From assembly GCA_021613535.1 (NCBI GenBank), contig CP075492.1, forward strand, positions 12,400,001 through 12,464,000: a DNA stretch of 64,000 nt, in the 5' to 3' direction. The DNA comes from Adineta vaga. Taxonomy: Eukaryota; Animalia; Rotifera. Within the stretch, counting starts at the first letter, position 1; every line of letters starts with the position of its first letter. The position numbers and the translations under genes were made by a program. Positions 1-64,000 of the stretch are shown in pieces. The notes beneath the pieces are model-generated. The model saw only the letters and a program-made list of their open reading frames with translations, did not search any database and was not told the origin of the DNA.

Positions 1-2
1 AT

Positions 3-3000
3 GTGGTCAACGACGACGACGACGACGACGATGATGATGATGATGATATGGTACAACAGGAACAACAGGAGATTCATAAAGTAATATTATCGATAGACGA
101 TATCGATGATCATAAACGTCAATTGACATTCTGTAATGTTGATCTACAAGAAAATATGATTTTTCAAAAGATCTTATTAAATGAACAATTGCAATTATTT
201 CAAATAATCGAAAAGATCTATTCAACTTTAATTGAACTTGAAATGAATGGTCATCCAGAGTTTCAATTAAAAGACAATTGTTATGAAATTTATGATCCAT
301 ATGGTAAGATTTTTCATGTTAGTTTATGAACCAATGTGTATCTGTTTAGGTAAAGTGAAGCGAATCTTATTATGTGCAAAAAATCTTCGTATGAATAATC
401 GACAACAACAACAAGATTTTGAAACTTTGATTAAAGATCGAACACATGATTTCGAATTAATCTCTCGCGATTTAAATACTAAACATGAAATGTGGATAAA
501 AGATTTAGAAAGATATCGATATGAAAATCGATTATTGAAATTATTTTCTAATCGTCAAATCATGATTATGATTATTTTATTAACAACATCGACATTACAA
601 GATTCTATACAACGAAAGTTTCTTAACAAATTATTCTTATTTAAATCGAACACTATCGACGAAATTCAACGACAATCTAACGTAACTATTTGTTGTTTAA
701 TTCATTATTTACGATCGATTCGAATCAATGATTGTGATTTATCGATAGATAATATTACAATTTTATATCAAAAATATAAAATTGAACAAGGTACATCAGC
801 CGATGTAAGTCTTAAGCATTTATGTGGATTTTTAAAAGAATTATTTAATAATGGAAAAGAATTGTTAATAAAAAATACAATAAATAATGAAAATCAACAG
901 TTTTCAATCACGTTAAGTTCATCAGAATCAAGTTCGGATAAAAGAAAACTTGAAAATGATTTCAATATGGAAATCTATTGTATTCTTTTGGATATATTTA
1001 ATGATCGATTACCATCTGCCTATCAAATTCTTTGGTGTTCAATATCGACTGAAAATGATATTCGATTATTTTTTTCACGTATACGAACATTTCCTTCTCT
1101 TACATTCGCTATCATTGATATCGACAAAATGCATCATCGATTACGTGAATTATTATTAGATGAACAAAATTCTTTGACGAAAGAAACAAAATCTCATGGT
1201 TCTGTTTATTATTTCTCTAGAGAATTATTAACATCTAGAAAAGGTTTACAACCATTCATTATCCTACCGAAACACCGAAATTCAACGCATATGCATACAC
1301 AATTAATAACATCATTACGACGAAATAATATAGTATTACCACAAATTCAAATCATTGCTGGAGCAGCTGGAATTGGTAAGTTTTCTTTTTTGATAGGTGT
1401 GGGTTTGTCTTCATTACAGACCCACATCTTTCTTTCATTGTTCATATATTTCAGTTTCTCTATTTAGGAAAAACACATAAAATAAAAACGCAATACAAAA
1501 ATGAGAATATTCTATGTATTAGTATTAACGATAAAATCGATGTATCCTCTTTAATTCGATCATTGCTATTGTTTGAATCACAAACATCACATACTCAATT
1601 ATTCATCTATCTAAATATTTCGATTCATGCACCATTTGAACAATTGAATCGTATTCTTTTCTCTTTATTACTATGTAATTCATTACATGACGTTAGTACT
1701 GGTCTAACATTTTCTTTCTCAATGAATAAACAATGGAAATTTATTATTGAAGTACCATATACCGATAAATGCAATGTAAATATCAAAGAAAATTTTAATC
1801 ATATCCTTCCATTACTTTCAATTATCTCACCGAATACATTAGAAGAAATTACTAATCAAAATTATCATTTATATATTGGCGAAGAAGAAGAGTTTGTAGC
1901 AAGATTTCTTAAAGCTTATGAAAATCAAACTATTGATCAATTTTATCGAGAAACACGTTACGGTGATGGAGAACGGATAGAATTTGATCCCTTAACTGAT
2001 GATGAAGAATGTCGTTATAATATCTACAATTGTATCACGAAATATGCACCTGATTTGCTAAGAAATAAAATCAACGAATTATCTTTTACTAAATTTCTTT
2101 ATCGTCGTTTTCAATTTTTTACAAATGAATTTTATTGTTTGAATATGGCTTATGAACAGCTCGGTTCTATAGCAATGCAACAAATGATAAATGAAGCTCG
2201 ATCACTTACACAAATAGATTTTTCTTCCGATAAATATCCTCGAATTTATCTCGTTTATGATGGAGGTTTTTCCTTACAAGTATTACATAATGATTGGGAA
2301 CAAGTTCCAATACTTTTACAAAGTCTATTCGATTTTGTTGATCCATTAACACGATCATCTGATCATCGATATATCAAATGTCTATCATGGTTAATCAATA
2401 TACCATATGATACATTTGTTACTTTAATGAATGAGAAAAAGTTCATTTTAACAGAAAGTTTTACTTATAAACTTTTTCATATTCATGAAAGAAAACTAAC
2501 CAAATTAGCTTTGATTATTGAAGGTGAAACTGGTGTTGGAAAAACTTTTCTTCTACAATTCTATTCATCTTTACTCAATGCAAAAATTACTCATGGTAAA
2601 TTAAATGAGAATATATCTCCTTGTATTCTTGAACGAATAAGTCTATGGTTAGTCAAAGATATTATCGAGAATATTTTAGAAAAAAATCCAAATTTACTAA
2701 ATAAATCTCTTCGACAAATTACATTGAAATTACAGAATTCATCGAATGATGAAAATGATGATAATGATATATTTGGTTTGAATTCATTTCAATTTACAGA
2801 ACAGGATAATGCAGAAAGTGCAGTTCAATTACGAAATGAACCAATTGATCATGATCTTTTAGTAAATATCAAAACATCACTACAAACTTTTGATTTTGAT
2901 AAAGATAGGTTACGGAAAATCTGGAAAATAATTATAGCTATCACTGATGAACATTCAAGAGGTGTGACTAAAAAATTGATCTGTTCATTACATGATTTTG

Positions 3001-6000
3001 TTGTATTACAATTGGTTAATTCACCATTAATTATTCCAAGTTCTCGTTTATCAACTCTACTTGATACATCACAAATTCCGACAACGAAATTATCGATTGA
3101 GATTTTTGATGAATTCATATTATACAGTGAAATTAAGCCAGTATTCTATCGTTTACTTTTACATCCTGGTGTAACTGAAGAACAAATAGAAACATTTCTT
3201 TCACCCATTGCTGAATTAGCTCGACAAGTACCGAGTATTGAACTTGTTGTATTCTTTGATGAAGTCAATACATCATCATGTCTTGGTTTATTCAAAGAAA
3301 TGTTTATGGATGGAACACTACATGGAATTAGTTTACCGAAAAATATCTTCTTTACAGCAGCTATCAATCCATCTAGAACTTCGACGGATACTTCAGAAAA
3401 TCATCGTTTTGATGATATACAAGTTCATCGTCGAGATTATCTCGTTCATCAATTACCACAATCATTAGATTGTCTCAAAGTTTCTTATGGAATATTAAAT
3501 TCATCGACATTAACAGATTATGTCAAACAAAAGATAGCATTATTTACCGTAACTTCAACAAGAAATTCTAACAAACAAATGCCATTAGATCACTATGTAC
3601 AAGAAATGCTCTCGCAAGCAATATTAACAGCTCAAGAATTTTGTGAAAAAAATCTCGGTATGAAAAACTTTTCTAAACAGATCTAGAGGAGAGATTCGAT
3701 AATTCTATTTAGGACATAATTCGGTATCACAACGAGAAATTCAACGTTGTTTTAATCTGATTGATTTCTTTTGGAAAATGAAATATGACGATAGTGATGA
3801 TGAACCTGATTCGATACGATGTATTGTTTTATCATTAGCATTGATTTATTATTTTCGATTGCCAACAAAAGAAGATAATGCATTACGAAATGATCGAGAT
3901 ACACCATCACGAGAAGATCTTGGAGAAATTCTTTCTCAAAGTATTCCAGATTTTAGTCGAATTATTGACGATGAACTTGAAAGATTTGTTAATACAGAAA
4001 ATTTTGTTATTCCACATGGAGTTGCCGTCAATCAAGCTGTAAGAAAATATTCTATTTTTACATATCTTTTTTCAAAAGTCGGTATTTTAGATTCGTGAAC
4101 ATATTTTCTCAATTGTTGTTAGTATTATTACTCGTACACCATTGTGTATCATTGGTGCACCCGGTAAATCTTCGAACGAGTTCTTTTTTGCTTTTCAATG
4201 AAATATCTTTCATATTAGGTCAATCGAAAACTCTCTCATTTCAAATTGTTTTACAAAATCTTCAAGGTTCACAATTATCGATCAAACCATTTTGTAAACG
4301 TTTACCAGCAATCGATCCCTTCTTCTGTCTTGGTTCAAAGTATAGTCGATCCGATGATATTGCATATGTATTTGATCGTGCTATCAAACGTGAACAACAA
4401 TATCAACAGAATCGAATTGAAACACAATGTGTAAGTTCGTTTTTCGAGAAACGAATGCAAAGCATTTTTCTACAATATTGTTTCTAGGTTGTTTTTCTCG
4501 ATGAAGCATCATTACCTGATGAGAAGAAAATGGTTTTGAAAGTATTACATCCATATTTGGATGAATGTAAAGTAGCATTTGTTGCGGTAGCTAACAAATC
4601 TTTTGATGCTGCAAATGCAAATCGAATGATTTGTGTTTATCGATCATTACCATCTGAAGAGGATCAAAAAATATTGGCATATGGTTGTCTTGGTTTACAA
4701 ACGCATCTTCAACAATCGACGATCAAAAAGCCACTTGAAGATGTTATATATGGCCTTTGTCAAGGTTATCGTCGAATACTCAATAGTCCCAATATTCCGC
4801 ATATATTTCATGATCGTGATTTTATTTATATGTTAAGAGAATTACGTTTTGAATTATCAACAACTACTGATGAACAAGAAACAAATATTAGTTTAATTCA
4901 ACCCAAAAGTTTATTGCGTGCATTAGAAGATAATTTTAATGGAATTAATCGAAATGAATTTAGAGAACTAGTTCATATTTTTTGCAAAGCTATTCAGGAA
5001 AAATCGCCAAACTTTCGTTTACCATCAGAACGAAATCCACAGAAATTATATCGTGATATTCCAACTATTCTTCGTGAATCTATGAAACTTGATCCAAAAC
5101 GTCGACGTCTTTATGGTCGTTATAAGTTAATTATCGATGAATCTGAAGATGAAAGTGCAATAAATCTTCTTTATCAAACAGGTATTCTCGATCCTGATCG
5201 TAGTCGAACAACTGTTTTTCGTATGTCCGATTTTGTTGATGATATGAATAATGAATTACGAAATGTTGAAATCTTATCAACAATTAAATTATGTATGGAA
5301 ACAGGTAAAACGATTCTAATGGTGAATACAAGTCGAATACATGGTTCATTATATGATGTATTCAATCAGAATTTTTCAATTATGGCAACAGGTGATATGA
5401 GAAAAATCTTTTCTAAAGTTGCTATAGGTCCTAAAACAATTGATGTTGCTGTTCATGAAGATTTTCAATGTATTGTTCATATTAAACGAAATGAATTGAA
5501 AGATATACCACCACCTTTTCTCAGTCGATTTCAAAAATATTCATTAAGTATCAATGATTTCTATCGTATACGATTAGAAAAACTTCCACGTCAAGAACAA
5601 ACACTTTTGAAAACTATCGAAGAAAAAGTTCAATCATTTATTCAACATTTCGGTCGACAATATTTCTATGGAATCAATGATAGTACACTCTATTCATGTT
5701 TATTATCTCTTATTAAAATTAATGATGATGGTGATAATACATTATTAAATATTCATCAATATTATACACAAATGACATCTAAACTGAAATGTTTCATTGA
5801 ACAAAATCCTGCAGATGTTCAACAATGTTTTCTTCGATTGATACTTTCAAAATTGATTCAAATCGTTTCACCTGAGTCGATTATTTTGAAATTACCAACG
5901 TTCGAAGACAATGTACAAGAATGGTTATGCAATCTATACTTTCAACAACAAGAACATTTCAATATTGAAAATTTTATACAACAATTAACTTCAAATCCAT

Positions 6001-9000
6001 CGATAGATGTGAACACGAATATTTTATCATCAATAGAAAATGTTGAAGATCAAATTGTAGAGAATTCTGTTCATGTAACAACAAAAGTAATGATTTTTAC
6101 TCGTACATCTTCTTATGTTATTGGTCTTAATCAACAATCAAAAACTGAATTATTATTCAATAGTGATTTGAATAAAAATGATGATAATTTCAATAATCAA
6201 AGTGATCGAATTCAAGTACTCAATCTAGTAAATATACGCAATTGCTTATTTATTCAAGATACAATATATATACTTTGTTTAGAATACAATTGAAAATTCT
6301 CTTGAATTACAAGACAAATTCTTTACCTATCAAAATAATCGTTGTAAAAATTTATTAATGATTGTTATTGATGGTCGAATTGGACAACAACGTCTTCATA
6401 TTCCATATGTTCGACGATTGATTGATGAAACTGAACATTCTTGCAATAATCAAAATGTTTTCGAACGAAAATATTTTATTATCCTTGTTCATTCATCAAC
6501 ACAAGATCTCTATCATCAATCATGTTTTCCATCAATATTTCTACATAATTGGGAATTCTATTTCTTCGATACTTGTGCACCTGGTAGTGCTTTTCATCTT
6601 CGAAAAATGTTACGAATTATCTCATCACCTGATGCGCAATTATCCCAAGTTGATGATAATGTTTTATGTGATTTAAATATTCTTTTCGATGATTGTCTAT
6701 GGGATTTTTGTTCTCGATTGCATATCATTCTTCCTGATCTATCGTCCGATATATTTACTAACAAGTTTGCTTGTGAATTTTATCAACGACAAACAAAAAC
6801 AATACATCGTGTACGATGTTTCAAACAAATTCTTCAACAATCAATACATTTACAAAGACATATTGTCGATATTTATCATGAATATTTATCGAAAAAAAAG
6901 AATTCATCAAAAAACCTTTACAATTTAATTTATCAAATTTCGAAAGATATTCTATGTGGTAAACGTTTTACTGGTTTAATTGATTCAATTCAAATACAAA
7001 CGAGAAATTCCTTTACAAATTTTGTTTCAAACATATTGAAATTTATTATTAATGATTATGGTTTAGAAACATTAACGAAACTATCAACTGAATACAAACA
7101 GTATAGTCCATTATTGAATCTAATTGATTATCAATCATTTGCAGTTGATGATCAAAAAGATTTCTTTTCATCAACAACACAAGGAATCGTTCAACTTGTA
7201 ACTCATTATTCATGTATACCACAAACACCTTTGTATCATTTACTTCATCAACGTATTAAGACACTTGCTGATAATATTAAACTAAACATCATTCTAAAAC
7301 AAACAGAACGTCAAGGTTAGAATTTTCTTTACGATGACAAATCATCTCTTTCTTTCTTTCTTTAGAAAATGAAGAAGATTTACGTCGAGATTATTACGAA
7401 ATCCCATCAGTAACAACTGTCGGCAATAATTTCGCAAACGAGAATGAAATCATGGAAAATACATTTGAAAATTTTCGATATCGCTTAATGAATGCTTTTA
7501 TGAATGATAAAATATTAGCTGATATTATTGGTGAACGTATTCTTCATTCGTATTCCAATGATCTTGTTCGAACATATTGTACAATTGCTGAAAATAATTT
7601 TGATGATGATTATAATCAATGTCAACAAACTATTGAATTCATATCACAATGGTTATTACTTCTCGATGATAATGATCGACAATCATTGGAGAATTCTTCG
7701 AATAAAGATGTTTGGTTACTTGCACATGTTTATACAACGTATGAATATGAACAGAATGATTTAATTTCTATGTATTCAGCTTGTCGAATTCTCGATCGTC
7801 TTGATTCTACACGATCATTTTATCAAAATCTATCTATGGATGAAAATGCAACACGTTCCAATGTTCGTGAACAGTTTTTTCGCTTTATTTTTGATCATTT
7901 ATGGCAAAATCTTTGTCAATTATGTTCGAATAATGAAACTAATCAAGCATGGATATATGCTTATACATTAATATCTAAATATTATCCATCCGAGAAAGTT
8001 TTACAAAGTATACAATTAATTGATATTAAAAATCAAATTGAATTTATGCATTTAGCATATTTAGTATTTCTAAATAATAACATATCGGAATCACAAAAAT
8101 TGGTATCTATGTTACTGAATGGAACTGATTTTAAACAATCATCAATCTGTTTAAGATTATTACCGGATATATCTGATATTATTCAGCGATATTTACAAAA
8201 TAATAATATCGATAATTCAACTGTATTTATTGATCTTCAACAATGGATTCTTATGATTTTAAAATCAATTACACAACATTCGAAAGAAGATATTCATTTT
8301 CTTTTGAAATATTTAAATAATTCAACTGATCAAATATCTTTATCAACGAAACAATTTCTATTTAATGAATTAATTGATATAGCACTTAAAATACAATCAA
8401 AAACGAAAGAAAATTTCGATATTTGGGATCGATTAGATCTCATTCCATATCTGTTCGAATGTATTTCAAATATTGATTCGCTCGAAAATTATCAAATACC
8501 TTATCATCCATCTGTTCTAATCGATCCGAATGATTTACAATCTCGAGAAATCTTAATTGATCTGTATTTCTTTCATCTTCTTCGTCAAATGACAAACGAA
8601 ACAATCACATGTAATCTTATTAAAAAAGGAATGCTATCAAAAGTACCTAAAACTGATAATCGACGTCTTTTACCGATAATTGAACATGTTTTTAAACAAC
8701 TGAAAGATTATTTTCGAGTAAAAATGGTCGCTCTATTATTATGTGAAATAAATAAGAATGAAAATGAACTTACGGAAGTGAATCGTATTCTTTCAACAAT
8801 AATATCTGACTTGTTAATGATTGATCAACAAACAAAAGAACTTACTCGTTCTCTTCAATTATTTCTTTCGACGATTATTTCGAAACAATCATGGAATTTT
8901 CTTTTAAATCTATTGAAATCTGAATCCATTCAACGTATAAATAATCAATGGGCAACGATTCTCTATTCAATACTTGAATTGAAACAAAAACAATCTTTAC

Positions 9001-12000
9001 AATTATGTCATCAAATACAATTTGCATCTTCTCTAAACACGAATTTATCTATATTTCCTAGACTACATCAACTATATCAAGAATTACGAGATATTATTGA
9101 TATATGTATCCAAAGTAATACCTGGAAAACTCTATTAGATTGGATGACACGAAAATTAACGGCAGATACAAATAGATTGAAATCGAATGAAATCATCGCA
9201 AGCTTATTGTTAAATATTTATTATGATTATTATTGTACTAATCAATTAGATTCGATCTTATCATTATTAGACATCATACAAAGTACTCTACAATTATCGA
9301 CAGAAGAATTTCAAATTTTTCAAGCTTTTATACAACCCAAACAATATATGAGTGGTTACTTTCCGAAATCAGAAAATTTTCTTAATCATATATTTCAACT
9401 TGATACGAAAGATGAATTTGATTTAACCATACGACATTTACTTGTCAATCTTCTTGCAATGATTTTATTAGGTGGAAAACAATCATTTCTATGGACTTTC
9501 GTCTTTCAACCATCGGCATTACAGCATACATTCGGTAAGACGAATTACTTTACTTTTATTTGTAAGAGAAAACGAACTGTTTGTTACACATAGGATTTGG
9601 ATCAACTTCACAAAGTCCAATTCAATCAAGTGGTGTTCATTATGATTGTGGCTGTATACTATCAGAAAATGGTGATCTAGTACGTTTTACAAATACCGGT
9701 CATATCAGTACGCTCAAGGATCCTGCTATTTACGTTGCCTATTTTTCGACTTTCGGTGCCTTAGTAAGTTATATTGTAGTATTCATTGATATGATGTTTT
9801 GTATTTGAAATTAATTAGGCATGGCATTTATTATTAAATCAAGGAGCTATTGAGCATTTGCATGGTCCAATTCTATCACCTTCAGCAATTAATGATACTC
9901 GAACTGTTCATCAACTTGTTGGTGATGATATTCGAGCAAAAGTTTGTCATTTTGTTTGTACACGAATTTTATCATCCTTTCATTTTCTATCAAATCTAAC
10001 AAATCAAACTGATTGTTGTCTTCTTCTAAATCGTTGTTTCGAACAAATGGCTTACTTAACACAGGAACAAAATGGATGGATTAAAACGAATTATAAAGCA
10101 TTAAGTGATCAACATCGAGCTGAACAAGAATATCAAAATCAAGTATTCTATTTCATTCATGGAAAACTCATGGAATATAAGACTTGTATCAATGAATTAA
10201 ATTTAAAATCAGACATACAAAGAAATCTTCAAAATTTTGTTGATCAAACACCAATTATCGTTCAATTCACACACTTTAAAACAGCATTACATCATCCAAT
10301 GTACTCTCAAACATCTTTGAAGATCTTATGTCATATTTTAAATTCATTTGATTTCCTAAAAATCACGAACTTGATCTATCATCTCAGTCAATTTTACCTT
10401 CTTCTACATCAAACATACACACAATTAATTGAACGTACAGAATTTGTTACGATAACACTGAGAGAATTGTATAATCGAGGTCAAAAGTATTATCAACAAC
10501 AACAATATCAAAATGAAGAAAGAGCTCATCTATCAATTATTAATAATGGTATCGAAGCTGTCAATATGTATCATCGATTTGCAAATGGTCTTATTCAACC
10601 AGGTGCTTGTGACGAAACTCAACGTTTTATAGAGATCACACACGATACACCAGTTAACTATCTTGTCACTACTGAAAATCATGATGAAGGAGATATTATT
10701 ATGCGTATACTCAAGTAAGTTTCGTATCAAATCATAACCAAATTAGATTTATATTTGTTCTATTTTAGTGTTCTGGTCGATTATCATAACAGTTTATTAG
10801 AATTGATTGAGAAAGAATTCAATAATGATGAAAATACGAATCTTGATGTTTTAAAGAATTTAGTAAATAACTTAACATCACGTAATGTATCGATTTTAAA
10901 AGTAGCACGCGATAATACAGGTGCAATTGCATTGAATAAACAAGATTGTATATGGATCGAACAATTATGTCAAGCTAGTCTTATCAATACTGATGAATCC
11001 TATTTCTTAACAAATAATTCGACATTCATATTTGATTTCACTTATGTTCAATCACAAATTCTTCGAACATATTTTCTTCTCTGTCGTATTAATCATCGTC
11101 ATATTCATCAAAAATATCAGTGTCATACAAAACGAATAGAAACAAGATTAACAACTGAAATGGATAATTTTGAATTGAATAAAGAATATCTAATATCACT
11201 TTCAAATGAACAACGTGAAAATAAATGGAATCATTTGAAAGATATTTCATTTGATAAACTTTCTCATACATTTAATTTTCTTCGACAAATCGCATTAACA
11301 TTACAAAACTTGGAAGGAGATAAATCATCGTTATATCTATTTCAATTTATCAAAGAAATCGATCATCAGAATGAATTCGATCATCGATTAGAACAATGTG
11401 AAATTCAAAATTTTCAATTATGTTATATGCATGATATATTAAAACTGTATGCAGATTCATTGAATGAATGTCCACATTCATCTACAGATGTACCACCTTT
11501 ACTTCGAGTTCCAATTCATATTCAATTAAACAATGAATTTAATGTCAATTTAGATAAAAATATTCTTCATTTTGATTATAAGAATGATATTGCTAAAATT
11601 CATACAATGATTCAATATATTACCGAATTTCTTAATGAATTGAAATCAATCGAAGATACTTTACTTCAACAATGTTCACAATCATTAGTACAAATATGTC
11701 AACATTTAAGAATTGATAATGTTCTTATTTCGTGGATACCGGAAGGTATTCGATGTGAAAATTATCTTGCTGTTAGTATCTATTTGATTCGTGTACGATC
11801 AATTCTACAGGAACGAAAATTAAATATGGAAGAAAAACAAATGAAAATATGGAATGAAAATGTTTCTTCGAATGAACAAAATGATAAACATGAAAATCGT
11901 TATTATCAATATTTACAAACAGAAGATGAGGAATCAAATATTGAAGAATCGCATTCTTGGATACTTCCTTCAATTGAATTGTCAGTATCAGATCATGAAA

Positions 12001-14126
12001 ATCTAACTCAATATGAAGAACCAAAACAATCCATTAATCATTCGATCGAATATAAATCGTTGATGGAATTAGAGATGAAATTAATTCCATTGATGTCATC
12101 ACGATTGATTCAACAAGTTCATCAATATCGAACGGAATTCATGATCGAACAGTTAACTATCAGTGGTGCCCAAAAATTTGTGATTAGACATCGTGATAAC
12201 AATCTCACTTCATTTCAATGTAAAAGTGAAAAATTCTATGAAAAATTGAAAAAATTCTTTGTGGACAAGAAATATGACTCAGCGCAATTTGTTTTTATCG
12301 ATAAAGCAGATCTAGCTATTGATTTAACAAAGAATGATAATAATATATTATATAAAACATTTCTAGAGTGTCATGTAGTTGAAAAACAAACATTAGTTGC
12401 CGTTAGATTTCATTTTCGTAATTCAGAATATGAATATTTAACTAGTAGTTCCAATAATATTTCAACTATTATTCATCGATTTATTGCTGATAATCAATTG
12501 AACTCATTATCATTAGATATTTCTCTATGTTTTTCGAATGAATATGGAATGTGTATCGATGATGAACGTGTGAGCGATCTTGGTGCAATAAACAGCAAAA
12601 TTGTTGATATTACGGTAACGGAAGAGACATCCGATACGAGCAATCTGTGTGAATTAAATCTACGATATAAAAAAGGTATGAAGATAGAAGAAAGCTTAAT
12701 ATTATCATCAATATTTATTTTTCTAGATCAAAATAAAACAAATCTATTTCATTCAACATCTACATGGGGACAAATCAATATGTGGTTAAACACTCTATCC
12801 GAAACAGATAATTCAACCGTTACGAATTATGCATTTTCATTAAAAGAACCGAAAACTGTTCTCTACTCAGATCAAATTATTTCAACAACGATTAATGATT
12901 CTCAATCGGTTACTGTTGATATTATTAATCAAAATTCTCTTGTTGAAGTAGTTTTCTCCACTCAAGTAAATACATATTCAGCCTATGCATTAAAATCGAT
13001 GAAAATCTCACTGATGTTACAAGATCAGGAACTTTTAAAGCAATTAAATCTTACTGAAATTTCTTCAAATGATTTACTTCTTATATTGGAAGAAAAACCA
13101 AATCAACAAATTTTGACACAAAATGATTTTGAACGTCCTCTCAGTGATTATTGTACTACTGAAATGCAATCAATTCATTTTCGTATAGCAACGTTGATAT
13201 TAGTAACAAAATATGATGACAATGAACAGATTCGAATTTCTTTACCAAATGGAAATGTAACCGTTGAACAATTATTAAAATTAACTGGAACATCATTTGA
13301 GATTTATAAATTTTTAGCACCCATTGATACAAAGAGAATTGTTGAATATAATCAAACATTGTCAACGATGGATAGCAATCAATTTATTCTTTGTAAAGAG
13401 AACGAAACATGTCGTGTACAAATTATAAAAGCAGAAGATTCGGATGCAATAGTCGATGCATATCAACGCTATATTCTTTCTGCTACTATAGCTGATATTT
13501 ACAAGGAAAATCAACTTGATAATTTACGAAAATATCTTCTTTATGAGAATGAATACGTACCTTCAATTGAAACTCAATTGGCATGTTTTCGACTAGAATT
13601 ACCTATTCGATTCACCGTAATCAACGATAATCTACCAATCAGTGTTCTCGTCACAAATAATGGAACAGAACAAAATGTCAAACTTCACTGTTTTCCTTCG
13701 ATGACAGCGAAACGTCTATGTACTATTTCTTGTCAGTTATTTGGTTTGAATGCGGAACACTGTGAGCTAATGACCCAAGATGATCAGACACAAATTGATG
13801 ACGATATCACGTTAGAAGATATCAGTGAGACTGAATCTGAAATTAAATTTCGACTAATTTCTGCACTGTTGATGTCTTGTTCAGTCACATATTCTGAAAA
13901 GACAATCACAATGTTCTATCAGCAAACGACTTTAGCAGCAACTATTGTTACAGACACATTGGAAAAACTTCATATTTTATACGATGATATTAACGAATAC
14001 GTATTGATTGCGATGACTGATGATTCAGTAGATATTGATTTAGATTTATCAATTGAGGATATTCGTGAATTATTTCCTCCTACATCCAATACGATGGCAT
14101 TTAAATTGATGAAGAACAATGAATAG
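3..14126 (+). CDS. RNF213: RNF213/mysterin-like giant multi-AAA+ ATPase, 5'-partial. Exons <3-303, 350-1375, 1468-3657, 3713-4038, 4091-4163, 4219-4430, 4488-6227, 6283-7315, 7366-9534, 9594-9763, 9819-10714, 10769-12675, 12727-14126 (about 4480 aa in window)
   Basis: All ORF pieces join in frame through 12 GT-AG introns (46-92 nt). Walker A motifs GAAGIGKT (spliced), GETGVGKT (2523-2546) and IIGAPGQSKT (spliced). Walker B motifs VVFFDEVN (3246) and VVFLDEASLPDEKKMVLKVLHPYLDE. VSQREIQRC and IREHIFSIVVSIITRTPLCIIGAPG match the RNF213 core order and motifs as recalled (VSLRDVERC; ENVFMMVVCIELKIPLFLVGKPGSSKS; VVLDEVGLAE..PLKTLHPLLE). The symbol denotes family membership, not proven orthology. 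Confidence 0.9.
12..47 (+). repeat. (GAC)6(GAT)6 coding microsatellite (poly-Asp)
   Basis: Directly visible; encodes 12 Asp in the first visible RNF213-like exon. Confidence 0.9.
1395..1429 (+). other. 14-bp RNA stem-loop inside RNF213-like intron 2
   Basis: aggtgtgggtttgt-cttcatt-acagacccacatct pairs fully with two G-U wobbles. It lies in the 92-nt intron 1376-1467, the longest intron of the gene. Confidence 0.6.
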
Positions 14127-14454
14127 AAATGATTAGTTTCTGATAATGATCGGACATTGCTTTGAATCTATTTCTTATTTGTTAAAATTAATAAAGAGAA
14201 TTTATTTTTCTTGCTATTTTATATTGTTCGTAAATTGAGAGTTTTCTCTATTTTCAAACAATTAACTAACGCGATTGATTAATAATAACTGGATCATATA
14301 TCTCGAAGACGGTTTTCATGTGTGATATATAGACATCTTCTTCCTATTAATATCGAATTAAAGAAATATACTTTGTTTTCTTCAATTTATTTATATTTCA
14401 TTGCATCACATATACAAAAACAGTTTACAAATATAAACACAAATAAGTCAGTAT

Positions 14455-14685
14455 CTAGTTGATATAATGTTGATGTATAGCAGCAGGAATGCCAGTATAT
14501 GGTTGAAAATATCTGTGTCCTAATGGAACGAAATCAACTTCTCGTTCTACGTTAACACGTCCTGTGAATGGATTACGATAAACTTCAACATCTTGTGTAT
14601 ATATGCCATAACCGTAATTTCCATAACCAATAGTTTGGTAATCTTGATTCCAGCTATTAATAGGAACAATTGGTGCACCGATCAT
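14455..14685 (-). CDS. Small Tyr/Gly-rich orphan protein (76 aa)
   Basis: Single-exon ATG-TAG ORF with coding-like composition (GYGNYGYGIY; VEVYRNPFTGRVNVEREVDFVP). TATAAA on the minus strand at about 14772-14777. No family recognised. Confidence 0.7.
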   Translation of the reverse strand: MIGAPIVPINSWNQDYQTIGYGNYGYGIYTQDVEVYRNPFTGRVNVEREVDFVPLGHRYFQPYTGIPAAIHQHYIN

Positions 14686-14851
14686 TTTGTTTGATTTGTA
14701 GTAGAATGTAGTAGAATAATAAAATGCTTTATTGTATGAATGTATAAAAATATGAGAAAAACTTGTCGATATTTATACTATAACGATACGTCGGTAAATA
14801 TTACTGCTTACCTTCTATCGATACTACAAAACAAAAATACATAAATATTAC

Positions 14852-14972
14852 GTTAATATACGTCATCAGTGACGTTTCATATATCGTACGTTCTATTCAT
14901 AAATCAGAGCATATATGTTAATATACGTCATCAATGACGTATTAAACTTCGTACCCTCTATTAGTACATAGA
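14852..14972. promoter_or_regulatory. Two 65-bp-period copies of a unit carrying inverted CRE half-sites (ACGTCA-N4-TGACGT)
   Basis: gttaatatacgtcatcagtgacgt at 14852 and gttaatatacgtcatcaatgacgt at 14917, each followed by a similar tcgtac..tctatt..agag tail. About 170-290 bp upstream of the 76-aa gene. Confidence 0.5.
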
Positions 14973-15784
14973 GTCGATATTTTAAACAATGAATATACGC
15001 TTGATCGAGAACATTCGAAAAGAGAAGACAAATATTTAGTTATTGAAGGAGAGAAGTTCTTTCTGCTAATTTTAACTGTAATCGATTACATTAACATGCA
15101 TTTTTATCATTAATAATTCAAGAACGAAATAAAATTCCTTATTACCTAAATTGTTTTTTGCTGATTGTGTCGAGATTGTACATCGATTCTGAACGGAAAA
15201 AATCGAGAAACTTTACACTAACTATTCGATATTTCTTTCGCTTGTTCCGAGTGTAGGATTTGTAGAGAGAAACAGAAGAAAATCAACCATATAAATACAA
15301 TGATATTAGAGAAAGGCATTGATGTTTGATAATGCATATACATACATATGTATACATGTTTTTTTCTTTGTTTCCAATGGTTTTCAATGATCAACATCCT
15401 GATATTTCCATTTTGTTTCAACTACCCCCAGCATGTGCACGAGGCACCCTTTGTCTTTATTTAGGAGCTTATAATATTGGTTCAATCTCTAGTTACCCAC
15501 ACCCACATCCTTTCACTCTCGCTTTACAGTTTTATTTCTTTTTTTGATCTGAACTATCGTACGAATCGAATGATGCAAATATGAGATGAGAAAAAAAATT
15601 ATAATCGAAGAAGAATTAGAAAGCCACATTGACAGAGTTATTTTTATCATGATTATGATGTTTGAATTCATATCTAATCTATCGTTGTACAAGACAGACT
15701 TAAATGAAAAGATTTAGAAAATTCCTATAACTACACGAAAAAACGATACGATGCTTTTTTTTGTCTTTTCAATCATACGGAAAC

Positions 15785-16565
15785 TTAAGAATATCGCTTC
15801 CTTTGTTTCAGTTTAATAAATGTTCCACAGTGAGGACATTCCAATTGACTTGGATCATATGTCGAAGGGGGAGATGTCGATTTCCACATTTGTGGTGAAT
15901 GCCGTCTTGTTTCTCGTACAATCTGAGTTGGTTGTTGTTGATGATGTTCAATCAGTACTCGATTGGCACTACGTCGAACTGCCATACTGGTCGATATGAA
16001 GAAAAGTATATATAAAATTGCCGTTATTAACAGCAATACTGCACATGCTAATTGTGCTTTTAAAACGAGAACTTTTCTTCCAAGTGGTTGACTAATTAAT
16101 TGAGGATATGATGATCTTATTTCATCACAGTTAACTTTGAAAAAAAAGCAACGCGTAATATTACCAATAAATAAGGCATCCAAGACGATCAAAGTAATTG
16201 CTGCAGCAGCACAAAGTATCGAAATGAATAGCATGTACAGTGACCATTTACGAGCACGATGACAACAAACTAAATGATGACGATTAAAAAAAATACAACT
16301 TTAATCATTCAGTTTTCTTTTCTTTATCTATACCTAATCCAAGCATGGACATCCATGAAAGAGTAAAAATAACTGAACACCAAAATCCAGCATAAAGTGT
16401 ACCGAAAATTGGTGATATGACAACTGAAGCAATTTCAAGAGCGATAATAGCAAATGTTAATAAGACTTGTAAAAGTCCTAATATAACTGGTATTCCCATA
16501 GAAAATTTCGAACGCCATTGAACTTCTCGATCGAAATCTGATGTATATAAGTATGTTGGTTGCAT
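15785..16565 (-). CDS. Four-TM MS4A/CD20-like membrane protein (238 aa); exons 16565-16334 and 16269-15785
   Basis: A 64-nt GT-AG intron joins two ORFs in frame (..GLVCCHRARKWSLYMLF..). Four hydrophobic helices, an AGFWCSVIF motif in TM2 like MS4A, a Cys pair in loop 2 and a C-terminal CPHCG knuckle. Confidence 0.75.
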
Positions 16566-16784
16566 GTTTGATGATGATCTGATGACGAGAAATTAAAAAG
16601 AAGTGAAATATATACACGGAATTTTACTATGATGAACATACTCATCTCATATTTCGACATTTTTTCATAAGAAAGATATTCGAGATGATCTTACATCTTT
16701 TATACTTAACAACCAAATAAATCAAGGTAAAAAAAAAAGAAATCATTACTAATGAACATAATACTATAGAACCATACGTGTAAG

Positions 16785-17441
16785 CAGAGATGGGCGAGTC
16801 AGACGTTTTCACAAGTCAAGTCAAGTCGTGCAAGTCAAACTCAGTTAAAACGTATTATAAAAAATTCTTTCAGATCTTCTAGTTTTGTTTAAAGGTCGTC
16901 AAAGAATTAATCACGAGCAGTTTTAAATATTGTTGAATTTGATGCTCAGGTTTGAGTAACAGTTGCTGAATTGAACGTTGGTACTACTTCTATCTCGATT
17001 TCATCGTTTGATGAAGGTGTATCAACAGTACTGTTTTGTTGATTCATTAAGTTTCGATTGGTGTTACCGAGAAATTTTAATAATAAAGGTTAACCAACAC
17101 AAATATATTACAAAGATCTTCGATAAACAAATCATTGGGATACTAGTTTATCAATAGAAATTGGAAAAAAGTATTGAATAAAACTTTAAAATAAAAACTT
17201 CGTATTATTTCAAATTTATTTTTAACAAAAATTTTCATTTTTAATTCTATTTTTCTTTTACATTCTGATTCTGTAATAAGACTATAGTGAAATACAAGAA
17301 AAAGTACATTGAAACCTCTTCATATATGTTTTTGACTTGACTTGAGTTCATGGCTTAATTTCAAGTCAAGTCAAGTCAAATCACAGCAGTTTCAAGTCAA
17401 GTCCAGTCAAGTCAAAAACTGACTTGATTTGCCCATCTCTG
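16785..17441. mobile_element. Non-autonomous hAT DNA transposon (MITE-like), 657 bp
   Basis: Perfect 11-bp TIR CAGAGATGGGC...GCCCATCTCTG. Identical 8-bp TSD CGTGTAAG at 16777-16784 and 17442-17449. Subterminal (AAGTC)n/(GACTT)n pentamer arrays at both ends. No transposase ORF. Confidence 0.93.
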
Positions 17442-18536
17442 CGTGTAAGTTCCAATTTTGACTCATCGGAAGCTGTGATTTCCAATCGCTATAGTGTGAT
17501 CCATGAGAAACAATAAACGTGATAACTCTGAACATCCATTCAAACGAATTATTCTCGATGACACATTATTTAACAAAATTCTGTCTTTTTAACGATATTA
17601 CGATAGATTTTGTTTAATTATCACAAGAGAGGAGATGCAAAAGTTCAGATAAGAACATTTCTAATTGTTATCTTTATTTTTAACTTCTACGAAAAAGAAC
17701 TAATGAAGGACCAATCGAAATACGAAGCTACTGTAAATAGATATCGTGTAGAGAGGAAAAAAGAAGTTGGACCCTGTCGAGATATCATTCATTAGTGTCT
17801 AAAACTTTGTAGTCACCATACGAACGACAGTTATCTGTTAAATTCTTTTGTATTTTTCTGCAAAATTGTCGAAATAATCTAATAAGAAAGTAAGAATACA
17901 TGAGAACATTTTTTGTTTTTCTAGAACTATATTTCAGTACTTGCTATTTCATTCTCTTCATAAAGTAATTCATATATGATTATTACTCTTATTATTAAAT
18001 AGTTTTTTTTTAATGTGATCTATTCATTATTAGAAGGAAATTAATTTTTACATAATATACTTCAGGTAAAAAAAAACCATCAGCACACTGTTTGATAAAC
18101 ATGAAAAGAAAATAAACGCGAATACAGCTCCGTTTGACGTCATTGGTTTAATCTCTTCTTCAAAATTTAATTAAATCTGCTAATTCTTCTGTTGATGGAA
18201 AAAAGCAAATGTTGATAGTATGTCATAGTTTCCCATTTGTTTATAATACTATCTTACCTTTAGATAATGTTAAGTTTGCCTTTCCCTATGTTATTTGTCA
18301 TAATTAATTAACTCTTGTTATTCGTCAACGCCAATGTTTTATTATTTTAAATACCTAACGTCATTTCCTCTCGAATTTGCATAATTCTGTTATTTAATTT
18401 CAGATCCTTTTATTGTTTGATAATATGGCATGAGTTGTCGCATTAATTTTTTTCTCATGCTACACTCTTTGAATAATATTTGTCATTTCTTAAAAGATTA
18501 ACGTTTTCTACCAGTACTCACTATTGCGTAGATTCA

Positions 18537-19559
18537 ATGTCTATGTCAAATTCATCTTACGTTGTTCATCTTATTGTTGCTGCACAAAATTTTACTATCA
18601 TTAGTACCTGGACTAATTTTTTCCTTGGCTTTATTGGAAATCTTCTTAACATTGTTGTTTTCATTAAACTAAAGATTTTTCATCAAAATCGATGCGCATT
18701 CTATTTGATTGTTGAATCTTTTGTTGATATTGGTCAATTAAGTCAATATTTTGCTAATCAAGTTTGGATATTAACAAGTAATAGAGTTGAACCTGTAACT
18801 ATCTCTCTCTTATGGTGTAAACTAAGAATTATAATACCACAATGGTGTCGTCTTATGCTCGCTGCAATCGTCTGTTTTGCAGCCATTGATCAATTTCTAT
18901 CTACTCATCATCGTCTTCGTTTTCGACAATCAAGTTCATTGAAAATAGCAAAATATCAAATCTATTTTGCTAGTTTCATATGTCTTTTACATACGATTCC
19001 TTTCGGAGTTTTACAATATATACATTCTACTCTTGGTTGTATTATTTCTGATTATAACTTGACCTCTTATTATTCTTACGTTTTCTATCCATTTATCAAT
19101 GGCTTATTTCCAATTTTAATCTCATCTGTTTTCAGTCTTTTAGCTTTTAGAAATGTTCGTCGTATTATTCAACGTCAAATACCTGTTGAACGTCGAAAAC
19201 TTGATCAACAATTGACAGCAATGATATTTTCTCGTGTAATCGCTTTTGTTTTATTACAACTACCATTTACAGTATATCGCATCTATTATATTCGATCGAT
19301 TACGCCTCCAGGAAATACACTCGCGTATGCGATTGATCGATGGGTAAACGCGATCTCTCTCACATTTATGTATGGCAGTCATGGAGGAAATTTTTACATT
19401 TTTTATGCAACATCGACGCGATATCGTCGACAAGTAAAATATTTTCTAATGAAAAAATGTCGTCGTATATTGAAAGAATGGTGTGTTTGTAATCGAAATA
19501 GTGTACATCCGTTCGAAAGAGTAGTGTGTGAAACTAGTGGACAACTAGAACTAGAATAG
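18537..19559 (+). CDS. Intronless class A (rhodopsin-like) GPCR, orphan
   Basis: Seven hydrophobic segments; TM1 GNLLN; TM3 Cys (LWCKLR) and DRY variant AAIDQF; TM6 LQLPF; TM7 NFYIF followed by basic helix 8. First ATG at 18537. Confidence 0.9.
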   Translation: MSMSNSSYVVHLIVAAQNFTIISTWTNFFLGFIGNLLNIVVFIKLKIFHQNRCAFYLIVESFVDIGQLSQYFANQVWILTSNRVEPVTISLLWCKLRIIIPQWCRLMLAAIVCFAAIDQFLSTHHRLRFRQSSSLKIAKYQIYFASFICLLHTIPFGVLQYIHSTLGCIISDYNLTSYYSYVFYPFINGLFPILISSVFSLLAFRNVRRIIQRQIPVERRKLDQQLTAMIFSRVIAFVLLQLPFTVYRIYYIRSITPPGNTLAYAIDRWVNAISLTFMYGSHGGNFYIFYATSTRYRRQVKYFLMKKCRRILKEWCVCNRNSVHPFERVVCETSGQLELE

Positions 19560-19910
19560 ATATTCATTAATATTTATTAGAGTCATAGTTTTCGTTGACA
19601 AGATTCAGAGATATGTGGCGACCTCTGTCGTACAATTTTTTATAGATTTCATATTTGTAAAAAATTTCAAAATAAACTGTGTAAAATTTCTTTTAAAGAT
19701 TATACTTTCGTAATGAATGTAAATTTCTATTAGATTTGAATGTCCTGAATATAGATGGTTAAATATGGATGCCATTTCCATTTATTTATTATTTTGTCAT
19801 TCTCCTTCCTTGCTTCTCTTCCAAAGAACTTGCTTGAAGAACAAGAATTTGTTCATTGATTTCATTTCTATTCTCTAGATTTTCGTTCATCTCATCTTTT
19901 AGTCTTCAAT

Positions 19911-20212
19911 ATGCCTAAAGAAGTTAAAGACATCAAAGATTTCTTACTTATCGCTCGACGAAAAGATGCGAAATCTGTGATTATCAAACGTAATCCTGAA
20001 CGAGTCACACGTCAAGGAAATACTAAATTCAAAGTTCGATGCAGTCGATATTTGTATACATGTATGTTTACGAAGAATTCGTCTAGTATTATTGTTTCAT
20101 TATTTGATTTTTAGTGATTGTTGCTGATAAAGAAAAAGCAGAAAAACTTAAACAATCATTACCACCAGGTCTCAATGTTAAAGAAATCAAACCAAAAGGC
20201 AAGAGTACATGA
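19911..20212 (+). CDS. RPL38: 60S ribosomal protein L38 (eL38), 82 aa; exons 19911-20061 and 20115-20212
   Basis: [23 protein letters not shown]...[13 protein letters not shown], then [19 protein letters not shown] after a 53-nt intron. A pyrimidine tract at about 19798-19822 could be a 5'TOP. Confidence 0.98.
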
Positions 20213-20540
20213 TTGATGAACAACAACTAGAATCAAATAAAAAAAAGAAGAAAAGCTTTGTTTTTGTTCCATCATTGATGCATTTTTGTTCAAAAATACC
20301 GTCGAATAAAATTGCAGAAAGAATAAAAAAAAGATGATTATTTGATTTTCAATTTATTTATTTTTATTGGGATTTTATGTTTATCAAAAATCCTTCTTTT
20401 ATTAATTAATATATTTATTTCAAAGAACATACAAAGAGATAGTTCTTCGCTAGAAAAAAAAGAAGAAAATAAATATGTAACCTACGACTAATCAAAAAAA
20501 AGAAAAACGAATGTTTCTAATTGATGAACGAATAATTTGC

Positions 20541-21533
<993 letters not shown>

Positions 21534-22868
21534 TCGTATCTTGCTAATGTATGTATCTCTTCTTGGTCCTGACTGTAACTAGTACCAATTCTTTGTTTAT
21601 TTATATATATATAGTACCTCGATATCAGTGTATGATCAGTACAAAAAAGCCTAAAAAAAGCAAGTAAAGACATGATGTTGACCTTGAAGCGGAACGAGAT
21701 GTTAATCATAAGTCATGTTTCGTTCCGATTAGATTCTATTTAGCAGAACGAATAGTGCTATGAGATGAAAATAGCAAAATATTGATGTCATCAAAAGAGT
21801 ATTATAAACCGTACTATTTCAAGTCACAACCATGAAATGAAGTAGAAAATAAATGTTTTTCATAACAAATGAGTACCATCATCAACAAATAATATTTGTT
21901 TATTTTAAAGTCCTAGATAGATAGAATCATGTGATTGAAAATCGATTTAATAAAAAAGAAAGACTGAAATATTTCTTATTACCAGTGATCGATATTTTTA
22001 GAATTTTGATGTTGTATTTCATGTCTGCCCACAATCTTACGCTTATTAAATCAGGACGAAAAACAATGACTATGATGTGTAACGAAGAACACGTTGACGT
22101 CTAAGTAATAACAAATCAACAGGTTAGACAAACTCTGCTTGCTTGCTTGCTTTTTGTTCATTATTTATTATCAAACAGATAACATATATTAATATCAAGG
22201 ACATCTTCAATTTCGAGAATGATTCATATTGACATAGAATTTGTATGGTTTGTTTTAAACGAAGAAACCTATGCTCAACTAATGTTTATATCGATTATAC
22301 TAAAAAAATCGATTAGCTGAACATTCAAATACAAAAGAGTATACAATACTATAATTAATCTTCACATTATTGTTATAGTTCTGATGAATAATTTTTTTTG
22401 TACATTAATGAAACATACTTCCTTCTCTCTTTTTTTCTCTTGTCATGAGTGTCAAACTAGTTAGCACATTGATGACAAGTAAAGGTCATTCCTTTTTTTT
22501 TACTCTTCTTAATGTTCATGAGAATAATTAATAGAATTTTTCTTCTACTATCAATGATTGAAATCGATCTTTGATTGATGTCAGAGTTTATTCTTGCATA
22601 GAATCCAATCTATTGATAAAGATAACAATAAGGTAACAAAAGCGAAGGTTATCTCTTCCATTACGTATGAAATTAGCTACATTTTACTAATGATCTCTTT
22701 TTGTTTCGCTATTGCATGAGAACTAAGAACATTTATGAGAGTATTTCCCGTTTCTAACAAATGCGTTCGTTTAGACCATTTCTTTTCCGGATATTCTATC
22801 GTTTAGATCATCACAAAACGTAGACTAATATCTTAGTAACGTGAATTTTGAAGATCATCTTATAACTC

Positions 22869-24029
22869 ATGGGTAATATCGATAGTCGAAATGAACGTTT
22901 CTATAATCTTTGTGGTTTGGGTAAAGCACATTTAATTGAAAAAATGTTGGAAAATGATCGAACATTCAATACAATTAATATCAATTGGATTTCATTTGAA
23001 AGTCAATCAACACCATTATTGATTGTAAACAATCAAATGTCAAATAAATTTCCACAGAGAATATTTCTTTTTTCTTTTTTTCTCTTTTAATTTAGGCATC
23101 AGCAAATGGTCACGATCTTGTTGTCGATATTCTTCTACGAAATAATGCAAAAATAACGATAAAAGATGCTCGACAAGCAACACCTTTACATCATGCTGCT
23201 CAACGTGATTATACTACGATAGCAAGAAAACTACTACATGCTGGAAGTGATGTTAATGCTCGAGGTAAGAATATTGATAACAAAAAAATATTATTATAAA
23301 ATAAATTCATTGCTTTTAGATAAACTTGGTTGGACACCATTGATGAAAGCTTGTTATTTTTGTAGTCCGGATATTATTTTAACTTTAATCGAAGCCGGTG
23401 CTGAAATTAATGCTCAGACTGAACAAGGTCGAACAGCGTTACATGAATTATGGTAATTCAAACGATTGTTTTCATTAATATTTCTATGAAAAATCTTTTG
23501 ATTTTTAGTCGATCACCAACCTTAAATAATGAAACATTACTTGCAGAAATTGCTTGCATATTAATCGAAGCTGATGCTAATATTAATCAAATTGATAAAG
23601 ATCATTTCACACCATTGATCTATGGTAAATGAAATTTCCTTTTTTTCGATTGACTTAAAAATAGATTTTCTTTTCTTTCTAGCTGCATATCATAATCATC
23701 CAAGTATTGTATTAGTTCTTTTAGAATCACAAAGTTTTATTAATCATACAGATCAACAAGGTTGGACTGCACTTCATTGGGCAATTGATCGTGATCATGC
23801 AGACATTGTTCAGTTATTAATAGATAAAGGTGCTCGAACAGATATTCGTAGTCATCGTGGAGAATTAGCTATATCACGAACGAAATCTCTTCGTATTCAT
23901 GATATTATGAAACATATTAAACGTCAATCAACCATATCATTATCTCGAACAGATAAATATTCGAATAAAATGATTTCAAGTATATCAATGATTAATCTTG
24001 AGAATATCCAATCGTCAACAACAATCTAA
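22869..24029 (+). CDS. Ankyrin-repeat protein; exons 22869-23024, 23096-23264, 23320-23452, 23509-23624, 23683-24029
   Basis: TPLLIASANGH, TPLHHAA, GWTPLMKAC, GRTALHEL, TPLIYAAYHNH and GWTALHWA repeats join in frame across four GT-AG introns. N-terminal MGNIDS fits the myristoylation consensus MGxxxS. Confidence 0.92.
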
Positions 24030-27000
24030 AATTTCGATATTTTCCTATGTGTGTAGTGTTTTTGTCGTTCTATAGAATAGAAAATAAAAAAATATAATTT
24101 ATCGATAAATCTATGATATTTATCAAATAATTTCGACCTTCGATATTCTCAAGTGGAACATCTTTTATCTATTCGTCATTGATCATTTACCTTGAGACTT
24201 CTAAACAGATGGAAAGAATTTGTTAGTTTATAAAAAGCAAAATACGAGTCTCTTTTTCCTTCTCGCTCATTATGAATATATCGATGTTGAGACTTATGAT
24301 AATAATCAATCAATTAATCGAACAATGAAAAAGAATCGTTAGGATGATAGGAAAAATGTCATCTGAACGTAGGAGATCGTTACTTCACATATGTTGATAA
24401 ACAATTTTCATCGAAGAAAAACTAAAAGCCTTCTTGCTTAATTGGTTTTAACAAGAATATTGCGTGTGTATTAACAATGACGTTCTGTTTTTCTTTCTTA
24501 TCAACAATTGATCTCTTACGATTTATAAATAATTTATATCAGTGTAATCGGAGATTTTCTAAGTCCTACATCAAAGTATATCTTTTTCTCCTTGAAACTT
24601 TAAAATAACTTAAATACTAAATAATTCGTCATGCAAAAACAAACAAACTATCACACAACTAATAGCTTCATATCACAGAACTTGAATAGTGACCTTAAAA
24701 GATTATTTATTTCTCTTGACAATTGCGACATATTTCGTCCGATTATTCACTCAATTAAACACATGAAAATGATGTAATTATCAGTCTAACAAAAATAATT
24801 TGTTCGCTGATCTTCACGTCTTCGATCAAATCTATTGTTTTGACGCCAGTCAATTGGCATATCATGATCTCATTCGTTCTTTGAATTAGGATTAATTCAT
24901 CGATGACAAGATATCGTCTTAGTCATGTCAATCAAAGTTACTGACACTAAGATTCAATTGATAAAACATCTGTTAGATTGCTCTCTCTCTCTTCTTTTCT
25001 TTTATACTAACCAGTAATATACAAAGAAGAGAGATAGAGAGGGAGAGAAAGACTTCCGATGAGAAGTTCCACTAACATTTCACTTCCTTTTTTTTTCTCC
25101 TGACTCAAATATCCATTTTCTTCTCATTGCTACAACTAATTTGAAAACCACCATATTTTTTTTCTTTTTTCTTCTTCTTCTTCTTCTTCTTCATCATCCT
25201 TTTTAACAGAACTACGTGTTGACGACTAGTCTTTAGACAACCATTCTCAAAGGTTTTTTCTTTTCCTTTTCCCATGAATTTTTTGTTTCTTAACCATAGG
25301 TAGTAATATGTAAGAAAAGAGAAGATGAAGAAGAAATGAGAGAAGAAAACCGAAGACAGACAACCAACCGGTCACCGTTGTTGAGACAATGTTCATCATT
25401 AACACATCAGAAGAAGAAAACCGAGTTTTCATCGTATATCGGCATCTTCTTTCTATTTTTTTCTATAGACTAGATCTGATACATCTTTGTTTTTGTTCAC
25501 ACCCTGTATCTTTGCAAATAGGAGATGAGATGAGATATCAGCAAACATATATTCTTGAACAACGTATAATCTTCCATTCTTATATAATAAAACATAGCAT
25601 GGGTTGAGCTAGTTATCGTCAATCTTTGTATTTCGATATCATTGCATGAGGTAATTAGAGAATTGGATCAATATTACAGCTGTCGTTTTCTCTACGATCA
25701 AGAACATATTGATTTAGAACTTTGTTTTTAGTTTTTTTTTCTTCATTTAGTTGAAAATAGAAACAATCAGAAGAAAAAAAGGTACGGTTCGATTCCCTTG
25801 TTCACACATTTATTAATGAAGGAAAGACTTTTTCCCACAGGTACGACTTTTAGATATGATTTTTTTTCTGTTTATATCACGGTAAGAATAGAGATTTTTC
25901 CTTTTTTTTTATTGATTCGGCTGGAAACTCTTGTCCTTTACTGACATGGATAGAGAGAAGAAAAAGAAAGAGAGATCGAAAAACTTAGCGGAGCAGAAAT
26001 AATTTTATGTTAGCCAACCACAAGGTTCACTATGTAAGAAGAGAAAAAGAGGAAAATGATGGTGACAATGATAAAGAAAAAAAAAAAGTGTACAATAGAA
26101 AGAACATTTGTCAGTAATGGTTAAATGCAAGCGTGTCAAATATTTATTCTAATTATTCTTGATAAATGTGAGATGTACACATTGAAAATGAGAAAATTCT
26201 ATTTTTTTTCTCCTTGCTCTATCGTTTAGTTTACATTTCTTGATGTTAAAAGAAAACTTTTTATTAGAATTGATTTTTAACAAGAATAAATATTTATAAG
26301 ATCGTCTTTTGTTGACATCGAGAATAACAGATCAGACGTTCAATTAGAAAAAAAACAACGACTTATATTTAATTTACTTTCGATATCATTACAAATAGCA
26401 TTAATAGATTTTGTCATTTGATGTTATGTATAGAGGACAATGAGAGAGTGACAGTTTTCCTTAGTTGTATAAGAAGAAAGTGCACGATGATTATGACCTA
26501 CAGGAGAGAACTAGAAAAAAGATATGACCATGTAAATATATTTAATATAACTAATGAAGAATTAGTTTCATTTTATCTAAAGATGAGATTAGATTTTTTT
26601 TCTATAACAATGCCAAAAAAAAACACCTTTTCTTCTTCTCTACTTGTTTTACGTGAGTATAACTTATAGTAAAATCATATTCATGAATCATAGTACATGT
26701 TGTTACTATTGAAAAATATCTTGAAAGATTCTATTGACATGAAAGACAGCAAATAAGTTCTCAGTCTCTGATTACAATATTCATCGTTGGCGACTAGAAA
26801 GTTAGTTGTGTCAGATATTTATATAAGTATTACTGTTATCATTTGATGATGACGTTGATACAGCAAACCAGAAGTCGTGTCGAGTTTCATCTTTACACTT
26901 TCTCTCATCTATTGGTAAATCGTTTCCTTGAATATTGCCTGTTTGCCTGTCTATATGCTTGAAGGCCTTTCATATATAACTAAGTAGCAAAAAAAAAGAA

Positions 27001-30000
27001 GAATTGAAAAAAGCGGAAGAAAAAAAACGTATAGCAGAGCGTAGAAACAAAATAAAAAAAGAATCTATGCACGACTCACATATTCTCGTTTATAGTCAAT
27101 CTAATTGATTTTGTTGTCTCGCAAAATGGTAACACTAACGGGAAAAAAACGAAGAAGTAGCAAAGAAAAAGAGAAGAGAAGAGAGAAAAAGATGTAAGAG
27201 GTTATATTAGTTGTGACGGTGTTCTGTGAGGTGAAGGTAAGCGGTAGAGAAAATTGTAGTTTGAAGAATACTTGTCAAGAGTTAATATTAGTGAAAGTAA
27301 TCGAAGACTAACATTTTCAATATAATCATTGATGATGATAGTCCTATGTCAATACGATCATTGATCGATTGGAGAGAATCTGGTAATAATAATAATAATA
27401 ATCATTATGTTGACAACTTTGTTTACTTTACGATGTCCAAGAGTTGAGTTAATTTGTTGAAAAACGATTTAGTATGTAAAAGAAGAAAAAGACATTTCTT
27501 ACGCGAATAGATACATAGAAAGTTATCGTTGATCTATCAGTACAGATGAGATTACGTTAGTAAAAATGACAAGAAAGAGAAGACTTTTCTAATCGGCAAG
27601 TCAAGGTAAGTGTTGAACTATATTATATAACTTTTTTTCATCAACAAAACCGTATGAGATCTAACCGATAGAAAGATGACAATAAGAAACCAGTTGTTAG
27701 TTGAACTAACTGTAGAGGTTAGATGTCAGAATATATAATCTCTTTTTTTCTTCTCATGGGATAGAAAGAGATGAAAATCATTCGTGTCTTTTTCTAGGAT
27801 GAAGACAATAAATACCTCCCTAGAGTCGATGATTAACTACATATATACATAAATCAATACATTCATGCAATTTTCCACATAAAGATTTGTATTATTAGGT
27901 TTTCCAAAATCTTTCCTTTCATAGCACAAATAAATATTCATATATATGAGAATCTGTCGATCAAAGAACAATAGAGTGTGTTAAACGTTGTCGTCTTTTT
28001 TTCAATATACATACATACACATGTTCTACCGATGTTTTTGTGTATACACAAAATCAGTATGTTTTTAGACGCTGTTGTTAAGAACGAGTTGACATAAATT
28101 AGCTTCAATGCTTAATGCCATTCGGATATTAATGTTTTTTTTTCTCTCTCTCTCTCTCTCTCTTTTGCTTTCATTGTCTTTTGTTATCGATAAACACATA
28201 GAAAATCTATTTATCTACAAACGAACGAGAGATTTTTATTCACATAAATATTCTCAGGACTACGAAAGTCGCAATGAAGATCATTAAGTTTCCGATGTTG
28301 TGTATTTATTATGGTGCGAACGATTTAGTCGATAAATAATAAAAGACTTTTCTTTCTTCTTCTCGGTAAGTTTTTCTTCTTCGAAGACAAAAACAAAGAT
28401 AAAGAACTTTTATTTTATTGTCAAAATTAATTTTCTTTTGTTCATTATAAATCAATCAGTAGAAAGAATAAAACATAAAAATTTTCCTTTTCTTTTAGCC
28501 TCGATTTGATTGCGTCGATTTTTCTTCTCAACACATCATTTCTTGGCTCTTAACTTCTCTTTTATTCTTTATTATTAAATCTAACAAAATATATTAGAAA
28601 TTTTATTCAATCGATCGTTTTGTCTTGTTCTTTAATTCTTACAAAAAAGAAATTTATATCTTATTTCTACATCGAATTCAATCATTCGATTTACATATTT
28701 CTTCTTTTTATCAAGGTGAATAATCAACAACCTTGAACAAATATCTACAACATATTTATTTATTTATTTTTATTCATACTTTATTAAATCTTTTCTTTTA
28801 ATACCGTTCACTTCATTGAATCAATCAATAACTTGTGTACGTGTGTGTGAATAACTCACAGAACAAACAATATTAGAACATTGAAAAATCAAAAAAAGAA
28901 GTGTTCTAGTTAAACTATTCTGTACAAAAAAAAACCAAACAAACCACTTCTTATTATAACATATAAGGTAAGTACATATGTACAGATCGCATGGATAACG
29001 ATATAGTTATATGAAGATATTTGGCACAACTTTAAGACCAGATGTTAATCTACTCTTGATATACATTTTGTATCGATTAGAGGAGAAAGCTGATAGAATC
29101 GTGTGGTTTGGTTTTTCTCTTTTTTTCTTCTTCTTCATTGCTTATTGAAATATCAAACGATATATTTTTGTTTATCGGAAGCAGATATCTGTTTGGATGT
29201 TGAGTAGTGTCCTCTATCGGTTATGCCATCAATCTTATCCATAACTATATCTATATCTATATTTATATGTCGATATTTGTCTTCAAAGATATATCTTCAT
29301 TTATTTTAGAAGAACAAGACGAACGTATCATCCGATCTATTTATTCTCGAGCAAATCATAATAATAAAAAACTTAACTTCTATATATACGAGAAGACTAT
29401 CCGTAAGTAATTTATTGATCTTTTGAATAATGTGTTCGATCTATGTAAGAACAGCCTGTATAAGTCAATCATCTAGCTTGATTACAAGACAGAGACACAC
29501 ACACACACACAGACAAAAAAGAAGAATAATCTTCTTGATGGAGAGCGAGCGAGATATTTTACGCATCCATTTGCTCGATAGATTCATAACGAACTGATGT
29601 TAATATGACATCAATCTAACTATCGTTTTTGACATTATGTTTGTCTCTCATGCATGCGTATATTCATACATAATTTGTGTCCGCCTTTCACTCGTTACGA
29701 TTTATTTCGACATATTACTGTCGGATTTAGTACAAATTGTTCTGTTGGTTATCCAGAAGGTAAGATCATCAATTTAATGTACCAAAGAATTCTCCTCATT
29801 TGTCGAATAAAGTAATAATTCATCTTGGCAATAGTTGTGATCTTTTTACCTTGTTTCTCTAAATCTCACGAATACATTCTATCTTAAAAATCGCTCATTA
29901 GAATAAATAATGAGAACAATATTTATGAGCCATCTGCGTTATTGTTTTCAAACAAATCAATCGAACTATATATATATATATACACTTTTTTTTTGATTAA

Positions 30001-32534
30001 ATCAATTGTACTTTTGTCACCTAAGATAGTTTTCAATGTGTTTGTATATGATCGACATGATCATGTCAACAATCGTACGTTTTGAATACGAGATAGAATA
30101 ATTTGTAAGAAGAAAAAAGAAAAGGTTCGACAAATTTTGTTTGATGAAGTAGGCGGGTCACATATGTGCTTAAGTTTTGATATCGTTTCGTATAAATATG
30201 GAACAAAGAATCAGAAACTATTGATTCAAGCAGAGCAACAATTGAGGTGAAACTAAAGTGATATTTGTTAAATGTAGACAATTAAAAGATCCAAGCTGTC
30301 ACCCTTACATACCATTTCTATCATCAAGGACTTTTTGTCGAGAGATATTTTTTTTTCTGCTTTACACTTAAACAAAAAGTAATTTCCTTCAAAATCAAAA
30401 GAAATGAAGTGTTATAATGTCTTCTGTTTTCAAGTGTAAATATACTTGAGGTTCTTTTTATTTTCGAACAAGGCACTAGAAATGAAATATATATATATGT
30501 CTTATTGCGTGCAAAGACTTCATTTTTTCTTATTGACAAGCTTATATGTATACATTTATTGACTGAAAATGATCATTTGCAATACTGTGAGAAGAAAAAA
30601 GAACATGACATAGAAAGGGTATTGACAAGGTGACCATTGTTTGACCTTTTTTCTTTGTTAGAAATGATCGCCACATGTCTGTCTCGATATTATCGTCCAT
30701 TCTAATTGACTTCCGTAATAAGTGCAGGAAAAAATTAATCTTGGAGATGCATCATCAATAGATTAATCGAACAATTCTTCGTAGAGAAGAGAAGAAGAAA
30801 ATTACTAATAGAAATTCAATGAGACTAGTGAATATAGACAGAAGTTACGACTCTGTGTTTCGTCGTCTACTGTGATAGAAAAGGAAATAATTACAATATG
30901 CATTGCAATAAGTTTGAATGTGATTCAATGATAGACATGTTCTCAGATAATCACTAGCAACACCTCACGTGTGAATAGAGAATTGTATATATGTATGCAA
31001 TGCATTGTTATAATGAGAATGTGAAAAAAGAAGAAGAAAAAAAATAGAAACGAGAAATGTCAATTGTTTGATATGTTTTCATATGTGATTACATCAGCAC
31101 GGTCATTATTTAGAGTAAATATATATATTTGTATCATCAAAGATCGTTCTTTTCTATCCTGTATATCAATCTGAAAGAGATTTGTAATTGCTATTGATAA
31201 TCATATTTTGTGTATGTATGTATGCGCGTCAGGGAAAGTATGGGGAGGACAAACTTGTCTCATTTAATTATATTCATGTAATATACGAAATCCAATTGCT
31301 CTTCTATTATCGTCGCTGTTTATTCTTCATGCAAGGACGTATTGCTCGTGTGTACATCGATCAATGTAAAGGCACTTGTCGCTTTTTTTTCTGGCTCGAT
31401 TGCTATATCTATGCCTTTACAGATGTTCATTATACATACATTAATAAAATAGCATGGATCGTGCTTACCATTGAGAATCTAAGAAGGAAAAAGAAAAGCA
31501 AAGGATGTTGCCTTTCCATTTGCATAACAACAACAATAACAATCAATTTTCTCTCTCGTCGTTCTTTCGGCATACTTGGATGTTCTCTAGTTACGATAGA
31601 TACGATTGAGAAAAGCGGCCTTCATTGCCATTCATTCAGCCTACGTAATCCAATCGGCACATTTGATCAAAGAATCGATGGTGATCATCATCATCATTCA
31701 GGCGATCAGCAGAAAAAGAAAGAAACGGTGTATTACCAGTCTCTTTAGTTTCACTCCTTGGGTATCAATGAAAAAAAAATATATTGTATTTTCTTTTCCT
31801 ATTGTTCACTTCTCTTTTATGTGTAATAATGGAAAAGCTAGCCTATGAATGAACATGGAAAAAGCAATGACAATGTCGTTGAGTTCTCTTTTTTTCTTGT
31901 TTCTCTTTCTTCTATTTTTAAGTAAAACGCAAAGCGATAATAGGCGGACGCTTTTGCCACACGAACTAGAAGAGAGAAAAAAAACGAGTGCATGCTAATG
32001 TCTGAGAAAAAAAATAGTGGTGATGTATAAAAGAGAAAAAGAAAGAATTCATTCTGCTCGGTTGTCGCTGTCGTCTTCTTTCTTTTTCTTTACCCTCGTC
32101 ATCGATCGGTCGTTTATGAATCGTCTTCTTATTCCTTTTTTTTTCAACAGCGACAAAAAAGAGACGAACAAGAAGAAAAAGAAGAAGAAAAAAGAAGAAG
32201 ATTCTATTCCTACCACACAACCACTGCCAACTTTGACATTTAAAAAATGTTTTTCTTCTATCACGATTTTCCTCGTCGTTTTTTCTTCATCATCTTTTGA
32301 CGAACAACTTTTTTTGCTTTCCCTCTCTCTCCCTCTCTCTCTCTCTCTCTGACTCTCTTTTTCGATATTAATTTAGACTGAATAGTAGCAGTAACATACC
32401 ACTACCACCTTTATTTATTTCTCTCTCCCTCTGTTTCTTTTTGTTACCCCATTCGATACATCCATGTGTCGTCTTATAGTCTAGATTATAAAGACACATA
32501 CTCAGTGAAGAAACGAATCAATCGACAAGCACAA

Positions 32535-35500
32535 ATGGGTTGCTCAAACGCCCGTTTATTAGTCCAAGCACCAATGTCTGCTGAGCCCGGTGCAACACCA
32601 AATAATACATTGCCAACACCAACATCAGCTATTTCGCCAGCTAATGTTGCAACTGATACTAATTCAAATACAACAACACGAATGCATTTGACAGGAGTTG
32701 ATCTTGTTGTGGAAAGAAATGGATCGTATACACTTTTATTAACGCCCAAAACCCATAAGCAACTAATGCCCTATGTATTACGAAAGAAACGTTTTCGGTA
32801 AGACGTATTCATATTATTGATTATTATTATAATGGTTGCATTTTTTATTTGATAAATGAATGAATGAATGAATGAATAAGAAAAAAAAGCTAAGTGAGGT
32901 ATACACTGAAACATCATATGCGTATTTGCACGCACAACGTATTGTTAGTCAATGAAATTAGTTGTTCGAGAGGAAGGAACGATTCATGTATTGATTCACA
33001 TTTATTTTAAACTCAGTTAGATGATGCGCGAGTGGATGTGTATATGTAGATACCCGAACCCACTTAAGAAGAATTACAGAATGAGTTGTATGTTCTGTGA
33101 ACTGAAATCAAATCTACAATATATGAATAGCATAACAACAGAATCACTTTCTTCTTCTGGATTAATTATATGTTGACGATGTCATCGTATGAAATCGAAT
33201 AAAAAATATTTCTTTTCTTTTTCTTCTTCTGCATGATTGCGATTGATATTCTTAGAAGTACTCAAAAACAAGCTCTACATAGAAAAATAAGATACAACGA
33301 TTGAGATTGTGCTTTCGCGTGAAGTTGTCTATTATTACTTTCTATCAATAAGGTAAAACTTTAGGTGCGATAGGCGATTACCGGTAAAATGAATACTGAT
33401 ATATATATATCGAGTGATTTGAGATTAGCCATAGTCCCCAGAGATTCACACAAAGCATATTAACCGTTCTAGTCGTGTTTGATTGATTTTTCTTGTCAAG
33501 CATTTATTTGATCAAGAAAAGAAAAGAAAAGAACGTGTTTTATTTTTGTGAAAAAATCTGAATTTTTTACCAATGATTTCATGTTTTTTAATCGTCTTTT
33601 CCATATATGTATATATATATATATATTTCTAAGAAATTTATTTATTAATTTAATCTGATATTCCCCTGATGTCAATCGACTTTTCTATCAGCATAAAACT
33701 TTTCTTTTTCTCCTCCTCTTGAAACAAGCAGATGTCGCTATCGAAATCGTCCAAGGATAATAACCACTAGAAGACTACATTTTTGAGCAAAAAAAAGCGT
33801 TGACTATTCAGAAGAAAAGATAACCTTGTCTGAACTTATTCCTTCCATTGATTGAGTACATTAATAGAAAAATGATGGTGCCAAACATCATTAATAACAA
33901 GGATCATTATATACATTTGAATTTCAATACGTTTTTCTTTCTCTCCTATTTAGAATTCTCGTTGACAAACCTCGCTCGGATCAAACATTAGTTTCTAATG
34001 AACAATTAATGGAAAATTCTAAAATAAATACAAAAAAATTAAAAACTTCAATGGAATCAACCGTTGAATCAATGGAAAAAGTTGCATCAGATGAATTAAA
34101 TAAAGTTAAAACTCGATTTATTGGTGGTCGAAGTATTGATCGTGGAAATCCTGAAGATGAAGATACAATTATTCAATCAGATGATGAAGGTATGATTGAA
34201 GAAATCGTTACAACTATTGAAGAAGATAAAGATCTTGAATGCAAAGTAAAAAAGAAAATTGAAACAAAAAAGACGATTGCCCAAGATCCTGAAACTCATC
34301 ATACAATAACAAAAGTAGTTAAAACTGAAGTGACAGAAATAACTCGAACAATAACAATTAATGATGAACATGATCTTGAACGTGCAAAACGTGAGTTAGG
34401 TATCAATGATGTCAATAGACTCTTACCATTATCATCTACATTATGGAATGATCAACCGCGTGTTATTGAAGTTAAAGAAACACATTATGAACCAAAGAAC
34501 GAAATTGTTACTTCCAAAGATTTTCCATCCGATAGTCCAATTAAACAACTTCATCCAGAAGAAAACCCAGTTCTTGCCGAATCAACTGTAGTTGGACGAG
34601 GTCCAGTTACGGAGACAATTGTTCCATTACCATCTGCATCTCCACAAAAACCAATTGAAGTAAAGAAAAAGAAAAAGAAATCCAAACTTTGTTCATGTAC
34701 TCGTGGAGTTGATGATGAGAATGAAAAGGAAACAAAAAAGAATGATAAATTGATCGTTACTCCCACTGAACAAATCAAGATAACGTCTTTGATTACAACG
34801 GCAACAACACAAGTTGTTGATAAACCATCCATTGATACACATAATCAAGGTCAACAATTAATTTCCTCGGATATAAAACAATTAATTGTTGACAAAAAAG
34901 TTCTATTAATTGAATATATTCATTCAAAAATATTCTCTCCATCAAATTTATTTACATCCATTGATGATGATAAGAAAGCAAGAAAGATTTCATCACGTAT
35001 TCTTGATCTATTACGTTACGATCGTTGTCAATCATGGGCACAAATGTCTGAACAATTAACGGAAGAATATTCAAATTATCTCTCAACTAATATATCTATT
35101 CAACCGATTGTTAACACATATTATAATTTATTAACAACAAAACAATCGAATTTACTAAATACATTTTCAACCATACACAATGAAAATGATATTAAGAACA
35201 TTCATGAAAATCATGATTATCTTAAGATTGTACAAACATATCTTAATGAACATGATCAACAATCGACACCAATGGAAACGATTGAAAAACAACAAACAAC
35301 TGATTCTCATCATGATCAACATATTGAAAAAGGTATCAGATTGATTTCTTCAAGATTTTCATTGAGCATATTTTCTTTTCATTGAAATATATAACCTCAT
35401 ACTCATCTGACGTTTGATGGATAGATGTTCGATAATAACCTTGATGCTTAGCTGACTTTTCCGTTAGCATAACATTGAAGATATATATTTAACGAGAAGA

Positions 35501-38500
35501 AGATCCTTCTAAGTATATTTCTCTTTGGTAGATAAATTAAGACAAAATATAGATAATCGGCATAAGTTTCTCATTGGATTTTTTTTTTCTACTTCTTCTT
35601 CTTCTTTATATATGTAGTTGCATCTTGAATCTATATATATGTAGTTGCATCATTCTAACTCATTGAATAGACAAGTTACAGAACTGAAATGTTATAGCGG
35701 TTATCTAATTAGTCTGGAAGATGAACGTCTCTCGTCACGTCATAAGCAATTAATACATTCCGAGGTAAACTGAGAAGCAAAGGAAGGATTCTTTTTCCTT
35801 ATTGATATGTGACGAGTATAAAGAAAAGGTCGTGTTTATTTTATTGATGTATACAACACATCTCATTTTGATGCGACCATTGGGCAAATAATAGACACAT
35901 TGATACATTCCGAGGTGAACGAGTGATTGACTAGTAGAAGAAGAAGATTTGATCTTTTTTCTTCATTCGCGTGTATATGAATAGTTCAGTATAAGATAAT
36001 ATATTTGGTAACACAATGAGATTTATGCGGTCTGTTTATCTAATATACACGAGAAACACATTTTTAATCGAATCATTAATACAATTCAGAATAAAAGAAT
36101 TGATCGTTTGTATTCAATTGCTTTTTGACATTCAACCCTATTGAATCAAACTCTTCACTCTCATTTTCTCATTGTACAAATAAAATAAATGGCTTTTTTT
36201 CTTCTTAGAAATCAATGCTGATGACGAACAAGCGACTAAACAAATCACATCAACGGATAATATGGACGAACAAAGTTTACCAATCTACAATGAAGAACAT
36301 TTAAGCAAAATGCTTGCTGATATTTCTCAACATAAACCAATTACATTAGCTGAAGCAATTGCATATGAATACATTGATCTCGAAGATCCTAAATTAGGTC
36401 TTTCGAATGAAACAATTCAACGTATTAAAAATCTTTTTCATCCATTATCAGATGAATCAACATCGAACTTGATTCGTGTTAAACGTTCAGGTGAATATTT
36501 AACTGATATTAATCTTGCTGAAATTAATCCATTCGAAAAATTAACACATACGGAACCATATGTTTATCAATTACAACAATCTTTTGAACCAACATTAGAT
36601 TTTAGTGAAAAACAATTTCGTTCATTAACAGAAGCAATATTAAATAATAAAGATCAATATGATCAATTACAATTTGATATTGCACGTACATCATTACCAG
36701 TTTATGATGCAAAAGATCTATCAATCAATGATGTTAGTCAATCCGATTCAGGTTATTCAATGACGACAGCAACACATGAAAGTTTAGCAAGTAAAATAAA
36801 AATTGAATTTGAACCAACATTAGATTTTAGTGAAAAACAATTTCGTTCATTAACAGAAGCAATATTAAATAATAAAGATCAATATGATCAATTACAATTT
36901 GATATTGCACGTACATCATTACCAGTTTATGATGCAAAAGATCTATCAATCAATGATGTTAGTCAATCCGATTCAGGTTATTCAATGACGACAGCAACAC
37001 ATGAAAGTTTAGCAAGTAAAATAAAAATTGAATTTGAACCTATTCATCAAGATATCCCGATTGTATCGAAACGTGAAGATTTTGATGAAGATGAAAAAAT
37101 TGATTTAGATAAAGCAACACAAGAACAAATTGATAAATATGAATTGAATCATGATATCATTCAAATCATAAAATCCGATTTTCACGGATCAGATAAGGTA
37201 AATTTGATTTCGTTTATTTTTTTTTCTCTATATTTGATTATCTCTTCTATAGACTGTTGGACAAGCAATTTTATCACGTGAATTACGTTTGGATAGTTCC
37301 GATCCAAGTGATATTGCATATTTACATTCATTAGGTATATATAAAGAACAAATTCAGATTTTGAATGCACTCTTTTTCCCCAAACATTCACGTATTATTG
37401 CATATTCACCAGAACCAGGCCGTTTTGTTGAAGCACAAACAACATTCAATCCAGATTATTCGGGTTATAAAACTGATACAACAATTATTCAAATTCAAGA
37501 AAAACAACTTTCGTCGGATCATTTGGCAATGCAAAGAAATATTCATGATGATCGAACATCACCCAATCTTTCTCAACAAATGACAGAATCAGAAACAGTT
37601 ATTTCATCACCAGCATTATCAACAGTATCTCCAACACAAGAAATCGCTTTAACTACAGTTCATAAAGAGAAAACGCCATCATCATCATCATTACCACCAT
37701 CACCACCCGTTGTCCAGGTCAAAAAACGAAAATCAAGTGGTGGATTATTATCATGTTTTCGAAGTAAAAAACCAAAAGCAGGAACAGAACAACAGGGTCC
37801 TAGTCCAGTAAAGCCAACCATATTGATTATTGAACCCAGTAGTCCACAAGAACCAGTAAAATCTATTGTAGAAACAACTGTTACTGATTATTCGATTACA
37901 CCTGATGGTAAACGAATTTATATTGATGCATTCCGAGATCGACCTGGAATGGATATGTCTTATAGACCAGATGATTTCGAAAGTCGATTTGTGCTACCTA
38001 TTGTAAGAATATCTCAAATTTTTTTTATCTGTTTGATTTAATTGTTCTATTCTTCTTTAGACTAAATCTCCATCTGAATACGAACGACCCATGACGCCTG
38101 AAATCGAATCCGTTGTTCATAAATCTGAAATTGTCGAAGAACATTCAGTTCCTCTTCAATCTGACATTATTGTCCATTCAGAACCAGAAATAATTAAACA
38201 AACAACTGAAATTCAATTAGAATCTCGTCCAGAAATAGTTGAACAGGAAATTGAAGTCCATGAAGAATCTCGTCCAGAAATAGTCGAACAGGAAACTGAA
38301 GTCCATGAAGAATCTCGTCCAGAAATAAATGAACAAGAAACTGAAGAAATTCATTTAGAACCTCGTCCACCTACAATTGAACCAGTTCATGTCAAACCCG
38401 AGATTGTTGAACACAAAACATCTGTTCATCATCTCGAGCCTCGTCCAGCTACAATCGAACCAGTTGATGTTCAACCGGAAAAAACACCTATTGTGATTCC

Positions 38501-41500
38501 ATCGCGAAAATCTAATCACTCAAAAACGTCGAAAAAACCTGCTATCGATTTACATGGTGCAGCTGTCCATTTACCAGCTGTTGAACTAGTTGAACCTGGA
38601 CCATTACCTACTTTGCCAATAACAAAAGGAACGAAATTAACTGGTGGTTTATGTGCATCATGTTTTGGTGCTAAAGCTGCAGAGAAAAAGAAGAAAAAAG
38701 CAACTGCAGAACCAATTCCAGTTCCTGTTGAATCAAAGAAAAGTATCGTTGAAGAAAAAAAGGATGAAGTATTACCAATTATCGAAACACCACCAGCACC
38801 AATCCTTCGAAATGATCAACCGATTTTACCTAGAGTTAATATTGATACATTTAAAGAACGTAAATTTGACAAGAGTTATGAGGTAATATAAAATAGAACT
38901 GAAACATATGATTATAAAAAGCAATCTTCCTTTCTCTTTCAGTCTCTTCCAAAATCACAAGAACGATTAGATACAACTATTGAACATCAATATCAATCAT
39001 CTTCGACAGAATTAATTCCATTATCAACATCATCGACCGCTAAAACCAATACTGTAGCAGGAACTTCATATGGATCAACAACAGCTGTCGATACATCGAT
39101 CTTTTCTCGAGTTAATATTGATACCTTCAAGGAACGAACATTTCAAAAAAGTTTTGAAGTAAATTACATTAAGCTTTACGATTAGTTCGAAAACTAATAT
39201 TTTTACTTTCATTGTAGAGTCTTCCTAAATCTCAAGAACATTTAGCGACAACATCATCTGCTGAAAAATCTTATGATCAATCACCTACTACCGAAACTGC
39301 TTTGTTACCAACAAAGATACAGACTGCAGATAATTCATTTCTACATTCAAAAGTGAATATTGACACATTCAAAGAGCGAACTTTTCAAAAAAGTTCCGAG
39401 GTAAATGAGAAAATAAAGATTGAAATGGGTTTTTTTCAATTTTCTTTGCCTGTCTTTATAGAGTTTACCTAAATCGCAAGAACGTCTGGATGCAACGAAT
39501 GAACAAATCATACTACCCTTATCTGATGAATCTCACGATCAATTACCAAGCAGTCAATCTATCCCTTCACCCCTACCATCAAAAATACAGATCACACAGG
39601 CTGAATCTTCATATTCACGAGTGAATATCGATACATTCAAAGAACGAACTTTTCAAAAGAGTTTCGAAGTATGTCTATCAAGATCATTCTTGAAATAGTT
39701 CACATTTATGTTTTCTAGAGTCTCCCCAAATCCCAAGAACGTTTGGATTCAGTACCACCATCTGAAGAACCTCGTTATCAACTAATAAATGGTGAATCTG
39801 CGTTTCCACACCCAAAGATACAGACCACCGATGACTTACCTGATTATTCCAAAGTAAATATTGATTCATTCAAAGAACGAACATTCGACAATAATTTCGA
39901 AGTGAGTTATTATAAGAAGACAAACACAACTATTCTTTATTCTGTTATTCTCTATAGAGTCGTCCAAAATCCCAAGAACATTTGAATGATAAAGCAGCAG
40001 CAAAATCGTCTCCAACTGAAGAACCTCATTATCAATTACCCATAATCCAAAATACAGACGGTGGATCTTTATATTCCAGAGTAAATATCGATACATTCAA
40101 AGAACGAACGTTTGACAAGAGTTACGAGGTTAGTAATAGGAATATATTGGTAGAACGAGTTCTTATTCTCTTATTCTTCTTTTTTATAGAGTCTCCCAAA
40201 ATCACAAGAACGGTTAAATTCAGGAACTTCATCCGAAGAACCTCATTATCAACTACCAACCAACGAATCCGTCTCTCCAGTACCAAAGGTACAATCTACA
40301 AATGACGTATCTCTATATTCCACAGTGAATATTGACACATTCAAAGAACGAACCTTTGACAAAAGCTATGAGGTTAGTGATAGGAAGATCATGATACAAT
40401 GCGTTCCTATTTCACATTCGCTTTATCTTTTAGAGTCTCCCCAAGTCACAAGAACGTTTGAATTCAGCACCTGTGTCCGCCGAACCTCATTATCAACAAC
40501 CAGTCAATGAGCCAGTGCCATTGATATCTTCGACAAAAACTACTGATTCATTCGTTAAAGATTCATCGATATATTCCAAAGTGAATATCGATACGTTCAA
40601 ACAACGAACGTTTGATAAAAGTTTTGAAGTAAAACATAACCAAAAACGAATTGATCTGATTATATTTTCATATATCATACTTTTATAGAGTCTCCCTAAA
40701 CAAGCAACAACTGAAAGAAACACTTATGATATTCCTCGTACAATTGAACTTCAACAAACAACACCATCTGTTGAAATAAAGACAGACGAACAAGTAAGAA
40801 AGAGATAATATTATAATTGATTATGTTCATTCACACACATATACAGATACATTGATCGTATCATTAATCATGTTTAACACTTGATATGAAATGAACGAGT
40901 GACAGATGAAAAGAAACATGACAAGTATTATTAGCTAGTACTTGAAAGAATAAAAGAAGAAGGAGAAGGAGAAGAAGTCGACATCAAGAATGGAATGTAA
41001 ACAATACGTCGCGAGACGATCATGATAAGAACACGCAAAAGCATCGTGAATTCAGAGTTCATTAGAAGAAAAAGAATCGAACACGTGTTTAAAGTGCGCG
41101 AAACGATCTATCTTTCTTATTGTTTCTTTCAGAAAATCAATAACGAAGGAATGTCTCCCCCGGCAATTGATATTCCAAAAACTAAGTCGAAATCCAAGAC
41201 AAAAACGAAGTCAATGACTGTTGTGAAGGAAAAGAAAATAAAAAGTTCAACAACACTTGCAAGCGATAAGAAAAAATCTGGTCTTCTTTCGACATTATTT
41301 TGTCATGGTAATCGAAAATCCAAAGTACCTGCACTTGATTTACCTCCAATAGAACGTGATTTATCACCCAATAATCAATTGCGTCAACATGATAGTGATC
41401 CATTACATGTCCCAGCAATTGAATTACCTAAACTCGATCTTCCGTTACCGGCATACAATCGTCCAGAAGTAAATATGACCAGTGGTTCAATTAAACAATC

Positions 41501-44500
41501 ATCAGAATTTGTCATTCCCGTTGTTGATTTACCATCCATCCCCGATTTACAATTACCCAAGGTTGAAAAACAAGTCATTGATGCAAATATTGATCTGATG
41601 AAAGTTCCTAATGTTCAATTGCCTGATCTTCAATATGTATTAAATGAACAAGAGAATGCTAAATTACCAGAAATTCAAATTAATAAAACAATTCAAAATG
41701 AATCTGACAAAGAAATAACAATACTAACTGGTTTAGCATTAGCTTCGCCTATTGATGATATGTTAAGCATTCAAACTGATCATAAAAGTTTTCCGATTGA
41801 AACAGATTATGCTATTCAAAATGAACCCATTGTTCCAACCATTTCAACTGAACGAACAGAAGTTATTATCAACACAGAATTCATATCAATAGAAGAAAAA
41901 TATCAAATTGTCGATACTCAACAATCTGTGCTACCAATTGTTGTTGAAGTAGGTTCAAAAATAATTAAAAAAAAAGTTATTATGCTTCTATCTTCAATTT
42001 TATTCTTATCTGTTTATTTTAGACTCAAATTACGACTACCGAATATAATTTTCAATTACCTTCACCAGAACCCATTCTTTCTGTATCGAAAGATGCTAAA
42101 TCAATTCCACCATCATTTGATGATGATGTTCCAAGTACACCTCCGAAAATTGTTCCAGCAATTCAATTTTCTCAAAAACCATTAATTGAAGCTAAGCCCG
42201 AAATCAAAAAGAATAAATCTTCAACCATGCCATTCTGTTCCTGCTTTGGTAGTAAATCAACTACACCCAAACAAACAACTCGTCCTCTCGCAGCACCAAA
42301 AGCAAGTTTACCATCAATTGATATGCCACTTCCTGCCTCAAATGTTTCTTCAACTTTAAAAACAAAAGGACCATTACGTGCACCAAGTAGTGATCTTCCA
42401 CCCGTTGATTTAACTCCAACAACTACTGAAACCGTTCGTTTACCAGGCATTCATATTCACGATAAGAAGCCTACGCCAACTCATGAAACTGAAGCAGTTG
42501 TACCAAATTTTGAAACAAAACAAGAAACAATCATTGAAAAACCAATTAAAGAAGAAATTAAAGTTAAATCGGATAATTCAACATCTGTTACAGAAAAACC
42601 ATTACAAGAAGAAATCAAAATCAAATCTTCGACTTCAACATCTGGTCATGAAAAATTGTCAACCGAACAAATTAAAGTAAGATTGAATAAATAATTTTCT
42701 TTTTCTTTCCCTCATATTTCCGTAATAAATCTACTTAACGACAACATTAGTCGAGAAAAGTGACACGACATGATATAAAAGTTGTTTTTTCTTCTTCGAC
42801 TTATTTATGTTGACAAATAAGAGATAATTTCCAGAAATGGAAAATGTCACAGATAACACCAAAAGTTTCGAGAAAAGAACATTAACCATAACAGTTCTTC
42901 GATAGAATAACGACTGTTAAGTAACATTCGCACAGTTGGATATTATCAAATATTCATTGTCGTTAATGGCTTTTTTTTTCTTCTCAAAACATAGATTATA
43001 TATATATATGTGTGTATACATATTAAATGCTTTCTTTTTCTTTTAGACTGCTTCAATTGAACCGAAAAAATCTCCATCGTTCGTTATTAAAGCTCCTGCT
43101 ATGAATATTCCTGAAATTGATTTATCTGGTCCACCTAAATCTGATGCATATCTCTCCTTATCTAAACATGAATCCGTATCAATTCCTGAACACATTCAAT
43201 CACGTTCTGACAGTGGTCTTGAAGCCATTCTTTCATCACATATGCATCCATCATCAACATTTGGTACCAATGCAACATTTGAAGATATTCAACAACATCC
43301 ATCAATCAGTTCTGGTTTAGGTAGTGAAATCTTAGATAATATTACTGCCAAAGGTTATTCTTTACCGGATATAAAAGCACCCGAACCAACACTTATACCA
43401 AAAAGCATAGAAAGTCATTCAAATATTAAACATGATTTCACTCAAAAGATTACAATGAATGATGATACACGTACTAAACTTGTCTTTCGACGTGATCAAT
43501 TAAAAACATGTTTAAGTACTGAAATATCTCAATCAATCGATGAATATGATACGAAAAAAGATCAAAAATCAGTTGATAAAATATTGACACATGCTATCGA
43601 TTTAATACAAGACAAGAAAGTAACCACATATCCGGAATTAAAGCAAAAATTAATAATCGAACATAAAAATGAAGCATTTCTAGTTGATCCAATTGTTCGT
43701 TCACTCTATTATGCTATTGAAAAACAAGGTTTAGATAATTTAGATAAACCAGAATTTCCATTAGCTATACGCGATGTAAGTCAAATGATTGATGATTTTT
43801 TATTGTTATATATTTGTTCTTTTCTTCTACCATAACAGATGGTACGTCTTCCTGCTCAACAGACATATGACACAGTGATGCATTTGAATAAAGAAGCAAT
43901 ACCATTAACTACTACAAAAATGATCAAGTAAGTGATCCTACAGATAAAGCTCGGAATGTAAAGGTAATCCGAGATAATCTTTCTAACATTGAAAAAAAGA
44001 ATGTTTGCAAGACATAGTGATTATAATTCAAATTTCATTCTAGAGATACAATAACTCCAGTTGCTGATATACCAATCGAATCGACACCAAAACCACTTGA
44101 ATCTGCACGTTCTTGTTTATCATGTGGTCGTTCTTCGAAATCGAAAAGTAAACTTTCGACATTAACATCGCCAACAACTTCATCAACTGGTTTACTTGAT
44201 GAACGTCGTCGTACACAATTAAATACACATCGTAATGATTTAGGAACTGTTCTTCGAGACCATATTCAATCTTCACAACCACCCATTCGAAAATTTGCTG
44301 ATCATCCTAAAGAATCAGAAAAAATCATTCGAAAAAGTTTAACACTTTTAACACAACCAAAAATTCATTCCTACGAACAAATTCGTCATGATTTAAAATT
44401 AGAACATAAACAAAGTTTCTATTTAGTTGATCCAATTGTTGATATTATTCGTGATACATTAGATCATTGTGATATCACACAAATGAATGAAAAAACGAAT

Positions 44501-46185
44501 TTAGACATCTTAGATTCGAATATATCTCAAACAGCCAAATTATATAATAATCAATTGAATATCTTATCAACAGAAGAAGCGCATGCTTTTAAATCGGATC
44601 AATTAACCTGGTTACAACAATATCTTATAACAAATGAATCAAAAGAAAAGAAATTAACGAAAAAACAAAATAAAGAATTGAATAAAATCCTTCATCGTAA
44701 CATTGAAATTCTTTCATTTAATCTTTTGTCAACATGGGATGAATTAGCTTTACAATTACAACGTGAATATCCTAAGGCACATGATCTATGTGATCGTTCA
44801 GTTGAAATTATGAAACAAGCACAAAAAGATGGATTATTTTTCTTACAACATGCTCCAGTTCAAGATAAACGACGTCCATCATCATTAATAACTGAACGTG
44901 CTCGAGAAAATTTGAAAAGTAATCGAAAAAAAATTATTAATTCATTGAAAACATTCTTTACTACAAATAATTCACCATCACCTAACGAAAGTCAATTAGA
45001 CACATATCTTCATAAGACATTTCATTATCTACAAGAACAAAAGCAAGGTCAATTTAAAAGCTATCAAGATTTAAAAGAACAATTAAAGAAAGATTTTCAT
45101 AAAAATCATCAAGATCAATTAATTGAACAAATTGTTGATGTTATCGAACAAGCACATGCAACAAATCAATTTGATGATATCGATAAACCAGAATTACAAA
45201 CTCTTATGAAAGATCGATTAGATGGCAAACGTACGTTATCCTTTTACTTTTCTTTATTTCAACTTCTTTTTTCTTCTTATTTAGCATTAGTTATTAAAGA
45301 AATGTATGTTTCATTACCATCACGTGCAGGTGCATATGGAATATCGAAATATTCTATGGAAGAATCGACACGTTATCTGTCGACATCGGCAAGTGGTGAT
45401 CAAACATTGAATAGTACAACAATATCACATCGAGTTGCTCGTGGTCTTAGTTGGAGAGAGGCAAATGAACGAGCAAGAATTTTATTTTATCGAGGAAAAC
45501 ATCCTGCTATCCATTATGATGAACAAGCAGCAGCATTTGATGTTCGAATGTTATTAGAAACTGCATCAGGTGGTACACGTGAAATACCTGTAACGGACAG
45601 TGATGTAAGTAAAAATAGAAAGTTTTTCAAATAGTTATCGAATTCTAATTATGTATAATTACATTTGTGACAGACACCTGCATATGTAATTAGTCAATCA
45701 AGTCATTTACTAAGAGAATTTTCATTCCTATTGACCTTGTATGCAGGGCTACAGCTGGTAAAAGATAACAAGATGATAGACTTATCCTTGCATACTTTTC
45801 TATATTACAAAATTGCTTTTGGGTAATATAATCTCCCACTACTGTCACCTTTTATTGCCGGAAACGATGAGTGTTATCTATGCGTAAAAATTTATTCAAT
45901 AAGATATATTTCTTGACAATTTGAAAATTTTCTTTCTTTCTTTCTAAGATTCATGAATTACTCAACTCGTGTGGTGTTCAATGGGATGGTGTTAATATCA
46001 TATCATTAGTTGATCATAGTGAAGATGTTGTACGTGCTGCTGAACAAGCAGCATTAAAAGTTATTCGAGAAAAAGGTATCGTCGATTTACGGACACCACC
46101 ATCAACACGAAATGTCGATACAGATGATAAGGATAAAAATCTTACGGAAACAATTATTTCGTCTACTACAAGTCCATCTTCATGA
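32535..46185 (+). CDS. Uncharacterised giant membrane-associated scaffold-like protein (about 3225 aa, 20 exons): 32535-32797, 33954-35332, 36209-37197, 37253-38002, 38061-38882, 38943-39158, 39218-39400, 39462-39668, 39719-39901, 39958-40128, 40190-40372, 40434-40628, 40689-40793, 41133-41948, 42023-42676, 43047-43775, 43839-43927, 44044-45230, 45285-45604, 45949-46185
   Basis: Every junction is GT-AG and phase-compatible, giving one open frame from MGCSNAR to a TGA at 46183-46185. Mostly low-complexity E/K/P/S/T sequence with several internal repeat types. No known family recognised. Confidence 0.82.
36583..37040 (+). repeat. Exact 225-bp (75-codon) tandem duplication within an exon
   Basis: 36583-36807 and 36808-37032 appear identical; tttgaacc is present at all three boundaries (36583, 36808, 37033). 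Confidence 0.95.
38220..38354 (+). repeat. 45-bp coding tandem repeat, about 3 copies (ESRPEIVEQExEVHE)
   Basis: gaatctcgtccagaaata starts at 38220, 38265 and 38310. Confidence 0.9.
38832..40700 (+). repeat. Array of tandemly duplicated phase-0 exons with conserved ends
   Basis: Seven exons of 216, 183, 207, 183, 171, 183 and 195 nt. Each begins S(L/R)P(K/Q)SQE(R/H)L and ends VNID(T/S)FK(E/Q)RTF(D/Q)xx(Y/F/S)E. They are separated by 50-61 nt introns. Confidence 0.92.
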
Positions 46186-46767
46186 TTTAGACATTGTTCA
46201 TTTGTATTTTTTCTTTCTTTCTTTGATGTTCAAAGCATCATTTCTCTTTCCTTTCCTTCTTCTGCTTCTTTTCTCTTTCTTTATATATAGACTAATTACA
46301 CACTGTACTTCTTTTGCACATTAACATACAATAAGCATAAAACCATATTTTGATTTAGAAAATAATGTTTTCTCTCTCTCTCGTTCTCTTGTTTCTTTCT
46401 GTTGTTGTTGTTATTCTTATTCTTATTTGTTTCAGTAATTTTCAATGAAGAGAAATACCGAGATTTCTTAACACTATGTATGTAAAAGAACAAACATTGT
46501 CGGCTTTATTGTTTTTTAAACTTGCGATATATATATATACAATGTGTATTTAGTCATCAACGTGTGCGTGTGTTTTCAGAAATGTCTTGTCGTTGTCATT
46601 ATTTGTCTTTATGAAATAAAAATCTCATTTTTTTCTGGAGAATGATGCAATTAGAAATGTTCATCATTGTATTGTGCATTAGAAAAGAAGAGGAAGAGAG
46701 AAAAAAAAATAAAACACAAACAATGAGCGGATAACACAAAAAAATATAGATTATAAACGTGTATATA

Positions 46768-49700
46768 TCACGACGATTCTGATAGATGAGTAGTAATTGA
46801 AGATGAATCAGTAATTTCATTCGCTGATGTACTTGTACTCATCGCTGTTGAAGATGCTTGTTGTTCCTGTTGCTGCTGTTGTTGCTCGTCAGCAAGTTCT
46901 TGCCATCTATGAAGGTTGTCTCTGAAAATGAAATAAGATAATTGAGATTGAAAATGATCTCAATGAAAATGTACCGAGCTCCATTTAACATTGGCATTGT
47001 TTCAGGAACGATTCGTACGATTAATGAATAGCACGGTAAACAAATATTATTTATAAAATTCACCTAAAGAGAAGTAGAAGATGCATATATAATAATGATA
47101 AACATAAGAGACTTAGTTTGATCTGTATTCTCTAAACCTAAAACAATTTCATAAGATATTCGTAAAGATAATCTTCACATTTTTGGATATTATCTCGCAC
47201 GAAAGACAATTTTTATCGATTTAGTATTTAGTGAAGTGTGCTACAAAACATCCTGTTGAATATATCGACTCATCATTGACGCACTATTTCCTATTCGAAG
47301 ATTCTTACTTGGTTTTTTGGCAATTCATGTGCCAAAGATCGATCCATTAGCGATTGTGGTTGAATGCCTCGTCGTTTTTCTTCATCACCCTGTAGAAATA
47401 AATTTCATTCTTTTAAAACAATATAATCCTAAAATTTTCTCTCTCGTTCGCTTGCTATATATTCTTTATTAATTTTCATAGGAAACTAATCAGAAGAAAG
47501 CACACCTCTTGCCAAAACTCTGCCATGATTGTATTCACAATATGTTCTTGTACTGACCATGGTTTATACATCGCACATAAATCAACTGCTGTCATCGATA
47601 CTGATTGTAAACATTGACTGGAATAAAAATATTTCATTCAATTTTGACCTGCTATGTTGTTTTATGATTAGTAATGATTAGTGTAGAAAAAGAGAGACAG
47701 TGAGCAAGTGAACGAGAGAAAACGAGATATATCGAAGACATAAAATCACCTGTTGAAAGAATTCTTCCATGATGATGCTCACATTTGACCGCTGTACGGC
47801 CCAATGTTTAAATGACGAGCATAAATCAGCTGCGGTCATACTGAGCCCCATCACGAGCAGTCTAGAGATCAAAAAATAGAGCAATCAAGAAGAATATGTC
47901 AATAATCACAAAGATAACAAACAACACAATATGTGCAATAGATAATAGAAATAACAAAAACAAAGCAGATAATCAAATAAGAAGATAATTAAACTTACAA
48001 ATGTTCTCGATTATGCCAATCAAATTGATTATTTTCTACGATTTTTTCAAGTTTCGGACGATTTTCAAAAAATAATGCTAAATCTGTTGCTAATATACAA
48101 TGACGAATTTCATCTAACATTTGTCGATATTCTTTTGGAGAAAAATGCTTGAAAATATTCAAATTTTCCGTCTGAATACAAAGATGAGGATTTTTCGAAA
48201 AACAAAAGCAATTCATCAATAATAGTTTTACTTGTAAAATGGTAACTGTTTGATTGAAATGATGTCGTTCCATTGTGGAAGTCGAATAAATTGAAGCAAG
48301 TGTTGATGAACTTTTAACCATATATGCATTTGTTTTACCACGATGATCAAGATCATGACAAAGGCAAGCAACAAACAAAGCAATACACTAATTGAATACA
48401 ATCAAAATGAAAATTCATCGAAAAGAAAAAAAAACTATAACAAGAACAAACTTCATTCGGTGAATAGTGATGTTTTGTTCTTTTTATCACAGTGTAAATT
48501 GCATGGGCAACACTGAATGCATGTGACCAATTATGATAAGGAACATTACGATAATTCTTTCGTACAGTTAATACAAATCTCATTAGACATTCTCGATCGA
48601 ATCTAAGAATAGAAATTCGTAGTTGAAAAAGTAAAACAGAAAAGAAAAACACGAGGATTTACCTATTCACATTTGCTGGATCCAAATTGGTCAAATCAAG
48701 AAGCATGTAGAGAACATAAATTGGTTTCATATCATTTGTAACACTCCAAGGAGAAAATTCAAATAATTCAATATCGGGTATACTATTTGGAATAATGCTT
48801 GTTTTGAAACGTTCATATTCTTCATCTGAACATGATGCATGATATGATAAAACTTCCAGTGCAACTTTACATTTTTGTTCAGATCGACGAATACGATCAT
48901 AAAGTGAAGCATGATGTAAAGCTAAAATGATGAGAACACCAATGAAAACTAATAACTATTTGCAGAGTAACTATTAGAAAGAAACATTTTCTTAATAAGG
49001 TTTATGTTTATATATAGTTTTCTCATTAAAATATTATTATCTATTATGTTGACAGACTATTTTTAGAACTACCAAACACTCTTTTTCTTTTTAATTAGGT
49101 AAAATATAAATCCTAATGATATGATAGAACGATATAAGGTCAATTCTATGTCTACATTCAATTTTCGAATCGATTTATAACTAGACCCACTATGCAAAGA
49201 TAAATAATCGAAATTGACTTCCTATTGACTTTTATGTTTAAGAATAAGCAATAACTAATTCAAATAGTAATTTTACATTTTAATAATGTACATAAAAGAC
49301 AAGCAAATAGATGTGTATGCTTACATAACCTTAGGCATTTAAGATTTAAAATGATTTCTTTCTTACCAAGTCCACAATAGACAGCAAATGTTTCAAATGA
49401 TTCTTCATCACCTTTTGTAAAATGTCCATTCTTTTTATTAACCATTTGTACAACACCAATAACATTTCCTTGAATCATAATTGGCATACATAAAAGTGTT
49501 TTCGTCTTATAACCTGTTTTCTGATCAATATCTCTAGATAAGAAATTTTCATAAGTCTTTCTTTTCCTCATCGATCAAACATCTCATCTTACCGATTAAA
49601 TCGATCATCACTATATGCATCAATAATATTCAATGTTTTTCCTGTCGTCGCCACATAACCGGCAATACCTTTATCCATTGGAAAACGTATACAATCACGA

Positions 49701-52700
49701 TCATCCGAGATAGAACGTTTTTGTCCTGGAATGTCTCTATTTGCAACAATTGATGAATGTGATACATCATGTTCTTCACGTCCAATATCAAAAATTCGAG
49801 CATATAATTCTTTTGTTCGAGAATCTACCATAAATAGAGATGCTCGATCAGCATTCACTAGTTTTTTAGCATAACTCATTATTTTAAGCATCACAGCATC
49901 CATACTAACAAGCTCTTGAAATATTGATTTTGTAACTGCTAAGAGAAAATCATTTAAACGTCGTTCACGTGTCATGGAATGGTAAAGCTAAAAAATAGAT
50001 AAAAGTAAATATTTTATTTCAATCGAAATATTTGTTTTTCAATCGTCTGAATTCTATCGTTTTCACCTATAGCGTAAAGATAGAAGAGAATCGATCAATA
50101 AGCAGCATATAGAAAAATAAATTAAAATTTAAGAATCGATTCAAATCACACACATACACACACACGCACACACATGATCAAATAAATCGTAGTAGGATAT
50201 GTTAATACCTCGTAATATGTTTGGGTGAAAAGCTCCTTCACACATTTTAACGTTTCCTGAAGCAAAAGAGAAAATAAGAGATATTGATTGGACTAGATGT
50301 AAATAACTAATCTATTCTAAAACATAACGTACGAATGGTTTTCTAAGGGTACTCTAATCTAGATTATCATTAATTACAAAACTACATGATTAAACAAGTG
50401 AATAGACAATTCTTCGAAGAACTTACTTCTTCATCTTCAATAGAAAATGGTAGAGGATTATTAACACGATAAAATTCCACCACACCTATTTTACAATTCA
50501 ATTAATAAATTATATAGAAGAAGATGAAATAAGATCTTTACCAAGGAGATTACCAGTTGTATTAATTATAGGATGAGCCATAACAGCAGTTACTTTATTA
50601 TCTTTTACATAAAGACCATCGGGATATTTTTCCATATCAAGCTATAGTAAAATATAGTTATTATTTCGAAAACAAAGAAAGTTTATTCATCTTACGATTG
50701 TCATATCACTAATTCGTATCGTTTCTTTTGACCAAGCAACATAACCAGCAAGACAATGACCGGATCCAATACGTATCGGAATAAAACATGCTGCTTGTTC
50801 ACTAAATTAACAGAAAGAATTCTATTAATTATGTATATGAATGATTCATTTCCTAACTATTTAAATGAAACATTCTTTTCTCGAAATTCTAGCTGATAAA
50901 AGCTTTAGTATGAAGATAAAAACAATTTTCTTTCTTACTCATCATTTTCTGACGAAAATAATCGCAAATTGGTATCCGTTTCGTCAACCAAATATAAATT
51001 GAATCCATCTGCTGATACAGCTAAAGAAAGAAAAGCGAAACATTTTGAAAATATGATTTCATCTTTCGAATGGATTTTATTGTCTTTTTTTACTTGTGGC
51101 TATCGATTTATTTAGTTCATAAAGAATTTGAGCTTTGCTAACATTCTGATTCACTTCATCAGTAAGTTCATGTAATAAACGCCGTTTGTCGCTTAATTCC
51201 ACTAACTATATTTACATATATAAATAATAATCTTCAGAGAAAAAAAGAGATTCGAGCTTTGTTTTTTTACTGTATTCATTGACTTTGCTGTTGTTAATGA
51301 CAGTTGTTTGGATGAATCCGATGAATTCTTTCTTTTCTCATCTAAATACATGAAAAAGAATGTTTTATGTCATAAAAATTCAGCAATACGATCATAAATC
51401 AACTTCGAACTCGTATAAATAATTAAAGGCTTTTTTTTTGCTTAATAAATGAGGTTTCTTTCTTACTCGTATGGTTTATTGGCGGTGTTGAAACATTATT
51501 CTGATTAGAAGAAACCAATGGTATTGTTGTTGATGATGAAGATGGACGTGCCGATGATGAAGACGAAACTTTCGATGGCTTTTTTGTAATCCATTGTTCA
51601 ATTGTATCCGAATGGATATTTTGTTGAATATAAGAATTAAGAAAATCAGGATGTTCATTGAGATAAACTTTGACCGAATCGGCTGTTACAGATGAGGGCG
51701 AGCGTTCATCATTGGCTGTAAATACGAAACTAAGTTAATTATATTTGATTAAATAAAATCTCGATGAAAAGAAAAAAGTTAATTGAATCTCGAGAAAAAA
51801 TATTCGATGAAAAAAAAACTTTATTTATATCTCCTTAAAAGATTTCCACTTAGATATTTTAAGAAAAGATTTGCGTTTTTTTTCTCTATACAGATTTTGT
51901 ATGACAACAAGATTTCTTCATTCCCTCTTGACTTCTTTTCTCTTTTCTTTGGGTTCATGTTCAGCAATATGAGAAGCATCTCTCATTATTTCCTGTATGC
52001 TTTCAAAAAAAAGCTAACCATTATTGTGTATGGGAAGTAGTACTAGGAAGAGAAACGATGACTTTTTTTGTCTTATTCTATGTCATCAGGCAAGAAAAAA
52101 CAAGCATAGATATATATATATATATATATATATATACACGCACATCGATTACAAACACGCACAAACATGTATATGCATTACCTTATCACTCCTTCAATTA
52201 GTTGGTGAGATGCGTACAGATGTGTACGCACAAATCTTCCTATTCTCATCTTTTTCTTTCTATTATATATGCATACAAGTATTTTCTCTATTTACGAAGA
52301 AATGTCTAAGAATACTAATAAGTTATTTGACTATATTGAACACGATCAGATAGAAAAGGAAGAAAGAAAAATGTTGTTATTGCTAAGTTGTTTTTATCCA
52401 GCACCTACCGCCTTTTTTTGTCGATCTAGTTTTCTTTTTTGAATGATCTGATGAAGAAGGAACAGACGTGCAACATTTGATTAAATTCATGATGATCGTT
52501 GTCGTAAATACGTTGCTTGGTGTAGATAAGTATCACGAAAAAGAAATGACGAAGAAAATGTTTGATAAGGTAAAAAAATCGAATTGCGACATATGTCATG
52601 ATCGATATGTTCGTCCCCCTTCCACCGCCAGCATTAGTAAAAACAAAAACAAAAATATAAATGCATCGGTAACGTCAATAAAAAATACAAAAGCAAATAT

Positions 52701-54664
52701 ATGGGCAATGATGATGATGATGATGACGACGACAGCAGCGACGTTGTACGAATATTTGAAAATAACAAGAGTGATGCTGGTGATGAAGAGAGAGAGAGAG
52801 AGAGAGAGAGAAGAAAAAAAGAAGAAATGGAGAAAACGAGAGTGTCTTTATTAGAAGATGTATGCAACTACGTTGTGAAGAATTGTATATAGACGATCGA
52901 TAGTGCGGACGAGACGCGAGAATGGTTGTTTCGCTTATAAACCAACACTACTGGAAGGAGTTAGAGCAATGGTTGTTGGCGTATTCTCAGGGAAGCTAGC
53001 TCGAAGACGAATAATCGAAGCGAAGAAAGAAGGAAAAAAAGAAAAAAAAGTAACACTAGCAGCACAACAATCTCTTGTTTCCGTCTTTCTCTTTCTTCTC
53101 TCGTTGACTCGGCCCCCCGTTAGTAAAAGAGTAAAAGAAGAGAAACATGTCTCACGCTGTGCCATATATGCTATCGTTGGATGCGACCAAGCAGAAGAAG
53201 CTTTACAAAATTTTGATTGAGGATGAACACAATAATACTTCAATGATATTAAAGCTTTTAATAGAGAAAAAATATCGATTAACTATTGTTAATAACTTAT
53301 TTCGAATATCTTTGTCAAAGATATTTCAATTCATTTTCTGGCAAACAAGGTGTTGGTCATTGAAGCAAATAGAATTCTTAATTTCAACTCAAATAGATAA
53401 ATGCAATTATAAGCTAAATAATAAAATTAAAATAGATAGAGCTAACTTTCAATTCTCTATTAATGATATTTTATTCAAGGAAAAGAATTTTTTTTGTCGA
53501 GAGAAAAATCTCATTTCATCATCATCATCATCATCAACGAGAAGACAGACAGAAAAGATAATTGCACAAGTAATTTTATCAGTCACGAAGTCACTTTTAC
53601 CTTGTTCAATCTCATCTTACAAAAACGACTTAGATTCTTTGAATAATCAGATTATATCTAGAAAAAGAAAAACTAAACAAGCCTTCTCAAAAAGAATATT
53701 TCCAAGATATGAAAATCAAAAGCAATTGTCATTCCTTAAAAGATTCGGCAAAATCAATGAACGATAGTTATGCTTTCGTTTCTATACAATTCGATTAACT
53801 CTTAAGTAGTATACGACAACAACAATTATCGAAAACGATCGAACAATTGACCTCGTTGTTATAATATCGATTGAAATCTATTCAAAGATTCTATTCGATC
53901 ATAGGAACATTTGAGTGAGCTGGAGAACAAATCAATAAATCTTTTTCATATGTTTCTTTTTCTTTTTCTTTTTCTTTTCAATAAATGATCAAAAGGTTTC
54001 CTTCTTATCATTGAATCTACACTTGAATGTAATCGCTCATTTTGACAAGCAACAATCAAATATTATGAAAAGATTTTTCTAGTTTTTATTTGCCTTCTAG
54101 AAATTAAATACGCAAAAAAATTCTTCTTGCTTTTTTTATATAAAAATAAGAAGAAGAAAATTTTCTTTTTATTGATTTAATATGAATCATTACAAATGAC
54201 TTTATTTCTACAGACATTTTCTTTTATTTAAAAGTCTTCCAACAATGAATGAATGAATAAAAGAAAAGAAAAAAAAAGAGAAAAATGAATAAGAGACCAT
54301 TCAACCTAAGGCACATATACATGCCACACTCAAACTCAAATCCGGACATAAAAATGTCAGTGAGAGTATTGTAACTAAGAAACGCACGTATATCCGTTGC
54401 TCTTTGTTAAATAGACTGACATATTGTCATAAAGAAATGAGGGAGAAATTCCTAGAGGACGCCACATATCTGTGTAAAAACTGTCCGCGTTGATTAACTT
54501 TGAGATGAAGTGAAACCTTTCCGTTTTCTTCCTAATTAAGAACATAATGACTTACCTATTTTGATTCGTTTAGCCGGTGGTAACGAAAATGAACTATGAT
54601 TATCATCTTCAATCATATAATTCATATTATTATCATCATCATCATCATCGTTCTTTTCGGCCAT
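46768..54664 (-). CDS. PDE10A: GAF-GAF cyclic nucleotide phosphodiesterase, PDE10-like; multi-exon, first exon 54664-54556
   Basis: N-terminal SVTADSVKVYLNEHPDFLNSYIQQNIHSDTIEQW resembles the PDE10 N-terminus. Two GAF domains (GIAGYVATTGKTLNI; VVQMVNKKNGHFTKGDEESFE). Catalytic motifs VPYHNWSHA, HDLDHRGKTN, LATDL, DLC and RDNLHRW. Stop codon at 46770-46768. The symbol denotes the closest family. Confidence 0.88.
47506..47617 (-). other. PDE mutually exclusive exon B (112 nt): QCLQSVSMTAVDLCAMYKPWSVQEHIVNTIMAEFWQE
   Basis: tccag acceptor and gtgtgc donor; same length and phases as exon A. Absent from the ORF track. Confidence 0.85.
47750..47861 (-). other. PDE mutually exclusive exon A (112 nt): LLVMGLSMTAADLCSSFKHWAVQRSNVSIIMEEFFQQ
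   Basis: tctag acceptor and gtgatt donor; phase 2 to phase 0; paralogous to exon B. Confidence 0.85.
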
Positions 54665-56176
54665 AAGCCACCAAGATGATTCGTAATGATAAGGCAGCGT
54701 TTTTGAAGCTTATAGTAAATCGATATGTCACTTGATGATTCTGATTGATTTTATTTCTAGTTTCGTTTTTCAATCAATTGACTTGACTGAGGTAAATATG
54801 AATGTCGATCCGATTTAATGTGTGTAATGGTCGCCACGTCGCCGAGAACGAGGAGAGCACTCTTCTATATAGAAAATGCATATGGTAATGTATGTGTATG
54901 TGCGCGTTCTATCGCTGTTCTCTTCGTCAGTAACGCTGTCGTTCTCTTGTTTTTGTTATAATTATTGCAGATGAATGTGAAAAAAGAACGGAGAACCAAG
55001 CAAACAAATGAAACGAGAACGAGAGAGAGAGAGAGAGAAAGAAAACAAACTAAATGGAAAAAAATATATATATAAACAGTCACACGTCTCGATCGGAATC
55101 AACGATTATTACTTGATCTCGACAATGAGAAACAATCAGAGTAGTATGGGATAACAGACTATCAATACGAGGAAGATATCGTCTTACATGAAAGTTCTTC
55201 ATTAATGAAGAAAAATTGCATGACAGAAATCCAGATGATCTCTCAAACGAGACGTTTTTCATGTATTGAAATGGCATCATGTTATGGTTATTGTCACATT
55301 CTTGCGATTGCCATTTTCGACAATGATGTCATAAGATTTTCTTCTTGACCTTTTCATTTCGTTTATCTATTTGTCTTTCTCGCTTTCATCATTCAAAGAA
55401 GAAGAAAAACACTTCATCGAGATGATTATAGGTTAATAATGAAAATGAATAGCTTTTCCTTTTCTTTTCCGAATGTCATCTTTAACTAGAAAAAATATCG
55501 AACATTAAATAATCCAGCAAACGTCAACAGAACGTATATATTTATAGAAAATACAAGGCCATTTAGATTGTTTCAATTATAATATATTACTCGCTTGGGA
55601 AATGACATGCGAACATTAGAAAACAAATGTTGATTGATTATAGTAAATTTTCATGTCGCCATCTCAAACGACATATCTCTCCGTCTGATGAAACAACATA
55701 TTATTCAATTTATTTCGAATATCAAATAACTATTGATCAATCTTCATCGAGACTTTTCTTTTAATAAAAATTTCATATTCAAGTGTAAGATCGTTTATTT
55801 AACATTAATATTTGCTACTTTGTATTCAAATTTTATGAAAATCAACATTCCGATCTCAACAAGAATATCCTTTTTTTTTCTTCTTCTTCTTCTTATAAGC
55901 ATCAATCATGAAAAACACCCCCGATCGAGGTCATTTGAAAGCATACAGATTCACTGATCATCCGATTTTCTATGTAATTCATTTGGCAAATTTCTTTCAA
56001 TACAGATTTAAGAATTTAAGTGTAATTGTATCATAATCCTGGCAAAATCTTGTTCTATCTCATATTCTGTATTAATTCAGTAGAATAAAAGAGAAATAAA
56101 ACAGATTATATTACTGACGAATATTGTTTATTTGTTATGGAAATTTAAAAGAAAAAGAATTTTTCAATTAATCGGT

Positions 56177-56592
56177 TTAATCATACGTTAGATTAGGAAG
56201 GTATTTGGTATGATAAATTTTCGAATCATTTTCATTTTCAACTTCGTTATTATTAGCCAAATGTTCATTCTTAAAAAGAAATATACATCAAAGAATTTTT
56301 GTAAACAAAACCTCCATCGTCATATTTACCGAGGAACTTGGATAAAAGTAAGGTATTGGAAATAGAAAATTACGTCGAAAACGCCATTCAGTAACAGCAC
56401 GTTCATTTCGATCTTCGAATGGTCGATGATCGATTCTGTACGATGTCTAGAAAAACAAATGAAAGATTATTTCTTTTGAGAAAATATTTCGATCAGTTTG
56501 TAACTTACTACAATAAGAAAACAACAGACAATTAATAGAAGACGAAATCCAAATCGAAATAATCCCATTGATGAAGAAGTAGCAGAAAACAT
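56177..56592 (-). CDS. Small secreted prepropeptide candidate (about 97 aa); exons 56592-56509, 56446-56330, 56269-56177
   Basis: Signal-peptide-like first exon (FRFGFRLLLIVCCFLIV), two clean phase-0 GT-AG introns and an RFRR convertase site before NFLFPIPYFYPSSS. The 3' end is less certain. Confidence 0.6.
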
Positions 56593-58220
56593 AGTAAAGA
56601 TCAAGGAAAAAAACACTAACTTCTCTAACGATTCGAAAGTGTTTTGTGTATGTCGATTGCTTTTATAGCTCAAGAGTCTGATTAAAAATAAAAAATGATG
56701 CCCCACTCGATTGGATTTGACAAATAATCAAAAATTGATGTATGATTGGAAGAAAAATACAATAAATGTTCGATTACTCAACGGGATTCTCGTTAGATTA
56801 AATGAAAGAATACTAAAATATCTAATTTCTTTTCTCTTTTTCTGTAATCAGAAATAAAAGGTCTTGTGGGTTGAAGTAATTCAGAAAAAATTAAATACAA
56901 ATTATTGATTAGTTGATGTGGGCGTACAAGAAATTATGCGATGGTTAAATAAGGCTCATTTTATGCAGACATTATATACCTTTGAAAATACAATTAGTGA
57001 GTTTTGAAGGATCTGATAGTCCAATTTTATCAATGTCAAAATACTCAAACTGTATGTGCTATTAGATGATATCATCATTCAGAAGGTTTCTTAATATTGT
57101 CAAAGGATTTATATTAGCTTCCTGTAGTACATTGTTGAGGGGTGAGTGTTTCATTATAATAAATTAGTTGATTAATCTTTTTGAAGGTTTTGACAAAAGT
57201 CATATTTTCATTGGCTTTTTTACATTGATAAACTGAACGATGGGAAATATTTTCAAAGATCTTTGCTGTTTACTGGTGAACATCTCATGATTATCGTATT
57301 GGTAAAAGAGTTATATTGAGGTGTGTCGAGAAGATTAGGGTTGATTCGTTTTTCTTTTGTTCTATGAAACGATGAGAATGTCCTACAATTCCTATGAGGC
57401 ATTGAAATTTATTGAATCGTTAAGATTATAAATAAATTGATATGAATGGAGAAAACAATTCCATTATCACAATGATGACTGATTGAAACTTTGTATATGA
57501 TTATTTCGTCTCTTGTTGAAACTTACAAGAGTCTATTTGACTATAATATGAATATATGCAGTAACAAATTTAATTTACATGTTAGTCCATATGTTTCCAT
57601 ATTTCTTTCTCGATCATAAGCTAACAAGTATTTTATAAGAGAGCAATTTTTCTTGATTTATAAGTCTTGACAGTAATTTATTTAGGGTGTTTGTCAAGTG
57701 AAACTAATTTAACTTATTTCAGACGAGTTATTTCTATTTCATATAGATTAGTACAATGATTTCATCATCAGAATTCATTGCAAGTATTTAATTTCTCTGA
57801 ACAATCACTATATTCTAATCTCGTATGAATCAATAAAAGAAAATTTCTCATTCCTATTTATATAGTAGAACAGCGCTTGTCATGTTCTCTTATCGACAAA
57901 AAGCAAATCCTATCGATTTCTTTCTTCTCCTTTTTTTCTCATGAGAATTAATTGAGTTGCATGAACTTTTTTCATATTAGTTGTCAAATGAACTTCTACA
58001 TATGTTTTCTTTCTGATGTTCAGTCAACGGTCAGAATAGAAAGCTTCATACAACTTGTTCCAGTGAAGAAATGTGATGAATTTTTTTTCATCGATGAGAA
58101 AGAGAGAGAGAGACGGGGGGGGAGGAAAGAGAGAAAAATGGTCTATTCCAAACCAATAAAGAACAACGGAAGGGTGTGTGTCATATTCTTTTACTCAATA
58201 TTTCTTTCAAGCACGATTGA

Positions 58221-58906
58221 ATGATTATGTCTTCAAAATCGTCTGTATCATTAGGTTTACAAAAAGCATTCGATCGATATTCGAAATTTGGGAAAACTCA
58301 AGCACAATTAGCGGATCATAATGGTCTTCGTATTGGTTCAGCAGGAATACAAAAAATGATGAAAGATTGTTCATTAATTGATACAAAATATACGTCACAA
58401 TTATTAGATAATGATATAGCACGTGTATTAGGAAAATTAACGATTAAATCCAATGAATCTACTACAGTGCATTATCCCAAGGGAATGTAAGATGAATGAA
58501 AATTTTCTTGAATTGAATTCTTTATTTTCGTTGTTGAAATAGAAAAACATTTGAAATCAAAGGTTTCAAAGTTCTCATCGACCGTATAGCTGAATCGAAA
58601 AGCGTCAATCACGAGGAAATCTTAGCTAAAATCAATGCAAATGAAGGTCCTAGTCTTAATCATGTTACAGAAGTTACTAATAAGGATATAACTGATCGAA
58701 TGACGGATACAACACAATATACGTAAATATCTTTATATAAAAAAAATAAGATCCATTTTGTTTTTTTTAGAGGTACACATAAAGAACGTTTCGATGAAGA
58801 AGGTCATGGTAAAGGTAAAGAAGGTCGTTCTGATGACATTATATCTACAGGTTATGTGCAAGGTTTTAAAGTCAATAATGATCAAATATCATCAATAAAA
58901 AAATAA
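58221..58906 (+). CDS. TPPP: Tubulin polymerization-promoting protein (TPPP/p25-alpha family); exons 58221-58486, 58543-58722, 58771-58906
   Basis: [19 protein letters not shown], and the hallmark [36 protein letters not shown]-terminus, assembled across two introns. Confidence 0.95.
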
Positions 58907-58969
58907 AACATTTCCATGTCTTCGTCTGTTTCCTTTCGTTTTGCTGTATATATGTATAAGAGTAGAATT

Positions 58970-61900
58970 TTAACAAATTGTTGTTTCACTAATTTTTGAT
59001 TTAATACTTATATTTGATGTACCACGTGACATTAATCGTTTTGATTGTTGACGTTTATTATCAAAATCTAAAAGTAAATCTTTGTATCCATCTGCATCAA
59101 CAGGCATCATTGAAACACGTCGAATCGGTTGTTGAGCTGTTGTTAATGGTCGTTTATTTTGAAAGATTTCTAAATCTTCATAATCAATAAATGATGGACG
59201 AGAACGAAGTTCGGAAAATTCTGAACGACAAATTGGTTTACGATCACCTGTTAAACGTTGTGGAATCGATGAGGGTGTTGGATATTCATTCATAACAAAT
59301 TGTGGTGGTGGAGCATGATGATCGGATGAATTAAAATCAATTGTATTCTGTGTTGATGCTAAATTTAGATTTTGATTTGATGCAGATAAACCTTTTGGAC
59401 CTGATAAGTCAATATCACGTTCCCAAGCTAATGTTTCAAGCATATGATCAAATTGAGCTTTTGGTTTAAGAACAACTGATTGATGCGAAACACGACGAAG
59501 ACGAACATATTCTGCTGTTGTTTCTTGTTCTTTTAATAAATATAGAACAAGTTTTCCAACTCGCTGAAAAAAGATAATATCAGATTTGTTTTTAGAAATA
59601 GATGAGTGAAAATGTATGGATAATACTTACTTTCCAATTACTAATTGCTCCTTTTCGTTGAGCTGCTTTACTTTTTATTACTCGTTTAATAACCATCAAA
59701 TCTCGTTTATCATCAGCACCAATGGCATATGCACCCTGATAATCAAATCGTTGTTTTGGCGAGCAAGATCTTTCGATGGTTAAGACAAGTTGAGCCCACT
59801 AAATAACAAAATAAAAAGTTTTCATATAATCTTTCTTCTATATAATCAAACCTGTCGATTACGTTCTCTTTCACTAATTGTAATAATACGTTGATATGTA
59901 TTACCCATTGAAGCGATTAACATGTTCAAAAGAAGTATAGGTGTTAAAATCATAAAAATAATGAATAAAATTTTAACTAAATATGAATAATGTGTTAAAT
60001 CGAATCGAGAAAACTAAATGGAAAGTATTGAAGCAAGGCAATTTCGAAGAAAAAACAGAATACATACATCAAATTCTCCCATGGTAAAATGAACCATTGT
60101 CATCCAAGCTTCGAAATTTTTAAATGAACACATATTTTCCACTTCACAGGTATTATTCGTAGCAAATTCCTGACAATTTCCACCTTCAGATGTATCACGA
60201 AAGAGAAGATAAAAAACTAAAAAAAAATACAAATCAATAATTAATTCATCAAAAGTAATTAGTTTTCTTTTTCTATAAATCATTCTTGAAAATTCAATGA
60301 TACTTCAAAATCATCTATGAAACTCTTCTTGTCATCATGAAGGAAATAAAATGAAAATCTCAACAACAACAAAAAAGAAGAAAGAGCAATAGAGTCAACA
60401 TTCTTTTTACCTTGGCCAAAAGCTGTAACAACAATAACATAAATAACACCAAATGTGGCTATATCTCCTGTAATCATTTCAAATATCATAACAATAAATG
60501 CTCCTGTTAATGCATAAATTCGTCCAAAAAAAAGAAAATATAGAAAAGTTCCTGGTACAGCAAGTGAAACTAAACCATCTTCGACATAACCAAATGTAAC
60601 ATTTTTTGTTACTAAAAATAAAACGCGACATGGAACAGCTAGAAGTATAAGTACACATGAGCATTGATAAACCAATTTTTCAGGATAACTCCTCTAGAAA
60701 ATGTCAAAAACAAATCATTTAAAGAAATAAAAACAACGAGATTGATTTACTAGATTTTGTATATAAGAACTGTAACCTTGTAAATAAATTTCTCTTGCTA
60801 ATAAAGCAAATAGACTGATAATACAACCAATTAAGACACATACTTCAGCAATATGACAAAAGATTTTTTCTACGAAAGTTCCCTCATCATTTGGTTTACG
60901 TAAGAATACTGCCGTACTTAAGAAGAATAAATGAATACAAAGTAGAATAAGTTGTCGAACGAAATTAACCTTCAAATGAGAAGGAAAAAAGAAATATATA
61001 TATTCATTCGAAGTTCATTGAAAAGAAATTTACTCGAGCGAATGAAGACCATTTATCATTTAATAAACGTTCAATGACCATATTATCAAGCATAGCTAAA
61101 TGATCTTCTGTTTTACCATTAACAATCGATGACAATGAAGAATTCCAATCTATATTATTGAATTCAAAAGTAATAAAACAAAACAATATCAAAGCAACAA
61201 ACCAATATGTCCACCATCAGCTATCGTATCAATGCCACGTAAAGGATATGTACAACATTTTATATTTGAATAACGCCAAATTTCCTTTAGAAAAGAAAAA
61301 TCATATCTAGATATTAGAATGTCAAGTTAAACGACACGAACAATGTTCTTGCCGCAAACGAAACAAAATCAATTTTGATTTTATTGATGAATAAACTCAA
61401 GACCGGATCCGGAAATTTCCGATCCTATGAAGTCTTTGAAAAATTAACTGTTTTCTTTTCATCTATCAGTAGATGATTTCTTGAAATATCTTACAGTCAA
61501 CTATATATGAAAGAAATAGATATTTTTACCACATGAGATAATTCCAAACATTGAAGAAACAATTCTCTTCGACCAATTTTAGCGGATAATGTTAAGGTTG
61601 TTAAACCGTCATTATTTCGAATATCGGTTAATGCTTTTTTAACAGGATGTCGAATAGCATGATTAAACATATCCTAAATATAGTTCACTTTTTATTCGAA
61701 TCAAATTTTTTTTCTCTTTTATTACCGAATTATCTCGAATGACGAGCATATGTAAAACTGTATTGCCATATGAATCTTGTAAATTTGGATCAGCGCCATG
61801 ATCAATCAGATAATCATAGATTTCTTTATAGCCAAAAGCAGCAGCAAATGCTAATGGATATTCACCATAATATGCATGAGCTTAAAAAATATCATAGAAA

Positions 61901-62434
61901 GAAGTTTTCTTTTTATATTTCTGAGAGAACACGTTTGGTATACTTTCTGGAGATGCATTTTTTAAACTAATTTTTAAATTTGATTTATCACTACGGCGAA
62001 AAAATCGACGAGTTCGACTTTGTCGATTTGTTTTTGTTTCATTTTTATTTCGACTTTGACCATTTGAATGAAAATCTTCGATAACACGTTGATTAACATC
62101 AGCACCATGTTTAATCAAAAGTTGAACAGACGCAAGATCATTGAAAAAAACGGCTATATGAAGCGGTGTTTCTCCTAAGAAAAACATTTTAAAATATGAT
62201 TCTAATCCCTAATGTTATCCTACCAATAACTGTTAATTGAGTAGTATTAATATTTGGTATCGGATTCACACCATTTGTTGTTATATCTTTATTCTTTGTA
62301 TCATTGTGATTAGTCATCGACAACTTTTCATAATGCTCTGCACGAGATAACCGATGAAAATCTTGACTATTAATCGTCACTGGCCGTCCGAAGACATCCA
62401 GCAATGCTGTATTTGGAATTTTGATAGCCTTCAT
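58970..62434 (-). CDS. TRPV channel, OSM-9/Inactive-like; multi-exon
   Basis: Ankyrin repeats ([35 protein letters not shown]); [15 protein letters not shown] linker; six TM helices; pore-region HFTMGEFD; S6 [14 protein letters not shown] followed by [12 protein letters not shown]. The start codon is uncertain. Confidence 0.9.
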
Positions 62435-62554
62435 ATTCTAACAGGAAATGGTGATCAATAATAAAAAAAAGAAATGATTATCATGTGTTTTATTTCTCCT
62501 CGTTTTCAGTTACGATCAAATGTTAATAATGAACAGAAGAAAAGAATTTTTTCG

Positions 62555-62593
62555 CTTCTTCTTCTTCTTCTTCTTCTTCTTCTTCTTCTTCTT
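62555..62593 (+). repeat. (CTT)13 microsatellite upstream of the TRPV gene
   Basis: Directly visible. Confidence 0.9.
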
Positions 62594-63724
62594 TTTCCTC
62601 AGCGATTCAATTAGAAAAGTTTAAGAGAGAAGGAGAAAAGACAAAAGCTCGTACCGAACGTTTCCTCTGTCATTCTACCGTTTCCACCAAGATGGGATAC
62701 GGAGGAAAAAAGAACGTTTTTTCAAAAATCAAATCAGTGCATTTTCTTTTCTTTCTTTGACAGTTCCATTTGTAGTGCATTCTTATTGGAGATACTTCAA
62801 TTAACTTTAGTCTTCACGGCCGAAGTTGTTGTTGTTGCTATTACTAGAAGAAAATACTAAAAAAAAAGAAGAAGAAAAAAAAATCATTTTTATTCGTCGT
62901 ACTCAATCGTTTAATTGCTATTGAGAGACGAGAAGTAGGAAAATAATAGAAAGAATAGTGTATCTTATAAAAGTATTGTGAATAAATGATGAATTTTCAA
63001 ATGAAATCAAGATCTATTGCTAGTCTAGGTAATATTTGAAATCAATGAATAAGTCGAATTCTAACTAGTTTACATATCTATTGTTACTAGTCAAGCGAGA
63101 AAAGCTTTCCAGGTGTCAATCAGTCCTTATCGGAAACAGGCGTATATGTGTGAACGTAATGACTTGATAAATGACCTTGAATGATCTGATTTTAAAATAA
63201 GAATTGTTATCCATCGTTGAATATCAATATTTTTTCTTTCAAGTATAGAATTCACAATGTTTTTGTATCCATTAGTAAAAAACAGCTAAAGCTTGTAGAC
63301 AAGTAGGATATTGGAAATGCAAATATCTCATGAATTTGAATGTTAACTGTTGATGGATACAATCAATAGATTAGAAGAACATATATAAGTAGTCAATTGC
63401 TTTTAGGAATGACATTGGAAGATATGGTTGAATCAAATATATTGAAATAGATGGATAATATTCGTTTATATCATTCAAACAAAACGTATGTTCTCGATTC
63501 ACCATCGAGTGTTGATTTAGCTAATATTTAGTAGTTATTGCGTCGATGAACAAATAGAAAAAAAAGTTAAAATTTTACTATTGTCTTTAAAAAAACAAAA
63601 GAAGGAAATCTTTACTGTTTCGAATAGTTTGAATTCAATTGAATAGTAAAAAAGGGATGATGAATATGTAGTTTTAATTTATTTACAAAAATTCTACGAA
63701 TAAATAATTAATTCATTATTTTTT

Positions 63725-64000
63725 TTAAAATCGATATCTAACTTTATCAAAATTACATCGTCGATACAATAGCATAGCTACAACATATACAGAACCAGCT
63801 AGAAATAAGCCTATAAACCAAGCATAGACATAAATTTGATCAAAAAAATTCTTCTCTCGATGCCGATCAAGATCTAAACTTCGAATAAATCCCGGCATAT
63901 TTGGTACAATACCAATAACAAGTGCAAACATAGCACTCCAATTTACCGCTCGATAAGTAAAGATTGGATATGCATCACAATATAATTCTGCGATTTCTAA
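63725..64000 (-). CDS. C-terminal end of an NCS1 nucleobase:cation symporter (uracil/allantoin permease family), 5'-partial
   Basis: The frame is open from the window edge: ..AELYCDAYPIFTYRAVNWSAMFALVIGIVPNMPGF...IYVYAWFIGLFLAGSVY. This matches the NxxA..A...G..P.hPGF and Y..AWFhG motifs of the last two NCS1 helices. Confidence 0.8.
   Translation of the reverse strand, partial: LEIAELYCDAYPIFTYRAVNWSAMFALVIGIVPNMPGFIRSLDLDRHREKNFFDQIYVYAWFIGLFLAGSVYVVAMLLYRRCNFDKVRYRF

What the first reader, a model, noticed from the sequence alone, without database searches (positions are those of the whole stretch)
12160..14126. RNF213-like AAA+ giant ends in about eight tandem, diverged ubiquitin-like domains
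Seen: the last ~640 aa divide into eight consecutive 70-88 aa units. Each has a beta-beta-helix-beta-beta hydrophobic pattern and a pre-helix S/T motif like ubiquitin's TIENVK (NNISTII, STWGQI, SMKISLML, VTVEQLL, ATIADIY, MTAKRLC, TLAATIV). Unit 7 is ISVLVTNNGTEQNVKLHCFPSMTAKRLCTISCQLFGLNAEHCELMTQDDQTQIDDDITLEDISETESEIKFRLI. No di-Gly separates or ends the units, so it is not a cleavable polyubiquitin precursor. Known: vertebrate RNF213 coats intracellular pathogens with ubiquitin, binds the di-Ubl ISG15, and to my knowledge has no such tail. Inference: a cell-autonomous immune ATPase carrying a genetically encoded poly-Ubl chain (built-in ubiquitin/ISG15 mimic, adaptor array or decoy). This is the best candidate for an undescribed system here.
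Basis: partly seen in the sequence, partly recalled or inferred. Interest (0 to 1): 0.85.

Follow-up and report, generated by a model that had tools for sequence, protein, structure and literature searches.

The report
Eight ubiquitin-fold domains ending RNF213-like giant
A giant rotifer relative of the human immune ubiquitin ligase RNF213 ends in a fixed, uncleavable row of eight very diverged ubiquitin-shaped domains and shows no zinc-finger active site, a domain combination I found described in no paper.

Summary

Correction: RNA contigs show a 51-nt in-frame intron (12676-12726) inside unit 3, so the mature tail is 638 aa. The same contigs join the tail to the upstream exons, so it is one gene.

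The genome is Adineta vaga. The AAA core matches RNF213 (E 6e-16). No RING or RZ finger was found, although two other A. vaga RNF213 genes carry an RZ finger.

The tail profile hits only bdelloid proteins, always at the extreme C-terminus and mostly over the whole profile. It is the fastest-evolving part of the protein (28-41% identity between paralogues, against 63-69% in the AAA exon).

The ubiquitin/ISG15-mimic reading is weak: unit 7 does not conserve the Ile44 patch. A semi-rigid interaction arm of the USP7 type fits better.

The scan noted the same architecture on a paralogue (s1-494326, s1-489660). New variant of known kinds.

The parts
1..12158 (+). Upstream exons of the same giant gene, which starts left of the window (at least about 4 kb further, in L009). 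They include the Walker-A exon 1563-3686 and the AAA exon 4530-6293.
   Evidence: AAA exon 4530-6293 matches human RNF213 residues 2917-3259 at E 6e-16. Exon 1563-3686 gives weak AAA Pfam hits and RNF213 at E 1.5e-3. No RING or RZ pattern was found. The two A. vaga paralogues are collinear over all exons.
9535..9593 (+). Intron, 59 nt, GT..AG.
   Evidence: Spliced out in RNA contigs of three runs.
10715..10768 (+). Intron, 54 nt, GT..AG. The last coding block starts at 10769.
   Evidence: Spliced out in RNA contigs of two runs.
10769..12158 (+). Pre-tail part of the last coding block, about 463 aa, of unknown fold.
   Evidence: No Pfam or PDB sequence match, even with a 16-sequence profile. 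About 40% identical to the paralogues.
12159..12386 (+). Ubl unit 1 (tail aa 1-76).
   Evidence: The AF2 model has beta-beta-helix-beta-beta-beta order, pLDDT about 88. The ESM Atlas USP7-type model aligns to tail 1-490.
12387..12635 (+). Ubl unit 2 (aa 77-159).
Evidence: AF2 model. Profile match to unit 4 at 69%.
12636..12932 (+). Ubl unit 3 (aa 160-258), interrupted by the intron after its first strand.
   Evidence: AF2 model. Motif STWGQI caps helix 1.
12676..12726 (+). In-frame 51-nt intron inside unit 3 (phase 1, GT..AG). It removes tail aa 173-189.
   Evidence: Spliced out in contigs of all four RNA runs. Splice sites were read in the sequence. It coincides with the only stretch of pLDDT below 50, residues 174-190. 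Many homologues break at about 174 and 195.
12933..13169 (+). Ubl unit 4 (aa 259-337).
   Evidence: AF2 model. Motif SMKISLML caps helix 1.
13170..13397 (+). Ubl unit 5 (aa 338-413).
   Evidence: AF2 model. Tetra-ubiquitin aligns to tail 345-655 over 276 residues.
13398..13628 (+). Ubl unit 6 (aa 414-490).
   Evidence: AF2 model. Motif ATIADIY caps helix 1.
13629..13865 (+). Ubl unit 7 (aa 491-569), the most ubiquitin-like unit.
13866..14126 (+). Ubl unit 8 (aa 570-655) and the stop codon.

Best explanation
Shown: window 12159-14123 encodes the C-terminal arm of one expressed giant gene of the bdelloid rotifer Adineta vaga. The gene's AAA+ core is homologous to RNF213, and no RING or RZ finger was found in it. 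The arm is a fixed row of eight diverged ubiquitin-fold (beta-grasp) domains, 638 aa after removal of a 51-nt in-frame intron. It has no Gly-Gly, so it cannot be cut into free modifiers.

Inferred: the array works as a semi-rigid protein-interaction or regulatory arm, as the five tandem Ubl domains at the C-terminus of the deubiquitinase USP7 do. Each position would have its own identity and a fast-changing surface. The arm would bind partners or targets, or fold back on the AAA/scaffold part to control it. It would not act as a mimic of a ubiquitin chain.
For: Fold:
- AF2 pLDDT 91, pTM 0.77, eight beta-grasp units.
- Foldseek: tetra-ubiquitin E 4.5e-15, USP7 HUBL E 6e-12 over about 530-620 alignment columns.
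- Polyubiquitin and USP7-type models in the ESM Atlas.
- Pfam TUG-UBL1, RA, FERM-F1 or ubiquitin hits in 11+4+2+1 of 68 relatives.

One gene, expressed: spliced RNA contigs bridge 12159 and run to 14092.

RNF213 relation: AAA exon at E 6e-16.

Fixed array:
- The tail profile hits 27 bdelloid proteins of the set, always ending at the extreme C-terminus. 23 match over profile 1-630, and the four partial hits include proteins named as partial.
- Units resemble their positional counterparts in other proteins far more than each other.

Scaffold rather than mimic:
- Linkers between units are 1-5 residues without Gly, and pTM is high for 655 aa.
- In U7 the equivalents of ubiquitin core residues L43, L56 and L69 are 93-95% conserved. 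L8 is Glu in 24 of 42 sequences and I44 is variable.

Fast evolution: paralogue identity is 63-69% in the AAA exon but 28-41% in the tail. A crude pN/pS of about 0.55 comes from 40 RNA-versus-genome differences.
Against: - No binding partner, structure or phenotype is known, so the mechanism is by analogy only.
- pTM is an indirect sign of rigidity, and I had no access to PAE or coordinates.
- Units 1-6 have almost no sequence-level Ubl signal and were not searched singly by structure.
- The ubiquitin alignment used for the patch analysis has low HHalign probability (4%), so single positions could be off register.
- The model includes the 17 intron-encoded residues. The spliced form was not folded.
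- Beta-grasp is a superfold, so RA/RBD-like or FERM-F1-like functions fit the same model.
Confidence: 0.55

Rival explanations
1. Built-in polyubiquitin/ISG15 mimic. The octa-Ubl tail is read by ubiquitin-binding adaptors such as autophagy receptors or the proteasome. An RNF213 relative without a ligase active site could then 'coat' whatever it binds without any ubiquitylation, or act as a decoy.
For: - The best structural match is linear tetra-ubiquitin, and U7 fits ubiquitin at 1.4 A.
- No RING or RZ finger was found in the gene, whereas two other A. vaga RNF213 genes have an RZ finger. A hard-wired Ubl chain in place of catalysis is therefore conceivable.
Against: - The Ile44-patch equivalents are not conserved in the most ubiquitin-like unit.
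- No unit is recognisable as ubiquitin by sequence in the window protein.
- Linkers are short and Gly-free, and the predicted array is compact.
- The surfaces diverge fast between paralogues, which is unexpected if conserved ubiquitin receptors must read them.
Confidence: 0.12
2. Variable recognition module. The tail is the target-sensing part of a conflict-driven machine, and its surfaces diversify under selection, like SPRY in TRIM5 or the LRR of NLRs.
For: - The tail is the fastest-evolving part of the protein, and pN/pS is about 0.55.
- Only core residues are nearly invariant.
- A. vaga has at least three full paralogues plus fragments.
- The same array sits next to an NHL-repeat exon at another locus.
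Against: - pN/pS is below 1 and comes from a partial list of low-depth contig differences, so relaxed constraint explains it equally well.
- Unit number is fixed, and all units evolve at a similar rate.
- No infection data were examined.
Confidence: 0.18
3. Array of RA/RBD- or FERM-F1-like beta-grasp domains that bind small GTPases or lipids, rather than ubiquitin-system partners.
For: - 4 of 68 relatives hit Pfam RA and 2 hit a FERM F1 family.
Against: - TUG-UBL1 hits are more frequent and stronger.
- U7 is closest to ubiquitin itself.
- Fold alone cannot decide.
Confidence: 0.08
4. Artefact: the region is a separate gene, a pseudogene, or an over-confident model of non-repetitive sequence.
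For: - The single-sequence AF2 model was poor, pLDDT 34.
- Pairwise internal repeat scores are at chance level.
Against: - RNA contigs bridge the boundary and splice correctly.
- There are 144 homologous clusters.
- pLDDT is 91 with an alignment.
- Independent Pfam Ubl hits occur in relatives.
Confidence: 0.02

Closest known systems
USP7/HAUSP C-terminal HUBL (five tandem Ubl domains; PDB 2YLM, 4WPH, 5C56)
   Same: Both are non-cleavable rows of diverged Ubl domains at the extreme C-terminus of a large ubiquitin-system-related enzyme. Each position is distinct and there is no Gly-Gly. It is the best multi-domain structural match after polyubiquitin (E 6e-12, about 530-620 columns; Atlas row 10).
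   Different: The rotifer tail has eight units, not five. It is attached to an AAA+ giant, not a USP protease. No sequence similarity was detected. No activating C-terminal peptide or known partners.
Vertebrate RNF213 (mysterin)
   Same: Homologous dynein-like AAA core (E 6e-16). Giant size: the A. vaga paralogues are 5221 and 5692 aa.
   Different: RNF213 has a RING, an RZ finger with the catalytic Cys, and ends in a bilobal alpha-helical CTD that docks the E2 (PMC7311170, PMC12075652). Here no RING or RZ finger was found, the post-AAA part has no detectable similarity, and the end is eight Ubl domains.
Polyubiquitin (UBB/UBC) and linear ubiquitin chains
   Same: Head-to-tail beta-grasp repeats. 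Top Foldseek hit. A. vaga has ordinary polyubiquitin genes.
   Different: Polyubiquitin units are nearly identical, end in Gly-Gly and are cleaved. Here units are about 15-20% identical to ubiquitin, differ from one another, have no Gly-Gly, and do not conserve the Ile44 patch.
Di-Ubl proteins ISG15, FAT10 and the OASL C-terminus
   Same: Tandem Ubl folds linked to immunity. All are among the structural matches.
   Different: They have two units, not eight. ISG15 and FAT10 are conjugatable modifiers with a C-terminal Gly-Gly, which this tail lacks.
RZ-less RNF213-related branch in sponges and protists (for example Oscarella lobularis P0211)
   Same: Closest non-rotifer relatives of the AAA region (E 1e-129 to 1e-60). 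The Oscarella group's C-terminus gives a 51% profile match to U7-U8 and ubiquitin-family feature neighbours.
   Different: The tail profile does not hit them, and only one of ten C-termini gives a Ubl-type Pfam hit, RA at E 0.001. Whether they carry the same array is open.

Membership tests
Ubiquitin-like (beta-grasp) superfold | beta-beta-alpha-beta-beta-(3-10)-beta topology in a domain of about 75 aa. | tested here: met
Ubiquitin-like (beta-grasp) superfold | Sequence-profile match to a family of the ubiquitin clan. | tested here: inconclusive
   The window's own tail hits no Pfam family and nothing significant in PDB profile searches. 11 of 68 relatives hit TUG-UBL1 (best E 4.5e-9) and a few hit RA, FERM F1 or ubiquitin, mostly in U7-U8.
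Conjugatable ubiquitin-type modifier / polyubiquitin precursor | C-terminal Gly-Gly at the end of each unit or of the protein, for cleavage and conjugation. | tested here: not met
   No GG occurs anywhere in the 655 residues. The protein ends ...KLMKNNE.
Conjugatable ubiquitin-type modifier / polyubiquitin precursor | Conserved Leu8-Ile44-Val70 hydrophobic patch. | tested here: not met
   In U7 the L8 equivalent is Glu in 24 of 42 sequences and I44 is variable (M/T/K/I). Core L43, L56 and L69 equivalents are 93-95% conserved. The alignment register has low HHalign confidence.
RNF213 E3 ligase family | Dynein-like AAA core homologous to RNF213. | tested here: met
   Exon 4530-6293 against human RNF213 residues 2917-3259, E 6e-16. 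The full-length relative P0166 reaches named rnf213-like and RZ-bearing proteins at E 1e-31 to 1e-35.
RNF213 E3 ligase family | RZ-type zinc finger carrying the catalytic cysteine. | tested here: not met
   No PF20173 hit on any exon at E up to 1, and no RZ-like pattern. The same test finds the RZ finger (E 6e-6, 26 bits, just under the 27-bit cut-off) in two other A. vaga RNF213 genes.
RNF213 E3 ligase family | C4HC3 RING in the E3 module. | tested here: not met
   No RING-type pattern and almost no CxxC in any + frame from 8 kb upstream of the window to 14126. No RING Pfam hit in the full-length relative P0166.
RNF213 E3 ligase family | Alpha-helical E3 scaffold and an E2-docking CTD at the C-terminus. 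| tested here: inconclusive
   The post-AAA exons and a 16-sequence profile of the pre-tail part find no RNF213 chain by sequence. The actual C-terminus is the Ubl array, not a helical CTD.
USP7-type HUBL tail | C-terminal tandem Ubl domains, each position distinct, attached to a USP catalytic domain. | tested here: not met
   The arrangement of tandem distinct Ubls is shared, but there is no USP domain and no sequence homology. It is an analogue, not a member.

The most novel reading that the evidence does not exclude
An ancient RNF213-related branch (bdelloids, perhaps also sponges) has lost the RING and RZ ligase centres and instead carries a hard-wired octa-Ubl 'chain'. The ATP-driven machine would then mark or bridge whatever it binds to ubiquitin-fold readers (proteasome, p97-type or autophagy adaptors) without any E1-E2-E3 chemistry. 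That would be ubiquitin-like tagging by recruitment rather than by conjugation.
Probability: 0.1. Interest if true: 0.85.

Novelty: new variant of a known kind. Interest (0 to 1): 0.55.

Why it matters
RNF213 is a leading example of cell-autonomous immunity by unconventional ubiquitylation. This finding shows a sister architecture that keeps the ATP motor and has no detectable zinc-finger catalytic centre. It ends in the longest fixed tandem Ubl array I know of on an enzyme-like protein: eight units, against five in USP7.

It offers a natural test of what the RNF213 chassis does without ligase chemistry, and of what long non-cleavable Ubl arrays are for. It also assigns a fold to a 640-aa region that public records leave as 'unnamed protein product' in dozens of bdelloid proteins.

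It corrects any gene model that reads through the in-frame intron at 12676-12726. The practical impact is modest until a partner or phenotype is known.

Tried and rejected
- Single-sequence AlphaFold2 of the tail: unusable, pLDDT 34.
- Pairwise self-alignment of 80-aa windows: best score 50, against 52 for the 99.9th percentile of shuffles, so no sequence repeat at this level.
- Pfam on the window's tail and on all other exons: nothing over threshold.
- phmmer and profile searches of the tail (three sub-profiles) and of the pre-tail against PDB sequences: nothing significant. Only sub-threshold PCGF1, NP95 and ISG15 rows at E 0.4-1.6.
- phmmer of post-AAA exons against the PDB: no RNF213 match.
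- RING, RZ and CxxC pattern scans: none.
- The small exon with 'HYDCGC' (about 9594-9763) was considered as a degenerate RZ finger. It has no Pfam hit and no resemblance to the RZ sequence of the A. vaga canonical paralogues, so it was rejected.
- The search for homologous proteins on the tail: only 4 hits, because of the word and length filter.
- 'Separate gene' and 'pseudogene': rejected by spliced RNA contigs.
- Literature searches (RNF213 with rotifer, invertebrate or ubiquitin-like; bdelloid with ubiquitin-like) found no description of this tail. The bdelloid fungal-infection paper does not mention ubiquitin, AAA or RNF213.
- Pfam on the C-termini of ten non-rotifer relatives: one weak RA hit only.

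Full report
**Where and what.** The window is G000:C3:12400001-12464000 of a 100.8-Mb, six-contig, 30% G+C genome. A paralogous protein found later is GenBank UJR19001.1 of Adineta vaga, on a contig of exactly the length of G000:C5. The organism is therefore the bdelloid rotifer A. vaga.

The + strand from before base 1 to 14126 is one multi-exon gene. Its last open frame runs 10755-14126. The tail in frame is 12159-14123, 655 codons.

**Is the tail part of that gene, and is it expressed?** Four runs of one 2024 study are labelled only as probable RNA, but their contigs carry canonical GT..AG splices. The introns they show are 9535-9593, 10715-10768 and, unexpectedly, 12676-12726 inside the tail.

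- Contigs 11821-12484 and 11814-12228 bridge the start of the tail.
- Others run on to 14092.
- Depth falls to zero after 14186.

So the 'separate gene' refutation does not apply.

The 51-nt intron is in frame, has no stop, and is phase 1. It removes tail residues 173-189, so the mature tail has 638 aa. Many homologues break at about residue 174 and resume at about 195, so the intron position appears to be shared by many relatives.

All searches used the unspliced reference, and the joined step is left out.

**Fold.** Without an alignment AlphaFold2 failed (pLDDT 34). An exhaustive HMMER search gave 144 clusters of relatives. A 68-row alignment (A1) then gave pLDDT 91 and pTM 0.77.

The only low-confidence stretch is 174-190, which is the intron-encoded residues. 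This agrees with the RNA result and was obtained independently of it.

DSSP shows eight units of beta-beta-helix-beta-beta-(3-10)-beta. They are joined by linkers of 1-5 residues. One long strand even runs across the U4/U5 border.

With the intron removed, strand 163-168 becomes the first strand of unit 3.

**Structure searches.**

- Foldseek against the PDB: linear tetra-ubiquitin (E 4.5e-15), the USP7 five-Ubl HUBL tail (E 6e-12, about 530-620 columns), di-ubiquitin, ISG15 and OASL.
- VIA-align: tetra-ubiquitin on tail 345-655.
- ESM Atlas: polyubiquitin models and a USP7-type hydrolase, the latter aligned to tail 1-490.
- Language-model neighbours are ubiquitin-clan clusters, at lead-only scores of about 0.8.

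**Sequence-level evidence.** This is weaker.

- The window protein hits no Pfam family.
- Profiles of U1-2, U3-6 and U7-8 find nothing significant among PDB sequences.
- Across the 68 relatives, 11 hit TUG-UBL1 (best E 4.5e-9), 4 hit RA, 2 hit a FERM F1 family and 1 hits ubiquitin. These hits are concentrated in U7-U8.
- Internal repeat similarity is marginal: only U7~U8 (87%) and U2~U4 (69%) by HHalign.

The units are therefore old and individually distinct. Units 1-6 rest on the model.

**The rest of the protein.**

- Exon 4530-6293 matches the RNF213 AAA core (E 6e-16).
- Nothing after the AAA core matches RNF213 by sequence.
- No RING or RZ finger was found by Pfam or by pattern.
- The same Pfam test finds an RZ finger (E 6e-6, 26 bits against a 27-bit cut-off) in two other A. 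vaga genes, on C1 and C6. These are 50% identical to each other and have no tail similarity.

With the 4911-aa Didymodactylos relative as query, the window's branch contains bdelloids first. Sponges (Oscarella, Sycon, Amphimedon) and protists come next. RZ-bearing RNF213 proteins appear only after that.

Vertebrate RNF213 ends in a bilobal alpha-helical CTD that docks the E2 (PMC7311170, PMC12075652). The Ubl tail is thus not a feature of canonical RNF213.

**Distribution and evolution.** A. vaga has three full paralogues with AAA core plus tail: this one, C2:15.32 Mb and C1:11.24 Mb. It also has a broken fragment at C3:3.69 Mb, a small fragment on C2, and an array at C5:0.817 Mb.

Identity between paralogues falls along the protein:

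| Region | Identity between paralogues |
|---|---|
| AAA exon 4530-6293 | 63-69% |
| Pre-tail (10770-12158) | about 40% |
| Tail (12159-14123) | 28-41% |

All eight units diverge at similar rates. A crude pN/pS from 40 RNA-versus-genome differences is about 0.55.

A tail HMM hits 27 bdelloid proteins of the set (Adineta, Rotaria, Didymodactylos), always ending at the extreme C-terminus. Of these, 23 match over profile 1-630; the four partial hits include proteins named as partial. It hits none of the non-rotifer relatives. Unit number is therefore fixed.

One lead suggests the tail is older than bdelloids. The C-termini of the Oscarella group give a 51% HHalign match to U7-U8 (E 1.5e-4). Their feature neighbours are ubiquitin-family clusters at 0.85-0.88. 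Pfam gives only one weak RA hit among them.

**Mechanism.** The structure is shown; the function is inferred.

Against a ubiquitin-chain mimic: in U7, aligned to A. vaga's own ubiquitin, the buried L43, L56 and L69 equivalents are 93-95% conserved. The L8 equivalent is mostly Glu, and I44 is variable. Linkers are short and Gly-free, and pTM is high.

The best-fitting analogue is USP7's HUBL, a C-terminal row of distinct Ubl domains that binds partners and regulates the enzyme. Fast surface divergence also allows a target-recognition role.

**Earlier notes of this scan.** Notes s1-494326 and s1-489660 describe the same architecture on a paralogue. My results agree on four points:

- No RZ finger.
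- Eight Ubl units.
- A weak GOLD hit upstream.
- A branch that extends beyond rotifers.

I could not confirm that the ligase scaffold is retained.

**Verdict.** This is a new variant of known kinds, with function open.

Noticed in passing
window 12676-12726: A 51-nt intron that is in frame and free of stops, so the ORF reads straight through it. A gene model built from ORFs alone would add 17 false residues inside Ubl unit 3.
   Followed up: yes
window 14368-14700 (small ORF 14455..14685, - strand): RNA contig word depth here is 700-3200, against 2-15 over the giant gene. The stretch overlaps a 76-aa Gly/Tyr-rich ORF on the minus strand just downstream of the giant gene's stop.
   Followed up: no
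L003:593-3447 (G000:C5:816305-819159): An NHL-repeat exon (Pfam NHL, E 8.8e-26) is followed, after a 77-nt GT..AG gap that keeps the reading frame, by an eight-unit Ubl array 30% identical to the window's tail. GenBank annotates the array alone as a 682-aa protein (UJR19001.1). A possible NHL-plus-poly-Ubl fusion would mean the array is a movable module. No RNA evidence was examined.
   Followed up: partly
L018/L019 (G000:C1:11161400-11169628, -) and L020/L021 (G000:C6:6301134-6307343, -): Two RNF213-type genes with single exons of 2743 and 2070 aa. Both carry an RZ-type zinc finger (PF20173, E 6e-6) and are 50% identical to each other. They have no Ubl tail similarity.
   Followed up: partly
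L005/L006 (G000:C3:3688934-3690226, -): A truncated copy with the pre-tail and tail only. It has in-frame stops and no AAA exons within 20 kb upstream, so it is probably a pseudogene fragment.
   Followed up: partly
L009:5988-7085 (about 1-2 kb left of the window): Weak GOLD-domain hit (PF25099 GOLD_PATL1_C, E 0.0038) in an N-terminal exon of the same gene. This matches the GOLD-like arm noted by an earlier agent on a paralogue.
   Followed up: no
P0211:4900-5586 (Oscarella lobularis) and P0212, P0217, P0225: The C-termini of the closest non-rotifer relatives give a 51% profile match to units 7-8 and ubiquitin-family feature neighbours. The Ubl tail may therefore predate bdelloids.
   Followed up: partly

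Follow-up and report, generated by a model that had tools for sequence, protein, structure and literature searches.

An exon array that joins a linear motif across each splice junction in a gene of the rotifer Adineta vaga

When one short motif recurs along a protein and every copy is divided between two exons, it may be asked how the arrangement arose, and whether the number of copies is set during splicing or in the genome itself. Both questions are raised by a locus in the window, the whole stretch of 64,000 nucleotides of Adineta vaga DNA analysed here (G+C ~30%), where translation of 37700-41250 reveals a repeated peptide in shifting frames. A sequence-only reading of the window had described a modular exon array and proposed that it serves as a splice-tunable array of binding sites. 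The anatomy, the transcripts, the relatives in other genomes and the possible function of this array are considered in turn below.

The exon array and its host gene

The array comprises seven exons which, like the flanking exons and motifs described with them, lie on the forward strand. The first four, at 38943-39158 (216 nt, 72 aa), 39218-39400 (183 nt, 61 aa), 39462-39668 (207 nt, 69 aa) and 39719-39901 (183 nt, 61 aa), are each backed by parsing, by contig joints and by a profile match in the genome; exons 5, 6 and 7 follow at 39958-40128 (171 nt, 57 aa), 40190-40372 (183 nt, 61 aa) and 40434-40628 (195 nt, 65 aa). By exact parsing, all seven lengths are multiples of 3 and all seven exons are in phase 0, and the eight flanking introns (60, 59, 61, 50, 56, 61, 61 and 60 nt) have GT..AG ends without exception. 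The 5' end of each array exon encodes S(L/R)PKSQE(R/H)L and the 3' end VNID(T/S)FK(E/Q)RTF..(F/Y/S)E (7/7), the two motif halves are joined at 8/8 exon junctions, and 19 columns are invariant in the alignment of the seven exons. The first half-motif, VNIDTFKERKFDKSYE (38835-38882), forms the 3' end of an upstream exon (38061-38882, with joints 38002 to 38061 and 38882 to 38943), and parsing and contig joints place the intron within motif copy 1 at 38883-38942 (60 nt, GT..AG). The same two kinds of evidence define the exon after the array (40689-40793), which starts with SLPKQATT, a truncated eighth copy, and is followed by an intron of 339 nt ending at 41132. The earlier description of seven symmetric phase-0 exons with conserved ends, and of a motif occurring eight times, always across an intron and with its last copy reduced to SLPK, is thus confirmed.

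The exon middles had been described as variable and rich in S/T/P. They are both, but not simply variable, since a further conserved site, EEPHYQLP, lies within them; exons 5-7 have it intact and exons 1-4 in weaker form. It reads EEPHYQLP in exon 5 (Tyr codon at 40030) and exon 6 (Tyr codon at 40247) and AEPHYQQP in exon 7 (Tyr codon at 40491), and the exon at 40689-40793 contains NTYDIPRT (Tyr codon at 40725). EEPHYQ(L/S)P and the TYD(I/V/T)PR that follows it are YxxP sites, of which there are four in or beside the array (three of the EEPHYQxP type and one YDIP). A single related motif, IYIDAFRDR, conforming to [IV]-x-I-D-x-F-[KR]-[DE]-R, lies at 37916-37942, exactly where the sequence-only reading had placed it, and is kept in both ohnologs, in Rotaria and in Didymodactylos. 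When a profile of the seven exons was run against the A. vaga genome, each exon was matched at E 1e-22 to 1e-31, and the motif proved to be confined to the array gene and its ohnolog. The motif array is far beyond chance.

The host gene encodes the hypothetical protein I4U23_014746 (P0050, 3075 aa), retrieved by a database search with a relative as query and mapped by exact matches to 32535-46182 on the forward strand; the match covers all seven array exons. Its N-terminus is MGCSNARLLVQA, with MGCSNA at 32535, and the start MGCSNARLLVQ is kept in both ohnologs and across species. A Gly at position 2, a Cys at 3 and a small residue at 6 are the pattern of N-myristoylation combined with palmitoylation, and by its sequence the MGCSNARLLVQA start looks like such a site. 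Four internal sites combine Cys with basic residues: GLLSCFRSKKPK (37740-37775), GGLCASCFGAKAAEKKKK (38645-38700, in the exon just upstream of the array), GLLSTLFCHGNRKSK (about 41390) and MPFCSCFGSKS (42227-42260). Most of them are kept in Rotaria and A. steineri, and their role may lie in palmitoylation or membrane binding. The C-terminal domain of ~115 residues (GLSWREANERARILFYRG...WDG.N.ISL...; window 45287-46182, residues 2940-3040 of P0050) has 51 invariant columns across bdelloids and Pomphorhynchus. Its AlphaFold2 model, built on 13 aligned sequences, is poor (pLDDT 49), and it has no meaningful match among PDB sequences by profile and none in Pfam; an ESM Atlas feature search with the C-terminal exon likewise gave no usable match.

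Relatives were found by database search in Adineta ricciae, A. steineri, five Rotaria species and Didymodactylos carnosus, as well as in the acanthocephalan Pomphorhynchus laevis (28% identity), while the same search returned none outside Syndermata. On these matches the protein family appears to be known only from bdelloid rotifers and one acanthocephalan. Pfam offers no family for the full I4U23_014746 (E up to 0.1), for P0066 or for P0067, and nothing above threshold for the large exons neighbouring the array.

Several other repeats are found in the gene. Within one exon, at 36583-37040, lies an in-frame tandem duplication of 225 nt whose copies are 100% identical. The GenBank protein P0050 has one copy, its match jumping from 36816 to 37042, and the duplication is either a very recent event or an artefact of assembly or annotation. 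In-frame tandem repeats also occur at 38184-38346, in the exon upstream of the array (45 nt x3.6; SRPEIVEQE(T/I)EVHEE), and at 42535-42655 (57 nt x2.1). Repeats of the type 'D-L-x-G / L-P-x-V-E-L-P' are seen at 38550-38620 (DLHGAAVHLPAVELVEPGPLP) and 41400-41800, and IDIKGPAVDIKPP-type repeats at residues ~790-900 of the Didymodactylos relative P0066. Downstream of the array gene, at ~47500-48400 on the minus strand, lies a phosphodiesterase gene (GAF plus PDEase domains), which also adjoins the array gene in Rotaria magnacalcarata, so that gene order is conserved.

Splicing of the array

Contigs of four public runs from three studies (X1, X3, X5 and X6) were placed on 37200-42700. The runs are presumed to be RNA, and contigs lacking introns are hard to explain as other than spliced transcripts. 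Such contigs come from three runs (X1, X3 and X5) in two studies, with introns absent at the predicted GT..AG ends in 8/8 cases in X1 and X3 and in 6/8 in X5. One of them, record 3 of X1 (3158 nt), extends from 38609 to 42644 and holds all seven array exons in order. The repeats have no 31-mer in common, and the intron-less contigs are therefore not repeat chimeras. X1 stems from a diverged haplotype or strain: it differs at many single bases and has 3 nt inserted in frame after 40014, and its exon number equals that of the window. In these contigs the array is constitutively spliced, the dominant isoform including all seven exons. The contigs also bear on the annotation: the GenBank model has a junction from 40609 to 40691, at the cost of FDKSFES in the last motif, whereas the intron-less contigs of all three runs join 40628 to 40689, and the GenBank junction is probably wrong.

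Regulated skipping of cassette exons, yielding a large set of isoforms with different motif numbers and spacer lengths, was the function first proposed for the array. Its arithmetic is correct: with every exon in phase 0 and of a length divisible by 3, skipping any subset of exons keeps the frame and rebuilds the motif. The contigs of all four runs join neighbouring exons only, with no exon-skipping joint among them, although assembled contigs lose rare variants and show the dominant isoform, so that rare or condition-specific skipping would be missed and rare isoforms could escape. Splice-tunable isoforms thus go unsupported, the intron-less contigs of three runs containing consecutive joints only and one of them all seven exons. 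Moreover, the introns measure only 50-61 nt. Introns as short as these are recognised by intron definition, a mode of splicing in which exons are not often skipped. Regulated skipping is further disfavoured by the comparison of genomes described below, in which every exon is matched by a separate A. ricciae ortholog and copy number is seen to vary genomically instead. On balance, it is quite unlikely.

Duplication, selection and copy number

The ohnolog I4U23_028083 (P0051, 2663 aa; contig 6, 2643000-2652999, minus strand) has the same exon layout as the array gene but one motif only, and none of the array exons. An intron interrupts this motif at the corresponding position (...SVNIDTYQERTFQKSSE, intron, NLPQLEDRLNATIEKIVPTEEPHYQLP...DTYDVPRS), which indicates that the intron inside the motif is older than the array. 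In Rotaria, the intron position is identical in every motif copy, and introns 5 and 6 of the window can still be aligned to each other. The single ancestral motif, VNID..F.ERTF.KS.E followed by.LPK..E.L, was thus already split by a phase-0 intron, and tandem duplications of ~180-290 bp, whose breakpoints lay in the exonic spacers, copied the motif together with its intron. Each new exon therefore consists of a second motif half, a spacer and a first motif half, and is symmetric by construction. A duplication origin of the array is demonstrated at the level of sequence comparison, with neighbouring exons that are homologous, a single phase and introns that were duplicated along with the exons. 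The symmetry of the exons and the rebuilding of the motif at each junction follow from this history of duplication and do not show that the array was designed for splicing. Rotaria also has copies of the other ohnolog; their VNID core is decayed (VEIDK...), while LPKLEDRL, EEPHYQLP and TYDTPR persist.

The copies have diverged considerably. Duplication units (an array exon plus the following intron) share 55-68% DNA identity with one another. The seven A. vaga units pair 1:1 with orthologs in A. ricciae, at 61-79% identity on the diagonal and 38-62% off it, and ortholog pairs are 81% identical in the motif parts and 55% in the spacers. That each exon has an A. ricciae ortholog of its own suggests that each is kept for itself. 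Over the 27 motif codons of the seven A. vaga copies, pS is 0.65 and pN 0.09, and dN/dS is 0.06 with synonymous sites saturated (dS about 1.5); the motif is under strong purifying selection. Judged from these alignments, the array is old and every copy is maintained by selection.

Motif number was compared between genomes for the orthologs of the array-bearing lineage only. A. vaga and A. ricciae have 8 copies each, and A. steineri has at least 9, in a model that is cut at its N end and includes a duplicated block. Within Rotaria, there are 6 in sp. Silwood1, 6 in sp. Silwood2, 6 in R. sordida, 7 in R. socialis, and 6 and 8 in two assemblies of R. magnacalcarata. At the DNA level, one of these assemblies has two units of 262-263 bp more than the other. 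Both loci are free of N and are followed by the same phosphodiesterase gene; the difference of 6 versus 8 could be an assembly collapse. In Rotaria sp. Silwood2, units 1-3 are 79-92% identical to each other and, by this similarity, were duplicated recently or homogenised. As the exon counts read, motif number changes in the genome rather than via splicing, the species ranging from 6 copies to at least 9.

The motif, its proposed function and known systems

The searches for related motifs used single exons of the window, and spliced sequence was taken from database proteins only (e.g. P0001, P0036 and P0050). Against 1.84 billion representative proteins, the seven-exon profile gave 26 matches, the named one being from Rotaria. 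Most of the others carry this motif pair in short ORFs from metagenome or Logan contigs, and the most divergent, P0022 and P0009, are also encoded on short contigs of these two kinds. No Pfam family was found for any array exon (E up to 10), the array profile had nothing meaningful among PDB sequences, and an ESM Atlas feature search with the array returned no usable match and no cluster with the motif. No paper was found to contain the motif strings or the locus tag, and a literature search on exon duplication in bdelloids yielded a general review only. The motif, initially reported as unrecognised, therefore stays so in Pfam, PDB sequences, the Atlas and the literature. Several short motifs were compared by eye: PP1 RVxF, calcineurin PxIxIT, the clathrin box, AP2 FxDxF/DPF and PTB NPxY do not fit the VNID core, and for the LIR motif there is only a loose D-S-S-x-[FY]-x-x-V pattern, of a kind common by chance.

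The AlphaFold2 model of two units (23 aligned rows) has a pLDDT of 61 and a pTM of 0.18; the D-x-F-K of each motif forms a one-turn helix, and these two helices are its only secondary structure. The array region is read from this model as a disordered stretch of short linear motifs, with no confident fold. The aromatic residues flanking the VNID core alternate between Y and F across species, which points to hydrophobic contacts and not to phosphorylation sites. The idea of a multivalent binding array is plausible and the predicted disorder fits it; it is the splice tuning attached to it that lacks support.

Taken together, the locus is probably a constitutive tandem-exon array in a rotifer-specific gene for a lipid-anchored scaffold, with motif number set genomically; its binding function is much less certain than its anatomy. 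The gene most likely encodes a membrane-tethered scaffold anchored by lipid groups, and a cytoplasmic location of this scaffold is suggested by the MGC start and the four Cys-plus-basic sites. A disordered stretch of ~450 residues would present eight copies of a linear motif of ~25-30 residues, and the VNID-SLPK motifs would recruit several copies of a putative cytoplasmic partner. Judging by sequence patterns, the YxxP tyrosines, once phosphorylated, would possibly recruit SH2 adaptors. The number of binding motifs would be set by genomic gain or loss of exon units rather than by splicing. A more specific version is doubtful as it stands: VNIDTFKERTF-x5-SLPKSQERL would be a new bdelloid-specific linear motif on a giant, doubly lipid-anchored Syndermata scaffold, nucleating together with the YxxP sites a membrane-proximal assembly, for which the intracytoplasmic lamina, the defining feature of Syndermata, is a candidate, with site number tuned by rapid genomic gain and loss of exons and perhaps by rare, condition-specific skipping.

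Two other functions were weighed against the lipid-anchored scaffold. In the first, the array would be a structural or elastic element, whose aromatic motifs pair within or between molecules to form a lamina or gel while the S/T/P-rich spacers act as entropic springs. The conserved aromatic and aliphatic motif positions (V, I, F, F, F/Y, L), the composition of the spacers, the very large size of a protein apparently restricted to Syndermata and the AHNAK-like IDIKGP repeats in the Didymodactylos relative are all consistent with such a role. However, the AlphaFold2 model contains no packing between units, and the conserved charged positions (K, E, R, D) and the YxxP sites fit partner recognition better, which makes a structural element unlikely. 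In the second, the region would mainly be a multi-tyrosine substrate like that of BCAR1/p130Cas, with functional YxxP sites and the VNID motif as an accessory. SH2 binding of YxxP and YDVP-R has support in the literature: the consensus for the SH2 domains of Crk/CrkL is YxxP, and binding to a Crk SH2 domain is described for pYDVP-RS peptides (PMC5043372). EEPHYQ(L/S)P is kept in >20 relatives, and together with TYD(V/T)PR it survives in those Rotaria copies of the other ohnolog whose VNID core has decayed. Against this, YxxP is intact in only 3/7 A. vaga array exons whereas the VNID cores are nearly invariant (8/8), and Pfam finds no SH3 or FAT-like domain. A region serving mainly as a tyrosine substrate is highly improbable.

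The locus is a clean worked example of how a linear motif with an intron inside it can turn into an exon array that is neutral to the reading frame. The ohnolog, in the same genome, still preserves the starting state with one copy, while in related species the copy number goes on changing. An unannotated motif under strong selection is also a possible handle for finding a binding partner. General principles are unchanged, since arrays of symmetric duplicated exons are already familiar and the contigs gave no sign of regulated splicing.

The BCAR1/p130Cas substrate domain is likewise disordered, with repeated (E/D)-x-x-Y-(Q/D)-x-P, and the rotifer YDIP-RT resembles the YDVP-RS peptides that bind a Crk SH2 domain (PMC5043372). 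It differs in that the dominant conserved element in the rotifer protein is VNIDTFKERTF...SLPKSQERL. Membership of the BCAR1/p130Cas family was rejected, as there are only four YxxP sites and no SH3 or other Pfam domain in 3075 aa. In style only, the protein also recalls AHNAK and periaxin, giant repetitive membrane-associated scaffolds. Like them, it is very large and mostly disordered, with short 'x-D-L-x-G-P / L-P-x-V-E-L-P' repeats, and probably associates with a membrane, but no PDZ domain was found in the rotifer protein and the VNID array is without counterpart in them.

Known repeats of muscle and microtubule proteins were rejected on sequence. The consensus lacks the SDxxYK of the nebulin repeat (~35 residues), the array exons lack the PGGG of the tau/MAP tubulin-binding repeat (31-32 residues), and the consensus is rich in S/T/E/K with an aromatic core, unlike the P/E/V/K-rich titin PEVK/PPAK repeat (~28 residues); none of the three gave a Pfam match. 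In genomic organisation, nebulin, titin PEVK and the 54-bp exons of fibrillar collagen likewise consist of homologous, tandemly duplicated exons of the same phase that keep the frame at any number, and their repeat number also differs between lineages, although they have no sequence relation to the rotifer array (no nebulin, PPAK or other Pfam match). Titin PEVK and nebulin exons are differentially spliced, whereas the rotifer array has introns of 50-61 nt and no alternative splicing is seen in the contigs. Set beside these systems, the locus is a new lineage-restricted motif within a familiar genomic architecture, the symmetric duplicated exon array.
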